Shown here in pieces: positions 1 through 64,000 of a stretch of DNA of 64,000 bases (positions are counted from its first letter, which is position 1; the number at the start of each line of letters is the position of its first letter). Location: the NCBI GenBank assembly GCA_965221165.1, contig CBDCRP010000003.1, forward strand, positions 640,001-704,000, read 5' to 3'. The stretch comes from a bacterium. Lineage in GTDB: Bacteria > UBA8248. The position numbers and the translations under genes were made by a program. The notes beneath the pieces were generated by a model. It was not told where the DNA came from and searched no databases. It saw only the letters and a list, made by a program, of their open reading frames with translations.

Positions 1-29
1 AAAAAAGTGGGCGCGGCGCTCTAAGAGGC

Positions 30-1262
30 TTGGGTGTAATGGGGACAATCACGAGCAACATTGAAAACGGCGACCCGAAACTCGGCGTGGAGGATATCGA
101 CGTCGCGGGCAAGCGGGTTTTCCTGCGCGTCGATTTCAACGTGCCGCTCGATGAGCAGGGACACATCACCGACGACGCCCGCATCAGAGCCGCCCTGCCC
201 ACCATCAACTATCTCCTGGATGAGGGAGCGCGGGTCGTCATCGGCTCCCATCTCGGTCAGCCCAAGGGAAGGTTCGACGCGAAAAATTCCCTGGCCCCGG
301 TCGGCAAACGCCTGTCCCGGCTCCTGGAAAAGGAATGTCCCCTGACGCCCGATTGCACGGGAGCAGAGGCCAGGAGCATGGCGGAGGAGATGAAGCCGGG
401 CCAGGTTCTTCTGCTGGAGAATCTCAGGTTTCACCCGGGAGAGGAGAAAAACGACGAGAAGTTCGCCCGAAGGCTCGCCTCCCTGGCCGAAGTCTACATC
501 GGCGATGCGTTCGGCAACGCCCACCGCGACCATGCCTCGATGTCGGCGATCACGAAGTTCCTGAACCCCGCCGGCGCCGGTTTTCTGATGATCAAGGAAG
601 TGAGCTACCTGAGCGGAGCGGTGAACAACCCGATGCGCCCCGTGGTGGCGATTCTCGGTGGCGCGAAGGCGAGCGCGAAAATCGGCATCGTAGAGCGAAT
701 ACTGCCCAAGATGGACAAGATAATCATCGGGGGCGGCATGGCGGGCACCTTCCATCGCGCGCTGGGCTACGAGATGGGAAACAGCCTGGTCGAGGAACAC
801 ATGGTGGACACGGCGCGCTCGATCATGAACAAGGCGAAGGAACTGGAGGTGAAGTTCTATCTTCCCAGCGACTACGTGATCGCGGACAAGTTCGAGGCCT
901 CGGCGGAAACCAAGGTGGTGCCCGCGCAGGAAGTGCCCGAGGACTGGTATGCGCTCGACATCGGACCCGCGAGCACCACTTTATTCGGCGAGGTGCTCCA
1001 GGACGCGAAAACCATCATCTGGAACGGCCCGATGGGCGTGTTCGAGGTAGACGCCTTCTCGCGCGGGACATACGCCATGGTGAACCACGTGGCGAACTCC
1101 TACGCTCTTACGATAGTAGGCGGCGGCGATACGGACGTGGCCGTTCACTCGGCGGGGGAATCGAGGCGCATTTCATACATCAGCACGGGCGGCGGCGCCT
1201 TCCTGGAACTGCTCGAAGGCAAGGAACTGCCCGGTCTGGCCTCCCTGACGGATAAACACTAA
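30..1262 (+). CDS. pgk: phosphoglycerate kinase
   Basis: Motifs RVDFNVP, SHLG.P, LLENLRF, WNGPMGVFE, STGGGA; start may be the ATG at 39. Confidence 0.97.
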   Translation: MGVMGTITSNIENGDPKLGVEDIDVAGKRVFLRVDFNVPLDEQGHITDDARIRAALPTINYLLDEGARVVIGSHLGQPKGRFDAKNSLAPVGKRLSRLLEKECPLTPDCTGAEARSMAEEMKPGQVLLLENLRFHPGEEKNDEKFARRLASLAEVYIGDAFGNAHRDHASMSAITKFLNPAGAGFLMIKEVSYLSGAVNNPMRPVVAILGGAKASAKIGIVERILPKMDKIIIGGGMAGTFHRALGYEMGNSLVEEHMVDTARSIMNKAKELEVKFYLPSDYVIADKFEASAETKVVPAQEVPEDWYALDIGPASTTLFGEVLQDAKTIIWNGPMGVFEVDAFSRGTYAMVNHVANSYALTIVGGGDTDVAVHSAGESRRISYISTGGGAFLELLEGKELPGLASLTDKH

Positions 1263-1294
1263 ATCACCCCAAAAGGAAAAAGAGGAATTTTGAG

Positions 1295-2071
1295 ATGCGG
1301 CGCGCCCTGGTGGCCGGCAACTGGAAAATGAACAAGACGATTGGGGACGCGCGAACGCTCGCGCGCGAAGTGGCCGGGGGCGTAGCAGGCGAGGACCTCT
1401 CGGGCGCCGACGTCCTCCTGGGTCCCCCCTATCTATCGCTTCCGGCAGTGGCGGAGGCGGTCTCTGCGAGCCCCGTCGGCGTTGCCGGGCAAAACTGCTC
1501 CCATCACCCCGACGGCGCATACACCGGAGAGGTGAGCGTCTCGATGCTTAAGCACGCGGGCGCCACCCACGTCATTCTCGGGCACAGCGAAAGGCGCGAG
1601 ATGACGGGAGAAGGCGACGCCCTCATCGCCCGAAAGGCGCAGGCGGCGAGCGCGGGCGGCCTCACGCCCATCATCTGCCTCGGGGAACCGTTTTCCACGA
1701 GGCGGACGGGAACCACGCTCGCACGCATCGCCCATCAGGTGGAAACCTCGATTCAGGGCGCGTTCTCCTCCCCTCCCGCCGGCGGCCTCATCATCGCGTA
1801 CGAACCCGTATGGGCCATCGGCACGGGCCTCACGGCCACGCCCGAGCAGGCCCAGGAGGCGCATGCCTTCATCCGCGAGCGACTCGAGAGAATTTTTGGC
1901 TTGGAATGCGCGCAAGAAACGCGTATCTTATACGGTGGCAGCATGAAACCGGACAATGCAGCGGAGTTGTTCTCGCAGCCGGATATCGATGGCGGTCTCA
2001 TCGGCGGTGCGAGTCTGGACAGCGGGGATTTTCTGGCGATCATCCGCGCCGCCTGCGCGACTTCCGCATAA
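1295..2071 (+). CDS. tpiA: triosephosphate isomerase
   Basis: AGNWKMN, GHSERR, AYEPVWAIGTG, YGGS, LIGGASL. Confidence 0.97.
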   Translation: MRRALVAGNWKMNKTIGDARTLAREVAGGVAGEDLSGADVLLGPPYLSLPAVAEAVSASPVGVAGQNCSHHPDGAYTGEVSVSMLKHAGATHVILGHSERREMTGEGDALIARKAQAASAGGLTPIICLGEPFSTRRTGTTLARIAHQVETSIQGAFSSPPAGGLIIAYEPVWAIGTGLTATPEQAQEAHAFIRERLERIFGLECAQETRILYGGSMKPDNAAELFSQPDIDGGLIGGASLDSGDFLAIIRAACATSA

Positions 2072-2089
2072 CATGAAAAGAGTGAGAAA

Positions 2090-2404
2090 ATGGCGATAGT
2101 ATTAACCGTTTTGCATGTAGCCGTGGCGCTTTGCCTGGTGCTTTCCGTGCTTCTCCAGGCGGGCAAAGGCGGCGGCATCGGAGCCGCCTTCGGCGGATCG
2201 AGCGATACGATGTTCGGCTCTCGGGGACCCGTGAACTTCCTGAGCAAGATTACGACCGGCGCCGCCGTCCTCTTCATGGTAACCTCGCTTCTGCTCACCT
2301 ACATCGGCTCGCACGGCGGCGGTCAGGATGCTTCGATAATGCCTGCCGCGCCGGTGCAGACCACGACGGCACCCTCGAAACCTGCCGCCCCGGAGAAGAA
2401 ATAG
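2090..2404 (+). CDS. secG: preprotein translocase subunit SecG
   Basis: VLLQ.GKGGG.GAAFGG motif, two TM helices, directly after tpiA. Confidence 0.95.
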   Translation: MAIVLTVLHVAVALCLVLSVLLQAGKGGGIGAAFGGSSDTMFGSRGPVNFLSKITTGAAVLFMVTSLLLTYIGSHGGGQDASIMPAAPVQTTTAPSKPAAPEKK

Positions 2405-2450
2405 CGCGGGCGAGACCGGCTCCACCATTCGCGCGCGCTGAGGCCCCACG

Positions 2451-4526
2451 ATGCTGATCAAGCGCCTCTTGTTGTTGCTCCCCTTCGTCATCGCGGCGGT
2501 GTTGTTCCAGTCCTACTTCTGGGTCCCGACGTTCTCCGACCAGACCAAGGGAGGCGGCGAGCGCCTCCGCCAGTTCATCACCGGCTCCATCGGCGATGCG
2601 CAAATCCTGAACCCCATTCTTCACGCCGACACGGCGAGCGGCGCAATCGTCGACCATGTGTTCGAGGGCCTCGTCGACAGGGACCGCGATCTGTCTTATC
2701 GGGGCCGACTGGCCACCTCGTGGAGAATCCATGAAGAGGCGTTCTTCGTGCCCCATCCCGAGGGACCGGGTGCGAAGGCCCTGGCCGCGCGCATCGCGCG
2801 GGCGCGCGACGCCGGTGAAGCCGCGTGGCTGAAAAACATCGAGAAAATCGAGGTTATCGCTCCCGCCGAGGGAAAAACCTTCATCCGCACCCCGCCGCCC
2901 AAGGGGAAGAAAAAACCCGGGCGGATGCCCATCCTCATCTCCTATCCCGAGCGCGTGAAGATGACGCTCAAAAACGTGGATCAGGACCTGTTCAAGCGCC
3001 TTCGAAAGTGGCTCGGGGAAAACGGGATCGCGACCGACGCCGCCGCCTACGTCAAGACCACCGTGCCTGAGCCTCTGCGCCCCCAGGCCGCGCGGCGCGT
3101 TCAGCTCACCGAACACAACCCCGTCATCATCTTCAAGCTCAGGCGCGGAGTGCGCTTCCACGACGGCCACGAATTCGACTCGGGCGACGTGCGTTTCACC
3201 TACGAAGCCATCATGAATCCCAAAAACCTCTCCCCGAGAGTGCCGGATTACGAACCCGTCAAGCGCGTGGAGACGCCCGACAGGTTTAGCGCAAAAGTCA
3301 CCTACAAGCGTCTCTACTCGCCCGCTTTCGGCACCTGGGCCATGGGGGTGCTGCCCGAGCATCTGCTGAACGCCCAAAAGCTCGCCCAAGAGGCGAAGCG
3401 CGCGGGCAAGGACCCCAAGACGTTCAGCGTGCGCGACAGCGCGTTCAACCGAAAACCCGTCGGCACGGGGGCGTTCGTCTTCAAGGAATGGCGCTCGGAC
3501 GAACTCATCCGGCTCGCGCGAAACGAGGACTACTGGGAGGGGCCGCCCGAATATCACGAATATGTCTACAGAATCCTGCCCGACCCCCTCACGCAGGAGA
3601 TCACCTTCTACGCGGGTACGGTGGACCGCTACGGGGCGGGCGCCCACCAGGTCGAGCGGCTCAGAAAAGACCCGAGATTCCAGGTGTTCTCGGGCCTGGG
3701 CTTCGGGTTCACCTACGTCGGCTACAACATGCGGCGCTGGCCGTTTCAGGACGTGCGCGTGCGCAAGGCCCTAGGGCTGGCGGTGAACACCAGGCAGATT
3801 CACCGCTACGTGCTAAACGGCGAGGCGGAGGACATCACCGGCCCGTTCGTCAAGCAGAGTCCGCATTACAACCGGAGCATCAAGCCCCTGGCCTACGACC
3901 CCAAAGGGGCGGTGCGCCTGCTTCACGCGGCGGGGTTCAAGAAAAAAGACGGAATCCTGATGAAGGACGGCAAGCCCCTGGCCTTCAACCTGATGACCAA
4001 CCACGGCAACGAGATCAGGCGCGCCGTCGGCACCGTCGTGCAGGACGCCTGGAAGAAGATAGGCGTGAAAATCACCTTCTCCCAAGTCGAGTGGGCCGTG
4101 TTCATCAAAAAACACGTCAATCAGCTCAATTTCGACGCGGTCGTCCTCGGCTGGAGCATGGGCCTGGACCCGGACCTCTACCAGATCTGGCATTCGAGCC
4201 AGACGGGCAAGGGCCGGCTCAATTTCGTGGGCTACAAAAACCCCAAAGCCGACGACCTCATCATCAAGATCCGCCAGGAATACGACCTCGCGACGCAGGT
4301 TCGCTACGCGCACGCGCTCCACCGCATCATCGCCGCGGATCAGCCCTACACGTTCCTGTACGTCGGCAAGTGGACGGCGCTGCTCGACAGAAAAATCGCC
4401 ATCGCCAGACGCCTGGCCGACGGGAAAATAAGGCCCCGAAAAATCCGCCCCACCATCACGGGAGGCTATTCGTTCGATTTCAACGAGTGGCTCAAGTTCC
4501 CCCGAATCCCCAAATTCGAGAATTAA
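2451..4526 (+). CDS. ABC transporter substrate-binding protein, family 5 (peptide/nickel type), N-terminal membrane anchor
   Basis: LNPIL..D, FKLR.GVRFHDG, PVGTGAF, D.RVRKAL; followed by two permeases. Confidence 0.9.
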   Translation: MLIKRLLLLLPFVIAAVLFQSYFWVPTFSDQTKGGGERLRQFITGSIGDAQILNPILHADTASGAIVDHVFEGLVDRDRDLSYRGRLATSWRIHEEAFFVPHPEGPGAKALAARIARARDAGEAAWLKNIEKIEVIAPAEGKTFIRTPPPKGKKKPGRMPILISYPERVKMTLKNVDQDLFKRLRKWLGENGIATDAAAYVKTTVPEPLRPQAARRVQLTEHNPVIIFKLRRGVRFHDGHEFDSGDVRFTYEAIMNPKNLSPRVPDYEPVKRVETPDRFSAKVTYKRLYSPAFGTWAMGVLPEHLLNAQKLAQEAKRAGKDPKTFSVRDSAFNRKPVGTGAFVFKEWRSDELIRLARNEDYWEGPPEYHEYVYRILPDPLTQEITFYAGTVDRYGAGAHQVERLRKDPRFQVFSGLGFGFTYVGYNMRRWPFQDVRVRKALGLAVNTRQIHRYVLNGEAEDITGPFVKQSPHYNRSIKPLAYDPKGAVRLLHAAGFKKKDGILMKDGKPLAFNLMTNHGNEIRRAVGTVVQDAWKKIGVKITFSQVEWAVFIKKHVNQLNFDAVVLGWSMGLDPDLYQIWHSSQTGKGRLNFVGYKNPKADDLIIKIRQEYDLATQVRYAHALHRIIAADQPYTFLYVGKWTALLDRKIAIARRLADGKIRPRKIRPTITGGYSFDFNEWLKFPRIPKFEN

Positions 4527-4527
4527 A

Positions 4528-5523
4528 GTGGGCGCCTACATCATCCGGACGACGCTGTTCAAGCTGGCGACGCTGTTCATCATCTCGATCGTGAGTTTTC
4601 TGATCATCCATCTTGCGCCCGGGGAGCCGAGCCAGATAGACCCCTTAAACCCGCGCTTCACGCAAGAAGACCTGGCGCGCTACCGCGCCGCCTTTAACCT
4701 CGACAAACCGCTTCCGGTGCAATACTGGCGCTTTTACAAGAAATTCTTCACCGGCGAACTCACGAGCCTTAAGGACAACCAGCCCGTTTTCGGGAAAATA
4801 TGGCGGCGCTTCCTGATCAGCCTGCCCCTGTTCATCGTGGGCACCATCATCACCTGGTGTCTCTCGTTTCCGCTCGGAATCGCGGGCGCGCTCAGGCGCT
4901 ACAGCTTTTTCGACCGCTCCACCACCTTCATGAGCTATCTCATGATCTCGATGCCGAGTTTTTTCCTCGCCTACATCCTCATCATCGCCGTCGTTCAGGG
5001 GTTTACGCTCCCGTTCGTCGACTACCGCGTGCCGGGCCTGGAAGTCTCCGTCCTGGGAATCGAGACCTTCGGCCGGGGCGACGCCTCTCCCCTGTTCAGA
5101 ATCAACGATCGCATCTGGCATCTGGTGCTGCCCAGCCTCGTGGGCGCAATCGGCGGCATCGCCGTGCTCTCGCGCTACGTGCGCGGCCAGATGATAGAGG
5201 TGGTGGATTCGGACTTCATCCGCACGGCCCACTCCAAGGGCCTGGATGAAGACACCGTGAACTACGTGCACGTCTTGAGAAACGCGGCCCTTCCCTTCGT
5301 CACCATGTTCGGACTCATCCTGCCGGGGCTGATAGGCGGCTCGGTCATCATCGAGAACATCTTCGCGTGGCCCGGCATGGGGCGCATGGGCTTCGAGGCC
5401 GTGCTGGCGCGGGACTACCCGGTAATCCTGAGCCTGAACTTCATGTCCGCCATCCTGGTCGTCATCGGCACCTTTATCTCCGACATCCTGCTGGTCGTCG
5501 TCGACCCGAGGATCCGCCTGTGA
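4528..5523 (+). CDS. ABC transporter permease, DppB/OppB type
   Basis: GTG start; LDKPLPVQY, HLVLP, EAA loop (FIRTAHSKGL), IE.IFAWPGMG. Confidence 0.93.
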   Translation: MGAYIIRTTLFKLATLFIISIVSFLIIHLAPGEPSQIDPLNPRFTQEDLARYRAAFNLDKPLPVQYWRFYKKFFTGELTSLKDNQPVFGKIWRRFLISLPLFIVGTIITWCLSFPLGIAGALRRYSFFDRSTTFMSYLMISMPSFFLAYILIIAVVQGFTLPFVDYRVPGLEVSVLGIETFGRGDASPLFRINDRIWHLVLPSLVGAIGGIAVLSRYVRGQMIEVVDSDFIRTAHSKGLDEDTVNYVHVLRNAALPFVTMFGLILPGLIGGSVIIENIFAWPGMGRMGFEAVLARDYPVILSLNFMSAILVVIGTFISDILLVVVDPRIRL

Positions 5524-7022
5524 ACGAAACACTCGATATGCGCGAAATGGTAGAGGAGATGGGGGAAGAACTGACCCCGCGCGAGCGCGTATGGCGGCAT
5601 CTCCAGAGAAACCGGATGGCGATGGCGGGCGGCGTGGTGCTGGTGTTCTTCTTCGCGCTGGCGGCGCTCGGCTTCGTCAATTCCGCCCTCATGAGCGAGC
5701 CGATGTTCGACGCCAACCTCGTGCGCCTGCCGGACAAGCTCAAAGCCCCCCTATCCGCCCCGACCGAGACCCAGATTCCCAAAGAAAACCTCCCGCGCCT
5801 GGGGATATACCTGTTCGGCACCGACGATCTGGGCCGCGACGTGTTCGCCAGAATGCTGGAGGGCACCTTCATCTCGATGTCCGTGGGCTTCGTGGCCATC
5901 GGCATCGCCACGTTTCTGGGGGTCGCGATAGGCGGAATCGCCGGGTTTTACGGAGAGATCAAACCGAGCGGCGCGCCCCTGTTCGGCTTCATCGGCGCCG
6001 GCCTCGCGGGCTACGCCGTATGGAACGAACTGGGGTTTCTCACCCTTCTCTTTTGCATGACAGGCGCAGGTCTGGGGCTATCGGTGCGCCGCGATGAGCG
6101 CTCCCTGTTTCTGGAGGGACTCGCCTTCGGCGCGCTTTTGGGATTGGCGCTCGGCCCGTTCGAGCCTTTCGAGTGGAGCGGCTTCGCATCCGACCTCGGT
6201 CTTCAGGTGCGCACGCCTTATTGGAAAGAAGGATTCCTGGGCGCGCTCTGCCTCCTCACGCTCGCCGCCTTCGGCGGGGCGCAAGGGCGGAACGCGGAGG
6301 AAAGCGCGGCGGACGGCGTATCCTTGAGCGCGGTCACGGGCGGGGGACTTGTATATTTCGTTCTTTTCCTCGCAGGCCTCTACCTCGCCTATCCGGGCCA
6401 TGCGCCGCACCTGTGGACGAGCCTCGCAGGCGCTGGAGTTTGCGTTTATCTCTACCAGAGATTCGGCGTCACCACGCTTCTGCAAAAATTCAGGCTGCCC
6501 AAGGTGGACATCATCTACACCACGGTCGTGGACGTGCAGCTTTCTTTCCCCTCGTTTTTCGTGCTCTTGACCATCCTGGCCCTCGTGACGCCCAACATCT
6601 GGATAATCATGGTGGTCATCGGCGTCCTGGGCTGGGTGGGGCCCGCGCGTTTCGTGCGGGCGGAGGTGCTCTCGCTGAGAGAACAGCCCTTCGTGGAGTC
6701 CGCGCGCGCCACGGGCGGCTCGGACCGCCTCATCATCTTCCGCTACCTGATACCCAACTCCCTCGCCCCCGTGCTGGTCTCGGCCACCATCGGCATCGCG
6801 GGCGCGATTCTCACCGAGGCGAGCCTGAGCTTTCTCGGCTTCGGCGTTCCGCCGCCCCAGGCGAGTTGGGGCAACATCTTCTCGGACGGGAAGAAATACA
6901 TCTTCGACGCCCCCTGGCTCACCTTCATCCCGGGGTCTGCGATCTTGATAGTCATGCTCGCCTTCAACCTCTTCGGCGAGGGCCTGCGCGACTCCATGAA
7001 CCCGAGGGCGAACTCCAGATAG
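5520..7022 (+). CDS. ABC transporter permease, DppC/OppC type, with large hydrophobic insertion
   Basis: GTG overlaps upstream TGA; GTDDLGRD, ARFVRAEVLSLRE, EASLSFLG.G, FNLFGEGLRD. Confidence 0.9.
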   Translation: MNETLDMREMVEEMGEELTPRERVWRHLQRNRMAMAGGVVLVFFFALAALGFVNSALMSEPMFDANLVRLPDKLKAPLSAPTETQIPKENLPRLGIYLFGTDDLGRDVFARMLEGTFISMSVGFVAIGIATFLGVAIGGIAGFYGEIKPSGAPLFGFIGAGLAGYAVWNELGFLTLLFCMTGAGLGLSVRRDERSLFLEGLAFGALLGLALGPFEPFEWSGFASDLGLQVRTPYWKEGFLGALCLLTLAAFGGAQGRNAEESAADGVSLSAVTGGGLVYFVLFLAGLYLAYPGHAPHLWTSLAGAGVCVYLYQRFGVTTLLQKFRLPKVDIIYTTVVDVQLSFPSFFVLLTILALVTPNIWIIMVVIGVLGWVGPARFVRAEVLSLREQPFVESARATGGSDRLIIFRYLIPNSLAPVLVSATIGIAGAILTEASLSFLGFGVPPPQASWGNIFSDGKKYIFDAPWLTFIPGSAILIVMLAFNLFGEGLRDSMNPRANSR

Positions 7023-7121
7023 CCTCATCGGCGGGGGGGCAGCCACCCCCATGCGCAACGCCTGATACGCGGTTTGGCTCGCGGATGCGAAACGCCGCTC
7101 AAGTCCAGCGATTAAAGGGCG

Positions 7122-7151
7122 TTGACAGCGCAGCATACGCAACGCTATATA
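7122..7151 (+). promoter_or_regulatory. putative sigma70 promoter of tRNA-Leu
   Basis: TTGACA-18 nt-TATATA about 50 nt upstream of the tRNA. Confidence 0.5.
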
Positions 7152-7198
7152 GCCTCTTGGCCTGAGCGTTGCTCCAGATAGAAATGCTCGGACATCAT

Positions 7199-7285
7199 GC
7201 CCAAGTGGTGGAATTGGTAGACACGCTAGCTTGAGGGGCTAGTGGGGGCAACCCCGTGTCGGTTCGAGTCCGGCCTTGGGCACCA
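7199..7285 (+). tRNA. tRNA-Leu(GAG)
   Basis: GCCCAAG/CTTGGGC acceptor stem, GGAATTGGTAGAC D-arm, CTAGC-TTGAGGG-GCTAG anticodon arm, long variable arm, GGTTCGAGTCC, CCA end. Confidence 0.97.
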
Positions 7286-7397
7286 ACATATCTTTTCCTT
7301 CCGGTCCCCGGGATTCCTGAAAATCCCCCAAAACCGCAACCCGGTCCCGAACGGCAAGGGAGTGGCGAATTACGCAGACAAATTGGAGGCACAAAAA

Positions 7398-8156
7398 ATG
7401 TCGCAATATCTAATAGTTGATGTGGATAGTTGGCCAACCCATAAAGGAAACGAGAAACCGTGTCTGGATGTTGCAATTCCTTCTGTCTTGGAGTCTGTCT
7501 TCTGCGCGCTGGTAGGTGCTTTCGGTAAGTTACCTGACGAACGAATTGAAGTCTCTTGGTGGAAAGATTTACCCAGAGTCCTTTTAGATTCCTGTCCCTA
7601 TCAAATCCGTATTAATGCTCAAAATAGGAATTGGTGCCAATACGTCTATCAGTTCTCGCACAAACTGTGCCATGTAATGACGAACTACAATCGCAACAAA
7701 GTACATCGCCATAGTTGGTTTGAGGAAAGTCTTTGCGAAATGGCGTCGTTGTTCGTTTTGTATAGACTCTCGGAGACTTGGAAAACCAACCCGCCTGTGA
7801 ATGTCCGTGGAGCTGCCGAATTTGCACCTTGCCACGCAAAATACTGTGAGGATTTCGCAGACAAACACCTGACACCAGAACGCAAAAACTTACCAAGATG
7901 GTTATCATTAAATCTTGAGGATATGCAAAACAATCCTTATCTTCGCTGCCGCAATGCAGCTGTAGCCCTTGCCCTTCTTGAAAATTTTCGGAGCGACCCT
8001 TCTCTTTGGGCGGACTGCGGATATATCAATTATTGGAATGTTCATGACGACAAAACTTTTGAAGACTATTTGAATTCATGGGAAAAGTGTTTGAAATGCA
8101 ATGACTCTGATTCGGTTCGAGTACCTGCCCTCGTTAGAAAAATGTTTTACGAGTAG
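7398..8156 (+). CDS. hypothetical zincin-like protein with degenerate HExxH (HKLCH)
   Basis: GGAGG RBS before ATG 7398; YQFSHKLCH...WFEESLCE; AT-rich relative to flanks. Confidence 0.65.
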   Translation: MSQYLIVDVDSWPTHKGNEKPCLDVAIPSVLESVFCALVGAFGKLPDERIEVSWWKDLPRVLLDSCPYQIRINAQNRNWCQYVYQFSHKLCHVMTNYNRNKVHRHSWFEESLCEMASLFVLYRLSETWKTNPPVNVRGAAEFAPCHAKYCEDFADKHLTPERKNLPRWLSLNLEDMQNNPYLRCRNAAVALALLENFRSDPSLWADCGYINYWNVHDDKTFEDYLNSWEKCLKCNDSDSVRVPALVRKMFYE

Positions 8157-8389
8157 CAAGTCGTGAAGATAAACCAGTTGATCGCAAGTCTTGAATCCGC
8201 GCCCGTGGGCGACGGCGATCTTATCGACGAGCCGTTCCTGTGATAGCCATATTAGCGTCGCCCCCTTCATGCTGCTCTTGCACCCTAGTATTGTGTACGG
8301 GCCTTTCCCTTGATGTGATGGCGTGAAGTCCGGGTTTGGACAAGCCCTGTGCCTAGACATCGTGTGAGCCCGAGCGTGGACCGGGTGCT

Positions 8390-8509
8390 CTACTCGGCCT
8401 CTTCTTTGGGCCGCGGGGCGTGGTATCTGCGGTATTCCTCCCCGAAACAAAGAGAAGAAAAATCCCCCATCCTGTCTATGAAGATAAACCCGTCGAGATG
8501 GTCGTATTC
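8390..8509 (-). pseudogene. displaced, diverged copy of the def 3' end (39 codons + stop)
   Basis: Direct repeat of 9267-9386 with 14 mismatches in 120 nt by hand alignment; reads EYDHLDGFIFIDRMGDFSSLCFGEEYRRYHAPRPKEEAE*. Confidence 0.9.
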
Positions 8510-8891
8510 ATTCCGGCGGGTCGAGCCGGACGTTCGCGCGGAGCCAGTCCCTCAACGGCTCGAAGGAGAACGCATCGGTTTCATGGAGACCGATGATGAA
8601 GGCATAAATACTTTCGGCGTCCGCCGTGATCCGCACCCCGTTGATTGCGAGAAACGTATAGGTGACGGCGAAAGCCGCGCGCTTGTTTCCGTCGATGAAC
8701 GGGTGGTTCCGCCCCATACTCTCCCAGATCGCGGCCGCCTCTTCGATCAGATCGGCGTAATAGCCCGTCTGGGGACGGAACAGGGCGGCTTCGAGCAGAC
8801 CCGGATCGCGCACGCCTTCGGCTCCGCCGTATCGCTCTATCTGGTCCCGGTGGATTGCGAGAACTTCAACGACGGTCGGATAGTCCGTCAT
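8508..8891 (-). CDS. doc: Fic/Doc family toxin (death-on-curing type)
   Basis: GG.EGVRD.GLLE and HPFIDGNKR Doc motif. Confidence 0.92.
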   Translation of the reverse strand: MTDYPTVVEVLAIHRDQIERYGGAEGVRDPGLLEAALFRPQTGYYADLIEEAAAIWESMGRNHPFIDGNKRAAFAVTYTFLAINGVRITADAESIYAFIIGLHETDAFSFEPLRDWLRANVRLDPPE

Positions 8892-9118
8892 TCAGCGAGT
8901 TTTTTGTAGAGCGGCGCGAACCTCTCAAGGCTCGCCTGATAGATCGCCATGACGTGGGCGCGCGGCCTGCTCCCCCTGCGCTTCTCGAGCAGGTCGGTCA
9001 GCGCCTCATCGACCAGGGCCTGAAGCTGCCGTCCCTCGCTCTGTGCAAGGTTGCGGACGGCGGCCAGAACCTCCGAATTCACCTGGGTTGCGAATTTCTC
9101 TCGTGGCCGGGTCGCCAT
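8888..9118 (-). CDS. putative antitoxin (ribbon-helix-helix-like)
   Basis: 76 aa, ATGA overlap with doc, N-terminal beta-strand then two helices (REKFATQV..EVL). Confidence 0.75.
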   Translation of the reverse strand: MATRPREKFATQVNSEVLAAVRNLAQSEGRQLQALVDEALTDLLEKRRGSRPRAHVMAIYQASLERFAPLYKKLAE

Positions 9119-9142
9119 GGGACGCCTCCAATCTTGGTCCGA

Positions 9143-9172
9143 AGTTTATCATGACGTATCATGAAACGTCAA
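9143..9172 (-). promoter_or_regulatory. TA promoter with twin TCATGA operator boxes
   Basis: Minus strand TTGACG-18 nt-TAAACT with extended TG; spacer contains TCATGA-N4-TCATGA. Confidence 0.65.
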
Positions 9173-9266
9173 GAAATCAGGCGGAAACCCTCTACCAACC
9201 AAGCGTTCGCCGTATCGGCCATGCCAAGATGGGAAAACCGAACGCACGTGCGTCAGCCTGAGTGAT

Positions 9267-9800
9267 CTACTCGGCCTCTTCTTGCGGTCTCGGGGCGTGG
9301 TATCTGCGGTATTCCTCACCGAAGCAAAGCGAAGTGAAATCCCCCATCCTGTCGACGAAGATAAGCCCGTCGAGATGATCGTACTCGTGCTGGCACACGC
9401 GCGCGGCGAAGCCCTCTAATTCCTCGGCATAGGCGCGTCCCTCCGCGTCCAGAGCCTCTAAGCGCACACTCGTGCTGCGCGGCACGCGGCCATGAACGTC
9501 GGGGATGCTGAGACACCCCTCCCAGTCCTCCCAACCCTCCTCGCCTAATGGCGTGAGCCTGGGGTTTACCGCCACGCGCAGCGTCTCCTCATCGTCGGGG
9601 TCGGTCTGCATGACGAACAACCTGAGCCCGTGGTGCACCTGCGGGGCGGCGAGGCCTACGCCCGCGTATTCGGCCATGGTCTCGATCATGTCCTCCACCA
9701 GGGCCACGAGACCGGGACTGCCCAGTTCCTCGGGCGTCAGTTCGCGCGCTTTCCCCCGCAAGACGGGGTGGCCCATGCGGGCGACTTTCAGGATGGACAT
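9267..9800 (-). CDS. def: peptide deformylase
   Basis: GVGLAAPQV, EGCLS, QHEYDHLDG motifs. Confidence 0.97.
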   Translation of the reverse strand: MSILKVARMGHPVLRGKARELTPEELGSPGLVALVEDMIETMAEYAGVGLAAPQVHHGLRLFVMQTDPDDEETLRVAVNPRLTPLGEEGWEDWEGCLSIPDVHGRVPRSTSVRLEALDAEGRAYAEELEGFAARVCQHEYDHLDGLIFVDRMGDFTSLCFGEEYRRYHAPRPQEEAE

Positions 9801-9809
9801 CTCCCTCTC

Positions 9810-10526
9810 CTATCCACTTTGAGGCGAGGCGGGCGGCAAAGCGGCGAACCAGGCGGCCAGTCCGCCCGGGTCCACGGTTTCTTCCAGCGAGTCCACCACG
9901 CGGTCGGCCCCGGTGAGTTTGTCTGCGGGGTAGCTCGTCGTCACCGCGAGCGTCCGCATGCCTGCGGCATTGCCCGAGCGCACGCCTGCGACGGAATCCT
10001 CCACCACGAGACACGAAGCCCCCGGAACCGGTTTGCCAAGACCCTCGTTTATCCGCGCAAGGGCGGTCAGGAAACTCTCGGGGTCCGGTTTTCCCCGGCT
10101 CACCATCTCCGCCGTCACGATGATCGGGAAACAATCGATCAGGCCCACCCGCTCGAGCACGGGGCGCACCTCGTGGCCCAGGGCCCCGCTCGCTATGGCG
10201 AGGGGCCAATGGCAGGCGGCCGCGCGAATCATCTCCGCCGCTCCGGGCAAAATCTGGGGCGCCAGCGCGATTTCCTGATAGCGCGCCTCTTTTCGCTCCA
10301 GAAGCTGCTCGAAGCGATCCGGGTCGAGAGCCACGCCGCGATCGTTCAGCACGTGGGTGAACAGGAGCCTGTCGTCGAACGCGAGATAGCGCTCGGCGTA
10401 TTCCTCCTCGGTCAAATCCAGGTCCAGTTCCTCAGAGAGCACCGCCTGAAACGCCGCCAGATGGAGCGGCTCGCTGTCCGCGATGGTGCCGTCGAAATCG
10501 AAGATAATCGCTCTCAGTTCCGTCAT
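9810..10526 (-). CDS. HAD family phosphatase
   Basis: FDFDGT, GKPDPE, VEDS..G. Confidence 0.9.
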   Translation of the reverse strand: MTELRAIIFDFDGTIADSEPLHLAAFQAVLSEELDLDLTEEEYAERYLAFDDRLLFTHVLNDRGVALDPDRFEQLLERKEARYQEIALAPQILPGAAEMIRAAACHWPLAIASGALGHEVRPVLERVGLIDCFPIIVTAEMVSRGKPDPESFLTALARINEGLGKPVPGASCLVVEDSVAGVRSGNAAGMRTLAVTTSYPADKLTGADRVVDSLEETVDPGGLAAWFAALPPASPQSG

Positions 10527-10542
10527 CGTTTTTTATCGGGAT

Positions 10543-11307
10543 TTACAGCCATCCCCCTCCATCTTCAAAGATACTCTCGCCCGTAATGTAGGCCGAAGCC
10601 TCGGACGCCAGAAAAACCGCCAAACCCACGATGTCCCCCGGCTCGCCCACGCGCCCCAGAATCGTCTTCTCCTTCAGCCGTTCCTCGACCGATGGGTCTT
10701 CCAGAGCGGGCGCCAGCAACGGCGTGCGGTGTACGCCCGGGCAGATGCAGTTCACGCGCACGCCTCCCGCTCCCCATTCGGCCGCAAGCGCTTTCGTTAA
10801 GCCCAAGACACCGTATTTGCTCGCGTTATAGGCCGCACGCGCGGGCCTGTGTCCCCGCTCGCCCAGAAACGTGCCCACGTTCACGATGCTGCCCGCACCG
10901 CGCGCAAGCATCCCCCGGCCTGCGGCCTGTGCGCAAAGAAAAGCGCCCGTCAGGTTCACGTCGACCACGAAGCGGAAATCCTCCGGCCTCACGTCCACAC
11001 TCGGGTCGGCGTTCAGCACGCCCGCCCCGTTTACGAGAACGTCCACCCCGCCCAGCGTCTCCTCGGTTCGTTCTACTGCGCGCGCCACGTCTTCTGCGCT
11101 CGTGACGTCCGCCGCGACCGCGAGCGCGCGTCGTCCCAAGTCTTCGATGCGGCGCGCCGTCTGCTCCACCAGACCCTCACGCCTGCCCAGGGCGGCCACG
11201 GCGGCACCCGCCTCGGCCAGACCCAGCGCCATCGCAGCCCCCAGGCCCGTGCCCGCGCCCGTCACCAGGGCCACTTTTCCGTCCAGACGAAATTTATCGA
11301 GTATCAA
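10543..11307 (-). CDS. short-chain dehydrogenase/reductase
   Basis: TGAGTGLG, Y...K (YNASK), VRVN.I.PG. Confidence 0.92.
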   Translation of the reverse strand: MILDKFRLDGKVALVTGAGTGLGAAMALGLAEAGAAVAALGRREGLVEQTARRIEDLGRRALAVAADVTSAEDVARAVERTEETLGGVDVLVNGAGVLNADPSVDVRPEDFRFVVDVNLTGAFLCAQAAGRGMLARGAGSIVNVGTFLGERGHRPARAAYNASKYGVLGLTKALAAEWGAGGVRVNCICPGVHRTPLLAPALEDPSVEERLKEKTILGRVGEPGDIVGLAVFLASEASAYITGESIFEDGGGWL

Positions 11308-11577
11308 GGCCTACGTTCCTTTGGCGTCATCAAACAAAAAGCAGCGACAAGCGCCGCCCGCATACTCCCATAAAAGCGCCCCAAGCTAGGGGATGGCGCA
11401 TGGGGGTGTCAATACGAGGACTCAATAATTTTATGTGGGGGCGAATCGCTTGGGCGGAACGCGCCTCGTTGTCGAGAGCGCGCAGGAGGGATAAAATCGC
11501 TTCCGATGCGCGCACGACCATCAAGCCCGAAAAAATGGTCGCCTCTGCTTTTCCACCCGCCGAGATGAGTTTCCCGA

Positions 11578-12261
11578 ATGGCCGACACGAAAAGCCATAC
11601 CCCGAGAGACGGGAAGAATGAAACCTGCCCCCTGTGCCGGTCGAACGAGGGTGAATTCCATCTTCACGCCGATATACGGGACTATTTCCACTGCCCCGTC
11701 TGCAGGCTCATTTTCGTGCCGCCTGAATTCTGGCCCGCGCCCGATCAAGAAAAAGCGAGATACGAACAGCACCAGAACTCGGGCTCCGATGAGGGCTACG
11801 TCGCCTTTCTTCGTCAGTTGAGCGTCCCCTTGGCGGGAATGCTGCCCAAAGGAGCGCGGGGCATTGACTTCGGCGCGGGGCCGGCGTCCGATGGACACCC
11901 CGTCTTGTGTGAACTCCTCGCCGACGCAGGAATCAAATGCCTGCCTTACGATCCGTATTTCTTTCCCGAAACCCCCGAAGGACCCTTTGATTTCATCGCG
12001 TCGAGCGAGACGTTCGAGCACTTGAGACACCCGAGGGAGGAAATCGGAAAAATCCACGCAAACCTCGAAAAGGGCGGGCTCCTGGGCGTCATGACGGCGT
12101 TCTGGGATGAGGCGCTCTTCGCCGACAACTGGCACTACAGGCGCGACTTCACCCATCTGTGCTTCTACCGGCTCGAAACTTTCGCGTGGATTCAGGAGAA
12201 TTTCGGGTTTTCGTGCCGCTGGACGGATAATCGCCGCGTCATCATTTTGGAGAAGATTTAA
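11578..12261 (+). CDS. class I SAM-dependent methyltransferase with N-terminal Zn ribbon
   Basis: CPLC...CPVC, DFGAGP, YDPYF, ETFEH, WHY.RD.TH. Confidence 0.85.
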   Translation: MADTKSHTPRDGKNETCPLCRSNEGEFHLHADIRDYFHCPVCRLIFVPPEFWPAPDQEKARYEQHQNSGSDEGYVAFLRQLSVPLAGMLPKGARGIDFGAGPASDGHPVLCELLADAGIKCLPYDPYFFPETPEGPFDFIASSETFEHLRHPREEIGKIHANLEKGGLLGVMTAFWDEALFADNWHYRRDFTHLCFYRLETFAWIQENFGFSCRWTDNRRVIILEKI

Positions 12262-12443
12262 TGCGGCTCGACCCTCACCGTGTGCTCAGCCCTTAGGGCG
12301 GGGAAAATCCCCGCTTGCCCAAAGAATTTCCATTAGGCTCACTCACGCGCTTGTGTTTTTCATATTGCTTGTTCACGTCCATCCGGTGTGGCATTCTTCT
12401 GCCCGTGGGAACAACCTCTTGATTCATGTGGGGAAACAGACTC

Positions 12444-14177
12444 TTGCGCACGATGAAGACGGACATCCTCATCCTGGGTTCGGGCGGGGCGGGCCTCCTG
12501 GCCGCACTCGCCGCGCACACCCGAAACGCAGCCCTCGACGTCACCGTGGCGGTCAAGGGTCTTTTTGGGAAAAGCGGTTGCACGCGCATGGTGCAGGGCG
12601 GCTACAACGCCGCCCTCGCAGAAACCGATTCGGTGGAAAACCACTTTCTCGACACCCTGATGGGCGGAGCCTGGATTAACGATCAGGAACTCGCATGGAC
12701 GCTCGTGAGCCGCGCGCCCGGCTGCGTGGAGCGGCTCGAAACCGTGTGCGGGTGTTTTTTCGACCGCAACGAAGACGGCACGATCCACCAGAAAGCCTTC
12801 GCGGGCCAGAGTTTCGATCGCACGGCGCACAAGGGCGACCTGACGGGCATCGAGATCACCAACCGCGTCTCCGAGCAACTCGCAAGGCGCGGGGTGGACG
12901 TTATGGAAGAGGCGCGCGCGGTGGCGCTCCTGCCCGCAAGGGGAGAGCCCGAGCGGGTCGCGGGTGCTCTGCTGCTCGACATCCAGAGCGGGGAATTCAT
13001 CGCCGTGAACGCGAAATGCACGCTCCTCGCCACGGGCGGCGGCCCCACGCTCTATAAAATCTCCGCCTGCGCGCAGGAACTCGCCACCGACGGCATGGCT
13101 ATCGCCTGGGAGGCGGGCGCTTCTTTTTGCGACATGGAGATGGTGCAGTTCCACCCCACGGGCATCCTCACGGGAGACGGCCTGCAAATAACGGGCACGC
13201 TCTTGGAAGAAGGCCTGCGCGGCGCGGGCGGACACCTCAAGAACGCAGCGGGCGAGCGCTACATGGAGCGCTACGACCCGGAGCGCATGGAGCGCGCCAC
13301 GCGCGACGTCGTCTCGCGCGCGGGCTACACCGAAATTATCGAGGGCCGGGGTACGGAGCGCGGCGGCGTGTTCATCGACGTGAGCCATTTGGGAAAATCC
13401 TTCGTGCGCAAGAATTTCAAGGGCATGGTCGAGCGCTGCGCCGATCTGGGCTACGACCTCCTGAGCGGTCCCGTGGAGGTGACGCCCACCGCGCACTACC
13501 TGATGGGCGGCGTGAAGATAGACACCAGATGCCGCACGAATCTGGTGGGGCTTTACGCCGCTGGCGAGGACGCGGGCGGCACGCACGGCGCGAACCGCCT
13601 GGGCGGAAACGGGGTGGCGAACGCCACGGTGTTCGGCGAGATAGCGGGCGAGGCGATGGCCGAGGAAGCGGCGGACTCCCCCCTCTTCCCCTATGACGCG
13701 GAGGCGCTCGCGGGGGCGGAAGCGAAAACGCTCGACGCGCTGGGCGAAGGCGAATCCCCCTACCCCATCCGGGAGGCGCTCAAGGAGACGATGTGGGATA
13801 AGGTGGGGCTTAGAAGAAACGGGGCAGACATCCAGAGCGGTATCCGGCGCCTTCTCGACTTGAAAAAGCGCGCAGCTGACGCCCGCGCGGAGGGTTCTCG
13901 CGCCTACAACCTCGCCTGGCAGCACACGCTCGACGTGAGAAACCAGGTCTGCGTCGCGGAGCTGATAGCGTATTCCGCGCTCGAGCGCGACGAGAGCCGG
14001 GGCAGCCACTACCGCGACGATTGCCCCGAGACGCAAGGCGAGGACCTCTATAACGTCTATATCAGACGAGAGGGTGCGGCGGCGGTCATCGAGCGGAAAC
14101 CCGTCGCGTTCCCCCGCCTGAACCCCAAGGCGGAGCCGGCCGCCCTGGGGGAGCCCGATCCCAACTTCATCGACTGA
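12444..14177 (+). CDS. succinate dehydrogenase/fumarate reductase-like flavoprotein subunit (atypical)
   Basis: G.GGAG, QFHPT, RDVVSR, AHY.MGG, HGANRLGGN, ESRG.H; start uncertain (12426/12444/12453). Confidence 0.9.
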   Translation: MRTMKTDILILGSGGAGLLAALAAHTRNAALDVTVAVKGLFGKSGCTRMVQGGYNAALAETDSVENHFLDTLMGGAWINDQELAWTLVSRAPGCVERLETVCGCFFDRNEDGTIHQKAFAGQSFDRTAHKGDLTGIEITNRVSEQLARRGVDVMEEARAVALLPARGEPERVAGALLLDIQSGEFIAVNAKCTLLATGGGPTLYKISACAQELATDGMAIAWEAGASFCDMEMVQFHPTGILTGDGLQITGTLLEEGLRGAGGHLKNAAGERYMERYDPERMERATRDVVSRAGYTEIIEGRGTERGGVFIDVSHLGKSFVRKNFKGMVERCADLGYDLLSGPVEVTPTAHYLMGGVKIDTRCRTNLVGLYAAGEDAGGTHGANRLGGNGVANATVFGEIAGEAMAEEAADSPLFPYDAEALAGAEAKTLDALGEGESPYPIREALKETMWDKVGLRRNGADIQSGIRRLLDLKKRAADARAEGSRAYNLAWQHTLDVRNQVCVAELIAYSALERDESRGSHYRDDCPETQGEDLYNVYIRREGAAAVIERKPVAFPRLNPKAEPAALGEPDPNFID

Positions 14178-14202
14178 CGATAAAACGGAGCGAAGACAAA
14201 AG

Positions 14203-14553
14203 ATGACGAGCGTAAAAGACCCCACGACCAATAAACCACCCGTCTGGAAGATCAGCGCCTGGCGCTCGATGTATCCGGGCATGTGGTCCTGGGTGCTGCA
14301 GAGAATCTCGGCCCTTGCGCTCATCGTCCTCTTCCCGATCCACGTGATGAACCCCTACATCGATTCGGTGAGAATCTCCATGCTCGCGCTCGTCGTCTGG
14401 CACGCCATGCACGGCATCAAGGTGATCCTGACCGATTTCGGCTTTCCGGATCGCCACCAGAGAAAACTCCTGTGGATGCTGTGCGTCTTGGGAATAGCCG
14501 CCTTCTTCTGGCTGGCCTTCATGCACAAGGAATACTGGAGATTCACCTCGTGA
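14203..14553 (+). CDS. SdhC-like membrane anchor (cytochrome b556-like)
   Basis: GMWSWVLQRIS and H.MHGIKVILTD; three hydrophobic segments. Confidence 0.8.
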   Translation: MTSVKDPTTNKPPVWKISAWRSMYPGMWSWVLQRISALALIVLFPIHVMNPYIDSVRISMLALVVWHAMHGIKVILTDFGFPDRHQRKLLWMLCVLGIAAFFWLAFMHKEYWRFTS

Positions 14554-15386
14554 GCGAAGAAGCGCAGGAAAAAGGGGCGCATGAGGAGCCGGCACAGGAA
14601 GAGGAGACGACCCCGGAAGAAAAGGCGGAAAAGCGCCCCACGGTGCGGGTCAGAATCCGCCGGGGAGGCGCTGCGGATGACCCCGATGCGCGCGTGGACG
14701 TATTCGAAGTCGAAACCGGCCCGCGCATGACGGTCCTGGACGCCCTGGTCGCCATCCAGAGCGGGCAGGACGCCACGCTTTCGTTTCGCTACTCCTGCCG
14801 GGTGGGCATGTGCGGCACCTGCGCCATAAAAGTCAACGGACGCCCCGCCTGGGCGTGTAGGACGCGGCTCGACGGCCTGGGCGATGAGGTCACGCTCGAG
14901 CCGCTCCCGAACTTCCCGACTTTAAGCGATCTGGCGGTCGACATGTCGCCCTTTTTCGAAAAGATGAAAAAAGCGCGCGGCTGGCTAGAACCCACGAGCG
15001 TGGCGGCGAAAGCCCCCGCGCTCATCCCGCCCACCGTGCGCGAGCGAAAGCGCATCGAACCGCACATCGAGTGCATCACGTGTGGCATCTGCTATGCTTC
15101 TTGCTCTATTGTAGGGCATGATAGTGATTACCTGGGGCCTGCGGCCCTAAACCGCGCCTATACGCTCGTGAACGACAGCCGCGACGCCCTGGGCCTGGAG
15201 AGGCTTTTGGAGGTTTGCACGGAGGACGGCGCCTGGCGCTGTCATTCGCAATACAACTGCACGGAGAGCTGCCCCAAGGGCATCAGCCCCACGGGCGCCA
15301 TCAAGGGCCTCAAGCGCCGCGCCGTATCGAGCGGCGTCAAACAATTCGCCGCATCCATCTTCCGGGGCCGCGCGCCCGGCGCATGA
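14550..15386 (+). CDS. SdhB/FrdB-like iron-sulfur subunit
   Basis: GTG overlapping upstream stop; SCR.GMCG.C, CITCG.C...C, CHSQYNC...CP. Confidence 0.93.
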   Translation: MSEEAQEKGAHEEPAQEEETTPEEKAEKRPTVRVRIRRGGAADDPDARVDVFEVETGPRMTVLDALVAIQSGQDATLSFRYSCRVGMCGTCAIKVNGRPAWACRTRLDGLGDEVTLEPLPNFPTLSDLAVDMSPFFEKMKKARGWLEPTSVAAKAPALIPPTVRERKRIEPHIECITCGICYASCSIVGHDSDYLGPAALNRAYTLVNDSRDALGLERLLEVCTEDGAWRCHSQYNCTESCPKGISPTGAIKGLKRRAVSSGVKQFAASIFRGRAPGA

Positions 15387-15405
15387 ACGCGGGGAGGACA
15401 CCAAA

Positions 15406-16356
15406 ATGCCGACTCTCGAAACTCACGCCATCAGCAGCGAACTGATCCGGGAAGTGGCCTTCGAGCTCAACCGCCGCGCCGCCATCGGCATTCCCAAGGA
15501 CGTGGGCGATTCCATCGCCGACATGGCCGAGCGCGAGACCGAGAAGCTCTCGAAGTTCGTGCTTCTCGAAATCGTCAACAACTACAAGGTCGCCGTGGAC
15601 GAACAGCGCCCCATGTGCGCCGACACCGGGCTTCCGCGCTTCTACGCCAAGGTGGGCAACGACGCCGCGGTCGAGGGCGGCTTCGTGGCGCTGGAACGCT
15701 CCGTCCGCCAGGGAACGGCGGACGCCACCGAGCGCGTGCCCCTGCGTCCGAACAGGGTGCACCCCATCAGCCGGCACGATTACAACAACAACGTAGGGAT
15801 ACACGCCCCCACGGTGGATTATTCCTGGGAGCCGGACGCCGACTGGATAGAACTCACCAGCTTCCACAAGGGGGGGCTCTTCGGCGGGGACTACCGGATG
15901 CTCTTCCCCACCGACGGGATAGACGGCATCAAGCGCTTTTTCCTGGACGTGATCAGCGAGTTCTTCAAGCGCGGCCTCTCCTGCCAGCCCGCCATCGTGG
16001 GAATCGGCATCGGCGGAACCAAGGACACCTGCGTGCGCCTCGCCAAGGAGGCGGCGTGCCTGCGCGTGGTGGGGGACAGAAACCCCGATCCGGAGATTGG
16101 GAAATTAGAAGAAGAGCTGAACGACCTCGGCAAAAGGACGAGCCTCGGCCCCATGGGCTTCAAGGGCGAGGGCGCGGTGATGGACACCCACATCGAGGTG
16201 GCCTACACCCATACGGGCGGCATGCCCATCTCGATCCACCACCAGTGTTTCGCGCTCAGGCGCGCCACCGCGCGCATCCACCCCGACGGCCAGGTGGAAT
16301 ACCGCGAAAACCCACATTGGTTCACCGACTACTACCGCCGCGACACCATCGGTTGA
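15406..16356 (+). CDS. class I fumarate hydratase / L-tartrate dehydratase alpha subunit
   Basis: RPMC.DTG, C.P.IVG.GIGG, GPMG..G, QC...RR. Confidence 0.88.
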   Translation: MPTLETHAISSELIREVAFELNRRAAIGIPKDVGDSIADMAERETEKLSKFVLLEIVNNYKVAVDEQRPMCADTGLPRFYAKVGNDAAVEGGFVALERSVRQGTADATERVPLRPNRVHPISRHDYNNNVGIHAPTVDYSWEPDADWIELTSFHKGGLFGGDYRMLFPTDGIDGIKRFFLDVISEFFKRGLSCQPAIVGIGIGGTKDTCVRLAKEAACLRVVGDRNPDPEIGKLEEELNDLGKRTSLGPMGFKGEGAVMDTHIEVAYTHTGGMPISIHHQCFALRRATARIHPDGQVEYRENPHWFTDYYRRDTIG

Positions 16357-16372
16357 GCGGCCCGGGAGATTT

Positions 16373-17062
16373 TTGAATATGAGCGGCACAGCCGACCTGG
16401 AAATGAAGGAGCACCGCCTCACGGCGCCGACCTCGCCCGAGGATCTCGCGAAACTGGAACTCGGCGACGTCGTCTATTTCGACGGCGTGATCTTCACGGG
16501 CAGAATCGGCCTCTACAAGAAACTCTTTGACGAAAAGGCGCCGCCGCCCGTGGACATCGCCTCGCTCACGAACGTGACGTTTCACTGCTCGCCCGCCGTG
16601 GGGCGAAACGACGCGGGCGAGTGGGAGGTGGCCGCCGTTACGGCCACGGCGAGTTTTCGCTTTGAAAAACACCTGCCGCTCCTGCTGGACGAGTACGAAA
16701 CACGCTGCGTCATCGGCAAGGGCGGCATGGCTCAGAAGTTTTATGAAGAACATTTCAAGCGCCTGGGCGCCGTGTTCCTGAACACGGTGGGCTACGGCAT
16801 CGGCGCGCAGTACGGGCGCGGCATCACCGGCGTCAGGGACGTCTACTGGCTCGATGAACTCGGCATCGCCCAGGCGATGTGGGTGTTCGAGGTAAAAAAC
16901 TTCGGGCCCTTCCTCGTGGAATGCGACGCCCGCGGGAACAGCCTCTACCAGATGGCGCTCGCCGAGACGAACGAGGAGTTGGTCAAGCTCTACGAGGGGC
17001 TGCCCCTCCCCGCACTCAAGCGCATGGGCGAGGTGCACAACCCCGAAGACGAGGTTTTCTAG
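16373..17062 (+). CDS. class I fumarate hydratase / L-tartrate dehydratase beta subunit
   Basis: LGD.VY..G.I.TGR, IGKGGM, FGP..V..D..GNSL. Confidence 0.88.
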   Translation: MNMSGTADLEMKEHRLTAPTSPEDLAKLELGDVVYFDGVIFTGRIGLYKKLFDEKAPPPVDIASLTNVTFHCSPAVGRNDAGEWEVAAVTATASFRFEKHLPLLLDEYETRCVIGKGGMAQKFYEEHFKRLGAVFLNTVGYGIGAQYGRGITGVRDVYWLDELGIAQAMWVFEVKNFGPFLVECDARGNSLYQMALAETNEELVKLYEGLPLPALKRMGEVHNPEDEVF

Positions 17063-17110
17063 CAAATTCCCCGGAAATTCGAACGGAAACACCAACGAGA
17101 GGATAGGAAA

Positions 17111-18118
17111 TTGTCGAAAGGAATCGCCTGGGTCACCACGAGTTGGCTGAGCGGCCTCGAAGACCCGATGCGCCACTTCAGGCGGCTCGAAACCGAAGCG
17201 GGCCTGGAAGTGCGAATCGAATCGAACGGCGTGGACAAGACGGCAGACGAACTCATCGCCTCCCTTCCCGGCGTGGTCGTCACCTTCCCGAGCAACGACC
17301 CCTACAACGAGCACACCCTGGCGGCGGGAGTGGACCTGAAACACATCGCCAGAACGGGAGTGGGCTTCAACTCCGTCGACCTCGACGCCGCCACGCGCCA
17401 CGGGGTGGTCGTCACCAACGCGCCGGGCCAGAATTCCGATTCCGTGGCCGAACACGCGATAGGCCTCATGCTCTGCATCGCGCGAAAAATCGCCTCGAGC
17501 GATAAAAAAATGCGCGCGGGCGAATGGGCGGACCTGCGAGTTCCCCTATCGCCGCTCAGGGGCAAGACGCTGGGCATCATCGGGCTGGGCAACATCGGCA
17601 AGCGCGTGGCGAGGCGCGCCGTGGCCTTCGGCATGGAGGTCATCGCCCATGACATCGTGCGCGATGAACGCTTCGCCGCCGAGGTGGGCGTTTTCTATGA
17701 GGCGCGCGAGGAGGTGACGCGCAAAGCCGATTTCATCACCTGCCACGTACCCCTGAACGATGAGACGCGCGGCATGGTGGATGAGAAATTCCTCTCCTCG
17801 ATGAAGCCGGGGGCCTACCTCATCAACACCTCGCGCGGCCCCGTGGTGGATCTGGACGCCGCGGCCACGGCTCTCGAGCGCGGGGTCATCCAGGGCGCTG
17901 CGCTGGACGTTTTTCCGAACGAGCCTGCGGATCACCGCCACCGGATTTTCTCGCTCGACAACGTCGTCCTCACGCCGCACATCGCGGGCCTGGGCGAGGA
18001 CGCGTGTGAGCAATCGCTCGAGTTCGCCGTCGCCGCCGCGCTCGACGTCATTGCCGGAAGACGCCCTGCCGGTCTCCTGAACCCGGAGGTGCTGGACAAA
18101 GCGGGCATTAGAGACTAG
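17111..18118 (+). CDS. D-isomer specific 2-hydroxyacid dehydrogenase (SerA-like catalytic domain)
   Basis: SVAEH, G.GNIG, INTSRG, LDVF..EP, TPHIAG. Confidence 0.92.
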   Translation: MSKGIAWVTTSWLSGLEDPMRHFRRLETEAGLEVRIESNGVDKTADELIASLPGVVVTFPSNDPYNEHTLAAGVDLKHIARTGVGFNSVDLDAATRHGVVVTNAPGQNSDSVAEHAIGLMLCIARKIASSDKKMRAGEWADLRVPLSPLRGKTLGIIGLGNIGKRVARRAVAFGMEVIAHDIVRDERFAAEVGVFYEAREEVTRKADFITCHVPLNDETRGMVDEKFLSSMKPGAYLINTSRGPVVDLDAAATALERGVIQGAALDVFPNEPADHRHRIFSLDNVVLTPHIAGLGEDACEQSLEFAVAAALDVIAGRRPAGLLNPEVLDKAGIRD

Positions 18119-18191
18119 AAAACTCGTCATCTTTCCCCGGGCCTCACCCCCGGGGCGCTCGAAACTCGCCGCCGTCATCGAGGATGGATTC

Positions 18192-19592
18192 ATGCGGAAA
18201 ACAAAGAAACTGCGCGCACTCCTCGCCGCCGCCTGCCTCCTCCTTCCCTTCGCCGGGCAGGCTCTCGGGGCCGACGCCAAGCCTGAGGCCGCAGCCCTGC
18301 GCGTTCCCTGGAACGTGACCGAACACAAGATGAACAACGGAATGCGCGCCCTGCTGCTGCCGGACCACAGCGCGCCGATGGTGGTCATGAAGGTCTGGTA
18401 CGCCGTCGGCAGCCGGGACGAGCAACCGGGCCTCACGGGCATCGCGCATTTTCTGGAGCACATGATGTTTCGCGGCACCAAAAAATACGGGCCCAAGGAA
18501 TTCAGCAAAATCATCAAGAAAAACGGCGGCTCGCACAACGCGTTCACGAGCTTCGATTACACTGCGTACTACGAGCGCATCGCCTCGGACAGGCTCGAAC
18601 TCATCATCGAACTGGAAGCCGACCGCATGGTGAACATGGTGCTCGAAAAGGCGGCGTTCGACGCGGAGAAAAACGTGGTCCACGAGGAGAGGCGCACCCG
18701 AAGCGACAGGCCGACGGGCAAGTTCTGGGAACAACTCCGCGCCGTCGCCTACACGAACCATCCCTACAAGAACCCGATCATCGGCTGGCCCGAGGACGTG
18801 GAGGCCATTACCACCCAGGACATGGAGGCGTTCTACAAACGCTACTACAGCCCCGATAACGCCGTGGCCGTCCTCGTGGGCGATTTCAAGGTCGAAGAGG
18901 CGGTCGCTCTCCTGAAAAAACATTTTGGGAAAATCCCCGCATCCCCCACTTTCAAGAAAAGACCCAGGCTCTTCGAGTTCCCCCAGCGATCGGAGCGCAG
19001 GGTGTACGTGCGCGCGGACGCGCAGCTTCCCTATGTGGCTATCGGCTACCACGCCCCCAACTGGAAGAGCGGGGACGCGCCCGCTCTCGTGATGCTCGAA
19101 TCCATCCTCGGCGGGGGGGAGACCTCGCGCCTCCACCAAAGGCTGGTGCGCAAGGACACCACCGCCCTGGGCGCGGGCGCCGATTACACCTACATGTCGG
19201 TGGACCCGATGGTATTCTATCTCTACGCGAGGGTGGCGCCGGGCAAGAAGGCCGCCGACGCGGAAAAGGCCCTGCTCGAGGAGGTGGAAAAACTCATCGA
19301 AAAAGGCGTTGCGGACGAGGAGTTCCGCCGCGCGCTCAGGAACATCGAGGCGAACACGATTTTCGCCATGGATTCTCACTACTACCGCGCGAGGCTCTTA
19401 GGCCAGGCGGCGGTGTCGGGCGACTGGCGGTTGCTCGAAGGCTACCTGCCCACCCTCAGGAAAGTGACGCCCGCCGACGTGGTTCGCGTCGCCAAAAAAT
19501 ACCTGGACCACAAGAACAAGACCACCGCCGAACTCATACCGACCAAAAAGAGCCGCCGCGCAAGCGCCGCCAAAAGCCGGGGAGGACGCTAG
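18192..19592 (+). CDS. M16 family zinc peptidase, active subunit, secreted
   Basis: Signal peptide; AHFLEHMMF (HxxEH), NAFTS.D.T.Y. Confidence 0.93.
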   Translation: MRKTKKLRALLAAACLLLPFAGQALGADAKPEAAALRVPWNVTEHKMNNGMRALLLPDHSAPMVVMKVWYAVGSRDEQPGLTGIAHFLEHMMFRGTKKYGPKEFSKIIKKNGGSHNAFTSFDYTAYYERIASDRLELIIELEADRMVNMVLEKAAFDAEKNVVHEERRTRSDRPTGKFWEQLRAVAYTNHPYKNPIIGWPEDVEAITTQDMEAFYKRYYSPDNAVAVLVGDFKVEEAVALLKKHFGKIPASPTFKKRPRLFEFPQRSERRVYVRADAQLPYVAIGYHAPNWKSGDAPALVMLESILGGGETSRLHQRLVRKDTTALGAGADYTYMSVDPMVFYLYARVAPGKKAADAEKALLEEVEKLIEKGVADEEFRRALRNIEANTIFAMDSHYYRARLLGQAAVSGDWRLLEGYLPTLRKVTPADVVRVAKKYLDHKNKTTAELIPTKKSRRASAAKSRGGR

Positions 19593-19593
19593 C

Positions 19594-20922
19594 ATGAGGC
19601 TCCACCGCATTCTCTGGACGCCGGCCGCCATACTCCTCCTTCCCTCCCTGGCGGGCGCCGCCGTCATCACTTATGAGCGCGAGGAACTGCCGGGCGGCGG
19701 CGTATTGCTCGTCAAGGAAAACAAACAACTGCCCATGGCGCGGATCGCCGTCTCGATTCCGGCGGGCGCGCGCCACGAGGCCCCCGAGCAGGCGGGGCTT
19801 GCGAACCTTGCCGCCGCACTGCTGGCCCGGGGGACGAAAGCGAGAAGCGCATCCGACATCGAGAAGACGAACGACGCCCTGGGCGGCGGCGTGGGCGTCG
19901 AGGCCGGCCGCTCAAGGGCGGAGGCGTCCATGCGCGTGCTCACGCGGGATCTGGATGAGGGACTCTCCCTGCTGAGCGACGTACTCAGAAACCCCACCTT
20001 CCCGGCGGAGGAGATGAAGAAGACGAAGCGGCGCATCCTGGGCGCGTTGCGTCAAAAACGCGAGCGGCCCGCCCATCTGGCGAACAAGGCGCTCCGGAAG
20101 AGCCTGTTCGGCGAAACGCCCTATGGCCGCATGGCCGAGGGGACGGAAGCGTCGATCAAGAAGCTGCGAAGAGAAGACCTCGTCGGGTTCCACAAGAAAT
20201 GGTACGGCATGAAGGGCGCCGTCTTCGTCTTCGTGGGCGACGTTTCACTTCAAAAAGCGCGCGCTCTCGTTCTGGCCCGCTTCAAGGACTGGCGCGCGAG
20301 CGGAGGAAATATCCCCGAGGCGACGCCGCCCGAGGCGCCCAAGAAGATGCAGGTGATCAAGATCGACCGCCCCCTCGCCCAAACCACGGTGATGCTGGGC
20401 AACCGCTCGCTCAAGCGCACGAATCCCGATTTCTACGCCGCGCGCGTGATGAACTACATCCTGGGCGGGGGCGGTTTTTCCAGCAGAGTCATGGACAACC
20501 TCCGGGAGGAGAAGGGCCTCGTCTACAGCGTCTACAGCTATTTCGCCGCGGGCCGTCACGCGGGCCACTGGCGGCTCATCCTGCAGACGAAGAACAAGAG
20601 CGTGAACGAGGCCATCGCCGAGGCGATCAAGGAGGTAAAGCGCATCCAGACGAAGGGGGTGAGCGAGGAGGAGCTTCAAGACGCCAAGGATTTCATCACC
20701 GGAAACTTCGCCACGCGCTTCGGCTCATCGGGCCGCATCTCGGACTACATTCTCGCGGTGGAGATTTTGGGTTTCTCGCCCGGCTACGCGGATGAATACC
20801 TGAAAAAGATTCGAGGCGTCACGAAGGAGCAAATCCTGGCCGCCGCGAGAAAATACATCAAGCTCGATGAATCCACCCTCGCCGTGGTGGGAAAACTGAG
20901 CGAGGCGAAGCTGGCCTATTGA
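19594..20922 (+). CDS. M16 family peptidase, non-catalytic partner subunit
   Basis: No HxxEH; LGGGGFSSR...LREEKGL.YS. Confidence 0.9.
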   Translation: MRLHRILWTPAAILLLPSLAGAAVITYEREELPGGGVLLVKENKQLPMARIAVSIPAGARHEAPEQAGLANLAAALLARGTKARSASDIEKTNDALGGGVGVEAGRSRAEASMRVLTRDLDEGLSLLSDVLRNPTFPAEEMKKTKRRILGALRQKRERPAHLANKALRKSLFGETPYGRMAEGTEASIKKLRREDLVGFHKKWYGMKGAVFVFVGDVSLQKARALVLARFKDWRASGGNIPEATPPEAPKKMQVIKIDRPLAQTTVMLGNRSLKRTNPDFYAARVMNYILGGGGFSSRVMDNLREEKGLVYSVYSYFAAGRHAGHWRLILQTKNKSVNEAIAEAIKEVKRIQTKGVSEEELQDAKDFITGNFATRFGSSGRISDYILAVEILGFSPGYADEYLKKIRGVTKEQILAAARKYIKLDESTLAVVGKLSEAKLAY

Positions 20923-20951
20923 GGCGCGCCGACAAATCAGGAGGAATGAAA

Positions 20952-21347
20952 ATGAAGCGCGAAACGCTGGCTCCAGAGACGCTGGCCGAACCGGCCGGAC
21001 ATTTCTCGCACGGGGTCATCACCGAGGGCGGGCGAACGCTCTACGTGGCGGGCCAGACGCCCGTGGATGAGGACGGCAACCTCGTCTGCGCGGGCGACGC
21101 GGAGGGGCAGGCGCGCCAGTGCTACAGAAACATCCAGAAGGTGGTGGAGGCGGCGGGCGGGCGCATGGCGGATACCGCCAAGATTCAGGTCTTCGTCACG
21201 AGCCTCGATTACAGGAGCGCCGTCGGCAAGGTGCGCACCGAGTTTTTTCCCGACGCCCCGCCGGTGAGCACGTTCCTGGTGATATCGAGCCTGGCCGACC
21301 CCGATTTTCTGGTCGAAGTCGAGGCGATCGTCCCTCTGCCTGCATAA
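20952..21347 (+). CDS. RidA/YjgF family protein
   Basis: AGGAGG RBS; LYVAGQ, LVEVEA. Confidence 0.88.
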   Translation: MKRETLAPETLAEPAGHFSHGVITEGGRTLYVAGQTPVDEDGNLVCAGDAEGQARQCYRNIQKVVEAAGGRMADTAKIQVFVTSLDYRSAVGKVRTEFFPDAPPVSTFLVISSLADPDFLVEVEAIVPLPA

Positions 21348-21360
21348 GAGAATAAAACCG

Positions 21361-21741
21361 GTGAACGCAAAAACCGCCCTGCGCTGGCTGCTCGCGCTCG
21401 GGTTGATGGCGGCGATTCACCTCTGGACGGCCACGGGTGCGCTCAATCCTTCTTCTCCCCTTCCCTTCGGGGTGGACAAAATCGTGCACCTTTGCGAATT
21501 TGGGCTTCTCGCCCGGCTGCTCTGGCGGCCCTGGCGGGAGACGCTCCCCCGCTGGCCCGAGGGGAAAACCGCCGCCTTCGTCTTCATCCTCACCGCCCTG
21601 AACGGTGCGGGCGATGAGTTGCATCAGCTTTTTCTGCCCCACAGGGCCGCGGCGTGGGGAGACCTGGCGGCGGACGCCGCCGGCGGCGGAATCGCCGTTT
21701 TCTGGTGCCTGCACCGCGAAAAGGCAAGGACGCAACGATAG
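21361..21741 (+). CDS. VanZ family membrane protein
   Basis: DKIVH..EF..L, DELHQ.F.P.R....D...D. Confidence 0.88.
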   Translation: MNAKTALRWLLALGLMAAIHLWTATGALNPSSPLPFGVDKIVHLCEFGLLARLLWRPWRETLPRWPEGKTAAFVFILTALNGAGDELHQLFLPHRAAAWGDLAADAAGGGIAVFWCLHREKARTQR

Positions 21742-21751
21742 GAGAACACTC

Positions 21752-22201
21752 GTGTCCAGCATCCGGGACGCCCTCGCAGAAGACATGAAGACCGCCATGC
21801 GCGCGAAGGAGACGCTCAGACTCTCCACCATCCGGATGGCGTGCGCCGAGATTTTGAACAAGGATAAGGAAAGCGGCGAAGAAACATCGCCGGAGGAGAT
21901 TCTCAAGCTACTCCAAAGTATGGTAAAGAAACGAGAGGAAGCCGCCGAGCAGTACGCAGCCGCCGACCGCGAGGACATGGCCCAAAAAGAACGCGATGAG
22001 ATTCGGATCATCCAGGGCTATCTCCCCGCGCAGATGGAGGATGCGGAAATCGAAGCCGCTGCCCGGGCGGTCATCGAGGAAACCGGGGCCTCCTCGATGA
22101 GAGACATGGGCAAGGTGATGGGAATTTTGACACGCAAACTGGCCGGGCGCGCTGCGGGCGCCCGCGTTTCCCAGGCGGTCCGGAAGCTCCTGGGCGCATG
22201 A
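21752..22201 (+). CDS. yqeY: GatB/YqeY domain protein
   Basis: GGAG RBS + GTG; DMK.AMRAKE, YLP.QM, DMGKVMG. Confidence 0.92.
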   Translation: MSSIRDALAEDMKTAMRAKETLRLSTIRMACAEILNKDKESGEETSPEEILKLLQSMVKKREEAAEQYAAADREDMAQKERDEIRIIQGYLPAQMEDAEIEAAARAVIEETGASSMRDMGKVMGILTRKLAGRAAGARVSQAVRKLLGA

Positions 22202-22216
22202 GGAGGAGGTCTCCAA

Positions 22217-22612
22217 ATGAATAAACCGACCTATCGCTTAGAAGATGTCGCCACGGCGTATCAATGCGAGCCCGAACAGGAGGAGATCATCTCCGCTCTG
22301 GCCGAGCGCGACTACCGCGTATTCGAGGTCGAGCAACCCGCCGGAGCCTTCGTGCCGTATCACACGCACCATGAGGAAGAAGCCGTCATAGTCATCGAGG
22401 GGCAGATGCAGTTCAACGTGGAGGAAGAACTCGTCCTCGTCCGGCAGGGCGAGGTGATCACCATCCGCGAGGAGGCGATCCACAGCGCCGCCCAGGTGGG
22501 AGAGGAGAAGGCCAAACTCCTGCTCGCCTTCCCGAACGACGGGGACGACCCGCCGGTCATCGACCTCGACTGGGAGGGCGATGAGGAGGACGACAACATC
22601 GGCTACGCCTGA
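22217..22612 (+). CDS. cupin domain protein
   Basis: H.H..EE...V.EG...H motif; acidic tail. Confidence 0.82.
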   Translation: MNKPTYRLEDVATAYQCEPEQEEIISALAERDYRVFEVEQPAGAFVPYHTHHEEEAVIVIEGQMQFNVEEELVLVRQGEVITIREEAIHSAAQVGEEKAKLLLAFPNDGDDPPVIDLDWEGDEEDDNIGYA

Positions 22613-23087
22613 GTCATACTACTTCGCCTACGGGGCGAACCTGCACCTCGCAAATATGAAATCCCGCTGTCCGAAGAGCGCGCCCGTTTGCGCCGCGCGC
22701 CTGGAGGATTACCGCCTCACCATCGCCCTGCCCGCCACCGCGCCGGAAAACCAGCCCGGCTGGGCCACCGTGACGCCCCAGGAGGGCGCACAGGCGCCGG
22801 GCGCATTGTTTCGCCTCCACGCCGAGGACCTGCCCGCGCTGGATCGTTTCGAGGACTACCCGGCGCTCTATGACCGCAAGGATGTGGAAGTACGGACGAC
22901 CGACGGCGCCCGCCGGGCCATGATCTACATCATGGCGCACCCTCTGAGAGCGGCGCGCCCCACAATGCCGTACGCCCAAACACTCAGGCAAGGATACGCG
23001 GATTTCGGTTTGCCGATGGAAGCGCTGGAAAACGCTCTAAAGGAAATTTCCTCTTATCATCCCGGAACCGAAACCAGCCCGCCCTAG
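22581..23087 (+). CDS. gamma-glutamylcyclotransferase family protein
   Basis: YFAYGAN...M..RCP, LD.FE.YP..Y. Confidence 0.88.
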   Translation: MRRTTTSATPESYYFAYGANLHLANMKSRCPKSAPVCAARLEDYRLTIALPATAPENQPGWATVTPQEGAQAPGALFRLHAEDLPALDRFEDYPALYDRKDVEVRTTDGARRAMIYIMAHPLRAARPTMPYAQTLRQGYADFGLPMEALENALKEISSYHPGTETSPP

Positions 23088-23569
23088 AAATCTCCCTTCT
23101 CCTGCAGATACGGCACGAGGCCGCCCGCCTCGATCATCGCCCACAGGCCGTCCGGGAACGGGGCGAAAGTGATGGTCTCATCCCCTGCGCGGGCCTCGCC
23201 TTTCACAGGGTCGACCTCAATCTCATCGCCCGCTCTTATCGCGTCGGTGTCGCACGCGATGACGGGGAGCCCTGAGTTGATGGCGTTTCTATAGAACATG
23301 TGCCCGAAGCTCCTGGCGAGCACGCAGCTCACGCCCAGTTCCCTGAGCACGACGGCGGAATCCTGACGGCTGCTGATGAGCCCGAAATTCTCCCCCGCCA
23401 CCACCACGTCGCCTGCCCGCACGTTCGCCGAGAAATCAGGATCCAGCTCCTTGAAGGCGTCTCGCTTTAACTGCTCCAGCGAGGTGCCGGGCGGGCGGTA
23501 TTTGACCGATAGATGCACGTCGGTGCTGATGTCGTCGCCAAAGCGGTGGACGCGTCCTCTCATCGCCAA
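23084..23569 (-). CDS. leuD: 3-isopropylmalate dehydratase / homoaconitase-type small subunit
   Basis: FGDDISTD, AGENFG..SSR, F.RNAIN.GL; substrate unknown. Confidence 0.85.
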   Translation of the reverse strand: MAMRGRVHRFGDDISTDVHLSVKYRPPGTSLEQLKRDAFKELDPDFSANVRAGDVVVAGENFGLISSRQDSAVVLRELGVSCVLARSFGHMFYRNAINSGLPVIACDTDAIRAGDEIEVDPVKGEARAGDETITFAPFPDGLWAMIEAGGLVPYLQEKGDF

Positions 23570-23638
23570 AATTTCATCCTCCCCGTCATGCCGCCATACT
23601 CGTCACACCAACCATGCCTGCCATACGCGCCATATCCA

Positions 23639-24895
23639 CTATAAAAATTCCCGGGGGTCGGTGATGCGGCCCGTGAGCGCGCTCGCCGCCACCGTGGCCG
23701 GCGAGCCTAAAAATATCTCGGCTTCCTTGCTGCCCAATCTCCCCGGAAAGTTCCGGTTGGCGGAGGATATGGCCCGCTCGCCGTCGGCCAGACAGCCGTT
23801 TCCCGTCATCGAGGCGCACGGCCCGCATGCGGCGGTGAGCACGGCGGCCCCCGCTTCGGCCAAAGCCCCGATGGCCCCGCTTGCGGCTGCGGCCTCATAG
23901 ATTCTCCTGCTCGTTGGCGCGACGTAAAAGCGCACGCCGGGGGCGATTTTCCTGCCCCGCACGATTTTTGCCGCGATCTCGATGTCCTCGAGCCTTCCGT
24001 TCGTGCACGTGCCCACGAACGCCTGATGGACCGGGAGGCCCGCGTATTCATCGACCGGATGCGCGTTCCCCGTGGAGGGAGGAGCGGCCACGACGGGCGT
24101 GAGTTCAGAAATATCGAGATGGATTCTTCTCGCGTAGACGGCGTCCGCGTCGGGTGATACCACCCCGTCCACAGGCGCACCGTGCGCCCGCGCCCAGTCG
24201 AGCGTTTTCTCGTCCACTTCCATAACCCCCGTCTTCGCCCCCATGTCGACCGACATGTTCGCGACCGTGAAGCGCGCGTCCATCGACAGATCGGCGAGCG
24301 CCGAGCCGCCGTATTCCACCGCCATGTAGTTCGCGCCGTTCTCGCCCATCTCGCGCGCGAGGACGAGTTCCATGTCTTTTGAGAACACGCCGCGGGCGAG
24401 CGCGCCGGTGAACTCCACGCGAACGCTCTCGGGCGTCTTGAACCACAGTTTTCCGGTGGCGTAGGCCGAAGCTATCTCCACGCTCTCCACGGCCACGCCC
24501 ATCGCGCCCAGCGCCCCGTAGGTGCACACGTGGCTGTCGCCCCCCACGGTGAGCGCGCCGGGGCCGACGCGGCCTTCTTCGGTCACCACGGTGTGGCAGA
24601 CGCCCGCGCCCGGCTCGAACACTTCCACGCCGAACTCGGCCCCAAAAATTCTCAGTTTCTTGTGATGGTTCGCCCAGAGAACGTCCTGAGCGGGCACGAA
24701 ATGGTCGATGATGAAATCCGTTTTCTTCGGATCCATCCTGAACTCGAAACCCGCATCCTTGAAGATGTCGATAGCCTTCGGCCCCTTGGCGTCGCCCGCC
24801 ATGACGTAGTCGAGCTCGGCGATAACCAGATCGCCCGCCCCGGCCTCACGGCCCGCGTGTGAGGAAAGGATTTTCTCCGCCATCGTCTGACCCAC
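23639..24895 (-). CDS. leuC: 3-isopropylmalate dehydratase / homoaconitase-type large subunit
   Basis: AAGGAG RBS + GTG; DSH.C..G, GTCTNGR, CG.C, NRNF.GR; substrate unknown. Confidence 0.88.
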   Translation of the reverse strand: MGQTMAEKILSSHAGREAGAGDLVIAELDYVMAGDAKGPKAIDIFKDAGFEFRMDPKKTDFIIDHFVPAQDVLWANHHKKLRIFGAEFGVEVFEPGAGVCHTVVTEEGRVGPGALTVGGDSHVCTYGALGAMGVAVESVEIASAYATGKLWFKTPESVRVEFTGALARGVFSKDMELVLAREMGENGANYMAVEYGGSALADLSMDARFTVANMSVDMGAKTGVMEVDEKTLDWARAHGAPVDGVVSPDADAVYARRIHLDISELTPVVAAPPSTGNAHPVDEYAGLPVHQAFVGTCTNGRLEDIEIAAKIVRGRKIAPGVRFYVAPTSRRIYEAAAASGAIGALAEAGAAVLTAACGPCASMTGNGCLADGERAISSANRNFPGRLGSKEAEIFLGSPATVAASALTGRITDPREFL

Positions 24896-25039
24896 GATTT
24901 TCTCCTTGCGCAGTCTTTCATACCGAAAACCCGGAGCCACCTGTATACACCAAAAATCAGGCCTACGGATAGTTTCATGAGGTCAATCCCGACTGATGAA
25001 GGAGGAATTGCGGAATCCAGGGACATCAAGCTTCGGACG

Positions 25040-25140
25040 CCCGTAGGGGCTGCATATATGCGGCCCTCAAAGAAAAACACCCGCCGCTCATCGGTCGGGT
25101 CGCATATATGGGTGGCGGACATATATGTCCGACCTACGGA
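25040..25140. repeat. GTAG-type REP doublet (REPIN-like)
   Basis: CCGTAGGGGCTGCATATATGCGGCCC...GGACATATATGTCCGACCTACGG; inverted copies at 30453 and 30814. Confidence 0.82.
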
Positions 25141-25321
25141 GGGAGGGATTGACTCTCAAGGAGGGAATGATCCCGAAGCGCGAGCGGGCTGGAGTCAAGT
25201 TCGCCGTCGTTTTGGTTTTCACGCAACATCCGCCGGGGAGCGCCGGAAAATCGCTTTGACTTTCCACGCGCCCCGGGAGACACTAACCAGGTGATCTCCA
25301 CGGGCAGACGGGAGAAACCGA

Positions 25322-25738
25322 ATGACGGAATACGAAGCCGCAAGCCTCGCGCTGCAACAAGCCTCCATATGGGTCGCCGCTATCGTCGGGGCCTCGCAAT
25401 GCTCTTTGATCGGGTATGGGCTCTACATCATGCGCCAGGCCGCGAAGCACCGCGACGCCCTACAACAGGAAACCATGGCGCAGCATCGAGAAACAATGGC
25501 GGTGCTAAAAGGTCAGAATGAGGCGCAAAACGATCAGCATCAAGAAACCATGGCCCAACATCGAGAAAACATGGCGGTGCTAAAAGGTCAGAATGAGGCG
25601 CAAAACGATCAGCATCAAGAAACCATGGCCCAGCATCAAGAAACCATGGCCCAACATCGAGAAAACATGTCGGCGCTGGAAGGCCAGAACGAGGCGCTCA
25701 TGGAACTCATCCGCCGTACGTCTGCCTCACCCGCATAG
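25322..25738 (+). CDS. membrane-anchored heptad-repeat (coiled-coil) hypothetical protein
   Basis: GGGAG RBS; hydrophobic N-terminal helix; QHQETMA repeats. Confidence 0.75.
   Translation: MTEYEAASLALQQASIWVAAIVGASQCSLIGYGLYIMRQAAKHRDALQQETMAQHRETMAVLKGQNEAQNDQHQETMAQHRENMAVLKGQNEAQNDQHQETMAQHQETMAQHRENMSALEGQNEALMELIRRTSASPA
25470..25700 (+). repeat. intragenic 75-bp tandem repeat with 21-bp subunits
   Basis: ATGGCGGTGCTAAAAGGTCAGAATGAGGCGCAAAACGATCAGCATCAAGAAACC at 25496 and 25571. Confidence 0.9.
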
Positions 25739-25878
25739 CAGGACCATGGAACGAGCGTCGGCGGGAATCCTCTTCGCGCAGGAGCTTTTTTAATTCCCTC
25801 GTGTAATTCCCCATCGATCAGGCGAACCGGACTTCTCGCTCAAACGCGCTGAAGCGCATTTTCACCCGGCCCTGCGCG

Positions 25879-26427
25879 TCAGTCGGCGGGGCGATGGCGC
25901 GCCAGAGCGTGGGCGAGGATATCGCGCGCAGGCGCCGTGCCGTCGAGCGGGCGCAGCTTCCGGCTCTTGATCTTCCAGCCCCCGGGCGCGCGCGCAAGCT
26001 CCCAGCGGTTGGCGAGGACGCGGTGGATGCGGTAGCCGGTCGAGACGCCGTGATTGGGCAACTCGCGCTCGGCCCCCTCGGCGTCGGGGTGGATGAGCTG
26101 CAAGTAGGAGGTGACGTAGGCCGCATCGCCGTCGAGCTCGACGTGCGGCAGCCCGGCGAAGTGGGCGAGACCGCCCTGGATCGCTTGTTGATGCGCAGGC
26201 GTCTGGGTGATGGCGCCGATGGCCTCGCTGCCGACTGCTCCCGCGAGACTCTCCCCGCGGTCGAAGACGCCGTCCTCGGTGAAGACGGCGCTGGTGTAAT
26301 AATCCGCGCCGGTATCCGCGCTCGGCGGGTGCGACGCGATCAGGTTGTAGATTTCGAGCCTGTCCTCTATGTCGCGGAGCCGCGCTTCGAGCGACGCGGC
26401 GTCCGGTGTTCTTTCGTTTTCAGCCAT
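25879..26427 (-). CDS. SnoaL-like / NTF2 family protein
   Basis: RL..IEDR.EI, FTEDGVFD, LDGD.A, W.I.SR. Confidence 0.85.
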   Translation of the reverse strand: MAENERTPDAASLEARLRDIEDRLEIYNLIASHPPSADTGADYYTSAVFTEDGVFDRGESLAGAVGSEAIGAITQTPAHQQAIQGGLAHFAGLPHVELDGDAAYVTSYLQLIHPDAEGAERELPNHGVSTGYRIHRVLANRWELARAPGGWKIKSRKLRPLDGTAPARDILAHALARHRPAD

Positions 26428-26456
26428 ACCTTTTCTCCCCGGTGAGACGTTTTCGC

Positions 26457-26657
26457 TTAAGCGCCATCCAGAAGATGGGCGTTCAACTCCAAGAGTTCGG
26501 GAATGAGGATTTTCAGTTTATCTTCCAGTTCCTCGGGCGTGGGCGCTTCGGCGACGAGTCCGGGCACGTCCTCGCTTTCGGCCACCCATACCCGCGCCTC
26601 AAAATCCCACTTGGCGAAAATGTTAATCCTGCTCCGCGCCATCGCTTTCCCCATCAT
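26457..26657 (-). CDS. DUF1902 (HicB-like) protein
   Basis: WD.EA.VWVA.S.DVPGLV.EA.T...L......IPELLELN; start may be the ATG at 26642. Confidence 0.85.
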   Translation of the reverse strand: MMGKAMARSRINIFAKWDFEARVWVAESEDVPGLVAEAPTPEELEDKLKILIPELLELNAHLLDGA

Positions 26658-26715
26658 TTGTCCGCCATGCGGCGGCGGATGTTTTTATGTTAACCCTTTT
26701 GCATCTCGCGTCAAT

Positions 26716-27531
26716 TCACGTCATCTCGGCGGAGAAAGTTGGAGTATCATTGCTCATAATGCGGCAGTCGGACAACGAGATTTTCGGCAAATCCGCATCA
26801 GGATTGTGCACCTTTTCCGCCGCACGGCGAATCATTCTCTCGACAGCCTCATCGAGAAAACGGCTCTCTTCGTTCGTCAGATCATGTGAAACGCCTCTAC
26901 CTTTTCGCGCTCCCGAAGGACCGCCTTTGGTGGAGGAGAGACGACCGATTTCATCAAGAACCTCTTTATCAATCTGAAAATATCGGGAAGCTGCTTTGCG
27001 CTTCCCTTCACCATCCCGTTTTTTTCCTTCCGCCATGTTTTCAAGCACGGTCAGGCAAAAGTAAGCCGTTCCCGGAAGGGGTTCTTGCTTTCGACGATAA
27101 TTCATATACCGATCGAACATCGTTTGTATGTCGGGGTTGATACTGATGCTTGAAGGAAGCAATGGGTAAGAATGCTTTTTGACAGCCGGAGTAATTGTCA
27201 CACGTGGCATACTTGTCCTGAATTGAAAATACACCACACCGGGTGTCGGATTCCGATCCACAATCTCCGCTTTGTGGAATTTTAACTGGAAGGAATCCGG
27301 CCCGCTCTCAAGGCAAGCACTAAACTCCCAAGCGCGAATGTAGTCTTCAATTGCTTCCCGCGCTTCCTCTTCCGTAGCGTAATGATTCTTCAACTCGAAG
27401 CGAGCTTGATTGTCTTTGACTTCCAGACGAAAGGTGGGCTCTTCGAGAACGAGCGTCTCCGCCTCTTTGTAAGAAACCGATTCGCCATGCTCGACGCGGT
27501 ATAACAATGCGGCTACATGGGGGTCGTTCAT
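26716..27531 (-). CDS. hypothetical protein translationally coupled to the MmeI-like gene
   Basis: 271-aa ORF, ATGA overlap with upstream gene, AT-richer than flanks. Confidence 0.75.
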   Translation of the reverse strand: MNDPHVAALLYRVEHGESVSYKEAETLVLEEPTFRLEVKDNQARFELKNHYATEEEAREAIEDYIRAWEFSACLESGPDSFQLKFHKAEIVDRNPTPGVVYFQFRTSMPRVTITPAVKKHSYPLLPSSISINPDIQTMFDRYMNYRRKQEPLPGTAYFCLTVLENMAEGKKRDGEGKRKAASRYFQIDKEVLDEIGRLSSTKGGPSGARKGRGVSHDLTNEESRFLDEAVERMIRRAAEKVHNPDADLPKISLSDCRIMSNDTPTFSAEMT

Positions 27532-30314
27532 CTTTTCCTCCTCCGTCTCCGCCTCCCCCGCACCCTTGCCTCAAGCGGCGCGCGCATTTTCTCGTACAGG
27601 GCGAAGAGGTGCTCCACGCGCTCGCGCTCGGAGGCGAAGCCGGTGCGGCGGTAGAGGCGATCCACGGCGCGGTCGAGGGCTTGGTGGGCGCGTCGGAGAT
27701 CGGGCGGCATGAGGTCCGGGTCGTAGAGGTCGGCCGGCGTCGCTTCGGGGTGCGCCGCGCGGGCTTCGAGAACGGCTTGGGCGAGGGGTTCCAGCTTCGA
27801 GAGGTCGGCGTCTCCCGGCGGGGTGGGGAAGGTGTTGTAGATAACGCCAACGGAATACATATAATCGCTCTTCATCCGCCCCGTTATCGCCCGCATCCAG
27901 GCCATGTGCATGGCGGAGGTGAGCAACGCGAAATCTTGAAGAGTCGCATCAGGAAGAATCCGCAACTTCTGATTCGCTATAACGTCATTTCCAAGCCAGC
28001 CAATAGGAACATACTCTCGACGCTCGGAGCTTGTATTCGGAATCACCAGATAATCCGTATCTAGTCTCTCGTCTACGCCAACCAAAGTGGGATAGTCCGC
28101 CATTTTCTGCGTACTCGCCCGTTTGCTGGCTGCACGATATGCCCGAACCTCCGCAACCTTTCCTGCGGTCATCGGCAGTTTCCTCAATTCGGATGAGGAA
28201 GCATCTCGAAGGTAAAGAATCCAACGATGAAAGCCATTGATAAATTCATCTCCGCCTATATATCGCCGGAAAAAGCGGGAAGCGTCGGGTTCGGATGCAA
28301 GGAACGCTTCTTTTTCATCCTCATTGAAAGTCAGGATTCCATTATCTATCATTTGGACTCCGGTCTTTAACTTCTTCATTGCGTTAATCGGCCTGCTTTC
28401 CACCCGCACAGTCAGATGCGGATCGGCGAGACCGCCCGCGTCGAACAGATAGGGCGAGAGAGCGGCGTGGCGGCTCTCCTGCGGCTCGCCGTTAATGTCG
28501 GGATAGCTGAACAGGCGTTTTTCCGCCCGCGCCGCTTCCCGGGCGTCCAGCCCGATGACGACGACGTGCACGTGCGCCACCCCGCGCGCGTCAGAACCCC
28601 AGGCGAAGGTGCGGTGGGCGAAGGCGATCTCCAGCCTCCAACGCTCGAAGAGGAGAGGCCAAAGCTGCGCCGCCTGCTCCCCCTGCGTTACCGAGTTGGT
28701 GGCGACGAAGCCGATGCGCGTCGCGCTCTTTTGCAGGTACTCCCCCGCCCGGATGAACCACGCGGTCACGTAATCCAGCGTTCCGCCGCTTTTGCCGAGA
28801 TCGGCGACCCTGCGCGCCTGCAAACGCTGCTCGCCCGTCTGGAACTTCGCGCCCACGAACGGCGGATTGCCGAAAACATAAGAACAATCCGCAGGCGGGA
28901 GAAGCGCCGCCCAGTCGGTCTCCAGCGCGTCGGCGCACAGGACGTGCGGGGCGGTCGTGAGCGGAATGCGGGTGTAGGTCTGGCCGAATTCGAGGCTCAA
29001 GCGGTTGTTCATGATGTGGTCCATCATCCAGAGCGCCGTCTCGGCGATGCGCGCCGGAAACTCGCCCAGTTCTATCCCGTAGAACTGATCCACGGTGATG
29101 CGGGAGAGTTCGGCCACGTCGAGTTCGCGCTGCGCTTCGGCGGCGCGGAGTTCTCGGAGCACTTCCATCTCCAGTTCGCGCAGTTCGCGGTAGGCGATGA
29201 TCAAGAAGTTCCCGCACCCGCAAGCCGGGTCGAAGAATTTCATACCGCCCAACTTCTCCTGAAACCGCCTGAGTTCGGCCGAGCGGCGGCTGTCCCTGCG
29301 GGCTCTCAGCCGCTGGAGTTCCTCGCGCAGATCGTCGAGAAACAAGGGTTCGATGACCTTCAAAATGTTCTTCTCCGTGGTGTAGTGCGCCCCCTGTGCG
29401 CGGCGCTCCTCAGGCTCCATGACGGATTGAAAGAGCGCGCCGAAGATGGCCGGGGAGATGTTCGACCAGTCGAAGCGGCATGTTTCGAGCAGGGCGTTCC
29501 GCATGGCGGCGTTGAAGGATGGAATACGCAGGGAATCCTTGAACAAATCGCCGTTCACGTAGGGAAAGCGGGCGAGGTCTTCATCGAGCGTCCTCTGGCG
29601 GTCGCCCTCCGGCGTATCCAGCACCTGGAAGAGTTCAGACAGCCGGGAGCCGGTATCCGATCCGTCCTCGTTCGTGCGCTCTTCGATGTAGTTCAGGAAA
29701 ATATCGCGCGGCTCGAAGATGCCCGTATCGTCCGCGAAGAGACAAAAGACGACGCGCACCAGAAAGCGTTCGAGATCGTGGCCCCGGTAACCGGCCTCCG
29801 CGAGGGCGTCGTGGAGGTTTCCCGCGAGTTCGGCAGCCTTGATGTTGGCGGGGTCCTGGTCGCGAAAGGCGCGGCGGCGAAGCCCAAGGATGAAGCCGAA
29901 TTTTTCGACGTGGGCGGGCAGGTCGGCGAGGGAGAAGACCGCGTGAGTCCGCTCATCCAGATCATGAAGCTCGAAGGTTTGAAAATCACTCACGAGGATG
30001 TGGCCGGGCTTGTCCCGCTCGGGCAGGGCGTCGAAGTATTCCCCCGCCTGCCCGTAGGCTCTCGTCAAATCGCGGCCCGCGCTTTTTTGCTCCACGATCA
30101 AAACGCGCGGCCAGAAGAGGTCGATATAGCCGTGCGTGTCGTCGAGACGTCTTACGTGCTCCTCGTAGCGGGCGACGGAGCGGCGCTTTACACCAAAGAT
30201 ATGGAAGAACTCGTTATAAAAACTCTGCGTCTCGCCTTTTTCATACGCAGCACCCGCCCAATTCCGGGCGAAGCGCGCCGCGCGCACGCGCATCTCGTTC
30301 CAGGAGAGGCGCAC
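27528..30314 (-). CDS. MmeI-like type IIL restriction-modification enzyme (nuclease + m6A methyltransferase + TRD)
   Basis: YIDLFWP...EQKS nuclease motif, GAHYT, DPACGCGNF, GNPPF, WMR...GR.KSD..YS. Confidence 0.92.
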   Translation of the reverse strand: MRLSWNEMRVRAARFARNWAGAAYEKGETQSFYNEFFHIFGVKRRSVARYEEHVRRLDDTHGYIDLFWPRVLIVEQKSAGRDLTRAYGQAGEYFDALPERDKPGHILVSDFQTFELHDLDERTHAVFSLADLPAHVEKFGFILGLRRRAFRDQDPANIKAAELAGNLHDALAEAGYRGHDLERFLVRVVFCLFADDTGIFEPRDIFLNYIEERTNEDGSDTGSRLSELFQVLDTPEGDRQRTLDEDLARFPYVNGDLFKDSLRIPSFNAAMRNALLETCRFDWSNISPAIFGALFQSVMEPEERRAQGAHYTTEKNILKVIEPLFLDDLREELQRLRARRDSRRSAELRRFQEKLGGMKFFDPACGCGNFLIIAYRELRELEMEVLRELRAAEAQRELDVAELSRITVDQFYGIELGEFPARIAETALWMMDHIMNNRLSLEFGQTYTRIPLTTAPHVLCADALETDWAALLPPADCSYVFGNPPFVGAKFQTGEQRLQARRVADLGKSGGTLDYVTAWFIRAGEYLQKSATRIGFVATNSVTQGEQAAQLWPLLFERWRLEIAFAHRTFAWGSDARGVAHVHVVVIGLDAREAARAEKRLFSYPDINGEPQESRHAALSPYLFDAGGLADPHLTVRVESRPINAMKKLKTGVQMIDNGILTFNEDEKEAFLASEPDASRFFRRYIGGDEFINGFHRWILYLRDASSSELRKLPMTAGKVAEVRAYRAASKRASTQKMADYPTLVGVDERLDTDYLVIPNTSSERREYVPIGWLGNDVIANQKLRILPDATLQDFALLTSAMHMAWMRAITGRMKSDYMYSVGVIYNTFPTPPGDADLSKLEPLAQAVLEARAAHPEATPADLYDPDLMPPDLRRAHQALDRAVDRLYRRTGFASERERVEHLFALYEKMRAPLEARVRGRRRRRRKR

Positions 30315-30452
30315 GTTCAGCCTCAGGCGATGCCGGGCTGCGCGGCGGTTCGGGAGGTATGGCGATGCGAGCTATTCCTCGTGATTTTCATGGGATGAGA
30401 ATATCGCACATTTCGGGGCGCAATTCCTACCTACCCGCAAGCATTTCCTCCT

Positions 30453-30990
30453 TCCGTAGGTCGGACATATATGTCCGCCACCCATACATGCGACCCGTGT
30501 CTTGCGGGCGAAAGGCCGGGACGCATATATGCATCCCCTACGGGTAATTCCCTGCCGTAGGGCGGACACACACACTCTTCCCCTCCTCGGGGAAGAGCGA
30601 CACCCCTACGACAAAACATCCCCCCGTCGGCAAGATAAGGGCGCAGGTCCGTAGGGACAGGCCCCCGTGCCTGTCCTGACGAGAGACAACCATAGTGGCC
30701 GGACAACCACGGGGGGTTGTCCTTACAACACCTCGGGGTCGTCCTGTTCGGGCTCGTTTCATGTTTCGCGTGGACACAGGGGTCTGTGGGGCGGCCCCTG
30801 AGCAATCCCCCCTCCCGTAGGTCGGACATATATGTCCGCCACGCATACATGCGACCCGTGTTCTACGGGCGAAAGGCCGGGCGGCGATCCGAGGAGGGGG
30901 GGGATTGCCGACGCGTGTGGTTTTCGCTCGTCCGCACGGGCCGCATATATGCCTCCCCTACGGGTAATCCCCTGCCGTGGGGCGGACATA
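30453..30990. repeat. mosaic cluster of GTAG-type REP doublets
   Basis: Similar units at 30453-30544 and 30814-30964; a different pair at 30649-30728 (GTAGGGACAGGCCCCCGTGCCTGTCC...GGACAACCACGGGGGGTTGTCCTTAC). Confidence 0.85.
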
Positions 30991-31153
30991 CGAGCTTGCG
31001 GGCGGGGGCGTTTTCGAGAGAGCATGAGAGGGTGCCGCGAGGAGAATTCCGGGCGAATTTCGCGCGCTAAAAGGCTCTCGATAATATGTGAAAAGTGGTG
31101 AAAAAAGGGGGAAATAGGCGAAATATAGTGAAAATATCTGAAAATTTAACCTA

Positions 31154-31552
31154 TTGAAAATAAAGGCGTTACTTGAAAAAGGAGAGGGTTTTGGACTTAA
31201 CGGGTTTTGGACTCCTGTTCCGGGCGCGATGGTGGGTACGCTGAACGCGGCCACCGGCGTGGGCTGGGGCATCATCATGATCCCCACCCTGTTCCTCATC
31301 CCCGCGCTCACGCCCCAACAGGCGGTGGCGGTCTCGCTGCTCGCCTACCTGTTCAACTCGCTCGTGGCCTCGTTCGAGAACGTGAGGAGCGGCCTCATCG
31401 TCTGGAATTACGCGGCCTACCTGAGCGCCGGGGCCATCATCGGCGGCGCGGCCGGGGCCTATCTGCTCAAGAACGTCTCCGCCCTCACGCTCAAGAGAGT
31501 CGTGGGCGTCCTGGTGATCGCAGCGGGCGCGAACCTCCTCTGGAACCGCTAA
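31154..31552 (+). CDS. TauE/SafE (TSUP) family membrane protein, half-size; possible 5' frameshift
   Basis: G.G.G.I.IP.L, Q.AV.VSL, G...GA.L; better RBS + TTG at 31191 is one base out of frame. Confidence 0.78.
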   Translation: MKIKALLEKGEGFGLNGFWTPVPGAMVGTLNAATGVGWGIIMIPTLFLIPALTPQQAVAVSLLAYLFNSLVASFENVRSGLIVWNYAAYLSAGAIIGGAAGAYLLKNVSALTLKRVVGVLVIAAGANLLWNR

Positions 31553-31558
31553 AAGAAA

Positions 31559-31580
31559 ACCCCTCATCAAGACGAGGGGT
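31559..31580. terminator. hairpin between convergent genes
   Basis: ACCCCTC-8 nt-GAGGGGT preceded by an A-run. Confidence 0.5.
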
Positions 31581-31801
31581 GTCCTCCGGTATGCCCGGGC
31601 GCCAAGCTTCACGACACGGGAGGGGCGCAACAATCGGCCATATGGTTTTCGGGTTCGCTACCCGATGATCTTCCTCTTCATCCAGCCGAAAACCCACGCC
31701 ACGGCGCGGAACATGCCGCCGACTCACGTGGGGCAGGCATTATCCTCCGGCGGAATTTCATGCTTATCCTCCGCCGTCTCCTGCGCGCGGGTATTCACGC
31801 T

Positions 31802-32155
31802 TCAGCCCTCCCCTTCGCCTACGCTCTTCGCGCGTTCGGGGTCGATCTCGTAGAGATAATCAAAGGAATAGATGCCTGCGCCGCACCCGCCGCGCCAGAT
31901 GAAATTGATGGCGTAGCGCCCCACCATCTCGGCGTTTTCAAGCTCCGTAGGCCCGCTCGGCCCCGTGAGGACGGCGAGGGGGTTCTTCTCGCGCGCCTTG
32001 CGCTCCTCCTTGCAGTTCGCGCAAGGACAAAGGGCTGCGAGGTAGTCGAAGCCATAGGCGCTCTTCTCACCCCCCGCCCACTCGACGCGAAGCTCGCGTG
32101 CGAGCTTGTCCACCGTGAGATCGACGGGATGGGCCTTGTCCTCCGCTTCGCTCAT
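31802..32155 (-). CDS. DUF971 / GBBH N-terminal-like protein
   Basis: CPCANC, VG.YA....W, GIYSFDYL. Confidence 0.88.
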   Translation of the reverse strand: MSEAEDKAHPVDLTVDKLARELRVEWAGGEKSAYGFDYLAALCPCANCKEERKAREKNPLAVLTGPSGPTELENAEMVGRYAINFIWRGGCGAGIYSFDYLYEIDPERAKSVGEGEG

Positions 32156-32189
32156 GGCCTGGAGACTCCTCGATGGCGTTTATGGCGCA

Positions 32190-32849
32190 TTATCTCGCCT
32201 TGATTCCGTATTTCTCGTACTTCTTCGCCGAGGAGGAGCTGCGCTTGGCGGATTCGGGCGTCTTGAGTTCCAGCAGATAGGGCCGCTCGGCGGAGGTGGC
32301 CTTCACGGCGTCCAGCAGTCCCCCCTCATCCCCCTCGTTTTCCCAGTCGCCTTCTTCGAGCTTCACGAAAACGGGCTTGCCCTCGCCGAAATCAAGGGTG
32401 GGAACGCCGAAAATGCCTTGTTCCGCCGCGTCCTCATGCTCTTGCGCGATGAGGGGAACCGTGGCGCCGCTCTTCATGTCCTCCTCCCAGCGCTCGACGT
32501 CCAGGCCTACCTCCACGGCGATGTCGCGCAGGACCAGTTCGCTGGTGATGTCCTTGCCGTCCCGGTGCTTCGCCCGGTGCAGCGCCACGTGGTACTTGTC
32601 GAACTGGGTCTCGCCCTGTAAGGCCGCGCACTTGGCCGCCTGATGCGGGGGAAGATCCCTGCTCGGGAAGGCCTTATCCTCCCAGGCCTTCCAGTCCTCG
32701 CCCCGCGCCGGGCCGAAATTCGCCTGCTCCAGCACGAAGGCCTTGTAATCCACTTTCAGATCGCTTCTTTTCTCCTGAAGGCGAACGAGCCACTCCATGG
32801 CCCTGTAGGCGTAGGGTCAGACGTAGCAGTTCCACATGGTGACGTTCAT
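32190..32849 (-). CDS. DsbA/FrnE-like thioredoxin-fold protein, probable selenoprotein (CYVUPYA)
   Basis: AAGGAGG RBS + ATG 32849; in-frame TGA at 32817-32819 (codon 11) continuing into the 202-aa ORF; GIFGVPT cis-Pro loop; SECIS-like hairpin. Confidence 0.82.
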
Positions 32850-32956
32850 GGTTTCCTCCTTAAAATGCGCCATAACGAAACATAATTTCGGCATCATACA
32901 CCACACGAACAAAGATGAGAACACAGAGCGAAGCCTCATGAAACAGCCGTTTTACG

Positions 32957-33556
32957 CTAATTTCGAGGCTCCAGCGCCTTGTTCAGCAACGCTCCCGCGC
33001 CCGCATTCAAGGGAATCTCCCTGGCGATCTCCTGTCCGCGCGCGGACATTTTCGCCCACGTTTTCCGCAAAATACCGACGATTTTCTCCTCGTCATGAAG
33101 CCGGGAAAAATCCCAGAAATAGCTCTCCAAAAACACCAGGCAGGCGACATCCTCCAGCGTTTGGGTTTCAGGGTCGGACTTCAAACCTTGTTTTCTCAAC
33201 AACATCCGCACCCGGGTTATCGTTTCCTCGTCATAACCCACCTTTTCGAGAATCTCGGCAACTTTTTCCCCATGATAGTCGTAAAGACGGGTCCGCCATT
33301 GGTGATAGCCCTTGCGATCCAGAGGATAATCCGAGCGTGGAATCTCCCACCTGCATATATGCTGGCTGCGAACCGCCAGACGCAGGGCTTCAGAGGCTTG
33401 CGGTTCTATGGTTTCGAGCCACTTCGTCATTCTCATCGAGTATAAAAGCTCTTTGGGATAATCCTCGCCCTCGAAACTCTCGGTATTCGGATCCTGAGAA
33501 TTCGCTCCATCGATACAACGCAACGCATCTTCAAAACGTGTGAATTTTTCACTCAT
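32957..33556 (-). CDS. DUF4202 family protein
   Basis: ID.AN..DPN, QH..RW...R..YP..R.GY..WR, LEDVACLVFL, KTW.KMS. Confidence 0.88.
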   Translation of the reverse strand: MSEKFTRFEDALRCIDGANSQDPNTESFEGEDYPKELLYSMRMTKWLETIEPQASEALRLAVRSQHICRWEIPRSDYPLDRKGYHQWRTRLYDYHGEKVAEILEKVGYDEETITRVRMLLRKQGLKSDPETQTLEDVACLVFLESYFWDFSRLHDEEKIVGILRKTWAKMSARGQEIAREIPLNAGAGALLNKALEPRN

Positions 33557-33636
33557 CGCTTTTACCTTCTTGGTGGTGATAGATATCAACAGCATCATTC
33601 TAAGCAAAACGGCATTAGAATAAACTCCTCTTTGGG

Positions 33637-33692
33637 TTGACAAAAATGAGGAACAGGAATATTTTCCAAGAAAGTTAAGTAATTTACTTAAC
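33637..33692 (+). promoter_or_regulatory. sigma70-like promoter followed by a perfect 9-1-9 inverted repeat (operator)
   Basis: TTGACA-17 nt-TATTTT, then GTTAAGTAA-T-TTACTTAAC at 33674-33692. Confidence 0.65.
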
Positions 33693-33731
33693 AATAAAAA
33701 GAAAAAATTACACTTCATACAGGAATCTCTC

Positions 33732-34541
33732 ATGTATTCAGGAAATGTGCAGATCGTGGGAGCAGGCCCCGGGGATCCGGACTTGCTTACACTCAAGGCG
33801 GCTAAAGCCTTATCAAACGCAGATGTGGTTATTTTTGATCGCCTCGTGAACCCTGAGATTCTTCAACTTTGCCCGGAAAACTGCCAATTCGTCGACGCTG
33901 GAAAATCCAGCGGGCGCCACACTATGAGCCAAGACGACATCAACGAATCTCTCATCCATTTCGCTCATCGTGGCTTTCAGGTAGTGCGCCTGAAAGGGGG
34001 CGACCCTTTCGTATTCGGGCGTGGCGGCGAAGAAGCGCAAGCCTTGGCCGAAGCCGGTATCCATTATGAAATCATACCGGGTATCAGTTCCGCCTTGGCT
34101 GTGCCCGCCTATGCCGGAATACCCGTCACACACCGAAATCTCGCTTCATCATTCACCGTTGTGACAGCCCATGAAGACCCGAAGAAACCAGAAACACAAG
34201 TGGACTACGCGCATTTGGCAAAGGATAATGGAACGCTCGTTTTTCTCATGGGGGCGCGTTCCATCGGTCGCATATCAGCCGCTCTCATGGAAAACGGCAT
34301 GTCTAAAGACACGCCCACCGCGATAATCGAAAATGGAACCACGAACAGGCAATTGGCCTATCGCTCTCCTTTGGGAGAAGCATCGAGCCTTGCACAACGC
34401 GAAGAAGTATCCCCACCCGCCGTTTTCCTGGTGGGACCAGTCGCCGGCATTGAAGACCTCATTTGGTTCGAGGCAGATGAAAGTCAAGAAATCTCCTGGC
34501 GCTGTTCCACGGAAGAACTCCTCAGTAAAGCTACTTCATAA
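33732..34541 (+). CDS. cobA: uroporphyrinogen-III C-methyltransferase
   Basis: GAGPGDPDLLT, VVRLKGGDPFVFGRGGEE, GIPVTHR. Confidence 0.95.
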   Translation: MYSGNVQIVGAGPGDPDLLTLKAAKALSNADVVIFDRLVNPEILQLCPENCQFVDAGKSSGRHTMSQDDINESLIHFAHRGFQVVRLKGGDPFVFGRGGEEAQALAEAGIHYEIIPGISSALAVPAYAGIPVTHRNLASSFTVVTAHEDPKKPETQVDYAHLAKDNGTLVFLMGARSIGRISAALMENGMSKDTPTAIIENGTTNRQLAYRSPLGEASSLAQREEVSPPAVFLVGPVAGIEDLIWFEADESQEISWRCSTEELLSKATS

Positions 34542-34609
34542 ATACCGGGTCTCGGCCTGGCTCCAAATTCATTATCCGATATTTGCATAGTTGTTCATGT
34601 GAGGAGCAT

Positions 34610-36418
34610 ATGATGCACGAAGAATCACTAAAATTAGTGTCTCAAGAAAAATTGGGCGTCATCCCGGTGATTCCTGAAGAACTCGATGACTTTGAAACGG
34701 AAGCCACAAAATTTCAAAATGGAGAAATCGACAACAGCGCGTTTCTTCCTTATCGCTTAAGACGCGGCGTATATGGCCAACGCCAGGCGGATGCGCAGAT
34801 GGTGCGCGTAAAAATACCATTTGGTGGTCTGAGCGCTTCTCAGTTCGAAGCCCTGGGGCGCGTATCTCGTGATTACGCGCCATTGGGAAAAGGCCACGTG
34901 ACGACACGGGAAAATGTGCAGTTTCACTTTGTGCCGCTCTGCCAAGCCACTGATGTGTTGAGGCTTCTCGGCGAAGTGGGGCTCACCACGCGAGAAGCGT
35001 GTGGAAATTGTGTGAGGAACGTCACCGGTTGTCCCTATGCGGGTGTCTGCAAGGATCAGGTTTTCGATACCACACCTTATGCAGGCGCATTCGCACGTTA
35101 CTTTGTGCGCAAGGACTTCACGCAGGACCTCCCACGCAAATTCAAAGTAGCCTTCTCCAGTTGCGCTTCGGACTGTGTAGTCGGTGGAATCCATGACATC
35201 GGTTTCATTCCCGTCATCAAAGAGGTGGAAGGAACATCCGTCCATGGATTCAAGATGCTCGTCGGCGGCGGACTCGCCACTTTCGCGCGCACCGCCGAGG
35301 CGCTTTACGAGTTCGTTCCGGTGTCTGATTTCTTGAGGGTGAGTGAAGCCCTCATCCGGGTTTTTGATCAAGCTACTGAACTCAGGAAATCCCGCTTCAA
35401 GGCGCGCATCAAGTTTCTGGTGAGCTGGATCGGCATAGACGGACTGCGCGAACGTGTTGAGGAAGAACTCAAACAGGATTGGACGAAAGAACCCGTCAAT
35501 CCTGAACCCTATCTTTGGAAAGACGACGAAGACGCAGACGCTCCACCCGTCTTGAACACTTTCCACGGGGCGGGATTAAACCCAAATGGTGATACGGCGG
35601 ATTATTACGCCTGGAGGAATACGAACGTCACCGAGCAAAGGCAAGGAGGCTATTTCGCCGTCGAGGTTAAACTACCATTAGGAAACATTCTTACGGATCA
35701 GTTCTTCACTTTGGCCGATCTTACCCGACGTTTCGCGAGAGGGCGCGCAAGAACGAGTTTCGAGCAAAACATTGTCCTCAGGTGGGTACGCGAAGGAGAG
35801 CTTTATCCCCTCTGGAAAGAGCTTCAGCGTATCGGACTAGCCGAAAGAGGCGCCCGTGAGATATCCGATGTGGTCTCCTGCCCGGGCACGGATTCATGCA
35901 AGCTCGGCATTACCTCCTCCATGGGCTTGGCGAGCGCCATACGCGAAGCGCTCCAGGAAACCGAGCACGACGACCCTCTCACGCGGGAGATACACATCAA
36001 GATGAGCGGTTGTCCGAATTCGTGCGGCCAGCATCACATTGCCAATATAGGCTTTCATGGGGGAACGCTCCGGGCAAATGGCGCGATGCTCCCCGCTTAT
36101 GAAATTTTCCTCGGCGGCCAATATGAAGAAACCGATGGCAAAATCCGCATCGGCAAGCGCATTCAGGCTCGGATTCCCGCAAAGCGTGTTCCCGATGCGC
36201 TCAAGAAAATGTTGTCTCACTACCAAGAAAACAGGAGCGAAGACGAACGTTTCAATGATTTTTTGGACCGTGTCGGTAGTGTTTCTTTCGAGGACTTATT
36301 GCGAGAGTTTCACATTTCAGGTCAATTCAACGATAAACCTGATTCCGATTTGTTCATCGACTGGAGTCAGGAGAAACAATACGTACTGGAAAGAGGAGAA
36401 GGTGAATGCCTGGCCTAG
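34610..36418 (+). CDS. ferredoxin-dependent nitrite/sulfite reductase (siroheme-[4Fe-4S])
   Basis: GVYGQRQ, TTRENVQ, LPRKFK, CPG...C, GCPNSCGQH. Confidence 0.92.
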   Translation: MMHEESLKLVSQEKLGVIPVIPEELDDFETEATKFQNGEIDNSAFLPYRLRRGVYGQRQADAQMVRVKIPFGGLSASQFEALGRVSRDYAPLGKGHVTTRENVQFHFVPLCQATDVLRLLGEVGLTTREACGNCVRNVTGCPYAGVCKDQVFDTTPYAGAFARYFVRKDFTQDLPRKFKVAFSSCASDCVVGGIHDIGFIPVIKEVEGTSVHGFKMLVGGGLATFARTAEALYEFVPVSDFLRVSEALIRVFDQATELRKSRFKARIKFLVSWIGIDGLRERVEEELKQDWTKEPVNPEPYLWKDDEDADAPPVLNTFHGAGLNPNGDTADYYAWRNTNVTEQRQGGYFAVEVKLPLGNILTDQFFTLADLTRRFARGRARTSFEQNIVLRWVREGELYPLWKELQRIGLAERGAREISDVVSCPGTDSCKLGITSSMGLASAIREALQETEHDDPLTREIHIKMSGCPNSCGQHHIANIGFHGGTLRANGAMLPAYEIFLGGQYEETDGKIRIGKRIQARIPAKRVPDALKKMLSHYQENRSEDERFNDFLDRVGSVSFEDLLREFHISGQFNDKPDSDLFIDWSQEKQYVLERGEGECLA

Positions 36419-36858
36419 AAAAACAATTGGAATTTTTAGACGAGAAATCCGAGGACAAAGTGAAAACGGCGGTATTGCTCGTTGGGCACGGCAGCCGCGC
36501 CCAAAATGCCAATGATGCGCTTTTCCTCGTCGTGGACCATTTTCAAAAAGCATGGTCGCATCGCATAGTAGAGGCCGCATTTTTGGAGATCAGTCACCCT
36601 TCCATTCCCGAAGGAATAGATCTTTGCGTAAATAAAGGGACTGAGAGAATTATCGTCATCCCCTACTTCCTTTTCAAAGGCAATCACGTAAAAATAGACT
36701 TACCCGTTTTCATTAAAGAAGGCCGCAGCAAATACCCGGATATCGATATCATTTTAGGCCCGCATCTCGGGTTTCATCCTAAAATGATCGAGATCGTCGA
36801 AGAACGAATCCAACAAGTGCTCGATACGCTAAAATTCAAGGAGAATGTACTCCAATGA
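36406..36858 (+). CDS. sirohydrochlorin chelatase (CbiX/SirB)
   Basis: GHGSR, AFLE...P, PYFL..G.HV..D.P. Confidence 0.92.
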   Translation: MPGLEKQLEFLDEKSEDKVKTAVLLVGHGSRAQNANDALFLVVDHFQKAWSHRIVEAAFLEISHPSIPEGIDLCVNKGTERIIVIPYFLFKGNHVKIDLPVFIKEGRSKYPDIDIILGPHLGFHPKMIEIVEERIQQVLDTLKFKENVLQ

Positions 36859-37829
36859 CCCACAAAAATGGTTCCGCCCGACCTATCGCCATTTATTATG
36901 AACATCCCGAGTGGTTCAAAAAGCTCTTTGACGAACTCGACAGGCGAGGCGTGGAATATGAAAAAATAGAAGCCCACAACCATCGCTTCGACCCGACGGA
37001 AACAGAATCGCCTTATTCGTTGATTGTAAACCGGATGAGCCCATCTGCATGGGCGCGCGGGCATACGCATGCGATACCCTACACACTCGAATATTGCGCG
37101 CATCTCCAAGCAATTGGTGCCAACGTGATCAACGGCTACGAGGCCTATCTCCATGAATTCTCAAAAGTGCGGCAAACCCGTCTACTCAAGAGCCTGGGCG
37201 TCAACCATCCAAAGTCACGGGTGATAAACCATCCCTCCCAGGCCCCTTCGGCGGCTGAGGGATTCGGTTTTCCCGTCATTACGAAGGCAAACATCGGCGG
37301 CAGCGGCGCCGGGATACAAAAATATGATACGCCTCAAGAACTCCAAAAGGCTGCGGATGAAGCGAGCATCGATTTTGGCATCGACAATGTGGCGCTCGTT
37401 CAGGAATACATTCCGCCGCGTGGAGAGCAAATCGTCCGCGTCGAAGTTTTGAACGGTAAATTTCTTTATGCGATCCAACTGGCTTTGCTGGACCCGAACT
37501 CTTTTAATCTCTGCCCGGGCAGTTATTGCCGCCGAAATGATGAAATTGCGTGTGGCGTGAACGGCAGAAACGCCTTGATTGAGAAGGTCGCACCGCCGCA
37601 AGAGGTAATAGACACAGTCGAGAGAATCATGCGGGAAGCTGGCATAGAGGTCGGTGGGGTCGAGTATTTGGTGGGTGATAAAGATGGGGAAATATATTAT
37701 TACGACATCAATGCACTTTCCAATTTTGTGGACGATGCGCAAAATATTGTTGGCTTCGACCCCTGGCCGCTGATGGCCGACTTCGTCCTCGAACGCGCGC
37801 AACACCCCGCTTCCGTACTGAGAGTTTAA
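36855..37829 (+). CDS. ATP-grasp ligase (RimK/GshB-like)
   Basis: K.NIGGSGAGI, VQEY.P, GG.EY, YDINALSNF. Confidence 0.85.
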   Translation: MTHKNGSARPIAIYYEHPEWFKKLFDELDRRGVEYEKIEAHNHRFDPTETESPYSLIVNRMSPSAWARGHTHAIPYTLEYCAHLQAIGANVINGYEAYLHEFSKVRQTRLLKSLGVNHPKSRVINHPSQAPSAAEGFGFPVITKANIGGSGAGIQKYDTPQELQKAADEASIDFGIDNVALVQEYIPPRGEQIVRVEVLNGKFLYAIQLALLDPNSFNLCPGSYCRRNDEIACGVNGRNALIEKVAPPQEVIDTVERIMREAGIEVGGVEYLVGDKDGEIYYYDINALSNFVDDAQNIVGFDPWPLMADFVLERAQHPASVLRV

Positions 37830-37880
37830 CGAACACCAAAAGCGCTTTGATGCGCACGCACACTTTTCTATAATGCGGGG

Positions 37881-38777
37881 GTGTTAGAGACAGCCGCCGT
37901 ATACGCCCTCATATCAGCAATTCTACTTGCGCTAAGGGATATCTTCGGACGCTTCGCGGTTCGTGGCATAGATCCCATCACGGGAACAGCCTTCACCGCT
38001 GTAATCGGTCTTCCCATTCTCTGGACCGTCTCCGTTTTGAGAGGAGATTTTTCAGACCCTTGGCCGGATTTCGGCTGGCCTCTTCTTTTCATCGCCATCG
38101 CGGGGATTTTCAGAGTCTGCGTTGCGCGTACGATGCTCTTCGCCGCCACGCAGCACATCGGGTCCGCACGTACGAGCACCATCGTCGCGACGAATCTGAT
38201 ATTCGCCGTATTCTTCGGCGTCGTCTTGCTGGGAGAAGCGCTTACATCAACCATCGGGCTGGGCGCCCTCCTGGTATTTGGCGGATACCTTTTCATTGCC
38301 GGGAGTCATGCCAATCATCAAGGGGGGGAATCTCCCAAAAACCTGTACATCGGAATGGGATTGGCTCTCGGTTGCGCACTGGCCTTTGGAGCGGCCGCGG
38401 TGCTTGTGCGGCCATCGGTGGGGTTCTTCACCTCCGCAAACGAGGCGAACTTTTATTCCAACATTTTTGCGGTAGCAGCTTTTTTGCCTTTCCTCTTCCG
38501 CAAAGGAAAAATAAGCGAAATCAAAAGCTGGACCCCAAGCAACTGGACATTTCTCGCATTGGCCGGTTTGTCCGCAAGCATCGGCGTCACGTTTTTATAT
38601 CTCGCGCTGGCACATGCGCCCGTTGTCTATGCCTTCCCCATCTCGCAATCAAGACCTTTGTTCGCTATCGCGATATCGTGGGTTTTTCTCCAGTCAGAAG
38701 AGAAAATGAACTGGCGCGTCGTGGCAGGTGCGCTTACCATCTTTCTGGGTACGATTATTCTGATTTTCAACAAGTAA
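37881..38777 (+). CDS. DMT/EamA family transporter
   Basis: About 10 TM segments in two EamA-like repeats. Confidence 0.85.
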   Translation: MLETAAVYALISAILLALRDIFGRFAVRGIDPITGTAFTAVIGLPILWTVSVLRGDFSDPWPDFGWPLLFIAIAGIFRVCVARTMLFAATQHIGSARTSTIVATNLIFAVFFGVVLLGEALTSTIGLGALLVFGGYLFIAGSHANHQGGESPKNLYIGMGLALGCALAFGAAAVLVRPSVGFFTSANEANFYSNIFAVAAFLPFLFRKGKISEIKSWTPSNWTFLALAGLSASIGVTFLYLALAHAPVVYAFPISQSRPLFAIAISWVFLQSEEKMNWRVVAGALTIFLGTIILIFNK

Positions 38778-38950
38778 AACATTGTGACATTTTGTGAGGG
38801 AGAATTGACAAGATAGTCGGCCCTTCATTCTGGAATCAATGATTGTGTGAGGGTCCTCGCGGGAAAAAAATGTGTTGCATGCAACTGGACGTTGGACTAC
38901 ATTTGCAATGAACACTAAATTGCACTAACCATTCAGGAGAACACCACGCC

Positions 38951-39289
38951 ATGATGAATATCGGGGAAGAAAAATCGGATTCTGTGATCGTCCTTACGAT
39001 TGAAGGGCGTGCCGACGGCCTCACCGCACCGGAACTGGAAAACCGAATTTCGGAAATCGTCGATCGTGGTGATACCAATGTCCTGCTTGATTGCGACAAG
39101 ATGACATACGTCAGCAGCGCCGGGCTGCGCATATTTCTCACCGGCGCCAGAAAATGCCAGCAAAACGGCGGCAAATTGATGATCTGCGCGCTACAGCCCG
39201 ATTGCAAGTCAGTGATAGAAACCAGCGGTTTCCATACCGTAATCGATTGCCACGACACCCGTGAGGCAGCACTCGCGGCGGTTTCATAA
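38951..39289 (+). CDS. STAS domain anti-sigma factor antagonist
   Basis: GR.D, YVSSAGLR. Confidence 0.92.
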   Translation: MMNIGEEKSDSVIVLTIEGRADGLTAPELENRISEIVDRGDTNVLLDCDKMTYVSSAGLRIFLTGARKCQQNGGKLMICALQPDCKSVIETSGFHTVIDCHDTREAALAAVS

Positions 39290-39300
39290 AGGAGCACTCC

Positions 39301-39954
39301 ATGCTGACATTTGTCGATGAAATCCTGTTGCTGATGCTGGATGACGAGAAAGGTTCGTTCCTCCCCATTCGCGAAAGCACGATGGGATATGTGCTCGCGG
39401 GCGCGGTGCTAATGGATCTGGCATTTGCAAACCGCATCGACACCGACCCCAACCAGTTGATGGTTCTGGACAAAACCCCCATCGGTCACCGGGTGCATGA
39501 CCGGATTCTCGACAGCATCGCGGCTTCCACCGAAGCCAGGGATACAAAGGCCTGGATTGAAACAATTTCCCGGGAGGCGGCCGAAATACGCAGTCAATCA
39601 CTCTCCAGCCTTGTTGATAGCGGTATTCTGGAATCCCAGGAGGAAAAATTCCTGTGGGTCTTCCGGGCGCGGAGATATCCGACGATCGATGGCCGCGCCG
39701 AGCGTGAAGTGAAGCTGCGCATCACCGGCGTATTACTATCGGATGAAACTCCGGATCCAAAAGATGTCGCTATCATCTGCCTCGCTGATGGATGCAACAT
39801 TCTGCGTGACGTGTTTTCCGACAAGGAGATCAACCGGATCCGCCCCCGTATTGATCAGGTTCGCAAGCTGGACCTCATCGGCCGTGAAGTCAGTGGCGCG
39901 ATCATGGAAATAGAACAAGCGATCATGGCGGCGATGACGCATGCCCACCACTAA
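39301..39954 (+). CDS. GPP34/GOLPH3 family protein
   Basis: EILLL.LDD..G, GAVL.DL....RI, LV..GIL......LWVF...RYP. Confidence 0.88.
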   Translation: MLTFVDEILLLMLDDEKGSFLPIRESTMGYVLAGAVLMDLAFANRIDTDPNQLMVLDKTPIGHRVHDRILDSIAASTEARDTKAWIETISREAAEIRSQSLSSLVDSGILESQEEKFLWVFRARRYPTIDGRAEREVKLRITGVLLSDETPDPKDVAIICLADGCNILRDVFSDKEINRIRPRIDQVRKLDLIGREVSGAIMEIEQAIMAAMTHAHH

Positions 39955-40086
39955 TAATCGGGGATTTTGAACTTTCACTGAAACGACGGGCGACACCATC
40001 TTCGATTCAAGGGCAGCCGAGGAGGAGTCTATCCTCTCTGGCTGAAACCAGAAGAGTCGGGCACAAACGTATCACATACGCCTTGC

Positions 40087-40545
40087 CTATATATTTCCGA
40101 TATTTCGCTTGCGCACCAAATGTACGCCTCGCATCGAGAGCACCAGTTCGTTTTCCTGGTTGAATGTCCTGAAATCCATGAGGACAATCCCACGCCCAGG
40201 CTCCGAGCGGGAGGCTCTCGTCTCGAGGACTTCCGCCTCGACACGCAAGGTGTCTCCAGGGCGAACGGGCTTTATCCAGCGGATGGAATCCATGCCGGGC
40301 GAACCCATTCCCGTGGTTCCGATAACGCCCGTATCGATAAACAGACGAAACGACGTGCCTATCGTATGAAACCCACTCGCAATAATTCCGCCGTATGGAG
40401 ACTCGGCCGCCGCTTCCTCATCGATATGGAATGGCTGCGGGTCATATAACTTGGCAAACTCTATGATTTCTTCTGTCGAGAGTGATTTTTCTTTCGTATG
40501 AAACTTCTCGCCGACCCTGAAATCCTCAAAATATTTTTCTCTCAT
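40087..40545 (-). CDS. MaoC family dehydratase
   Basis: YFEDF.VG, DPQPFH.D, IASG.HT, PVRPGD. Confidence 0.92.
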   Translation of the reverse strand: MREKYFEDFRVGEKFHTKEKSLSTEEIIEFAKLYDPQPFHIDEEAAAESPYGGIIASGFHTIGTSFRLFIDTGVIGTTGMGSPGMDSIRWIKPVRPGDTLRVEAEVLETRASRSEPGRGIVLMDFRTFNQENELVLSMRGVHLVRKRNIGNI

Positions 40546-40569
40546 CGGAATTAACCATGCAATCTCATG

Positions 40570-40968
40570 TTACGCCGAGGTTCCGGGATATTTCTTCTCT
40601 GCTTCCTCGGCCCCTTGCGCCATGTTGTAATCCTCATCGAGTTCCCCCGTTCCGGCAGGGAACTTGACGGTGAAAAAAGTGGCTTCACCATCTACGGCCC
40701 GGCTTCTGTGGTTCGTATACCTGGGAATATGAATCAAATCCCCACGCTCTACGATCTTATCTTCCTCGCCGAGTATATAGTGCAGCTTGCCATCCAGAAT
40801 AAGTGTGAACTGCTCTTCATTCGGGTGCATGTGCAGCGGAGGGCCCTCACCCTCCGGCTTCGTGACGATACCCACTTTCATGAATTCGCCCACAACGCTT
40901 TTGGCCCGGACTTTGGGATTCGTTTTGCTGTTGCTTTCCTTCATTCCCTCGATTTCATAAAAAGGCAT
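40570..40968 (-). CDS. cupin domain protein
   Basis: H.HPNEEQ...G...IP....H. Confidence 0.88.
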   Translation of the reverse strand: MPFYEIEGMKESNSKTNPKVRAKSVVGEFMKVGIVTKPEGEGPPLHMHPNEEQFTLILDGKLHYILGEEDKIVERGDLIHIPRYTNHRSRAVDGEATFFTVKFPAGTGELDEDYNMAQGAEEAEKKYPGTSA

Positions 40969-40996
40969 TCATTTTCCTCTCTATCATTTGAGCTAT

Positions 40997-42118
40997 CTAT
41001 AATTCCTCATACTCGTTGATGGCCATGGGAAGTTGAACAGGCGCTTTTCGGTTTGCGGAAACATCCATCGCCATGGTGAGCAGCAGATTTCTGTGTCCGT
41101 CTTGCACGGTGGCATGTGGTGTTTCCAAACCTGTATACACACGCCCGAACCAAGCGTTGGTTTCTTCGCGCATCGGACCCCAGAGCTGATCGAATGCGAT
41201 GTCTCCAGGTGGATAACTCGTCAGAAAATCTACGTTTCGCTTCACATCGGGCGTATAACCCGCCGGTTGCGCATTTTCACTGGCGAGCACCAAATCCCTA
41301 TGCGTATCGTCGATGGTGAGAACACCCTCGGTGCCTACGATGCCGATTTCCAGGCTATAGACGGAGCCGGGCCAAACCGTCGGCAGCGCCCATGAGATAT
41401 TCATGCTCCATATCGTCCCATCATCAAAGGTAAAGATGCCCAAAGTCGCGTCCTTGGTGCCATAAGAAGCGCCGAGCACCTTATCCATCGAACGCGCATA
41501 GACTTCGACAGGCGTTTTCCCGTCCATCAGCCACATACAGATATCGAGACTGTGCGTCCCCGAGACGACCATAGGCGTGAGGATGCCCCGGTATTCCGTT
41601 TTCGTTACCGTGGCGATGGGCACCAGGCGGTTCATGAACGCTCTCGTGACCACCGTGGTGACGTCTCCCAATTGACCGGTGCGAATCTTTTCCTTGGCGA
41701 CCAAAAACCGCCTTCTGAAACGCTGGGTATAGCCGACAACCGCATCCAGGCCTGCGTCTTCGACGGCTTTGAGAACCCGGGCGGAATCAGCCGCATTCGT
41801 GGCCAGGGGTTTCTCGATGAACAAGGCATGGCCTCCATCCACCGAAGCCAATATAGGACCTACGTGCTCGTTTTCCTCCGTGGCGATGATGGAAGCCGTC
41901 ACCTCCGGTCGGTCCAAAAGCTCCTTATAGTCCGTAGTGAAAAAATCGGCATTCGTTTCCTCGGCGAGTTTTCTCCCCACTTTCTCGTTGATGTCACAAA
42001 GGCCCAGCCACTCGACGCCCGGATAATCGCGGGCGAATTCAGCACGGACTCTACCGATCGTCCCGCAGCCGACTATGGCCAAACCGATGGGTTCTCTCTT
42101 TCCATTTTCACTACTCAT
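40997..42118 (-). CDS. Gfo/Idh/MocA family oxidoreductase
   Basis: G.G.IG, IEKP, GYTQRF, H..D. Confidence 0.9.
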   Translation of the reverse strand: MSSENGKREPIGLAIVGCGTIGRVRAEFARDYPGVEWLGLCDINEKVGRKLAEETNADFFTTDYKELLDRPEVTASIIATEENEHVGPILASVDGGHALFIEKPLATNAADSARVLKAVEDAGLDAVVGYTQRFRRRFLVAKEKIRTGQLGDVTTVVTRAFMNRLVPIATVTKTEYRGILTPMVVSGTHSLDICMWLMDGKTPVEVYARSMDKVLGASYGTKDATLGIFTFDDGTIWSMNISWALPTVWPGSVYSLEIGIVGTEGVLTIDDTHRDLVLASENAQPAGYTPDVKRNVDFLTSYPPGDIAFDQLWGPMREETNAWFGRVYTGLETPHATVQDGHRNLLLTMAMDVSANRKAPVQLPMAINEYEEL

Positions 42119-42229
42119 TCCCTACTCCCTGGTATGTGCGAGTAAACTTCCATGAAACACGCCCTGAGACGACCTCTCCACTCAACGAGAAATCATGCGA
42201 GAGCGCGCAAAATTCCAACGCCTTAGAAA

Positions 42230-42592
42230 TTAGTCTTTGAGTTCGACGCGAATCGCTACAAGAGGTTTATCTCCATGATTTTCTACGGCGTGCAAACCCT
42301 CTCTACCCAGCCAGAAAGGGATGCCTTCTTTGCGATCTTCGCTGATGGCGCAAGCCTCTCCCTTATCATTGTAATAGCTGATTTTCGGAAAATTCACGAT
42401 CGTAAAGACACTCTCCCATTTATGCGTATGCTCGTTTTCCAGCTCTCCGGGTTGAATCGTCACACGCAAGACGCGGACCCGCTCGTTCTCGAAAATAATT
42501 TCGTGATTATCGGGAGCCGCGAATACGGCATCCAGTTCCTCGGGCGTTCCGGGAATATACTCTGGCCGCTTCGGCGCAACATTTTGGCTCAA
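42230..42592 (-). CDS. cupin domain protein
   Basis: GGAGGG RBS + TTG; ENERVRVL, H.H, H.VEN, VELK. Confidence 0.85.
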   Translation of the reverse strand: MSQNVAPKRPEYIPGTPEELDAVFAAPDNHEIIFENERVRVLRVTIQPGELENEHTHKWESVFTIVNFPKISYYNDKGEACAISEDRKEGIPFWLGREGLHAVENHGDKPLVAIRVELKD

Positions 42593-42625
42593 TTTTATCC
42601 CTCCATGAAAATACAGGCACACCGG

Positions 42626-43564
42626 CTATGTGAATAATGATTTCGGCAGCATGGCATGAACTCCTTTCACTCCATTCACGATTTGCGTGACCCGCAAGTC
42701 TACGGCGAGGCTGCAAAGCGTATAGGCATCATCCTTGCTCATGCCTCGCAACTCTCCGAGGAATTTTATCGTCTCCCGGAGCGCCATTTTGGCCGCGTTA
42801 TCGAGTATGGGATCAAACCCCATCAGGATATAATGCGTATCGGTTTCCGCACGGGGATTTCCCAAGTGCAAATCCTTTCGGACGATAATTTCCATCGTAC
42901 CCGAAAGACCCGTTTCAATGGCCGTCAAGCAAGCCTCCCCGTCTCCCTGGCAACCATGCCCATCGCCCACGGAAAACAGCGCGCCCTCGTTGAAAATCGG
43001 GAAATAGGCGATAGAACCCGAGATGAGCTCTTTATTGTCTAAATTTCCGCCCCAGGCGCTTGGGGGATAACTGCCCACACGACCCACGGAGGGCGGGGGC
43101 GCTACGCCAAAATTACCGAAATACGGCCGCAGAGGCACCTTGACGCCCGCACCCCAGTCTCCCGTTTGCGCATCTAAATCGAGGTCCACTATGACGGCGC
43201 GCGTATACGGAAAATCTTCCGGCAATCCCCCCATCATCGGCCTGATGGCGTTATATCCCCAGTCATAGCGCGTCTTGACTTCATGGATACGAACTTCCAG
43301 CACATCCCCAGGCTGAGCGCCTTCTACGGCGACGGGACCCGTCATGATATGGGGGCCAAGCTCTTGGGGGACTTGCGAAACAATATCCCGCAAATTCTGC
43401 GATGCCCGTTCGCCGAGTTCGGCCAGATATTCTTCTCTGCCCGATTCCGTATGAACCTCCAGCGTATCGCCCGAGCGAATCCACATCACAGGTTCGAGGG
43501 AGGCGTCATAATGACCCCAATGAACGGTATCCGGGTTCGCAATCAATTCATGAGTCGCCATCAA
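42626..43564 (-). CDS. acetamidase/formamidase family protein (copy 3)
   Basis: H..TGP....A.PGD, GGN.DN, GDGH..QGDGE....A.E. Confidence 0.92.
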   Translation of the reverse strand: MMATHELIANPDTVHWGHYDASLEPVMWIRSGDTLEVHTESGREEYLAELGERASQNLRDIVSQVPQELGPHIMTGPVAVEGAQPGDVLEVRIHEVKTRYDWGYNAIRPMMGGLPEDFPYTRAVIVDLDLDAQTGDWGAGVKVPLRPYFGNFGVAPPPSVGRVGSYPPSAWGGNLDNKELISGSIAYFPIFNEGALFSVGDGHGCQGDGEACLTAIETGLSGTMEIIVRKDLHLGNPRAETDTHYILMGFDPILDNAAKMALRETIKFLGELRGMSKDDAYTLCSLAVDLRVTQIVNGVKGVHAMLPKSLFT

Positions 43565-44508
43565 AATGCTCCTTCATCAAGGATATCCTTCGGCAGCATC
43601 GCGTGAACGCCTTTGACACCATTCACAATCTGCGTGATGCGCAGATCCACGGCCAAGCTGCACAACGTATAGGCATCATCTTTGCTCATGCCACACAATT
43701 TCCCCAAAAACTTGATTGTCTCCCTGAGAGCCATTTTGGCTGCGTTATCAAGAATAGGGTCGAATCCCATGAGGATATGATGCGTGGCCGTCTCTGCGCG
43801 GGGCATCTCCAAGTTCAAATCTTTTCGGACAATGAGTTCGACTCTTGCGGACATACCGCATTCCAAGGCCGACAGACAGCTCTCTCCATCCCCTTGGCAG
43901 CCGTGTCCATCGCCTATGGCGAACAAAGCGCCATCCTGGAATACGGGAAGATAGGCGCGAGAACCCGCGATGAGTTCCTTGTTGTCCATATTTCCTCCCC
44001 AGATTCCCGGAGGAGTGGATGGAACACGACCAAAATCATCAGGTGGAGCCACACCAAAATTACCGAAATAGGGCCTTAGCTGCACCTTCACGCCTGCTCC
44101 CCAGTCACCCGTATTCGCCTCTTTGTCAATTTCCACAATCACCGTTCTTGAATATGGGAAATCCTCGGGCAAACCACCCGCCAGGGGCCGAATCACGTTA
44201 AAGCCCCAGTCATAGCGCGGCCAAACATCCAGAAACCTCACTTCCAGGACATCGCCCGCCACGGCTTCTTCCACAGCAATGGGTCCCGTGAGGATGTGGC
44301 CGCCTAAGTCTCTTTTTCCACTCTCAGCGATATGACGCAGGTTTTCAGACGCTCTTTCTCGAATTGGAGATTCAAGGGTCCGGATCCCCGGTTCCGTATG
44401 AACTTCGAGCACATCGCCCGAAGCCACGGTGAGAACCGGAGAAAGATCGGAATCATAATAACCCCACTGAATGTTGTCGGGGTTTTGCGTAATCACGTGC
44501 TCGGGCAA
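43561..44508 (-). CDS. acetamidase/formamidase family protein (copy 2)
   Basis: Same motifs; TTG start. Confidence 0.92.
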   Translation of the reverse strand: MPEHVITQNPDNIQWGYYDSDLSPVLTVASGDVLEVHTEPGIRTLESPIRERASENLRHIAESGKRDLGGHILTGPIAVEEAVAGDVLEVRFLDVWPRYDWGFNVIRPLAGGLPEDFPYSRTVIVEIDKEANTGDWGAGVKVQLRPYFGNFGVAPPDDFGRVPSTPPGIWGGNMDNKELIAGSRAYLPVFQDGALFAIGDGHGCQGDGESCLSALECGMSARVELIVRKDLNLEMPRAETATHHILMGFDPILDNAAKMALRETIKFLGKLCGMSKDDAYTLCSLAVDLRITQIVNGVKGVHAMLPKDILDEGAF

Positions 44509-44533
44509 CGATGGCCCCTTCTAAAAATGAAAC

Positions 44534-45469
44534 TCATTCAAATAAAGATTTGGGCAGCATGGCGTGAACGCCCTTGGTGCCGTTCACAATTTGAGTGACG
44601 CGCAGATCGACCGCCAAGCTGCACAATCTGTAGGCATCATCGGGGCTCATGCCGCGAAGCTCACCCAGGAATTGAATCGTCTCCCGTAAAGCCATCTTCG
44701 CCGCATTATCCAGAATCGGGTCAAAACCCATCAAAATGTAGTGAGATTCCGTTTCCGCGCGCGGGATTCTGATGTTCATGTCCTTGCGAACGTTCATCTC
44801 GAAAGTACCGATGAGGCCCATCTCTATCCCGTTGATATTCGCCTCACCGTCCCCCTGGCAGCCATGCCCGTCTCCCGCCGAGAATAATGCGCCTTCGTTG
44901 AAAATCGGCAAATAAATCGTCGAACCGGCCGTAAATTCCTTACAATCCGTGTTTCCTCCCCACTCCCCGGGCGGAAACGTGGGCACACGCCCAAGCGCTG
45001 ATGACGGCGCTACTCCGAAATTCCCGAAAAAAGGCCCGAGCGGCACCTTGACCCCTGCTCCCCAGTCCCCCGTGCCGCTTTCCTCGTCAACCTCGACAAC
45101 CACCATTCTCGTATAAGGGAAATCCTCCGGCAGACCGCCCACCAAGGGTCTGAATCCGTTATAGCCCCAATCATAGCGGGGTTTGACCTCATGAATCTTG
45201 ATTTCCAGCACGTCGCCGGGTTCGGCGCCCTCGATGGCCACGGGACCCGTCATAATATGCGCCCCAGGGCTCGGGGACATGGTCTCCAGAATTTTTCTGA
45301 GATTTCCAGAAAGTCTCTCTGGATGCTTTTCCAAAAAATCTTTCCGCCCTGATTCGGTTTTCACGACGAGCGTATCGCCGGAAGCTATCGTCAGGACGGG
45401 AGCAAGGGCGGCATCATAAAAACCCCAATGGCAGGTATCGACAGTGGTATCCAGTTCGTGCGTGGCCAC
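44534..45469 (-). CDS. acetamidase/formamidase family protein (copy 1)
   Basis: Same motifs; AAGGAGG RBS + GTG. Confidence 0.92.
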   Translation of the reverse strand: MATHELDTTVDTCHWGFYDAALAPVLTIASGDTLVVKTESGRKDFLEKHPERLSGNLRKILETMSPSPGAHIMTGPVAIEGAEPGDVLEIKIHEVKPRYDWGYNGFRPLVGGLPEDFPYTRMVVVEVDEESGTGDWGAGVKVPLGPFFGNFGVAPSSALGRVPTFPPGEWGGNTDCKEFTAGSTIYLPIFNEGALFSAGDGHGCQGDGEANINGIEMGLIGTFEMNVRKDMNIRIPRAETESHYILMGFDPILDNAAKMALRETIQFLGELRGMSPDDAYRLCSLAVDLRVTQIVNGTKGVHAMLPKSLFE

Positions 45470-45635
45470 AAGCGCTCCTCCTTCTTGGAATTACAGCGCA
45501 AAGAATATTCCACAAGGATGTCATCGAACATCTATCGAATCCCTGGGCAATACAAATCTAGGGATGTAATCAGAATTCACCATCGACTCTATCATCCAGA
45601 GATTTGAAGATCAAAAATCCATCGTCTGAACCTCT

Positions 45636-46409
45636 TCAGGCAAGAACCGCATTTACGAGCGCAGGTAGAACATCACCCGTTTTTCCCTGAATCCGTATGT
45701 CCGCTTTGGCGTCAAAACGAGTGGGGCCTTCGTTCACGATGATGAGGCGCGCTCCTACCCTTCGAGCGCGCTCGGGCAAGCCGCCCGCCGGCCTCACCGC
45801 CAATGAGGAACCGGCAACCAGGAAAACCTCGGCCTCCCGAGATGCTTCAACGGCCCGGGACAATTTTTCTGGAGGTAAACCTTCTCCAAAGAAAACAGCA
45901 TTTGGTTTCAGCAAGCATCCGCAGTCCTTGCATTTTGGTATGCTCTCACCGCCCTGAACCCGCGCGTGCACCTCGAAACGAGGCAATTTAGACCCACACC
46001 CCACACAAACACACAGATGACTCGTCCCGTGCAACTCCACGATCTTCTCCGGGTCATGGCCCGCTTTTTGATGAAGGCCATCCGTATTTTGCGTCACGAG
46101 TAATTTCAAGCGATCGTACTCGGACAATCTCGCCAAGGCGATATGGCCACCAGAGGGGAGTGCGTTTCGGACCAGATCGTACCCGTCTTGAGCGACCTCC
46201 CAATAGCGTTTTTGTATGTCGGTCGAAGCCAGCCATCGACGAATATCGAAATCCTTGGGGTCGAATCGATCCCAAATCCCTCCTTTGGACCTGAAATCGG
46301 GAATGCCGCTCTCGGTGCTTATGCCGGCCCCGGTAAGACACACCGTCGAGTTAGATTCCAAAACCCATGCCGCTGCTTTCTCGATGAGTTTTTTTTGGGA
46401 ATCGTTCAA
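45636..46409 (-). CDS. cobB: Sir2 family NAD-dependent protein deacylase
   Basis: TGAGIS.ESGIPDFR, TQN.DGLH, ELHG, CxxC...CxxC, GSSL.V.PA; probable TTG start at 46409. Confidence 0.92.
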   Translation of the reverse strand: MNDSQKKLIEKAAAWVLESNSTVCLTGAGISTESGIPDFRSKGGIWDRFDPKDFDIRRWLASTDIQKRYWEVAQDGYDLVRNALPSGGHIALARLSEYDRLKLLVTQNTDGLHQKAGHDPEKIVELHGTSHLCVCVGCGSKLPRFEVHARVQGGESIPKCKDCGCLLKPNAVFFGEGLPPEKLSRAVEASREAEVFLVAGSSLAVRPAGGLPERARRVGARLIIVNEGPTRFDAKADIRIQGKTGDVLPALVNAVLA

Positions 46410-46544
46410 TGCTTCTTCCCCGGGTTGAAATAAATAATGGCAATAACAACAATGAGATGTGAAATTCAGCCGCCAATTGATGTATGGTACGCAAGAATAG
46501 AGCGCATGCAAATCAAAAGTGATGAATCGTGGGGATACTGAAAA

Positions 46545-47813
46545 TTGTATGACGCGAAAAAGCACTTGTTCAGATTGATACCGCTCTTCACCATATTCGC
46601 CATCGGGATAAGCCTGTCCGGTTGTAGCGACGCTTTCCTCCCCAAGGTGAAACCGGGTTCCGTCAAAATTCTGAAAAACGCCATTGAAGTGGAATTCACC
46701 CAATTGACCCGTGAGTTCGACCAACTTGACCGAAAAGGCGACCTGGGGCTTTGCGACCCCGTGCTTTTCGGAGTGGCGCGGTTCGCCGTTTATCAAGCAG
46801 TCGAAGAGAAAAGAACCGCCACTATGGCGCAACTGACACGGTTCATCATGCGGGCGCGCGCAGCCATGAGGCGTGCGAAAGAAAAGATGCAGAAAAAACA
46901 ATGTGTCGACCAAGATGGCGATGGCCTTACCGACATCACGGAATATCGTAAATATAAAACGAAGCCCGACAATGCCGATACAGATGGAGATAAAGTTTCC
47001 GATGCCCTGGAAGTTCGCCGCTACAGGACCAACCCACTCAAAGCGGATACGGATGGTGATCTTCTTGACGATGGAGATGAAATAGCACGCGGCTTGAGTC
47101 CCCTCCTCGCCGATAGTGATGGGGATGGATTCATTGACGGGATAGAAATCGCCCATAGTTCGAATGCGCGCGACCCATGTTCTCAACCCCTGGATGCTCA
47201 ACGTCTGGACCGTCTCCGCGAATGCAGAGAGAAAAAGATTCACATCAGAAAAAATCGGGTTCAAATACCCCGAAAACAAACTCCAAAACCCGCACCTAAA
47301 GCAAAACAAAACCCAAAGAAAAAAAGAAGATTCAAGGCCCAAAAACCAAAAATGAGACCCTCCTCCAAGTCTGCCAAAAGATGGGCACAAAACATCAAAA
47401 AAGTGAATTTCAACAAGAAAAAACCGAAACCGACGACTAATCACAATGGTTCGCATCCTGAACAAAGGGTCCAGGCGACCCAAGCCCGCCAGGCGAATGT
47501 AGCTATTTCTTCAGGCCAGGAACCGCAAATTGAAATCACCCAGAAGAAAAAAAATACCCTCACCACAACGCGGGTACAAACGAATCAACGCTTAGCAAAG
47601 AAAGTAAATCACGAGGAGAAACAAACGAAGACAAACCACAAAGAATCACCGAATCACGCACCCGTCGCGGCTTCTTTCGTGGAAAACGCCGATAAAACAG
47701 AAAATCCCGCCACGACTCCCTCCAAAACCAAGTCTCCAAAGTCAAAGGAGAAAAAACCTTCTCCACATGCTCCTCAGACCTTTCCATCCGCGATTTTCTT
47801 GAGGTTATGGTAG
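46545..47813 (+). CDS. putative lipoprotein with Ca-binding DxDGDG repeats and Lys-rich tail
   Basis: LSGC lipobox; four D.DGD...D..E repeats; low-complexity basic C-terminus. Confidence 0.7.
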   Translation: MYDAKKHLFRLIPLFTIFAIGISLSGCSDAFLPKVKPGSVKILKNAIEVEFTQLTREFDQLDRKGDLGLCDPVLFGVARFAVYQAVEEKRTATMAQLTRFIMRARAAMRRAKEKMQKKQCVDQDGDGLTDITEYRKYKTKPDNADTDGDKVSDALEVRRYRTNPLKADTDGDLLDDGDEIARGLSPLLADSDGDGFIDGIEIAHSSNARDPCSQPLDAQRLDRLRECREKKIHIRKNRVQIPRKQTPKPAPKAKQNPKKKRRFKAQKPKMRPSSKSAKRWAQNIKKVNFNKKKPKPTTNHNGSHPEQRVQATQARQANVAISSGQEPQIEITQKKKNTLTTTRVQTNQRLAKKVNHEEKQTKTNHKESPNHAPVAASFVENADKTENPATTPSKTKSPKSKEKKPSPHAPQTFPSAIFLRLW

Positions 47814-47964
47814 AGTCATTCATGATGTCGCCGCATTTTCAGATGCGCCGGAGACTGCGCGACCATTTGATGAAGATCGACCCGTCTCAGATGCCAAAAA
47901 TCATCGCATGGCGATTTGAACCGTTTTCATCATCAGAACAACGAAGAGAATAGGAGAAAAGAAC

Positions 47965-49656
47965 ATGGCGGAGCAGAAGACAATGTTGAACCGATTTAGC
48001 CGGCGTATCACCCAGCCGCCTTCCCAGGCCGCTTCTCAGGCAATGCTCTATGGTGCGGGGCTGGATGAAATAGACATGAAAAATCCCCAGGTCGGCATCG
48101 CCAGCATGTGGTGGGAAGGAAATTCCTGCAATTTTCACCTCAATCGGCTCGCTGAATACATCAAACAAAGCGTGAATGCCGATAAAAAAATGGTCGGTCT
48201 TATTTTCAACACGATCGGGGTGAGTGATGGCATATCCATGGGCACGGAGGGCATGAAATACTCCTTGCAATCCCGAGACCTCATCGCCGATTCGATTGAA
48301 ACCGTCGTTGGCGCGCAATGGTACGACGCCCTGGTCACGCTTCCTGGATGCGACAAGAATATGCCCGGCTCCATCATCGCTATGGCGCGACTCGATCGGC
48401 CCAGCCTGATGGTCTATGGCGGCACCATCAGCCCCGGGTTCCTCAATGGGGACAAGCTGGATGTGGTTTCCGCCTTCCAGGCGTATGGAGAATATTTCTC
48501 CGATAAAATTGACGAAGAGCGCTTTCAGTCGGTTATCCGGCATGCCTGCCCGAGCGGCGGTGCTTGCGGGGGCATGTACACGGCGAACACGATGTCTTCA
48601 TCCATCGAAACGCTGGGCATGAGCCTGCCATACAGCGCATCGAATCCCGCTATGAGCGAGGACAAGAAAAACGAGTGTCTCGATGTGGGAAAAGCCATTT
48701 ATCATTTGCTCGAGAACGACATCAAGCCCAGTGACATCATAACAAGAGAAGCATTCGAGAATGCGATTACCATCATCATGGCGCTCGGTGGCTCCACCAA
48801 CGCCGTCATGCACTACATCGCCATCGCCAAGGCCGTCGGGGTCGAACTCACCATTGACGATTTTCAGGAAATCAGCGACAGAACACCTTACATCGCGGAT
48901 TTGAAACCCAGCGGAAAATTCGTCATGGAAGACTTGCACGATGTGGGTGGCGTGCCGGGCGTTCAAAAAATTTTACTGAAAGAAGGCCTGCTCCACGGTG
49001 ATTGCCTTACCGTCACGGGCAAGACGCTTGGCGAGAATATCGAAGCCTTACCCGATCTCCATGCAGGTCAAAAAATCATCGTGCCGCTTTCATCCCCCAT
49101 CAAGAAAACAGGACACCTCCAAATCCTCTACGGCAATCTCGCGAGCGAGGGCGCCGTCGCCAAGATCACGGGAAAAGAAGGGGAGCGTTTCGAGGGTCCC
49201 GCGCGTTGTTTCGACTCCGAAGAGGATGCCCTCAAAGGATTGGAAGAAAAGAAAATTCAAAAAGGGGATGTCGTCATTATTCGTTATGAAGGCCCCAAGG
49301 GCGGCCCCGGTATGCGGGAGATGCTCACGGTTACATCCGCTATCATGGGGGCCGGCCTCGGGAACGACCTGGCCCTCATCACGGACGGCAGATTCTCGGG
49401 CGGCACCCATGGTTTTGTTGTGGGGCACGTCACGCCCGAAGCACAAACCGGCGGCCTCCTCGCTCTCATTGAAGACGATGACACCGTTTTGATTGACGCC
49501 CAAAACCGCATCATGGAACTCAAGGTGCCCGAGGACGAGATAGAAAGGCGGCAAAAGAATTGGAGCGCGCCCCCGCTTAAATTCACCAAGGGTACGCTCT
49601 ACAAATATGCCAAATGCGTATCTTCCGCATCCGAGGGGTGCGTGACGGACGAATAA
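47965..49656 (+). CDS. ilvD: dihydroxy-acid dehydratase
   Basis: [39 protein letters not shown]. Confidence 0.97.
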
Positions 49657-49660
49657 CGAT

Positions 49661-49708
49661 TCATCATGAAAAAGGGGGAGCAAACAACTCCCCCCTTTTT
49701 CATGATGA
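49661..49708. terminator. bidirectional intrinsic terminator
   Basis: TCATCATGAAAAAGGGGGAG / CTCCCCCCTTTTTCATGATGA near-perfect inverted repeat between convergent genes. Confidence 0.85.
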
Positions 49709-49728
49709 CAATGCAAATCTAGAATATA

Positions 49729-50184
49729 TTATTTCTTTTTTCTTTGGTTGGCAAATTCTTCAAAATATCCCCCGATGGAGGAAGCCGCCCAGTCAAAACC
49801 AATCTCCTGGGCTTTTAGCAGCACTTCGTCTCCGCTCAGGTCTTCTTCTTCGGCCAAATGAACAAGCGAGCAAATCCCGGCTCGCCCCACACCTTTTCAG
49901 TGGACGAATACGGGGCCATCTTTTCTGGCCTCATGGAGCGCTTCATGGATTTCTTCCGATAACGCATCGTCCATATTCGAGGCGCTTACGGGAATATGGA
50001 CGAAATTCATCCCTAACTCTTCCGCCGCTTTTCTCTCCGCCTCGGGTGGTAGCTCAGGCTCTTCCTCATCGGCAAAACGCAAATTCACCAGGGTTTTTAT
50101 CCCCTTGTTCACCAGGGATGCCATATCCTTCCGACCCGGCTGGCTCCCGAACGCCAGGTTTTCAGTCAACTCAAAATAGTTCAT
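49729..50184 (-). CDS. DUF442/Blh-like PTP-fold (sulfurtransferase/phosphatase) protein, probable selenoprotein (HUKGVGR)
   Basis: G.QP, G.KT.VNLR...E, G....HIPV, GPVFVH then TGA at 49897-49899; frame continues 55 aa to TAA at 49729; SECIS-like hairpin. Confidence 0.82.
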
Positions 50185-50208
50185 GCCGTTTTTCCTTGTG
50201 TGATGGCC

Positions 50209-51051
50209 TTATCCCCGCTGCACCAGTTCCCGGCACCGAAGCAAGCAGGTTACTATTTCATTCTCCCCATCGCGCTTGTAAATTCCAAGCAAATTATTGA
50301 GCATTCTCTCCACGATACGCCGAGGAGGGGTTTCCTGTAAAAATCGCATGTCGAAATGATATCCCAGCCCCCTCACAATTGCAGCGCAATCGCCCACGCT
50401 CAAACGTTTCCCCCTATCGAAGGGGTCCAAAAATACAGGTTCCGCATCACCTTGGTATTTGACGATAAAATGCCCCGGCATCCCGACTCCGTGAAACGGA
50501 AGTCCCAATCGCCTGGCGAGAATCAAATACAAGGCGGAAAGTGATATGGGAATGCCCCGCCTGCGCTCCAACACACGATTCATAAAACTGTTCTGCGCAT
50601 CATAGTAATTATCCCGAGCGCCATCGAACTGAAGATCTCCGTGTAGATATTCCACGACTTCGGCGACAATCGCGTCGGCTGCACTCATACCCTCCAGGCG
50701 TTCACGCAAATGATTTTCCATTCTCAACAATTCGTCTTTTTTGATCTCCATGTCTTCGAGGGGGTGGCCGAAGGACGCCAACAAGAAACACGCATCTTCC
50801 AAATCCACATCTCTTATCGAAGAAAGAGACCAATCCGAAAAAGCGATTTCGATTTGCCCGTAATGGAAATCCCTAAGCGATGGCGGCAACATCACCCCCT
50901 TCGCTTGACGCTTTTTCAACATCCACAAGAGTCTCTTCTGTTCCTCAGTCGAGAATCCGGAAACCTGGCGGTCCAAAGCCGTCGTCACATTTGCCGAACC
51001 ATCACCCAGCAAATGACAAACGGCCTCTAGTTGAGAGTCGCTTAATGACAA
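50209..51051 (-). CDS. SirB1 / transglutaminase-like protein
   Basis: F.G....Y....NS....VL.RR.G.PISL, GV.MPGHF, DPF..G, RML.NL. Confidence 0.9.
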   Translation of the reverse strand: MSLSDSQLEAVCHLLGDGSANVTTALDRQVSGFSTEEQKRLLWMLKKRQAKGVMLPPSLRDFHYGQIEIAFSDWSLSSIRDVDLEDACFLLASFGHPLEDMEIKKDELLRMENHLRERLEGMSAADAIVAEVVEYLHGDLQFDGARDNYYDAQNSFMNRVLERRRGIPISLSALYLILARRLGLPFHGVGMPGHFIVKYQGDAEPVFLDPFDRGKRLSVGDCAAIVRGLGYHFDMRFLQETPPRRIVERMLNNLLGIYKRDGENEIVTCLLRCRELVQRG

Positions 51052-51156
51052 AATGGCACCCCTTGTTTCAGCGGTCGTCCTTCACTGGCCCTGCCCTCGG
51101 AGTATGGTATTATGATTCGAACATATCCACAATTTGCTATCGCCGGGAGGAGTCAC

Positions 51157-52782
51157 ATGCCCACTTACACCGATGTGGTGGCGGATGTTCTTCAAAACGC
51201 GGGCATTGAATTCGTTTTCGGGGTTCCGGGAAGTTTGAGTTCCGTCGAACTCATCGAAGCCGCCAGAAAGCGCGACATGCGCTACATCCTCTGTAGCAAC
51301 GAGAGCAGCGCAGCCGTGAAGGCGGGGACATATGGCATCATGACGGGACGGCCGGGGGTCGTGAGCACGGGGGTCGGCCCAGGGGCAGCCGCCGTCCTTC
51401 ATGGCGTGGCGAACAATTATCTCGAACGCGCCCCATGTCTCATTTTGACCGACCGCTTTTCCGATGAGCAGTTTCGCCGCCAAGGCCGACAAAGGCTCGA
51501 CCAGGATCGTCTGTTGCGCCCTATTACGAAAGGCACTTTCAAGCTCGCGAAAGACAACGCCGCGACAGCCATAAGACGCGCACTGGCTTTGGCCACAGAG
51601 GGAAGACCGGGCCCCGTGCATGTGGACCTCCCGTACGACGTCATGCTCGCGAGCGCCGAAGAAAGCGATTTCCCGCCCAGGGAGAAACCGCAAAAATATA
51701 TAGGGCGCATCGGGTCGGCCCACCCGGGCATCCGCGCAACCATCACCGCGATTTCAGAGTCGAAAAACCCGGCAGTGATAGCTGGCCTTCAGGTAAACAG
51801 ATCGGGACGAGAAGCGGAAGAAGAATTCATCTCTTTCGCCGAGAAACTCGGAGCCCCAGTATTCGCCGCACCGTCGGCGAAGGGTGTATTGCCGGAAAAT
51901 CACCCCCTCGCCATGGGAACCTTCAGAGGCGCGCCCTCCGAGCGGGAACTGATAGACAAATCAGACCTGTTCATTTTGGTGGGCTTCGACACGGTGGAAG
52001 TATTCGCCCCCGGGCATTGGAACTATCCCCAAAAAGTGATCAATCTGGATGAAGTGCCGCATCTCGATGATTTGATTCGGCCGGAAATAGAAGTGGTCGC
52101 CGATCTCGCCGATATCCTGAGAGAGTTGAGCGTCTCCGTCTCCGCCAACCATGCCTGGAACACCGAGGAGATGGATTCTTATAAAAAAATGAGACAATCC
52201 GCGTTATTTCCCACCGGAGAAGGATTGATGCCCGGCGCCGTCATTCGGATTGCCCGGGAATGTCTCCCCGACAACGGCATCATGACCGCCGATGCAGGAA
52301 GCCATAAAGTCCTGGCCAACGACATTTGGGAGACGAGACGTCCTTTGGGTTATCTGACCTCCAGCGGGCTGGGTTCGATGGCGGTCGCCATACCGGCTGC
52401 CATGGCCGCCAAATTAACGGAACCAGACGCGCCTGTTGTCTGCCTTACGGGGGATGGTGGTTTTCTCATGCGCATTGGCGACATGGAAGTCGCCGTTCGC
52501 GAAAATATCCCCTTCGTCGTCGTCGTATTTAACGACCGCTATCTGAATCTGATCAAAATCAAACAGGACAACCGATCTTTCCCGCGCTTTGGCACCGAGT
52601 TTCGTGATTCCGATTATTCATCCGTCTCGAAAGGATTGGGCTGTGAGGGCGAAAGAGTTTCCACAGGAGAGGAGTTGAAAGATGCGCTCAACCGGGCATT
52701 TTTGTCCGATAAACCCTGGGTGATAGACGCAGTCATCAATCCCGATGGCTATGTGGGTTCAAAAGATGTCCGCGCAGAATAA
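51157..52782 (+). CDS. thiamine pyrophosphate-dependent enzyme (acetolactate synthase-like)
   Basis: GGGAGG RBS; FG.PG, E..A, GPG, GDGG...N TPP-binding motif. Confidence 0.9.
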   Translation: MPTYTDVVADVLQNAGIEFVFGVPGSLSSVELIEAARKRDMRYILCSNESSAAVKAGTYGIMTGRPGVVSTGVGPGAAAVLHGVANNYLERAPCLILTDRFSDEQFRRQGRQRLDQDRLLRPITKGTFKLAKDNAATAIRRALALATEGRPGPVHVDLPYDVMLASAEESDFPPREKPQKYIGRIGSAHPGIRATITAISESKNPAVIAGLQVNRSGREAEEEFISFAEKLGAPVFAAPSAKGVLPENHPLAMGTFRGAPSERELIDKSDLFILVGFDTVEVFAPGHWNYPQKVINLDEVPHLDDLIRPEIEVVADLADILRELSVSVSANHAWNTEEMDSYKKMRQSALFPTGEGLMPGAVIRIARECLPDNGIMTADAGSHKVLANDIWETRRPLGYLTSSGLGSMAVAIPAAMAAKLTEPDAPVVCLTGDGGFLMRIGDMEVAVRENIPFVVVVFNDRYLNLIKIKQDNRSFPRFGTEFRDSDYSSVSKGLGCEGERVSTGEELKDALNRAFLSDKPWVIDAVINPDGYVGSKDVRAE

Positions 52783-52946
52783 TGAGAATTTTTTGCTTGA
52801 CACGAACCTCTCAACAAAGCATCTTATACGATATCTTGTGTAACCAGATGGGGAGAATTTAGATTTCCCTGTGAACAGACGTCCAGGCAGGGTCTGGGCA
52901 TGATATCCTCGACCCTATAAGGGGTCTCCGCGCGGGAGGATTGTAA

Positions 52947-53153
52947 GTGCCAGAGGGAACAGTAAAGTGGTTTAGCGACAAAAAGGGGTATGGTTTTATT
53001 TCTCGGGAAGATGGCGACGACATCTTCGTTCACTTTTCAGCGATCGTTGCAGATGGATTTAAATCACTGAAAGAAGGTGAAAAGGTTACATTCGAGGTCA
53101 CTCAAGGTCCCAAAGGACTTCAGGCTGCGAATGTAGCAAAACAAGAAGAGTAA
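52947..53153 (+). CDS. cspA: cold-shock protein
   Basis: GTVKWF...[17 protein letters not shown]. Confidence 0.95.
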
Positions 53154-53191
53154 TTTCCCTCCCGCTATCGCATCTTATTATCGGGGGCAAG

Positions 53192-54547
53192 CTACGCGCC
53201 GGCCCTGATATGCTCCAGGACCGTCTCTGCGGCTTTGTCCCCGCTTCTCACCGCACCCTCTACGGTGGCCGGTAGACCTGTGCGCGTCCAATCTCCAGCC
53301 AAAAAGAAGCCCTCTACAGGCGTTCGGGTATCCATCCGGGAGCTTTGTTCGGCCACCCCATTCGCCCAGGTAGCCGCACGCTCTCGCACCATTACGATAT
53401 CTCGAATACGGTTACGGGGAATTATGCGGCTCAGGCAATCTCTTGCAGAAGATTCTATGGTCGACCGAGCCCTGGATGCGATGGAATCCTCGGCCCCGGC
53501 CAATAGACACACCAGATTTTCCCCCCTTTCTCCAACAACATCAGGGCGAAACAGCCAATCCCAGTCTTCATCCAAAATAGCTTCGAAACGAGGTCCCTCA
53601 TCCGGTTCTTCGAGCCAACAATATGCGCTGGCGATAGGCCCCGGGCATAGTTTCCCCAGATTCGAAAAGGGTGTTTGTCCATTGAGTTCCCGACCCAACA
53701 ATCTAGCCAGAACGTCAGGCGGCACGGCAGATATAACTGCGCCTGCTCGTAAAATCTCACGCTTTCTCACAAGCACACCGTTTATTTTTGAATTTTTGAC
53801 ATCAAAACCAAGCGCGGGCTCCTGAAGTCTCACCTCTCCGCCTAGACGCTGGATGCTTTGCGCCGCTCTATTCGCCCACAGCGTACTCAGAGCCTTCATC
53901 GGTACGCCCAGGGCAGCTCCTTTCGGGCCATGGGCGAAGGCTTCGCGGATCACCGCCTGGAACAACTCCGCACTTCCCTGCTCCAAAGGCAAATTTAATA
54001 CCGCGCGCGCAAACGGCTCCCAAAACCAACGCACCGCCTCATCCTTCTGGCCAAGGCGCTTAAGCATTTCACGCATGGATTCATTCGGGTGCTCATTATT
54101 CGATTTTGAAATGATCTTTGAAAGACCTTTCAGAAGACTCACTTTCTCCAAAAAGCCAGGCCCTCGCCACCTGAGCAAACCCCGGAGTTGCGCAAAAACC
54201 CCTCCACCCTCCGGAAACAACAATTTCGTCCGTCTGAATGAATCCATTTCGCGAATACGGTAGCTCACCTGCAAGGAAGGAGAGAAGAAAACATCATCTG
54301 CGGCGCCCACCCTTGCCAGCAGAGAGCGAAGCGCCGGATTCGCCGCCATAAACAAATGCGGACCCCAGTCCAACTCCAAACCCGTGGGTGCGTGCATGAA
54401 ACTACGCGCCCGGCCCCCGAGAAGCTTCCCCGCCTCGAGCACCACCACTCCGATGCCCGACTCGGCAAGGCGCAAGGCGGCGGACAGGCCTGCGGCGCCG
54501 GCTCCGACGATGATAACCGGCCGTTCGGGCCCGAGAGGTGCAGGCAT
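53192..54547 (-). CDS. hpnE: hydroxysqualene dehydroxylase (FAD-dependent)
   Basis: G.G.AGL.AA, GGRARS, D.G.H, LAGDWT.TGLPAT.EGAVRSG; adjacent to hpnCD. Confidence 0.88.
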   Translation of the reverse strand: MPAPLGPERPVIIVGAGAAGLSAALRLAESGIGVVVLEAGKLLGGRARSFMHAPTGLELDWGPHLFMAANPALRSLLARVGAADDVFFSPSLQVSYRIREMDSFRRTKLLFPEGGGVFAQLRGLLRWRGPGFLEKVSLLKGLSKIISKSNNEHPNESMREMLKRLGQKDEAVRWFWEPFARAVLNLPLEQGSAELFQAVIREAFAHGPKGAALGVPMKALSTLWANRAAQSIQRLGGEVRLQEPALGFDVKNSKINGVLVRKREILRAGAVISAVPPDVLARLLGRELNGQTPFSNLGKLCPGPIASAYCWLEEPDEGPRFEAILDEDWDWLFRPDVVGERGENLVCLLAGAEDSIASRARSTIESSARDCLSRIIPRNRIRDIVMVRERAATWANGVAEQSSRMDTRTPVEGFFLAGDWTRTGLPATVEGAVRSGDKAAETVLEHIRAGA

Positions 54548-56707
54548 TTATGATTCCAGAAAACAGCGGAGCGCTTCTTGTAGTTTTTCCCTGGACTTCA
54601 ATGAAGGCCGATAATTCATGTGCCGAAAATGATTCTCATCCATTTCACTTAGAAGCCTCCTGTAAATTCGGCCCATGATTCTGGCAGGAAGAAGGTTCTC
54701 TTTTTTCTCATGACGCAACGCCTCATTCGCCCGCTCGTAATATCCACGCGCCCGTTGCGCCAGAAGCCGAAGAAGACTCAAAACCTGAGAAGTATCTTTT
54801 TTGTCTCTCAGATCGGAGGCTGTTACACCATATTTTTCCATTTCGCTTTGCGGAATATAGAAACGGCCCTGTTCCGCATCCTCCCAAACATCTCTTAAAA
54901 TATTCGTCATCTGAAGCGCTCTTCCCAAACAAACGGCATAGTCTTTCGCAAATTCCGATTTCACGCCGAAGATGCCCAGGCACGCCAGCCCGACCGCAGA
55001 AGCCACCTTGTCGCAATAGTTTTCAAGCTCTGAGAAATCTTCGAATCGACTCTCCTCCAAATCCATCGCCACGCCGTCACAAATCGTCCGGAAATGCTCT
55101 GGCGGCAAGTCATATTTTCCCGCCGCCCACGCGAGTTCCCCAATTATCGGATGGGATGGACTCTCCTCGCACAAATGAGCCAGCGCCTCTTTCCATTCGC
55201 GCAACGAGTTTTTTTTGCCGGGTATCTCGCCCGGCTCATCGGCGATATCGTCGGCCATGCGGCAATACGCATAAACCGCTGTAATAGCGCGCCTTTTCTC
55301 CGCAGGCAGGCTGAAAAAAGACAGATAAAAATTCGACTTGCTCGCGCGAATAAACCAGCGGCAATATGCGCGGTTCAACTCTTCTTCCGCACGCCGATCC
55401 ACGCTGGATTCGAGTCGATAGACCGGACGAAACGCAGCGAGCAACGACCTGGCTTTATCCCAAGCATTCAAAATCGGAGAGCCTGAGCAAACGTTCCACT
55501 TCTCGTGGGAAATCGAGTCCAGTGCTGCAACGCCACCTCTCCAAATCGCACGAAGTTCACGACCCAATGCGCCGCGGGTCCGGTACAGGAGCGGCAAACC
55601 TCGTCTGAAGAGACGCTTCGTCCTTTTTATCTGAAAAACAAGAAACGCGCGCAGTTGAGGCGTCGCAACGTCCGCGATCAAATCAGCCTCGGATAAGGCG
55701 AATCTTTTCATTTCATCCTGAGGCATGTAGACGATGCCTCGTTCGGCATCTTCTTTTACATCTTGTAAATGATTCGCAATCTGCAAGGCCGTGCATATAG
55801 CATCCGAAGAACGGAGGGCTTCCTCATCACGTATCCCGTGCAACATGAGAACTATCCGCCCAACCGGGTTCGCCGATCGGCGGCAATAATCGAGCAAAGT
55901 TTCGTAGTCTGGATACCGGACAACCGTGACGTCTTGCCGGAATGCCGAGAGTAGATCCTGAAAAGGCTGCAAGGGCAAATCAAATTGCTGAATCGTGTGA
56001 GACAGCGCCATGAAAACGTCCGTTTCCGCGACTCCCTTCCGGGCCAACACGAGCTTTTCTTCCCATTCATCGAGGCGGGCGAGGCGCTCATGGGCGGGAC
56101 TGGTCGTATCCGCGATGTCATCAGCGCCTCTGGCGAACGCGTATACCGCGGCGACATGCGGCCTTATCTTCGCCGGCAGCAATTTCGAGGCGACGGGGAA
56201 ATTCTCGTAGTGGCCCGCTACGATTTTCATGCACACATCATAAGCGGCGCTTACATCATGCTCAGAAATGTTTTTTGTCTCTTTACCCAAATCTCGTATT
56301 TCCTCGCCCTTTATGAGAGATTCTATCAATCGCGCATCCGCAGGCAAGAAATCAAAATCCCCCAAAGAGGAAGGATGCACCCATTCATGCCTGCTCACCC
56401 CTAAATTCTTCGCCACCCCGCTTTCCCATTTACAACCATAAAAACGAAGGTGAACACTTCTATCGGGATAACGATGCCGGGTCTCCCAATGAAGACGACC
56501 AACGCGCACTTCGATCCCAAGTTCCTCGCAAATTTCCCGGTGTAAGGCATCCTGGGGATTTTCGCCACACTCTATTTTACCGCCCGGAAATTCCCAGAGA
56601 CCCGGCATGTGTCCGCCCGCCGGACGCCGGCAGATGAGAATACGCCCCTCATTCCAAATAATTCCGGCGACGACGCTTAGCTCTAGAGCAGGAGCTTCAT
56701 CTTTCAT
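54548..56707 (-). CDS. fusion of MutT-like NUDIX hydrolase, squalene synthase HpnC and presqualene diphosphate synthase HpnD
   Basis: NUDIX box GGKIECGENPQDALHREICEELGI; HYENFPVAS/DDIAD/SANPVGR (HpnC); SNFY/DDIAD/TNILRDV.ED (HpnD) in one 719-aa frame. Confidence 0.88.
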   Translation of the reverse strand: MKDEAPALELSVVAGIIWNEGRILICRRPAGGHMPGLWEFPGGKIECGENPQDALHREICEELGIEVRVGRLHWETRHRYPDRSVHLRFYGCKWESGVAKNLGVSRHEWVHPSSLGDFDFLPADARLIESLIKGEEIRDLGKETKNISEHDVSAAYDVCMKIVAGHYENFPVASKLLPAKIRPHVAAVYAFARGADDIADTTSPAHERLARLDEWEEKLVLARKGVAETDVFMALSHTIQQFDLPLQPFQDLLSAFRQDVTVVRYPDYETLLDYCRRSANPVGRIVLMLHGIRDEEALRSSDAICTALQIANHLQDVKEDAERGIVYMPQDEMKRFALSEADLIADVATPQLRAFLVFQIKRTKRLFRRGLPLLYRTRGALGRELRAIWRGGVAALDSISHEKWNVCSGSPILNAWDKARSLLAAFRPVYRLESSVDRRAEEELNRAYCRWFIRASKSNFYLSFFSLPAEKRRAITAVYAYCRMADDIADEPGEIPGKKNSLREWKEALAHLCEESPSHPIIGELAWAAGKYDLPPEHFRTICDGVAMDLEESRFEDFSELENYCDKVASAVGLACLGIFGVKSEFAKDYAVCLGRALQMTNILRDVWEDAEQGRFYIPQSEMEKYGVTASDLRDKKDTSQVLSLLRLLAQRARGYYERANEALRHEKKENLLPARIMGRIYRRLLSEMDENHFRHMNYRPSLKSREKLQEALRCFLES

Positions 56708-57520
56708 TCAGGCTCCATGGGTTTGATTCCGCGCAACTGTATCTTCCGAATATCCCGACAATCTTCTTAGAATACTGGAAAAGACAATGGGCTCCGCCAT
56801 GGGTAACGCTTCGGCTAGTTCTTGTTCATCCGCAAAATGCACGCCTGGCAGGACCAATCCCGGCATTCGCAGTTTAATGGAATCCTTGGCGAACGGCCAC
56901 GGAGAAATTTCCAAATCATCCACGTTTGCGGTTTTCACCTTCAAGCCACTTTGCGTCAAGGGATGGACGGCCTCATCGGGCGGTGTAATTTCAGGCGCCC
57001 GGCACGCCAGGAGGGATAAGGTATCGCAAACCCTGAGCAAGGACACGGAATTTTCAATCGCATCCCTGTGTTCCGGCCCGATGAGGGAGTCCAGCTTTTT
57101 CCGCCGCTTCAATTCAGCATGAATGAACCCGTTCAGCACTCTTGAAACCTCTCGCAGAGCGCCCTCCCTCCCCCCAGCGGCGAGCGAGGAAAAATGGAGG
57201 CTGACCAGATAACCGGTAAATGGATGAAAAGACGCACAAGAATCTACGCCCTCCGCCCATATTTCTATCGCCTTGTCCGCCGTTATGCCAAAAAAACTAT
57301 AAGGCAGTTTCGTCATTTCATCCCATTTCGGCGTGGCATCCGAGCGACACCACCCCACATCATGGTTGTCGACAGCGAACAAAACCTTCTCTCTGAGTTC
57401 ATCAGGGGGGGGAGGCAGCGATTCAATCCCTGCCCAGTTTCGCGCAATCGTACCTGCTGCCCGGGCGTGGTCATGCTGAGAGATGAGGCGAACTTGATTA
57501 TCTCGTGGACGAACTATCAT
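56708..57520 (-). CDS. DUF3891 family protein
   Basis: MIVR......LI.Q.DHA...G..A..W, HD.GW, S.H, CD.LSL..C, PWPF. Confidence 0.85.
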   Translation of the reverse strand: MIVRPRDNQVRLISQHDHARAAGTIARNWAGIESLPPPPDELREKVLFAVDNHDVGWCRSDATPKWDEMTKLPYSFFGITADKAIEIWAEGVDSCASFHPFTGYLVSLHFSSLAAGGREGALREVSRVLNGFIHAELKRRKKLDSLIGPEHRDAIENSVSLLRVCDTLSLLACRAPEITPPDEAVHPLTQSGLKVKTANVDDLEISPWPFAKDSIKLRMPGLVLPGVHFADEQELAEALPMAEPIVFSSILRRLSGYSEDTVARNQTHGA

Positions 57521-57753
57521 TTGCGACACCACAGAAACGGCGGCGAATACACCCTCAGTGCGTCGACTTTCCCGGTCCAAATCCCCAAAAACATTTCATT
57601 TCGCTGACAAAAAATGTAACAACCACCACTGCGACAAACAAGAGAAAAACGAGTAAATGTAGCATCTACTTGAACAAACGTGTGCAAAACACATAATTTT
57701 GCTACAAGTCAGTATATATTCTGATCCTGGAAATAAGGAAATCGCGCCAAATC

Positions 57754-59190
57754 ATGAGTCAAAAAAATTCTCCGCAGGACCCCGGTTCGGTCGGCCTTGC
57801 GAAAACACATACGATTACCCTTCCCGAGCCGTTCCAGACCGATTCGGGCGAAACATTGCCCGAAATCCATGTTGCCTACGAGACATACGGAGAACTCTCC
57901 CCGAGTGGTGATAACGCGGTTTTGGTTATCCACGCTCTAACGGGCGATGCGCATGCAGCCGGCTTTCACAGCCTCGATGATCCGCGCCCGGGCTGGTGGG
58001 ACCCGATGATCGGCCCCGGTAAGGCCATCGACACCCGAAAATACTTTGTCGTCTCCTCCAACAACCTGGGGGGATGCTCGGGATCTACCGGACCCACTTC
58101 CATCAATCCCGCCACGGGACACGCTTATAATATCGGCTTTCCCGTCGTCACGGTGGAGGACACGGTACGGGTCCATAAATTGCTTCTTGAGCGTTTGGGC
58201 GTAAAGCGCCTCAAAACGGTTATCGGCGGTTCGCTCGCAGGGATGCAAACCCTGGAATGGGGCTTGCGCTACAGCGACTTCTGCGACTCCGTCATACCGG
58301 TCGCAGGAGCTACACGCTTGGACCCGATGGGAATCGCCTGGGACAAAATCGCCCGCAGGGCCATCATGGCGGACGGCGGTTGGGAAAACGGCGACTACGC
58401 CGCAGGCAAAGGCCCACGCAAGGGCCTGAGCGCGGCGCGCATGCTGGCCCACATTACCTACCTGAGCAAGGGAATCATGTGGGAGAAATTCGGCCGCGAG
58501 ATTCGAGATAAAGACAAAATGCTGGACGATATCGCCTCCCGGTTCGAAGTGGAGAGCTACCTCGATCACCAGGGAGACAAATTCGTCGAGCGTTTCGACG
58601 CGAATTCGTATTTGTATATATCCCGCATGATGGATCTATATGACGCCTCCTTGGGTTTCGAGAGCCTCGAAGCGTCCTTATCCCGACTCAAGACCAAATG
58701 TATGCTCGTATGCTTCATATCCGATTGGCTCTTCCCGCCGGAGAGAAGCATGGAGATTGCCCAGATTCTCCAAAAACGAGAGCAGGAAGTAGAGTTGCAC
58801 ACGGTGGAATCCACCTACGGGCACGATGCCTTCCTGGTTCAATACGATAAACTCACCGAGATCGTCGGTGGTTTTCTGGCCAGACTCGAACGTGGCGGCC
58901 CTATCGGCATCAACGCGACTCCCATACCTCGGGGGTGCAACCGGCTCGTCCTCTCCATACCGGGTCATTGTGTAAACAAACCTATTTTGTGGGAACTCGG
59001 CAAAAAATACTCGTTTTCCATCAACATCATGAGAAGCGAGATAGATGCCCAATCAGGGTGGCAGGTATGTGAATTCGATGGAAACGAGGAAGAAATCGTA
59101 CAAGCGGTGGCAGAACTCCGAAATATGGGGATCTGGGTCGACCCCGGGGGGCATGACGCCATCGACCACGACCGTGCCGAAGTGGTATAA
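57754..59190 (+). CDS. metX: homoserine O-acyltransferase (MetX) with C-terminal NIL domain
   Basis: HALTGD.H, GGSL.GMQ, RFDAN.Y, DWLFPP, GHDAFL; C-terminal ~80 aa NIL-like. Confidence 0.92.
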   Translation: MSQKNSPQDPGSVGLAKTHTITLPEPFQTDSGETLPEIHVAYETYGELSPSGDNAVLVIHALTGDAHAAGFHSLDDPRPGWWDPMIGPGKAIDTRKYFVVSSNNLGGCSGSTGPTSINPATGHAYNIGFPVVTVEDTVRVHKLLLERLGVKRLKTVIGGSLAGMQTLEWGLRYSDFCDSVIPVAGATRLDPMGIAWDKIARRAIMADGGWENGDYAAGKGPRKGLSAARMLAHITYLSKGIMWEKFGREIRDKDKMLDDIASRFEVESYLDHQGDKFVERFDANSYLYISRMMDLYDASLGFESLEASLSRLKTKCMLVCFISDWLFPPERSMEIAQILQKREQEVELHTVESTYGHDAFLVQYDKLTEIVGGFLARLERGGPIGINATPIPRGCNRLVLSIPGHCVNKPILWELGKKYSFSINIMRSEIDAQSGWQVCEFDGNEEEIVQAVAELRNMGIWVDPGGHDAIDHDRAEVV

Positions 59191-59259
59191 ATCGAAAATT
59201 GCGGCGATACATTCACCGGCATTCAAAAGATCCATTAAAAACAAGACGGAGGCAACGCC

Positions 59260-59892
59260 ATGGGTGAGTTGAAAGAACCGATTGTTGTGGTGAAATACTC
59301 GGATTACACCTGACCATTTTGCTATGTCGCCACCGTTGGTGGCACGCCTGTGATTGAAGAAGACCCCGACGTGGTCGTCGAGTGGGTCAGCTGGGAGGGA
59401 AGACCCCCGGGGCGGGAGTTCGCCGGCTACTCTCCGGAGCAGAAAAAAGAAAGTTACGAGACGAACCACAAACCTCTCGCCGATAAGTATGGCGTACCCA
59501 TCAGGGTCGCGGGAGACGACTACCGCACCACCAACCTCCACATGGCCACCTATTACGCCCGGGACAAGGGGAAATTCAAGGAATTTCGGAATCGCTGCTA
59601 CAAGGCCCGCTGGGTGGAGAACCTGAGCCTGGAGGATTTGGACGTCATCGCCAAACTCGGCGAGGATGTCGGCCTCGACGGAGAGGAAATCAAAGCCGTC
59701 ATCGCCGAGAAACGCTACATCGGCGCGCTGCACAGCCAGCGCGCCCAGGGAAAAGGTCTGGGTATTTACGGAATCCCCACATTCGTGGTGGAGGGAAAAC
59801 TGTTTTGGGGTATAGACGTTATCGATGACGTCAAGGACGAGGTTGCCCGCGTGAAGCAGGAACGGCTCGAAAAGGAAAAAGAAGAGAGCTGA
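59260..59892 (+). CDS. DsbA/FrnE-like thioredoxin-fold protein, probable selenoprotein (DYTUPFC)
   Basis: GGAGG RBS + ATG 59260; in-frame TGA at 59311-59313 (codon 18); GIYGIPTF cis-Pro loop; SECIS-like hairpin. Confidence 0.88.
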
Positions 59893-59934
59893 ACCTGCTC
59901 ACCGGCGGTTCCGCTCCGCCCATACGAATGAATG

Positions 59935-59966
59935 AAACACCCTGCTCGGTGAGCAGGGTGTTTTTT
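59935..59966 (+). terminator. intrinsic terminator
   Basis: AAACACCCTGCTC-GGT-GAGCAGGGTGTTTTTT. Confidence 0.85.
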
Positions 59967-60042
59967 CTCCTGCCTTTTTGCCCTTTCACTCCCGATTCGA
60001 TAAGCTGGAAGTTCTCTATCCACCATATGAGGAGAGAATCCG

Positions 60043-61635
60043 ATGGCGCAATTCGACGGAGTCGTGATCGGGGCGGGACATAATGGCCTGGTATGCGCGG
60101 CGTATCTCGCCCGGGCGGGGCTCAAAGTCGCCGTTTTGGACAGTGAACCCGAAATCGGCGGCGGGTCGAGCACGAAAGATTTTCTGCTGCCCGGCTACCG
60201 CTCCAACATGCACGCGAATTTCTTCATCGGTCTCGATGATTTTCCAATCGTCAAAGACCTGGAGTTGACCAAATACGGGTTCAATTGGCTCACGCCCGAC
60301 GTGCAGCACGCCACGCTGTATCGTGACGGCACGGCCATTCTGCTGCACCGCGACCCGGAGAAAAGCGCGGCCTCCATCTCTAGGTTCTCGCAAAAAGACG
60401 CTGAATCATACGCCTATCTGCACCGGCGATTCGCCGTGGAACTCGCCCCTCTCCTGCGCAGTTTTTTGTTCCATCCGCCCTTGCCTCCGGTCGAAATCGC
60501 CTCCCGCATGGAAAGCGATGCCGGACGGGAGATTTTGAGCTTTGCCAAAATGTCGATTTTCGAGGCCATCGAATCACACTTCGAGCATCCCAAAATGCGG
60601 GCCTTGTTCTTCTTGTTCTCTCACGCCATCACGGTGGAGGACGCGCCGGGCACGGGTATTTTTCTCCCGAGTCTGTTTTCCACCCACACGACGCTCGGGC
60701 TTCCGGTGGGAGGCGCGATGCAACTGCCTTTGGCGCTCGAGCGCATCGTCATCCAGAACGGTGGCGTTGTCTTGAGAAACAGCCATGTGCGGGAAGTGAT
60801 ACGGGAAAACGGACGCGCAACGGGCGTCATGCTCGATAATGGAGAGAGGATGATGGCGACGCATTTCGTCGCCTCGAGCCTCAATGCGCCGGCATCCATC
60901 AAAATGGCCGGAGAAGACGCCTTCCCCGATGAGGTGAACGAAAAGGTGCGAAACTGGGACTGGGGTTTCCATTCCCTGAGCACGTTGCATCTCGCCCTGG
61001 CAGAAATCCCGCGATATACCGCAGAGAATTTCGACTCAGACGTGGGCGAAGCGTACAACATCATCTTCGGTGCGGATTCCGGTGAGGAGATGGCCGAGAA
61101 CACGGAAGAGCGCAAAAACGGCCTGCTGCCGTCGCGCCCGATGGGCAACGGCTCATGCAACAGCCAGCATGATCCCTCCTATGCGCCCCCAGGCGGCCAC
61201 GTCGCCTTCTGGTGGCCGGGAGCCCCCTATGAACTGAAAGACGGCGGCCCTCAAAAGTGGGATGAAATAAAAAAGGAATACACCGAGCGCCTGGTGGACG
61301 TATGGCGAGGCTACGCTCCCAATCTCACGCCCGAGAACGTTCGCGCGGCGGATATCTACACCCCGCTCGACGTGGAACGCGGAAACAAGAACATGGTCCG
61401 TGGCGGGGTGCGCATGGGGGCGTACATTCCCGAGCAATTGGGGATCAACAGGCCCCATCCCCTGCTCTCCGGCATGAGGACTCCTCTGGAAGGGTTCTAC
61501 CTGTGCAGTTCGAGTTGCCAGGGGGGTGGTTTGAACGGAGCGCCCGGCTATAACGCAGCCGGCGCAATTGCGGATGATTTAGGCGTCGAGAAATGGTGGG
61601 AGCCGCTTCCTGCGCCTGCGGCGCCCGCCAACTAA
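60043..61635 (+). CDS. phytoene desaturase-family NAD(P)/FAD oxidoreductase
   Basis: GAGHNGL..AAYLA..G, TP.D.E, RTP..G.YLC, GAPG.NAA. Confidence 0.88.
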   Translation: MAQFDGVVIGAGHNGLVCAAYLARAGLKVAVLDSEPEIGGGSSTKDFLLPGYRSNMHANFFIGLDDFPIVKDLELTKYGFNWLTPDVQHATLYRDGTAILLHRDPEKSAASISRFSQKDAESYAYLHRRFAVELAPLLRSFLFHPPLPPVEIASRMESDAGREILSFAKMSIFEAIESHFEHPKMRALFFLFSHAITVEDAPGTGIFLPSLFSTHTTLGLPVGGAMQLPLALERIVIQNGGVVLRNSHVREVIRENGRATGVMLDNGERMMATHFVASSLNAPASIKMAGEDAFPDEVNEKVRNWDWGFHSLSTLHLALAEIPRYTAENFDSDVGEAYNIIFGADSGEEMAENTEERKNGLLPSRPMGNGSCNSQHDPSYAPPGGHVAFWWPGAPYELKDGGPQKWDEIKKEYTERLVDVWRGYAPNLTPENVRAADIYTPLDVERGNKNMVRGGVRMGAYIPEQLGINRPHPLLSGMRTPLEGFYLCSSSCQGGGLNGAPGYNAAGAIADDLGVEKWWEPLPAPAAPAN

Positions 61636-61636
61636 A

Positions 61637-62038
61637 CTAATTCTTCGTATCGGGAATCATCACCACCGCCTCGATTTCTACGATGTCGTCCTGATTCAAC
61701 CTACTCACTTCTACAATGGTGCGCGTGGGGAGATTCGGCCCGAAGTATTCCTCGTACAGCCGGTTGATGGCCGGGCGATGGGCATCCATGTCTCTCACGT
61801 AGACGACGGTGGAAACAAAGGTCGCAAGCGACCCTCCCGCCGCCTCGGCAATGGCTTTGAGATTCTCGAAAGTCCTTCTGGCGCGCGCCTCTATGGTTCC
61901 TTCAACGAGTTCCCCGGAATCGGGGTCGATGCCGCGTTGACCGGCGATGAACAACAGATTCCCCACGCGGCGCGCCTGAACGAAAGGGCCGGTGGGTGAA
62001 GGCGCCAGGCTTGTTTGAATGGTTTGAGGCGACTCCAA
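61637..62038 (-). CDS. RidA family protein
   Basis: AP...GPF.QA, AGQ, P.RT.V.V, VEIEA; probable TTG start at 62038. Confidence 0.88.
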   Translation of the reverse strand: MESPQTIQTSLAPSPTGPFVQARRVGNLLFIAGQRGIDPDSGELVEGTIEARARRTFENLKAIAEAAGGSLATFVSTVVYVRDMDAHRPAINRLYEEYFGPNLPTRTIVEVSRLNQDDIVEIEAVVMIPDTKN

Positions 62039-62096
62039 GGCGTTCCCCCGATTTGAACGCTGGAAAAACTGCCCGATGGGACTCTCTAGTGCGTCG

Positions 62097-62321
62097 CTAT
62101 TTTTTCTTGCCCTTGGGCAATTCCGCCGGAAAAGCGATCTTGAGCCATTGCTGGGTGAGTATCGTCGCGGCATTCTCATCTTTTCCCGGAATGAATGCGA
62201 TGGGCTCCCTGGGCTGGTCCCCATCCTGCTCGAGCATAAAGACATCCACGCCAAACCCGTACAGATCATGCTCGCGGGCTGCGAGGTTATATTTCACCCC
62301 ATTGTTCGTCAGTTGGTTCAT
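62097..62321 (-). CDS. small hypothetical protein
   Basis: AAAGGA RBS; 74 aa with globular composition; co-oriented with the RidA gene. Confidence 0.5.
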   Translation of the reverse strand: MNQLTNNGVKYNLAAREHDLYGFGVDVFMLEQDGDQPREPIAFIPGKDENAATILTQQWLKIAFPAELPKGKKK

Positions 62322-62557
62322 CTCGGATTATCCTTTCAAAGTCTCTGGCGAAAACTCGACGATGACGATTTCGACTCTCCCTATCATAGCGGATGGCTTG
62401 AACCCCCGTAAAGTTTGGAGGGCGATCTCAAACCCATTTTTTAATCAACCTTTCGCTGGTTCACACTCCAAGCCCGATAGTCCGGCCCGACACACCGCGC
62501 CCCTGGAACCCATCTGCCTTGACCCCATTTGGGGCCTATGATAAACGCAAAAACCAT

Positions 62558-62632
62558 GGGCCGTTAGCTCAGTGGCAGAGCGCTGCCTTCACACGGCAGA
62601 AGTCACTGGTTCAAATCCAGTACGGCCCACCA
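62558..62632 (+). tRNA. tRNA-Val(CAC)
   Basis: GGGCCGT/ACGGCCC acceptor stem, CTGCC-TTCACAC-GGCAG anticodon arm, GGTTCAAATCC, CCA end. Confidence 0.97.
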
Positions 62633-62671
62633 TTTTAATTTCGTACAGCACTCAACGGAAAACGACTGTTC

Positions 62672-63724
62672 CTAGATGTCGATGCCGTCCAGAAGTTCTT
62701 TCATCTGTATTTTTCTTCCCTCTTCCGCCGAGCGGCACGAACCTTCCACCAGTGCGAGGGCATGGACGGCCTCGCGAGGACCGGTTTCTGGGGCAACTCC
62801 CGTGCGGGCGCAATCGGCGAACTCTTCTACCTCATCGATTATCATATCCGCCATTTCAGGCACGGGCAGGTCCGTCCAACCGGCCTCTCCCGCCTTTTGA
62901 ATCGCCAGCGTCGTCTCATCGTTGGTTCGGTGGGCCAGGATGATGTTCTCCCGCACCATCTCGAGAGAGACCACCGCCTGGGTGCCGTGCAGCTTGAGCG
63001 TGAATACGCCCGGCGTCACGAAACTCGTCATCAGGGTGGAGACGGGGCCTCCCTCATGCTCGGTAATCGTCATCGTCACGTCATCGATCTCGGCCGGCGT
63101 GGCCAGTTTTTTGTGGATCCCCGATACGCTTACGGGTTCCCCCAACAGATAGTTCAGCGTGTCGCAGTGGTGAATCCCCATCTGCATGAGGGGGCCGCCC
63201 GGACACTCATCCCGGAAAAAACGCCACTTCTCCGGCGTGAAAAACTGCCCCATGTGGTTCGAGAACACCGCCTCCGCCCAAAGCGGCTTACCAATAGTTC
63301 CATCTTCTATCAGCGCCCGGATTTTCCGGTGCCCCGCCGCGCGCCGGTAACAATGCCCCACCGCCAGAATCTGTCCGGACGCCCTCCAGGCTTTCAGCAC
63401 TTCCGGCGTCTCGGCCAAAACATTCGTTATCGGTTTCTCCACCCAGACGTGCTTGCCCGCCTCGAGCGCGGAGATTATCTGGGCCGCATGAACCTTGTTG
63501 GGCGTGGTGAGCAGCACTCCCTCTACATCGGGATTCTCCAGCATCGCCTCATAGCTCGACGCCGCCTCGCAACCATGCTCCTCGGCGAAAGAGGCGCGCT
63601 TTTCCTCATCGCGCGTGTAGCAGGTGATTAAATCTATCTTTTCGCTTCTGCGCAGGGCGTCGGCTATCGGCGTCGCCCACCACCCAAGGCCCACGAGAGC
63701 CGTTCTGAAATTTTCCTGAGACAT
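62672..63724 (-). CDS. Gfo/Idh/MocA family oxidoreductase
   Basis: G.G.W, GKHV.VEKP, GG.L...G.H..D. Confidence 0.92.
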   Translation of the reverse strand: MSQENFRTALVGLGWWATPIADALRRSEKIDLITCYTRDEEKRASFAEEHGCEAASSYEAMLENPDVEGVLLTTPNKVHAAQIISALEAGKHVWVEKPITNVLAETPEVLKAWRASGQILAVGHCYRRAAGHRKIRALIEDGTIGKPLWAEAVFSNHMGQFFTPEKWRFFRDECPGGPLMQMGIHHCDTLNYLLGEPVSVSGIHKKLATPAEIDDVTMTITEHEGGPVSTLMTSFVTPGVFTLKLHGTQAVVSLEMVRENIILAHRTNDETTLAIQKAGEAGWTDLPVPEMADMIIDEVEEFADCARTGVAPETGPREAVHALALVEGSCRSAEEGRKIQMKELLDGIDI

Positions 63725-63786
63725 GAAAACTCCTCGTTTTCAACATCCGGTTCCTGAGAAAGATTTCCCACCGAAGTGAGAATCGT

Positions 63787-64000
63787 CTACATCAAACTTA
63801 TCGGGTCGACATCCACCGCCAGGCGAACGGAAGAAAAGGCTGTCTGCCCGTCAAATTCCGCCGTCAGCGATTTGAGCGCCTCGCCCAGGCGCCTCGACGT
63901 CCTGGCCTTGAGAATCATGTGATACCGCCATACGCCGCGAATTCTCAAAAGAGGCGCAGGCGCGGGGCCCAGGTATTCGACTCCATCCGTATCGGCAGTG
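63787..64000 (-). CDS. priA: primosomal protein N' (3' end only)
   Basis: Hand translation LGPAPAPLLRIRGVWRYHMILK...LAVDVDPISLM*, typical PriA C-terminus. Confidence 0.85.
   Translation of the reverse strand, partial: TADTDGVEYLGPAPAPLLRIRGVWRYHMILKARTSRRLGEALKSLTAEFDGQTAFSSVRLAVDVDPISLM

What the first reader, a model, noticed from the sequence alone, without database searches (positions are those of the whole stretch)
49729..50184. Probable selenoprotein of the DUF442/PTP fold with an H-U-x4-R active loop
Seen: the ORF stops at GPVFVH-TGA, but the frame continues KGVGRAGICSLVHLA...AQEIGFDW...RKKK* for 55 more residues and ends at the bidirectional terminator, giving 151 aa. After the UGA lies an 8-bp stem GGGCGAGC/GCUCGCUU with loop CGGGAUUU starting 17 nt downstream. 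Known: DUF442/Blh-type proteins use a catalytic C-x4-R loop at this position, and bacterial SECIS hairpins sit just 3' of the UGA. Inference: the nucleophile is selenocysteine, giving a Sec-dependent sulfurtransferase or phosphatase. This fold is not among the classic bacterial selenoprotein families that I know, so it may be undescribed.
Basis: partly seen in the sequence, partly recalled or inferred. Interest (0 to 1): 0.85.

Follow-up and report, generated by a model that had tools for sequence, protein, structure and literature searches.

The report
New selenoprotein with phosphatase-like fold
This small gene almost certainly encodes a selenium-containing enzyme in which selenocysteine replaces the catalytic cysteine of a phosphatase-like sulfur-transfer fold, a combination missing from the published lists of selenoproteins that I could search.

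Summary
On the minus strand, 50184..49729 is a 151-codon frame with one in-frame TGA at codon 96 (window 49897-49899). It lies in an H-U-x4-R loop and is followed by a hairpin. The protein belongs to the DUF442/BLH_phosphatase family (PF04273). A confident model matches the family prototype, PDB 2F46.

- **Sec/Cys pairing:** in 35 of 39 full-length relatives the aligned residue is Cys.
- **Conservation of the TGA:** it is at codon 96 in 40 of 40 fetched loci. It is also there in 45 of 45 loci found with a motif downstream of the site.
- **Coding after the TGA:** the downstream part keeps coding-type periodicity.
- **SECIS:** the 7-bp hairpin pairs in 45 of 45 distinct sequences. Its codons show almost no synonymous change. 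It meets the published bacterial SECIS criteria.
- **Machinery:** selA, selB, selD and tRNA-Sec are all in the genome.

The family is confined to one family-level Nitrospinota-type lineage, with two paralogues per genome in the window's genus. One paralogue sits behind a known OsmC-like selenoprotein.

A 2026 catalogue of 119 selenoprotein families lists no such fold, and public annotation truncates the protein at 95 aa. Sulfur-transferase function is inferred, not shown.

The parts
49729..50184 (-). Whole selenoprotein gene: 151 codons plus TAA stop (49729-49731). DUF442/BLH_phosphatase-family protein with Sec at codon 96.
   Evidence: frame. PF04273 at 41.4 bits, cut-off 26.1. TIGR01244 and Blh sulfur-transferase domain match to about residue 135. 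(fold).
49897..49899 (-). In-frame TGA, read as selenocysteine (U96). It takes the place of the catalytic Cys of the H-C-x4-R loop.
   Evidence: TGA at this codon in 40 of 40 loci and 45 of 45 loci. Cys in 35 of 39 full-length relatives.
49882..49902 (-). Active-site loop, codons 95-101: H-U-K-G-V-G-R.
   Evidence: H95 invariant, and C96 and R101 in at least 90% of rows; strand 92-96 followed by helix 100-113, as in phosphatase-fold P-loops.
49865..49886 (-). SECIS hairpin: 5' arm 49880-49886, loop CGGGAUUU 49872-49879, 3' arm 49865-49871.
   Evidence: 7 bp paired in 45 of 45 distinct sequences; no synonymous change in these codons except CGA/CGG and one ATA.: -10.6 kcal/mol, and 17 nt from UGA to loop.
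49870..49872 (-). Cys105 codon (TGC). Invariant in the Sec clade and lying in the loop/3' arm of the hairpin. Possibly a resolving Cys, possibly fixed only by the RNA.
   Evidence: TGC in 40 of 40; invariant; not conserved in distant Cys relatives but kept in P0030.
50192..50197 (-). Ribosome-binding-site-like AAGGAA, whose GGA core ends 8 nt before the ATG.
   Evidence: Read directly. Not tested further.
49674..49694 (.). G+C-rich hairpin flanked by A- and T-runs, between this gene and the convergent ilvD. Probable two-way terminator.
   Evidence: (flagged on the + strand) and the sequence.
50209..51051 (-). Upstream gene on the same strand, 24 nt away: transglutaminase-like (Transglut_core2, SirB1-like). 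Probably co-transcribed.
   Evidence: PF13369, 2.4e-44.. Upstream of the Sec gene in 27 of 27 loci of the window type and the other-genus types.
47965..49656 (+). Convergent dihydroxy-acid dehydratase (ilvD). A conserved neighbour, context only.
   Evidence: Adjacent in 27 of 27 loci.

Best explanation
The gene encodes a real selenoprotein. The UGA at codon 96 is decoded as selenocysteine by SelB and tRNA-Sec, guided by a bacterial SECIS hairpin that starts 10 nt after the UGA. The product is a 151-residue stand-alone protein of the DUF442/BLH_phosphatase family, which has the protein-tyrosine-phosphatase fold.

Sec is the nucleophile of its H-U-x4-R anion-binding loop, where relatives have Cys. 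These steps are shown by comparison, apart from the physical insertion of selenium.

The function is inferred. The enzyme most likely carries or transfers sulfane sulfur through a Se-S intermediate, as the Cys-based DUF442 domain of Blh does with thiosulfate and glutathione.

The confidence of 0.9 refers to the selenoprotein identity. My odds for function are about 0.45 sulfur transfer, 0.25 redox relay through Sec96 and Cys105, 0.1 phosphatase or arsenate-reductase-like, and the rest unknown.
For: **Family and fold**
- PF04273 is above its cut-off, and the TIGR01244 and Blh sulfur-transferase matches run through the TGA to about residue 135.
- The AlphaFold model has pLDDT 93.3. Its top structural match is 2F46 at TM 0.78/0.82. 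The profile match to 2F46 is 4.8e-18.

**Sec/Cys pairing**
- Cys is at the aligned column in 35 of 39 relatives; H95 is invariant and R101 is in at least 90% of rows.

**Conserved TGA**
- 52 of 58 match rows in 61 related genomes have exactly one TGA.
- 56 of 60 rows in 51 genomes of the phylum do.
- The TGA is at codon 96 in 40 of 40 loci.
- It is at the site in 45 of 45 loci found by a motif downstream of it.

**Coding after the TGA**
- Per-codon-position differences for codons 108-148 are 0.34/0.33/0.51, against 0.31/0.25/0.53 before the TGA.

**SECIS**
- The 7 bp are paired in 45 of 45 distinct sequences, and the only changes are A-U to G-U.
- Codons 100-106 have no synonymous change except CGA/CGG and one ATA, while other conserved 4- and 6-fold codons have entropy 0.64-2.37 bits.
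- All four criteria of the published model are met.
- selD in the same genome has the same 17-nt spacing.

**Machinery**
- selA 564 bits, selB 384 bits, selD 330 bits with its own TGA, tRNA-Sec 75.9 bits.
- selA is in 29 of the 30 related genomes that carry the TGA form; the miss, G017, is 79% complete.

**Function**
Against: - No selenium incorporation, transcript or peptide evidence exists.
- No base pair shows a compensatory double change (0 of 7). The RNA structure therefore rests on suppressed synonymous change, and the same codons encode conserved residues.
- The segment folds no better than shuffles (z = 0.08).
- No Rfam family matched the hairpin.
- The TIGR01244 score (55.1) is below its cut-off (85.85), so the protein is an outlying subfamily.
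- For the function: the neighbours include no persulfide dioxygenase or other sulfur-oxidation gene. The metallo-beta-lactamase-fold neighbours of the paralogue look like diiron flavodiiron-type domains.
Confidence: 0.9

Rival explanations
1. Same selenoprotein, different chemistry. Sec96 and the clade-specific Cys105 form a selenenylsulfide, and the protein is a redox relay or reductase. For the paralogue, it would serve the OsmC-like selenoperoxidase encoded just upstream.
For: - Cys105 is invariant in 40 of 40 Sec forms.
- It is kept in the one Cys-form nested in the clade, P0030, but is not conserved in distant Cys relatives.
- Paralogue B lies downstream of an OsmC_like_Se gene in 19 of 20 loci.
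- Most known selenoproteins are redox proteins (PMC13188914, section 7).
Against: - The Cys105 codon lies inside the SECIS loop/3' arm, so the RNA alone could fix it.
- I had no model coordinates, so the Sec-Cys distance is unknown.
- The window's own copy is not next to OsmC.
- P0030 is a single sequence whose DNA I could not obtain.
Confidence: 0.25
2. Same selenoprotein, acting as a phosphatase or arsenate reductase with a Sec nucleophile.
For: - The fold matches tyrosine and dual-specificity phosphatases such as TpbA and Tk-PTP at TM 0.75-0.80.
- Pfam phosphatase families match weakly.
- Sec-containing arsenate reductases of other folds are listed in the catalogue.
Against: - The loop is C/U-x4-R, one residue shorter than the phosphatase C-x5-R.
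- No invariant acid residue at the usual general-acid place appears among the invariant columns.
- The only assayed DUF442 domain is a sulfur transferase.
Confidence: 0.1
3. The UGA is an ordinary stop. The product is the 95-residue protein that databases annotate, and the downstream frame is untranslated or a separate 53-codon gene.
For: - Gene callers and NCBI annotate 95-aa proteins.
- In the window type, codon 99 is GTG, TTG or ATG, all possible starts, in all but one of 20 loci; L035 has GTA.
Against: - The stop would remove the catalytic residue and half the fold.
- In the paralogue and the other-genus forms, codon 99 is Thr, Ser, Gly, Leu or Glu, not a start.
- The downstream frame is conserved with coding periodicity in all 40 genes, and family profiles align across the TGA.
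Confidence: 0.03
4. The UGA is read through by a normal tRNA (Trp, Cys or other) without the Sec system. Alternatively the gene is a pseudogene or carries an assembly error.
For: - One degraded copy in a relative (G008) has TGG at this codon.
- MAG assemblies can carry errors.
Against: - TGA is at the site in 45 of 45 independent species genomes, and no listed variant appears in contigs from 3 studies.
- TGA also serves as a normal stop in these genes; three orthologues and the OsmC gene end in TGA.
- A hairpin at the canonical SECIS distance and complete Sec machinery are present.
Confidence: 0.03

Closest known systems
DUF442 / BLH_phosphatase domain (PF04273; TIGR01244). Structures 2F46 (NMA1982, Neisseria meningitidis) and 3GXG/3GXH (Shewanella). 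N-terminal sulfur-transferase domain of Blh.
   Same: Same fold (TM 0.78-0.82 to 2F46). Same H-[C/U]-x4-R loop. Pfam score above the cut-off. The Blh domain has measured thiosulfate:cyanide and thiosulfate:glutathione sulfur-transferase activity.
   Different: Sec instead of Cys. Stand-alone, about 150 aa, with extra C-terminal helices. Below the TIGR01244 cut-off. No fused or neighbouring ETHE1-type dioxygenase.
Rhodanese-like selenoproteins (PF00581 forms 1-5 in the 2026 catalogue).
   Same: Sec replaces the persulfide-forming Cys of a short anion-binding loop in a sulfur-transfer enzyme. This is the nearest functional analogue among listed selenoproteins.
   Different: Unrelated fold. No PF00581 match here.
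Cys-based stand-alone relatives of about 150 aa (P0030-P0076; JGI names one cluster 'uncharacterized protein (TIGR01244 family)').
   Same: Same length and architecture; H95, C96 and R101 conserved. P0030 is nested inside the Sec clade.
   Different: Cys (35 of 39), Ser (3) or Asp (1) at the site. No conserved Cys105 except in P0030.
OsmC-like selenoprotein (NF041052), encoded next to the paralogue.
   Same: A known selenoprotein in the same genome and the same operon as paralogue B, with its own UGA and hairpin.
   Different: Different fold and a UxxT motif. Listed in the catalogue, so not new.

Membership tests
Bacterial selenoprotein gene (Sec-decoded UGA) | In-frame UGA aligned with Cys in homologues | tested here: met
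   Cys in 35 of 39 full-length relatives, Ser in 3, Asp in 1.
Bacterial selenoprotein gene (Sec-decoded UGA) | UGA and the downstream reading frame conserved in orthologues | tested here: met
   40 of 40; 45 of 45; coding periodicity after the UGA.
Bacterial selenoprotein gene (Sec-decoded UGA) | SECIS hairpin meeting the consensus model: loop 3-9 nt, stem 4-16 bp, G in the first two loop positions, 16-37 nt from UGA to loop, energy at or below -7.5 kcal/mol (PMC13188914, section 5) | tested here: met
   loop of 8 nt (CGGG...), 7-bp stem, 17 nt, -10.6 kcal/mol. bSECISearch itself was not run.
Bacterial selenoprotein gene (Sec-decoded UGA) | selA, selB, selD and tRNA-Sec in the genome | tested here: met
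   all four above their cut-offs.
Bacterial selenoprotein gene (Sec-decoded UGA) | Selenium physically present in the protein | not testable with these tools
   Needs 75Se labelling or mass spectrometry.
DUF442 / BLH_phosphatase (PF04273) | Pfam profile score above the gathering cut-off | tested here: met
   41.4 bits against 26.1; 40 of 40 aligned members match.
DUF442 / BLH_phosphatase (PF04273) | Phosphatase-like fold with an H-C-x4-R loop | tested here: met
   U stands in place of C.
DUF442 / BLH_phosphatase (PF04273) | Sulfur-transferase activity | not testable with these tools
   Known only for the Blh domain.
TIGR01244 family sulfur transferase (NCBIfam) | Score above the curated cut-off | tested here: not met
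   55.1 bits against 85.85; all 11 Sec forms match at E <= 0.001, but the one tabulated (the window's) scores below the cut-off.
Bifunctional Blh (NF040641) | DUF442 fused to an ETHE1-type dioxygenase; score above 625 bits | tested here: not met
   66.6 bits, and only profile positions 3-130 of 423 matched.
Classical tyrosine / dual-specificity phosphatases | C-x5-R loop | tested here: not met
   the loop is x4. DSPc and Y_phosphatase score below their cut-offs.
Rhodanese-like selenoproteins (PF00581) | Rhodanese domain | tested here: not met
   no PF00581 match.

The most novel reading that the evidence does not exclude
This is the founding member of an undescribed selenoprotein family and the first natural enzyme with selenocysteine in a phosphatase-fold P-loop. 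Sec96 and Cys105 would work as a selenenylsulfide couple, so the protein would be a redox or sulfur relay. In the paralogue it would be paired with the OsmC-like selenoperoxidase in a two-selenoprotein operon.
Probability: 0.2. Interest if true: 0.75.

Novelty: new variant of a known kind. Interest (0 to 1): 0.6.

Why it matters
Selenoprotein genes are routinely mis-annotated because UGA is read as a stop. Here public records hold a 95-residue stump that lacks its catalytic residue.

Recognising the full gene adds a fold, the phosphatase-like DUF442 domain, to the set of enzymes known to use selenocysteine. It also gives enzymologists a natural Sec/Cys pair in a P-loop to compare.

It further shows that one Nitrospinota-type lineage invented, duplicated and kept this form, in one case beside another selenoprotein. 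That bears on how selenium use expands in marine and host-associated bacteria.

Tried and rejected
- **Rfam scan of 49600-50300.** 16 weak matches, all below their gathering scores, none a SECIS family.
- **Folding energy against shuffles.** No excess stability, so energy alone is no support.
- **Covariation.** No double changes, so strict covariation is not available.
- **DNA of the nested Cys-form P0030.** The metagenome scan returned only 2 distant loci. I could not see whether its hairpin has decayed.
- **RNA evidence.** No RNA holder was listed.
- **Contigs of 4 runs.** They show presence of the TGA form only. 29 differences were not printed, and the best holder may be the source sample.
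- **BSepDB supplement.** The held copy is cut and shows only the genome list. Its table of families (Table S2) was not seen.
- **Persulfide dioxygenase next to the paralogue.** Rejected; the metallo-beta-lactamase-fold neighbours resemble diiron flavodiiron-type domains.
- **Second TGA in the G009 orthologue.** It replaces the invariant Trp132 codon, so it is not a second Sec.
- **G025 hit without a TGA.** It is a different, signal-peptide-bearing Cys form, not an orthologue.
- **Complex prediction.** Not run, because I claim no binding.

Full report
**What is in the sequence.** The minus strand from 50184 to 49729 holds one frame of 151 sense codons, ending in TAA. It has a single in-frame TGA at codon 96, at window 49897-49899. 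Table 11 splits the frame into a 95-codon ORF ending GPVFVH and a 53-codon ORF. An AAGGAA precedes the ATG, its GGA core ending 8 nt before it. The upstream gene on the same strand ends 24 nt before the ATG. A G+C-rich hairpin with a T-run at 49674-49694 separates the gene from the convergent ilvD.

**Family and fold.**
- The read-through protein (P0001) matches Pfam PF04273 BLH_phosphatase, formerly DUF442, at 41.4 bits against a cut-off of 26.1.
- It also matches the related phosphatase-fold families PF22741, PF22784 and PF22785.
- NCBIfam TIGR01244 (55.1 bits, below its cut-off of 85.85) and the sulfur-transferase part of Blh (NF040641) align from residue 5 to about 135, straight through the TGA.
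- An AlphaFold model built on 39 relatives is confident: pLDDT 93.3, pTM 0.89. Strand 92-96 runs into helix 100-113, the usual P-loop arrangement.
- Foldseek ranks 2F46 (NMA1982) first at TM 0.78/0.82. TpbA, the DUF442 structure 3GXH and other phosphatases follow.
- A profile search of solved structures gives 2F46 at 4.8e-18 and 3GXG at 1.9e-15.

**The Sec/Cys column.** A search of 1.84 billion representatives found 1712 relatives at E <= 0.001. I aligned 39 of the 47 best-ranked hits that follow the two top truncated ones. I left out 8 that were truncated, fused or unlike in length: P0035, P0041, P0046, P0054, P0057, P0067, P0069 and P0072. At the column of the TGA, 35 of 39 have Cys, 3 have Ser and 1 has Asp. 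His95 is invariant and Arg101 is in at least 90% of rows. So the TGA stands exactly where the family has its nucleophile, in an H-C-x4-R loop.

**Conservation of the TGA.**
- In 61 related genomes, 34 had a match. Of 58 match rows, 52 had exactly one in-frame TGA, one had two, one had a TAA and four had none.
- I examined 40 loci: the 20 best, plus 20 of the other 33 TGA rows, fetched. The TGA is at codon 96 in 40 of 40, and U-x-x-x-G-R-A-G-[IVL]-C-S-L follows.
- A scan of one genome per species (185,579 species) used the motif GRAG[IV]CSLxH, which lies after the site and so does not select for TGA. It gave 45 loci, and all 45 have TGA. Many of these are the same genomes as above, so the two counts are not independent.
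- Over all 51 genomes held for the phylum, 56 of 60 rows have one TGA.
- After the TGA the gene still evolves as coding sequence. Differences per codon position for codons 108-148 are 0.34/0.33/0.51, against 0.31/0.25/0.53 for codons 1-95.

**The hairpin.**
- The stem GGCG(A/G)GC / GCUCGCU pairs in 45 of 45 distinct sequences. The only changes are A-U to G-U at one pair (20 against 25) and one G-U to A-U.
- No pair shows a double change, so there is no strict covariation.
- The stronger signal is at synonymous sites. In 40 distinct genes, codons 100-106 are GGG CG(A/G) GCC GGG ATT TGC TCG, with no synonymous variation apart from CGA/CGG, which keeps the pair, and one ATA. Every other conserved 4- or 6-fold degenerate codon varies, with entropy 0.64-2.37 bits.
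- The hairpin meets all four criteria of the published bacterial SECIS model (PMC13188914, section 5, read whole): an 8-nt loop with G at position 2, a 7-bp stem, 17 nt from UGA to loop, and -10.6 kcal/mol.
- selD in the same genome has its loop at the same 17 nt. The OsmC-like selenoprotein has its loop at 20 nt.
- Against this, the 71-nt segment is no more stable than shuffles, and Rfam has no matching family.

**Machinery.** The genome has selA (564 bits), selB (384 bits), selD (330 bits, itself with an in-frame TGA) and tRNA-Sec (75.9 bits), all above their cut-offs. selA is present in 29 of the 30 related genomes that carry the TGA form. The exception, G017, is 79% complete.

**Reads.** No RNA run was listed. 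Contigs of 4 runs from 3 studies, some about 10% divergent, show no listed difference at 49897-49899 or within 49865-49886. However, 29 differences were not printed.

**Distribution and history.**
- Public relatives are MAGs labelled Nitrospinota, Nitrospinaceae or Candidatus Tectomicrobia, or only 'bacterium'.
- The TGA form is confined to one family-level group. It is in 34 of 41 of that group's genomes plus the window's own, and in 0 of 9 genomes of the three other families held for the phylum.
- Within the group it is in all 22 genomes of the window's genus.
- Almost all genomes of that genus have two copies: the window type (U-K-G-[VLM]-G-R) and a paralogue of about 45% identity (U-K-A-T-G-R). 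In the window's genome the paralogue is at G000:C3:1702789-1703232.
- In a tree of 79 proteins, the 40 Sec forms and one Cys form (P0030) make one clade on a long branch, with support 100/99. P0030 is nested inside it at 96/77.
- With the root outside that clade, this reads as one gain of Sec followed by one reversion. The root is a midpoint root, so the direction is inferred.

**Context.**
- The window type and the forms of the other genera share one neighbourhood. A transglutaminase-like (SirB1-like) gene lies directly upstream and ilvD lies next door, in 27 of 27 loci.
- The paralogue lies downstream of an OsmC-like gene in 19 of 20 loci. That gene has its own UGA (GF-U-LLT) and scores 164 bits on NCBIfam's OsmC_like_Se model against a cut-off of 95.
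- Two metallo-beta-lactamase-fold genes and a glyoxalase-fold gene lie further upstream. The former resemble diiron flavodiiron-type domains, not persulfide dioxygenase.

**How it most likely works.**
- Shown by comparison: the UGA is recoded, and Sec is the loop nucleophile.
- Inferred: the chemistry. The x4 loop is one residue shorter than the phosphatase C-x5-R. The only assayed DUF442 domain, that of Blh, transfers sulfane sulfur from thiosulfate to cyanide or glutathione (PMC5823870, passages). I therefore favour a sulfur carrier or transferase acting through a Se-S intermediate, at about 0.45.
- The clade-specific invariant Cys105 and the OsmC partner of the paralogue argue for a selenenylsulfide redox relay, at about 0.25. 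But the Cys105 codon sits in the hairpin and may be fixed by the RNA.
- A phosphatase or arsenate-reductase role is less likely, at about 0.1.

**Novelty.**
- The 2026 review of prokaryotic selenoproteomes lists 119 families and subfamilies with their domain ids. I read Table 1 in full. PF04273, TIGR01244, DUF442 and any phosphatase fold are absent from it.
- Full-text searches found no papers for 'DUF442' with 'selenoprotein' and none for four terms combining selenocysteine, in-frame TGA, tyrosine phosphatase and selenoprotein.
- 'TIGR01244' gave 3 unrelated papers, of which 2 were listed.
- 'Selenoprotein' with 'Nitrospina' gave only BSepDB. BSepDB searches for already known families (section 7 read). 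Its family table was not visible to me.
- In the GOS paper the only phosphatase mentioned is a PP2C fusion. Two further reviews have no hit for these terms.
- NCBIfam release 20 has no selenoprotein model that matches.
- NCBI names a 95-aa stump 'sulfur transferase domain-containing protein'.
- Subscription journals were not searchable. So 'not in print' means not found in these searches.

**Verdict.** This is a real and well-conserved selenoprotein gene of a fold not listed among selenoproteins. It is a Sec variant of the DUF442 family, with function still to be assayed.

Noticed in passing
G000:C3:1702789-1703232 (locus L045 4001-4447), outside the window: A second Sec-containing DUF442 paralogue in the same genome, about 43% identical, also with TGA at codon 96 and the same hairpin core.
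   Followed up: yes
L045 3418-3978 (G000 contig C3, outside the window): An OsmC-like selenoprotein gene (U84 in GF-U-LLT; NF041052 at 164 bits) ends 22 nt before the paralogue. This two-selenoprotein arrangement is seen in 19 of 20 paralogue loci.
   Followed up: yes
G000:C2:975065-976027 (locus L011): selD of this genome is itself a selenoprotein: one in-frame TGA in AGG-U-GSK, with a hairpin whose loop is 17 nt after the UGA.
   Followed up: partly
L112 292-750 (G009:C5): The orthologue in one relative has a second TGA, replacing the otherwise invariant Trp132 codon. Likely a nonsense change or assembly error rather than a second Sec.
   Followed up: partly
L119 292-720 (G008:C10): A decayed copy of the window-type gene with an internal TAA and TGG (Trp) at the Sec codon. 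That genome keeps only the paralogue intact.
   Followed up: partly
Protein P0010 (94 aa, public metagenome): A called protein that joins residues 1 to about 56 of the window type to the part from about residue 114 on. It lacks the whole active-site region, so it is a deletion or an assembly artefact.
   Followed up: no
Protein P0096 (94 aa, representative library): A more distant hit (45% identity) that also ends exactly at ...GPVFVH. It may be a truncated call of a Sec form outside the clade studied. Its DNA could not be fetched.
   Followed up: no
window 50209-51051 (-): A transglutaminase-like, SirB1-like gene sits 24 nt upstream on the same strand. It is kept next to the Sec gene in 27 of 27 loci across several genera, so it is a possible functional partner. 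No binding is claimed or tested.
   Followed up: partly
L118 193-738 (G025:C14): A 181-aa DUF442-type protein with a signal-peptide-like N-terminus and Cys in H-C-Q-S-A-N-R. It is found in a genus of the same family where no Sec form was found (one genome searched).
   Followed up: no
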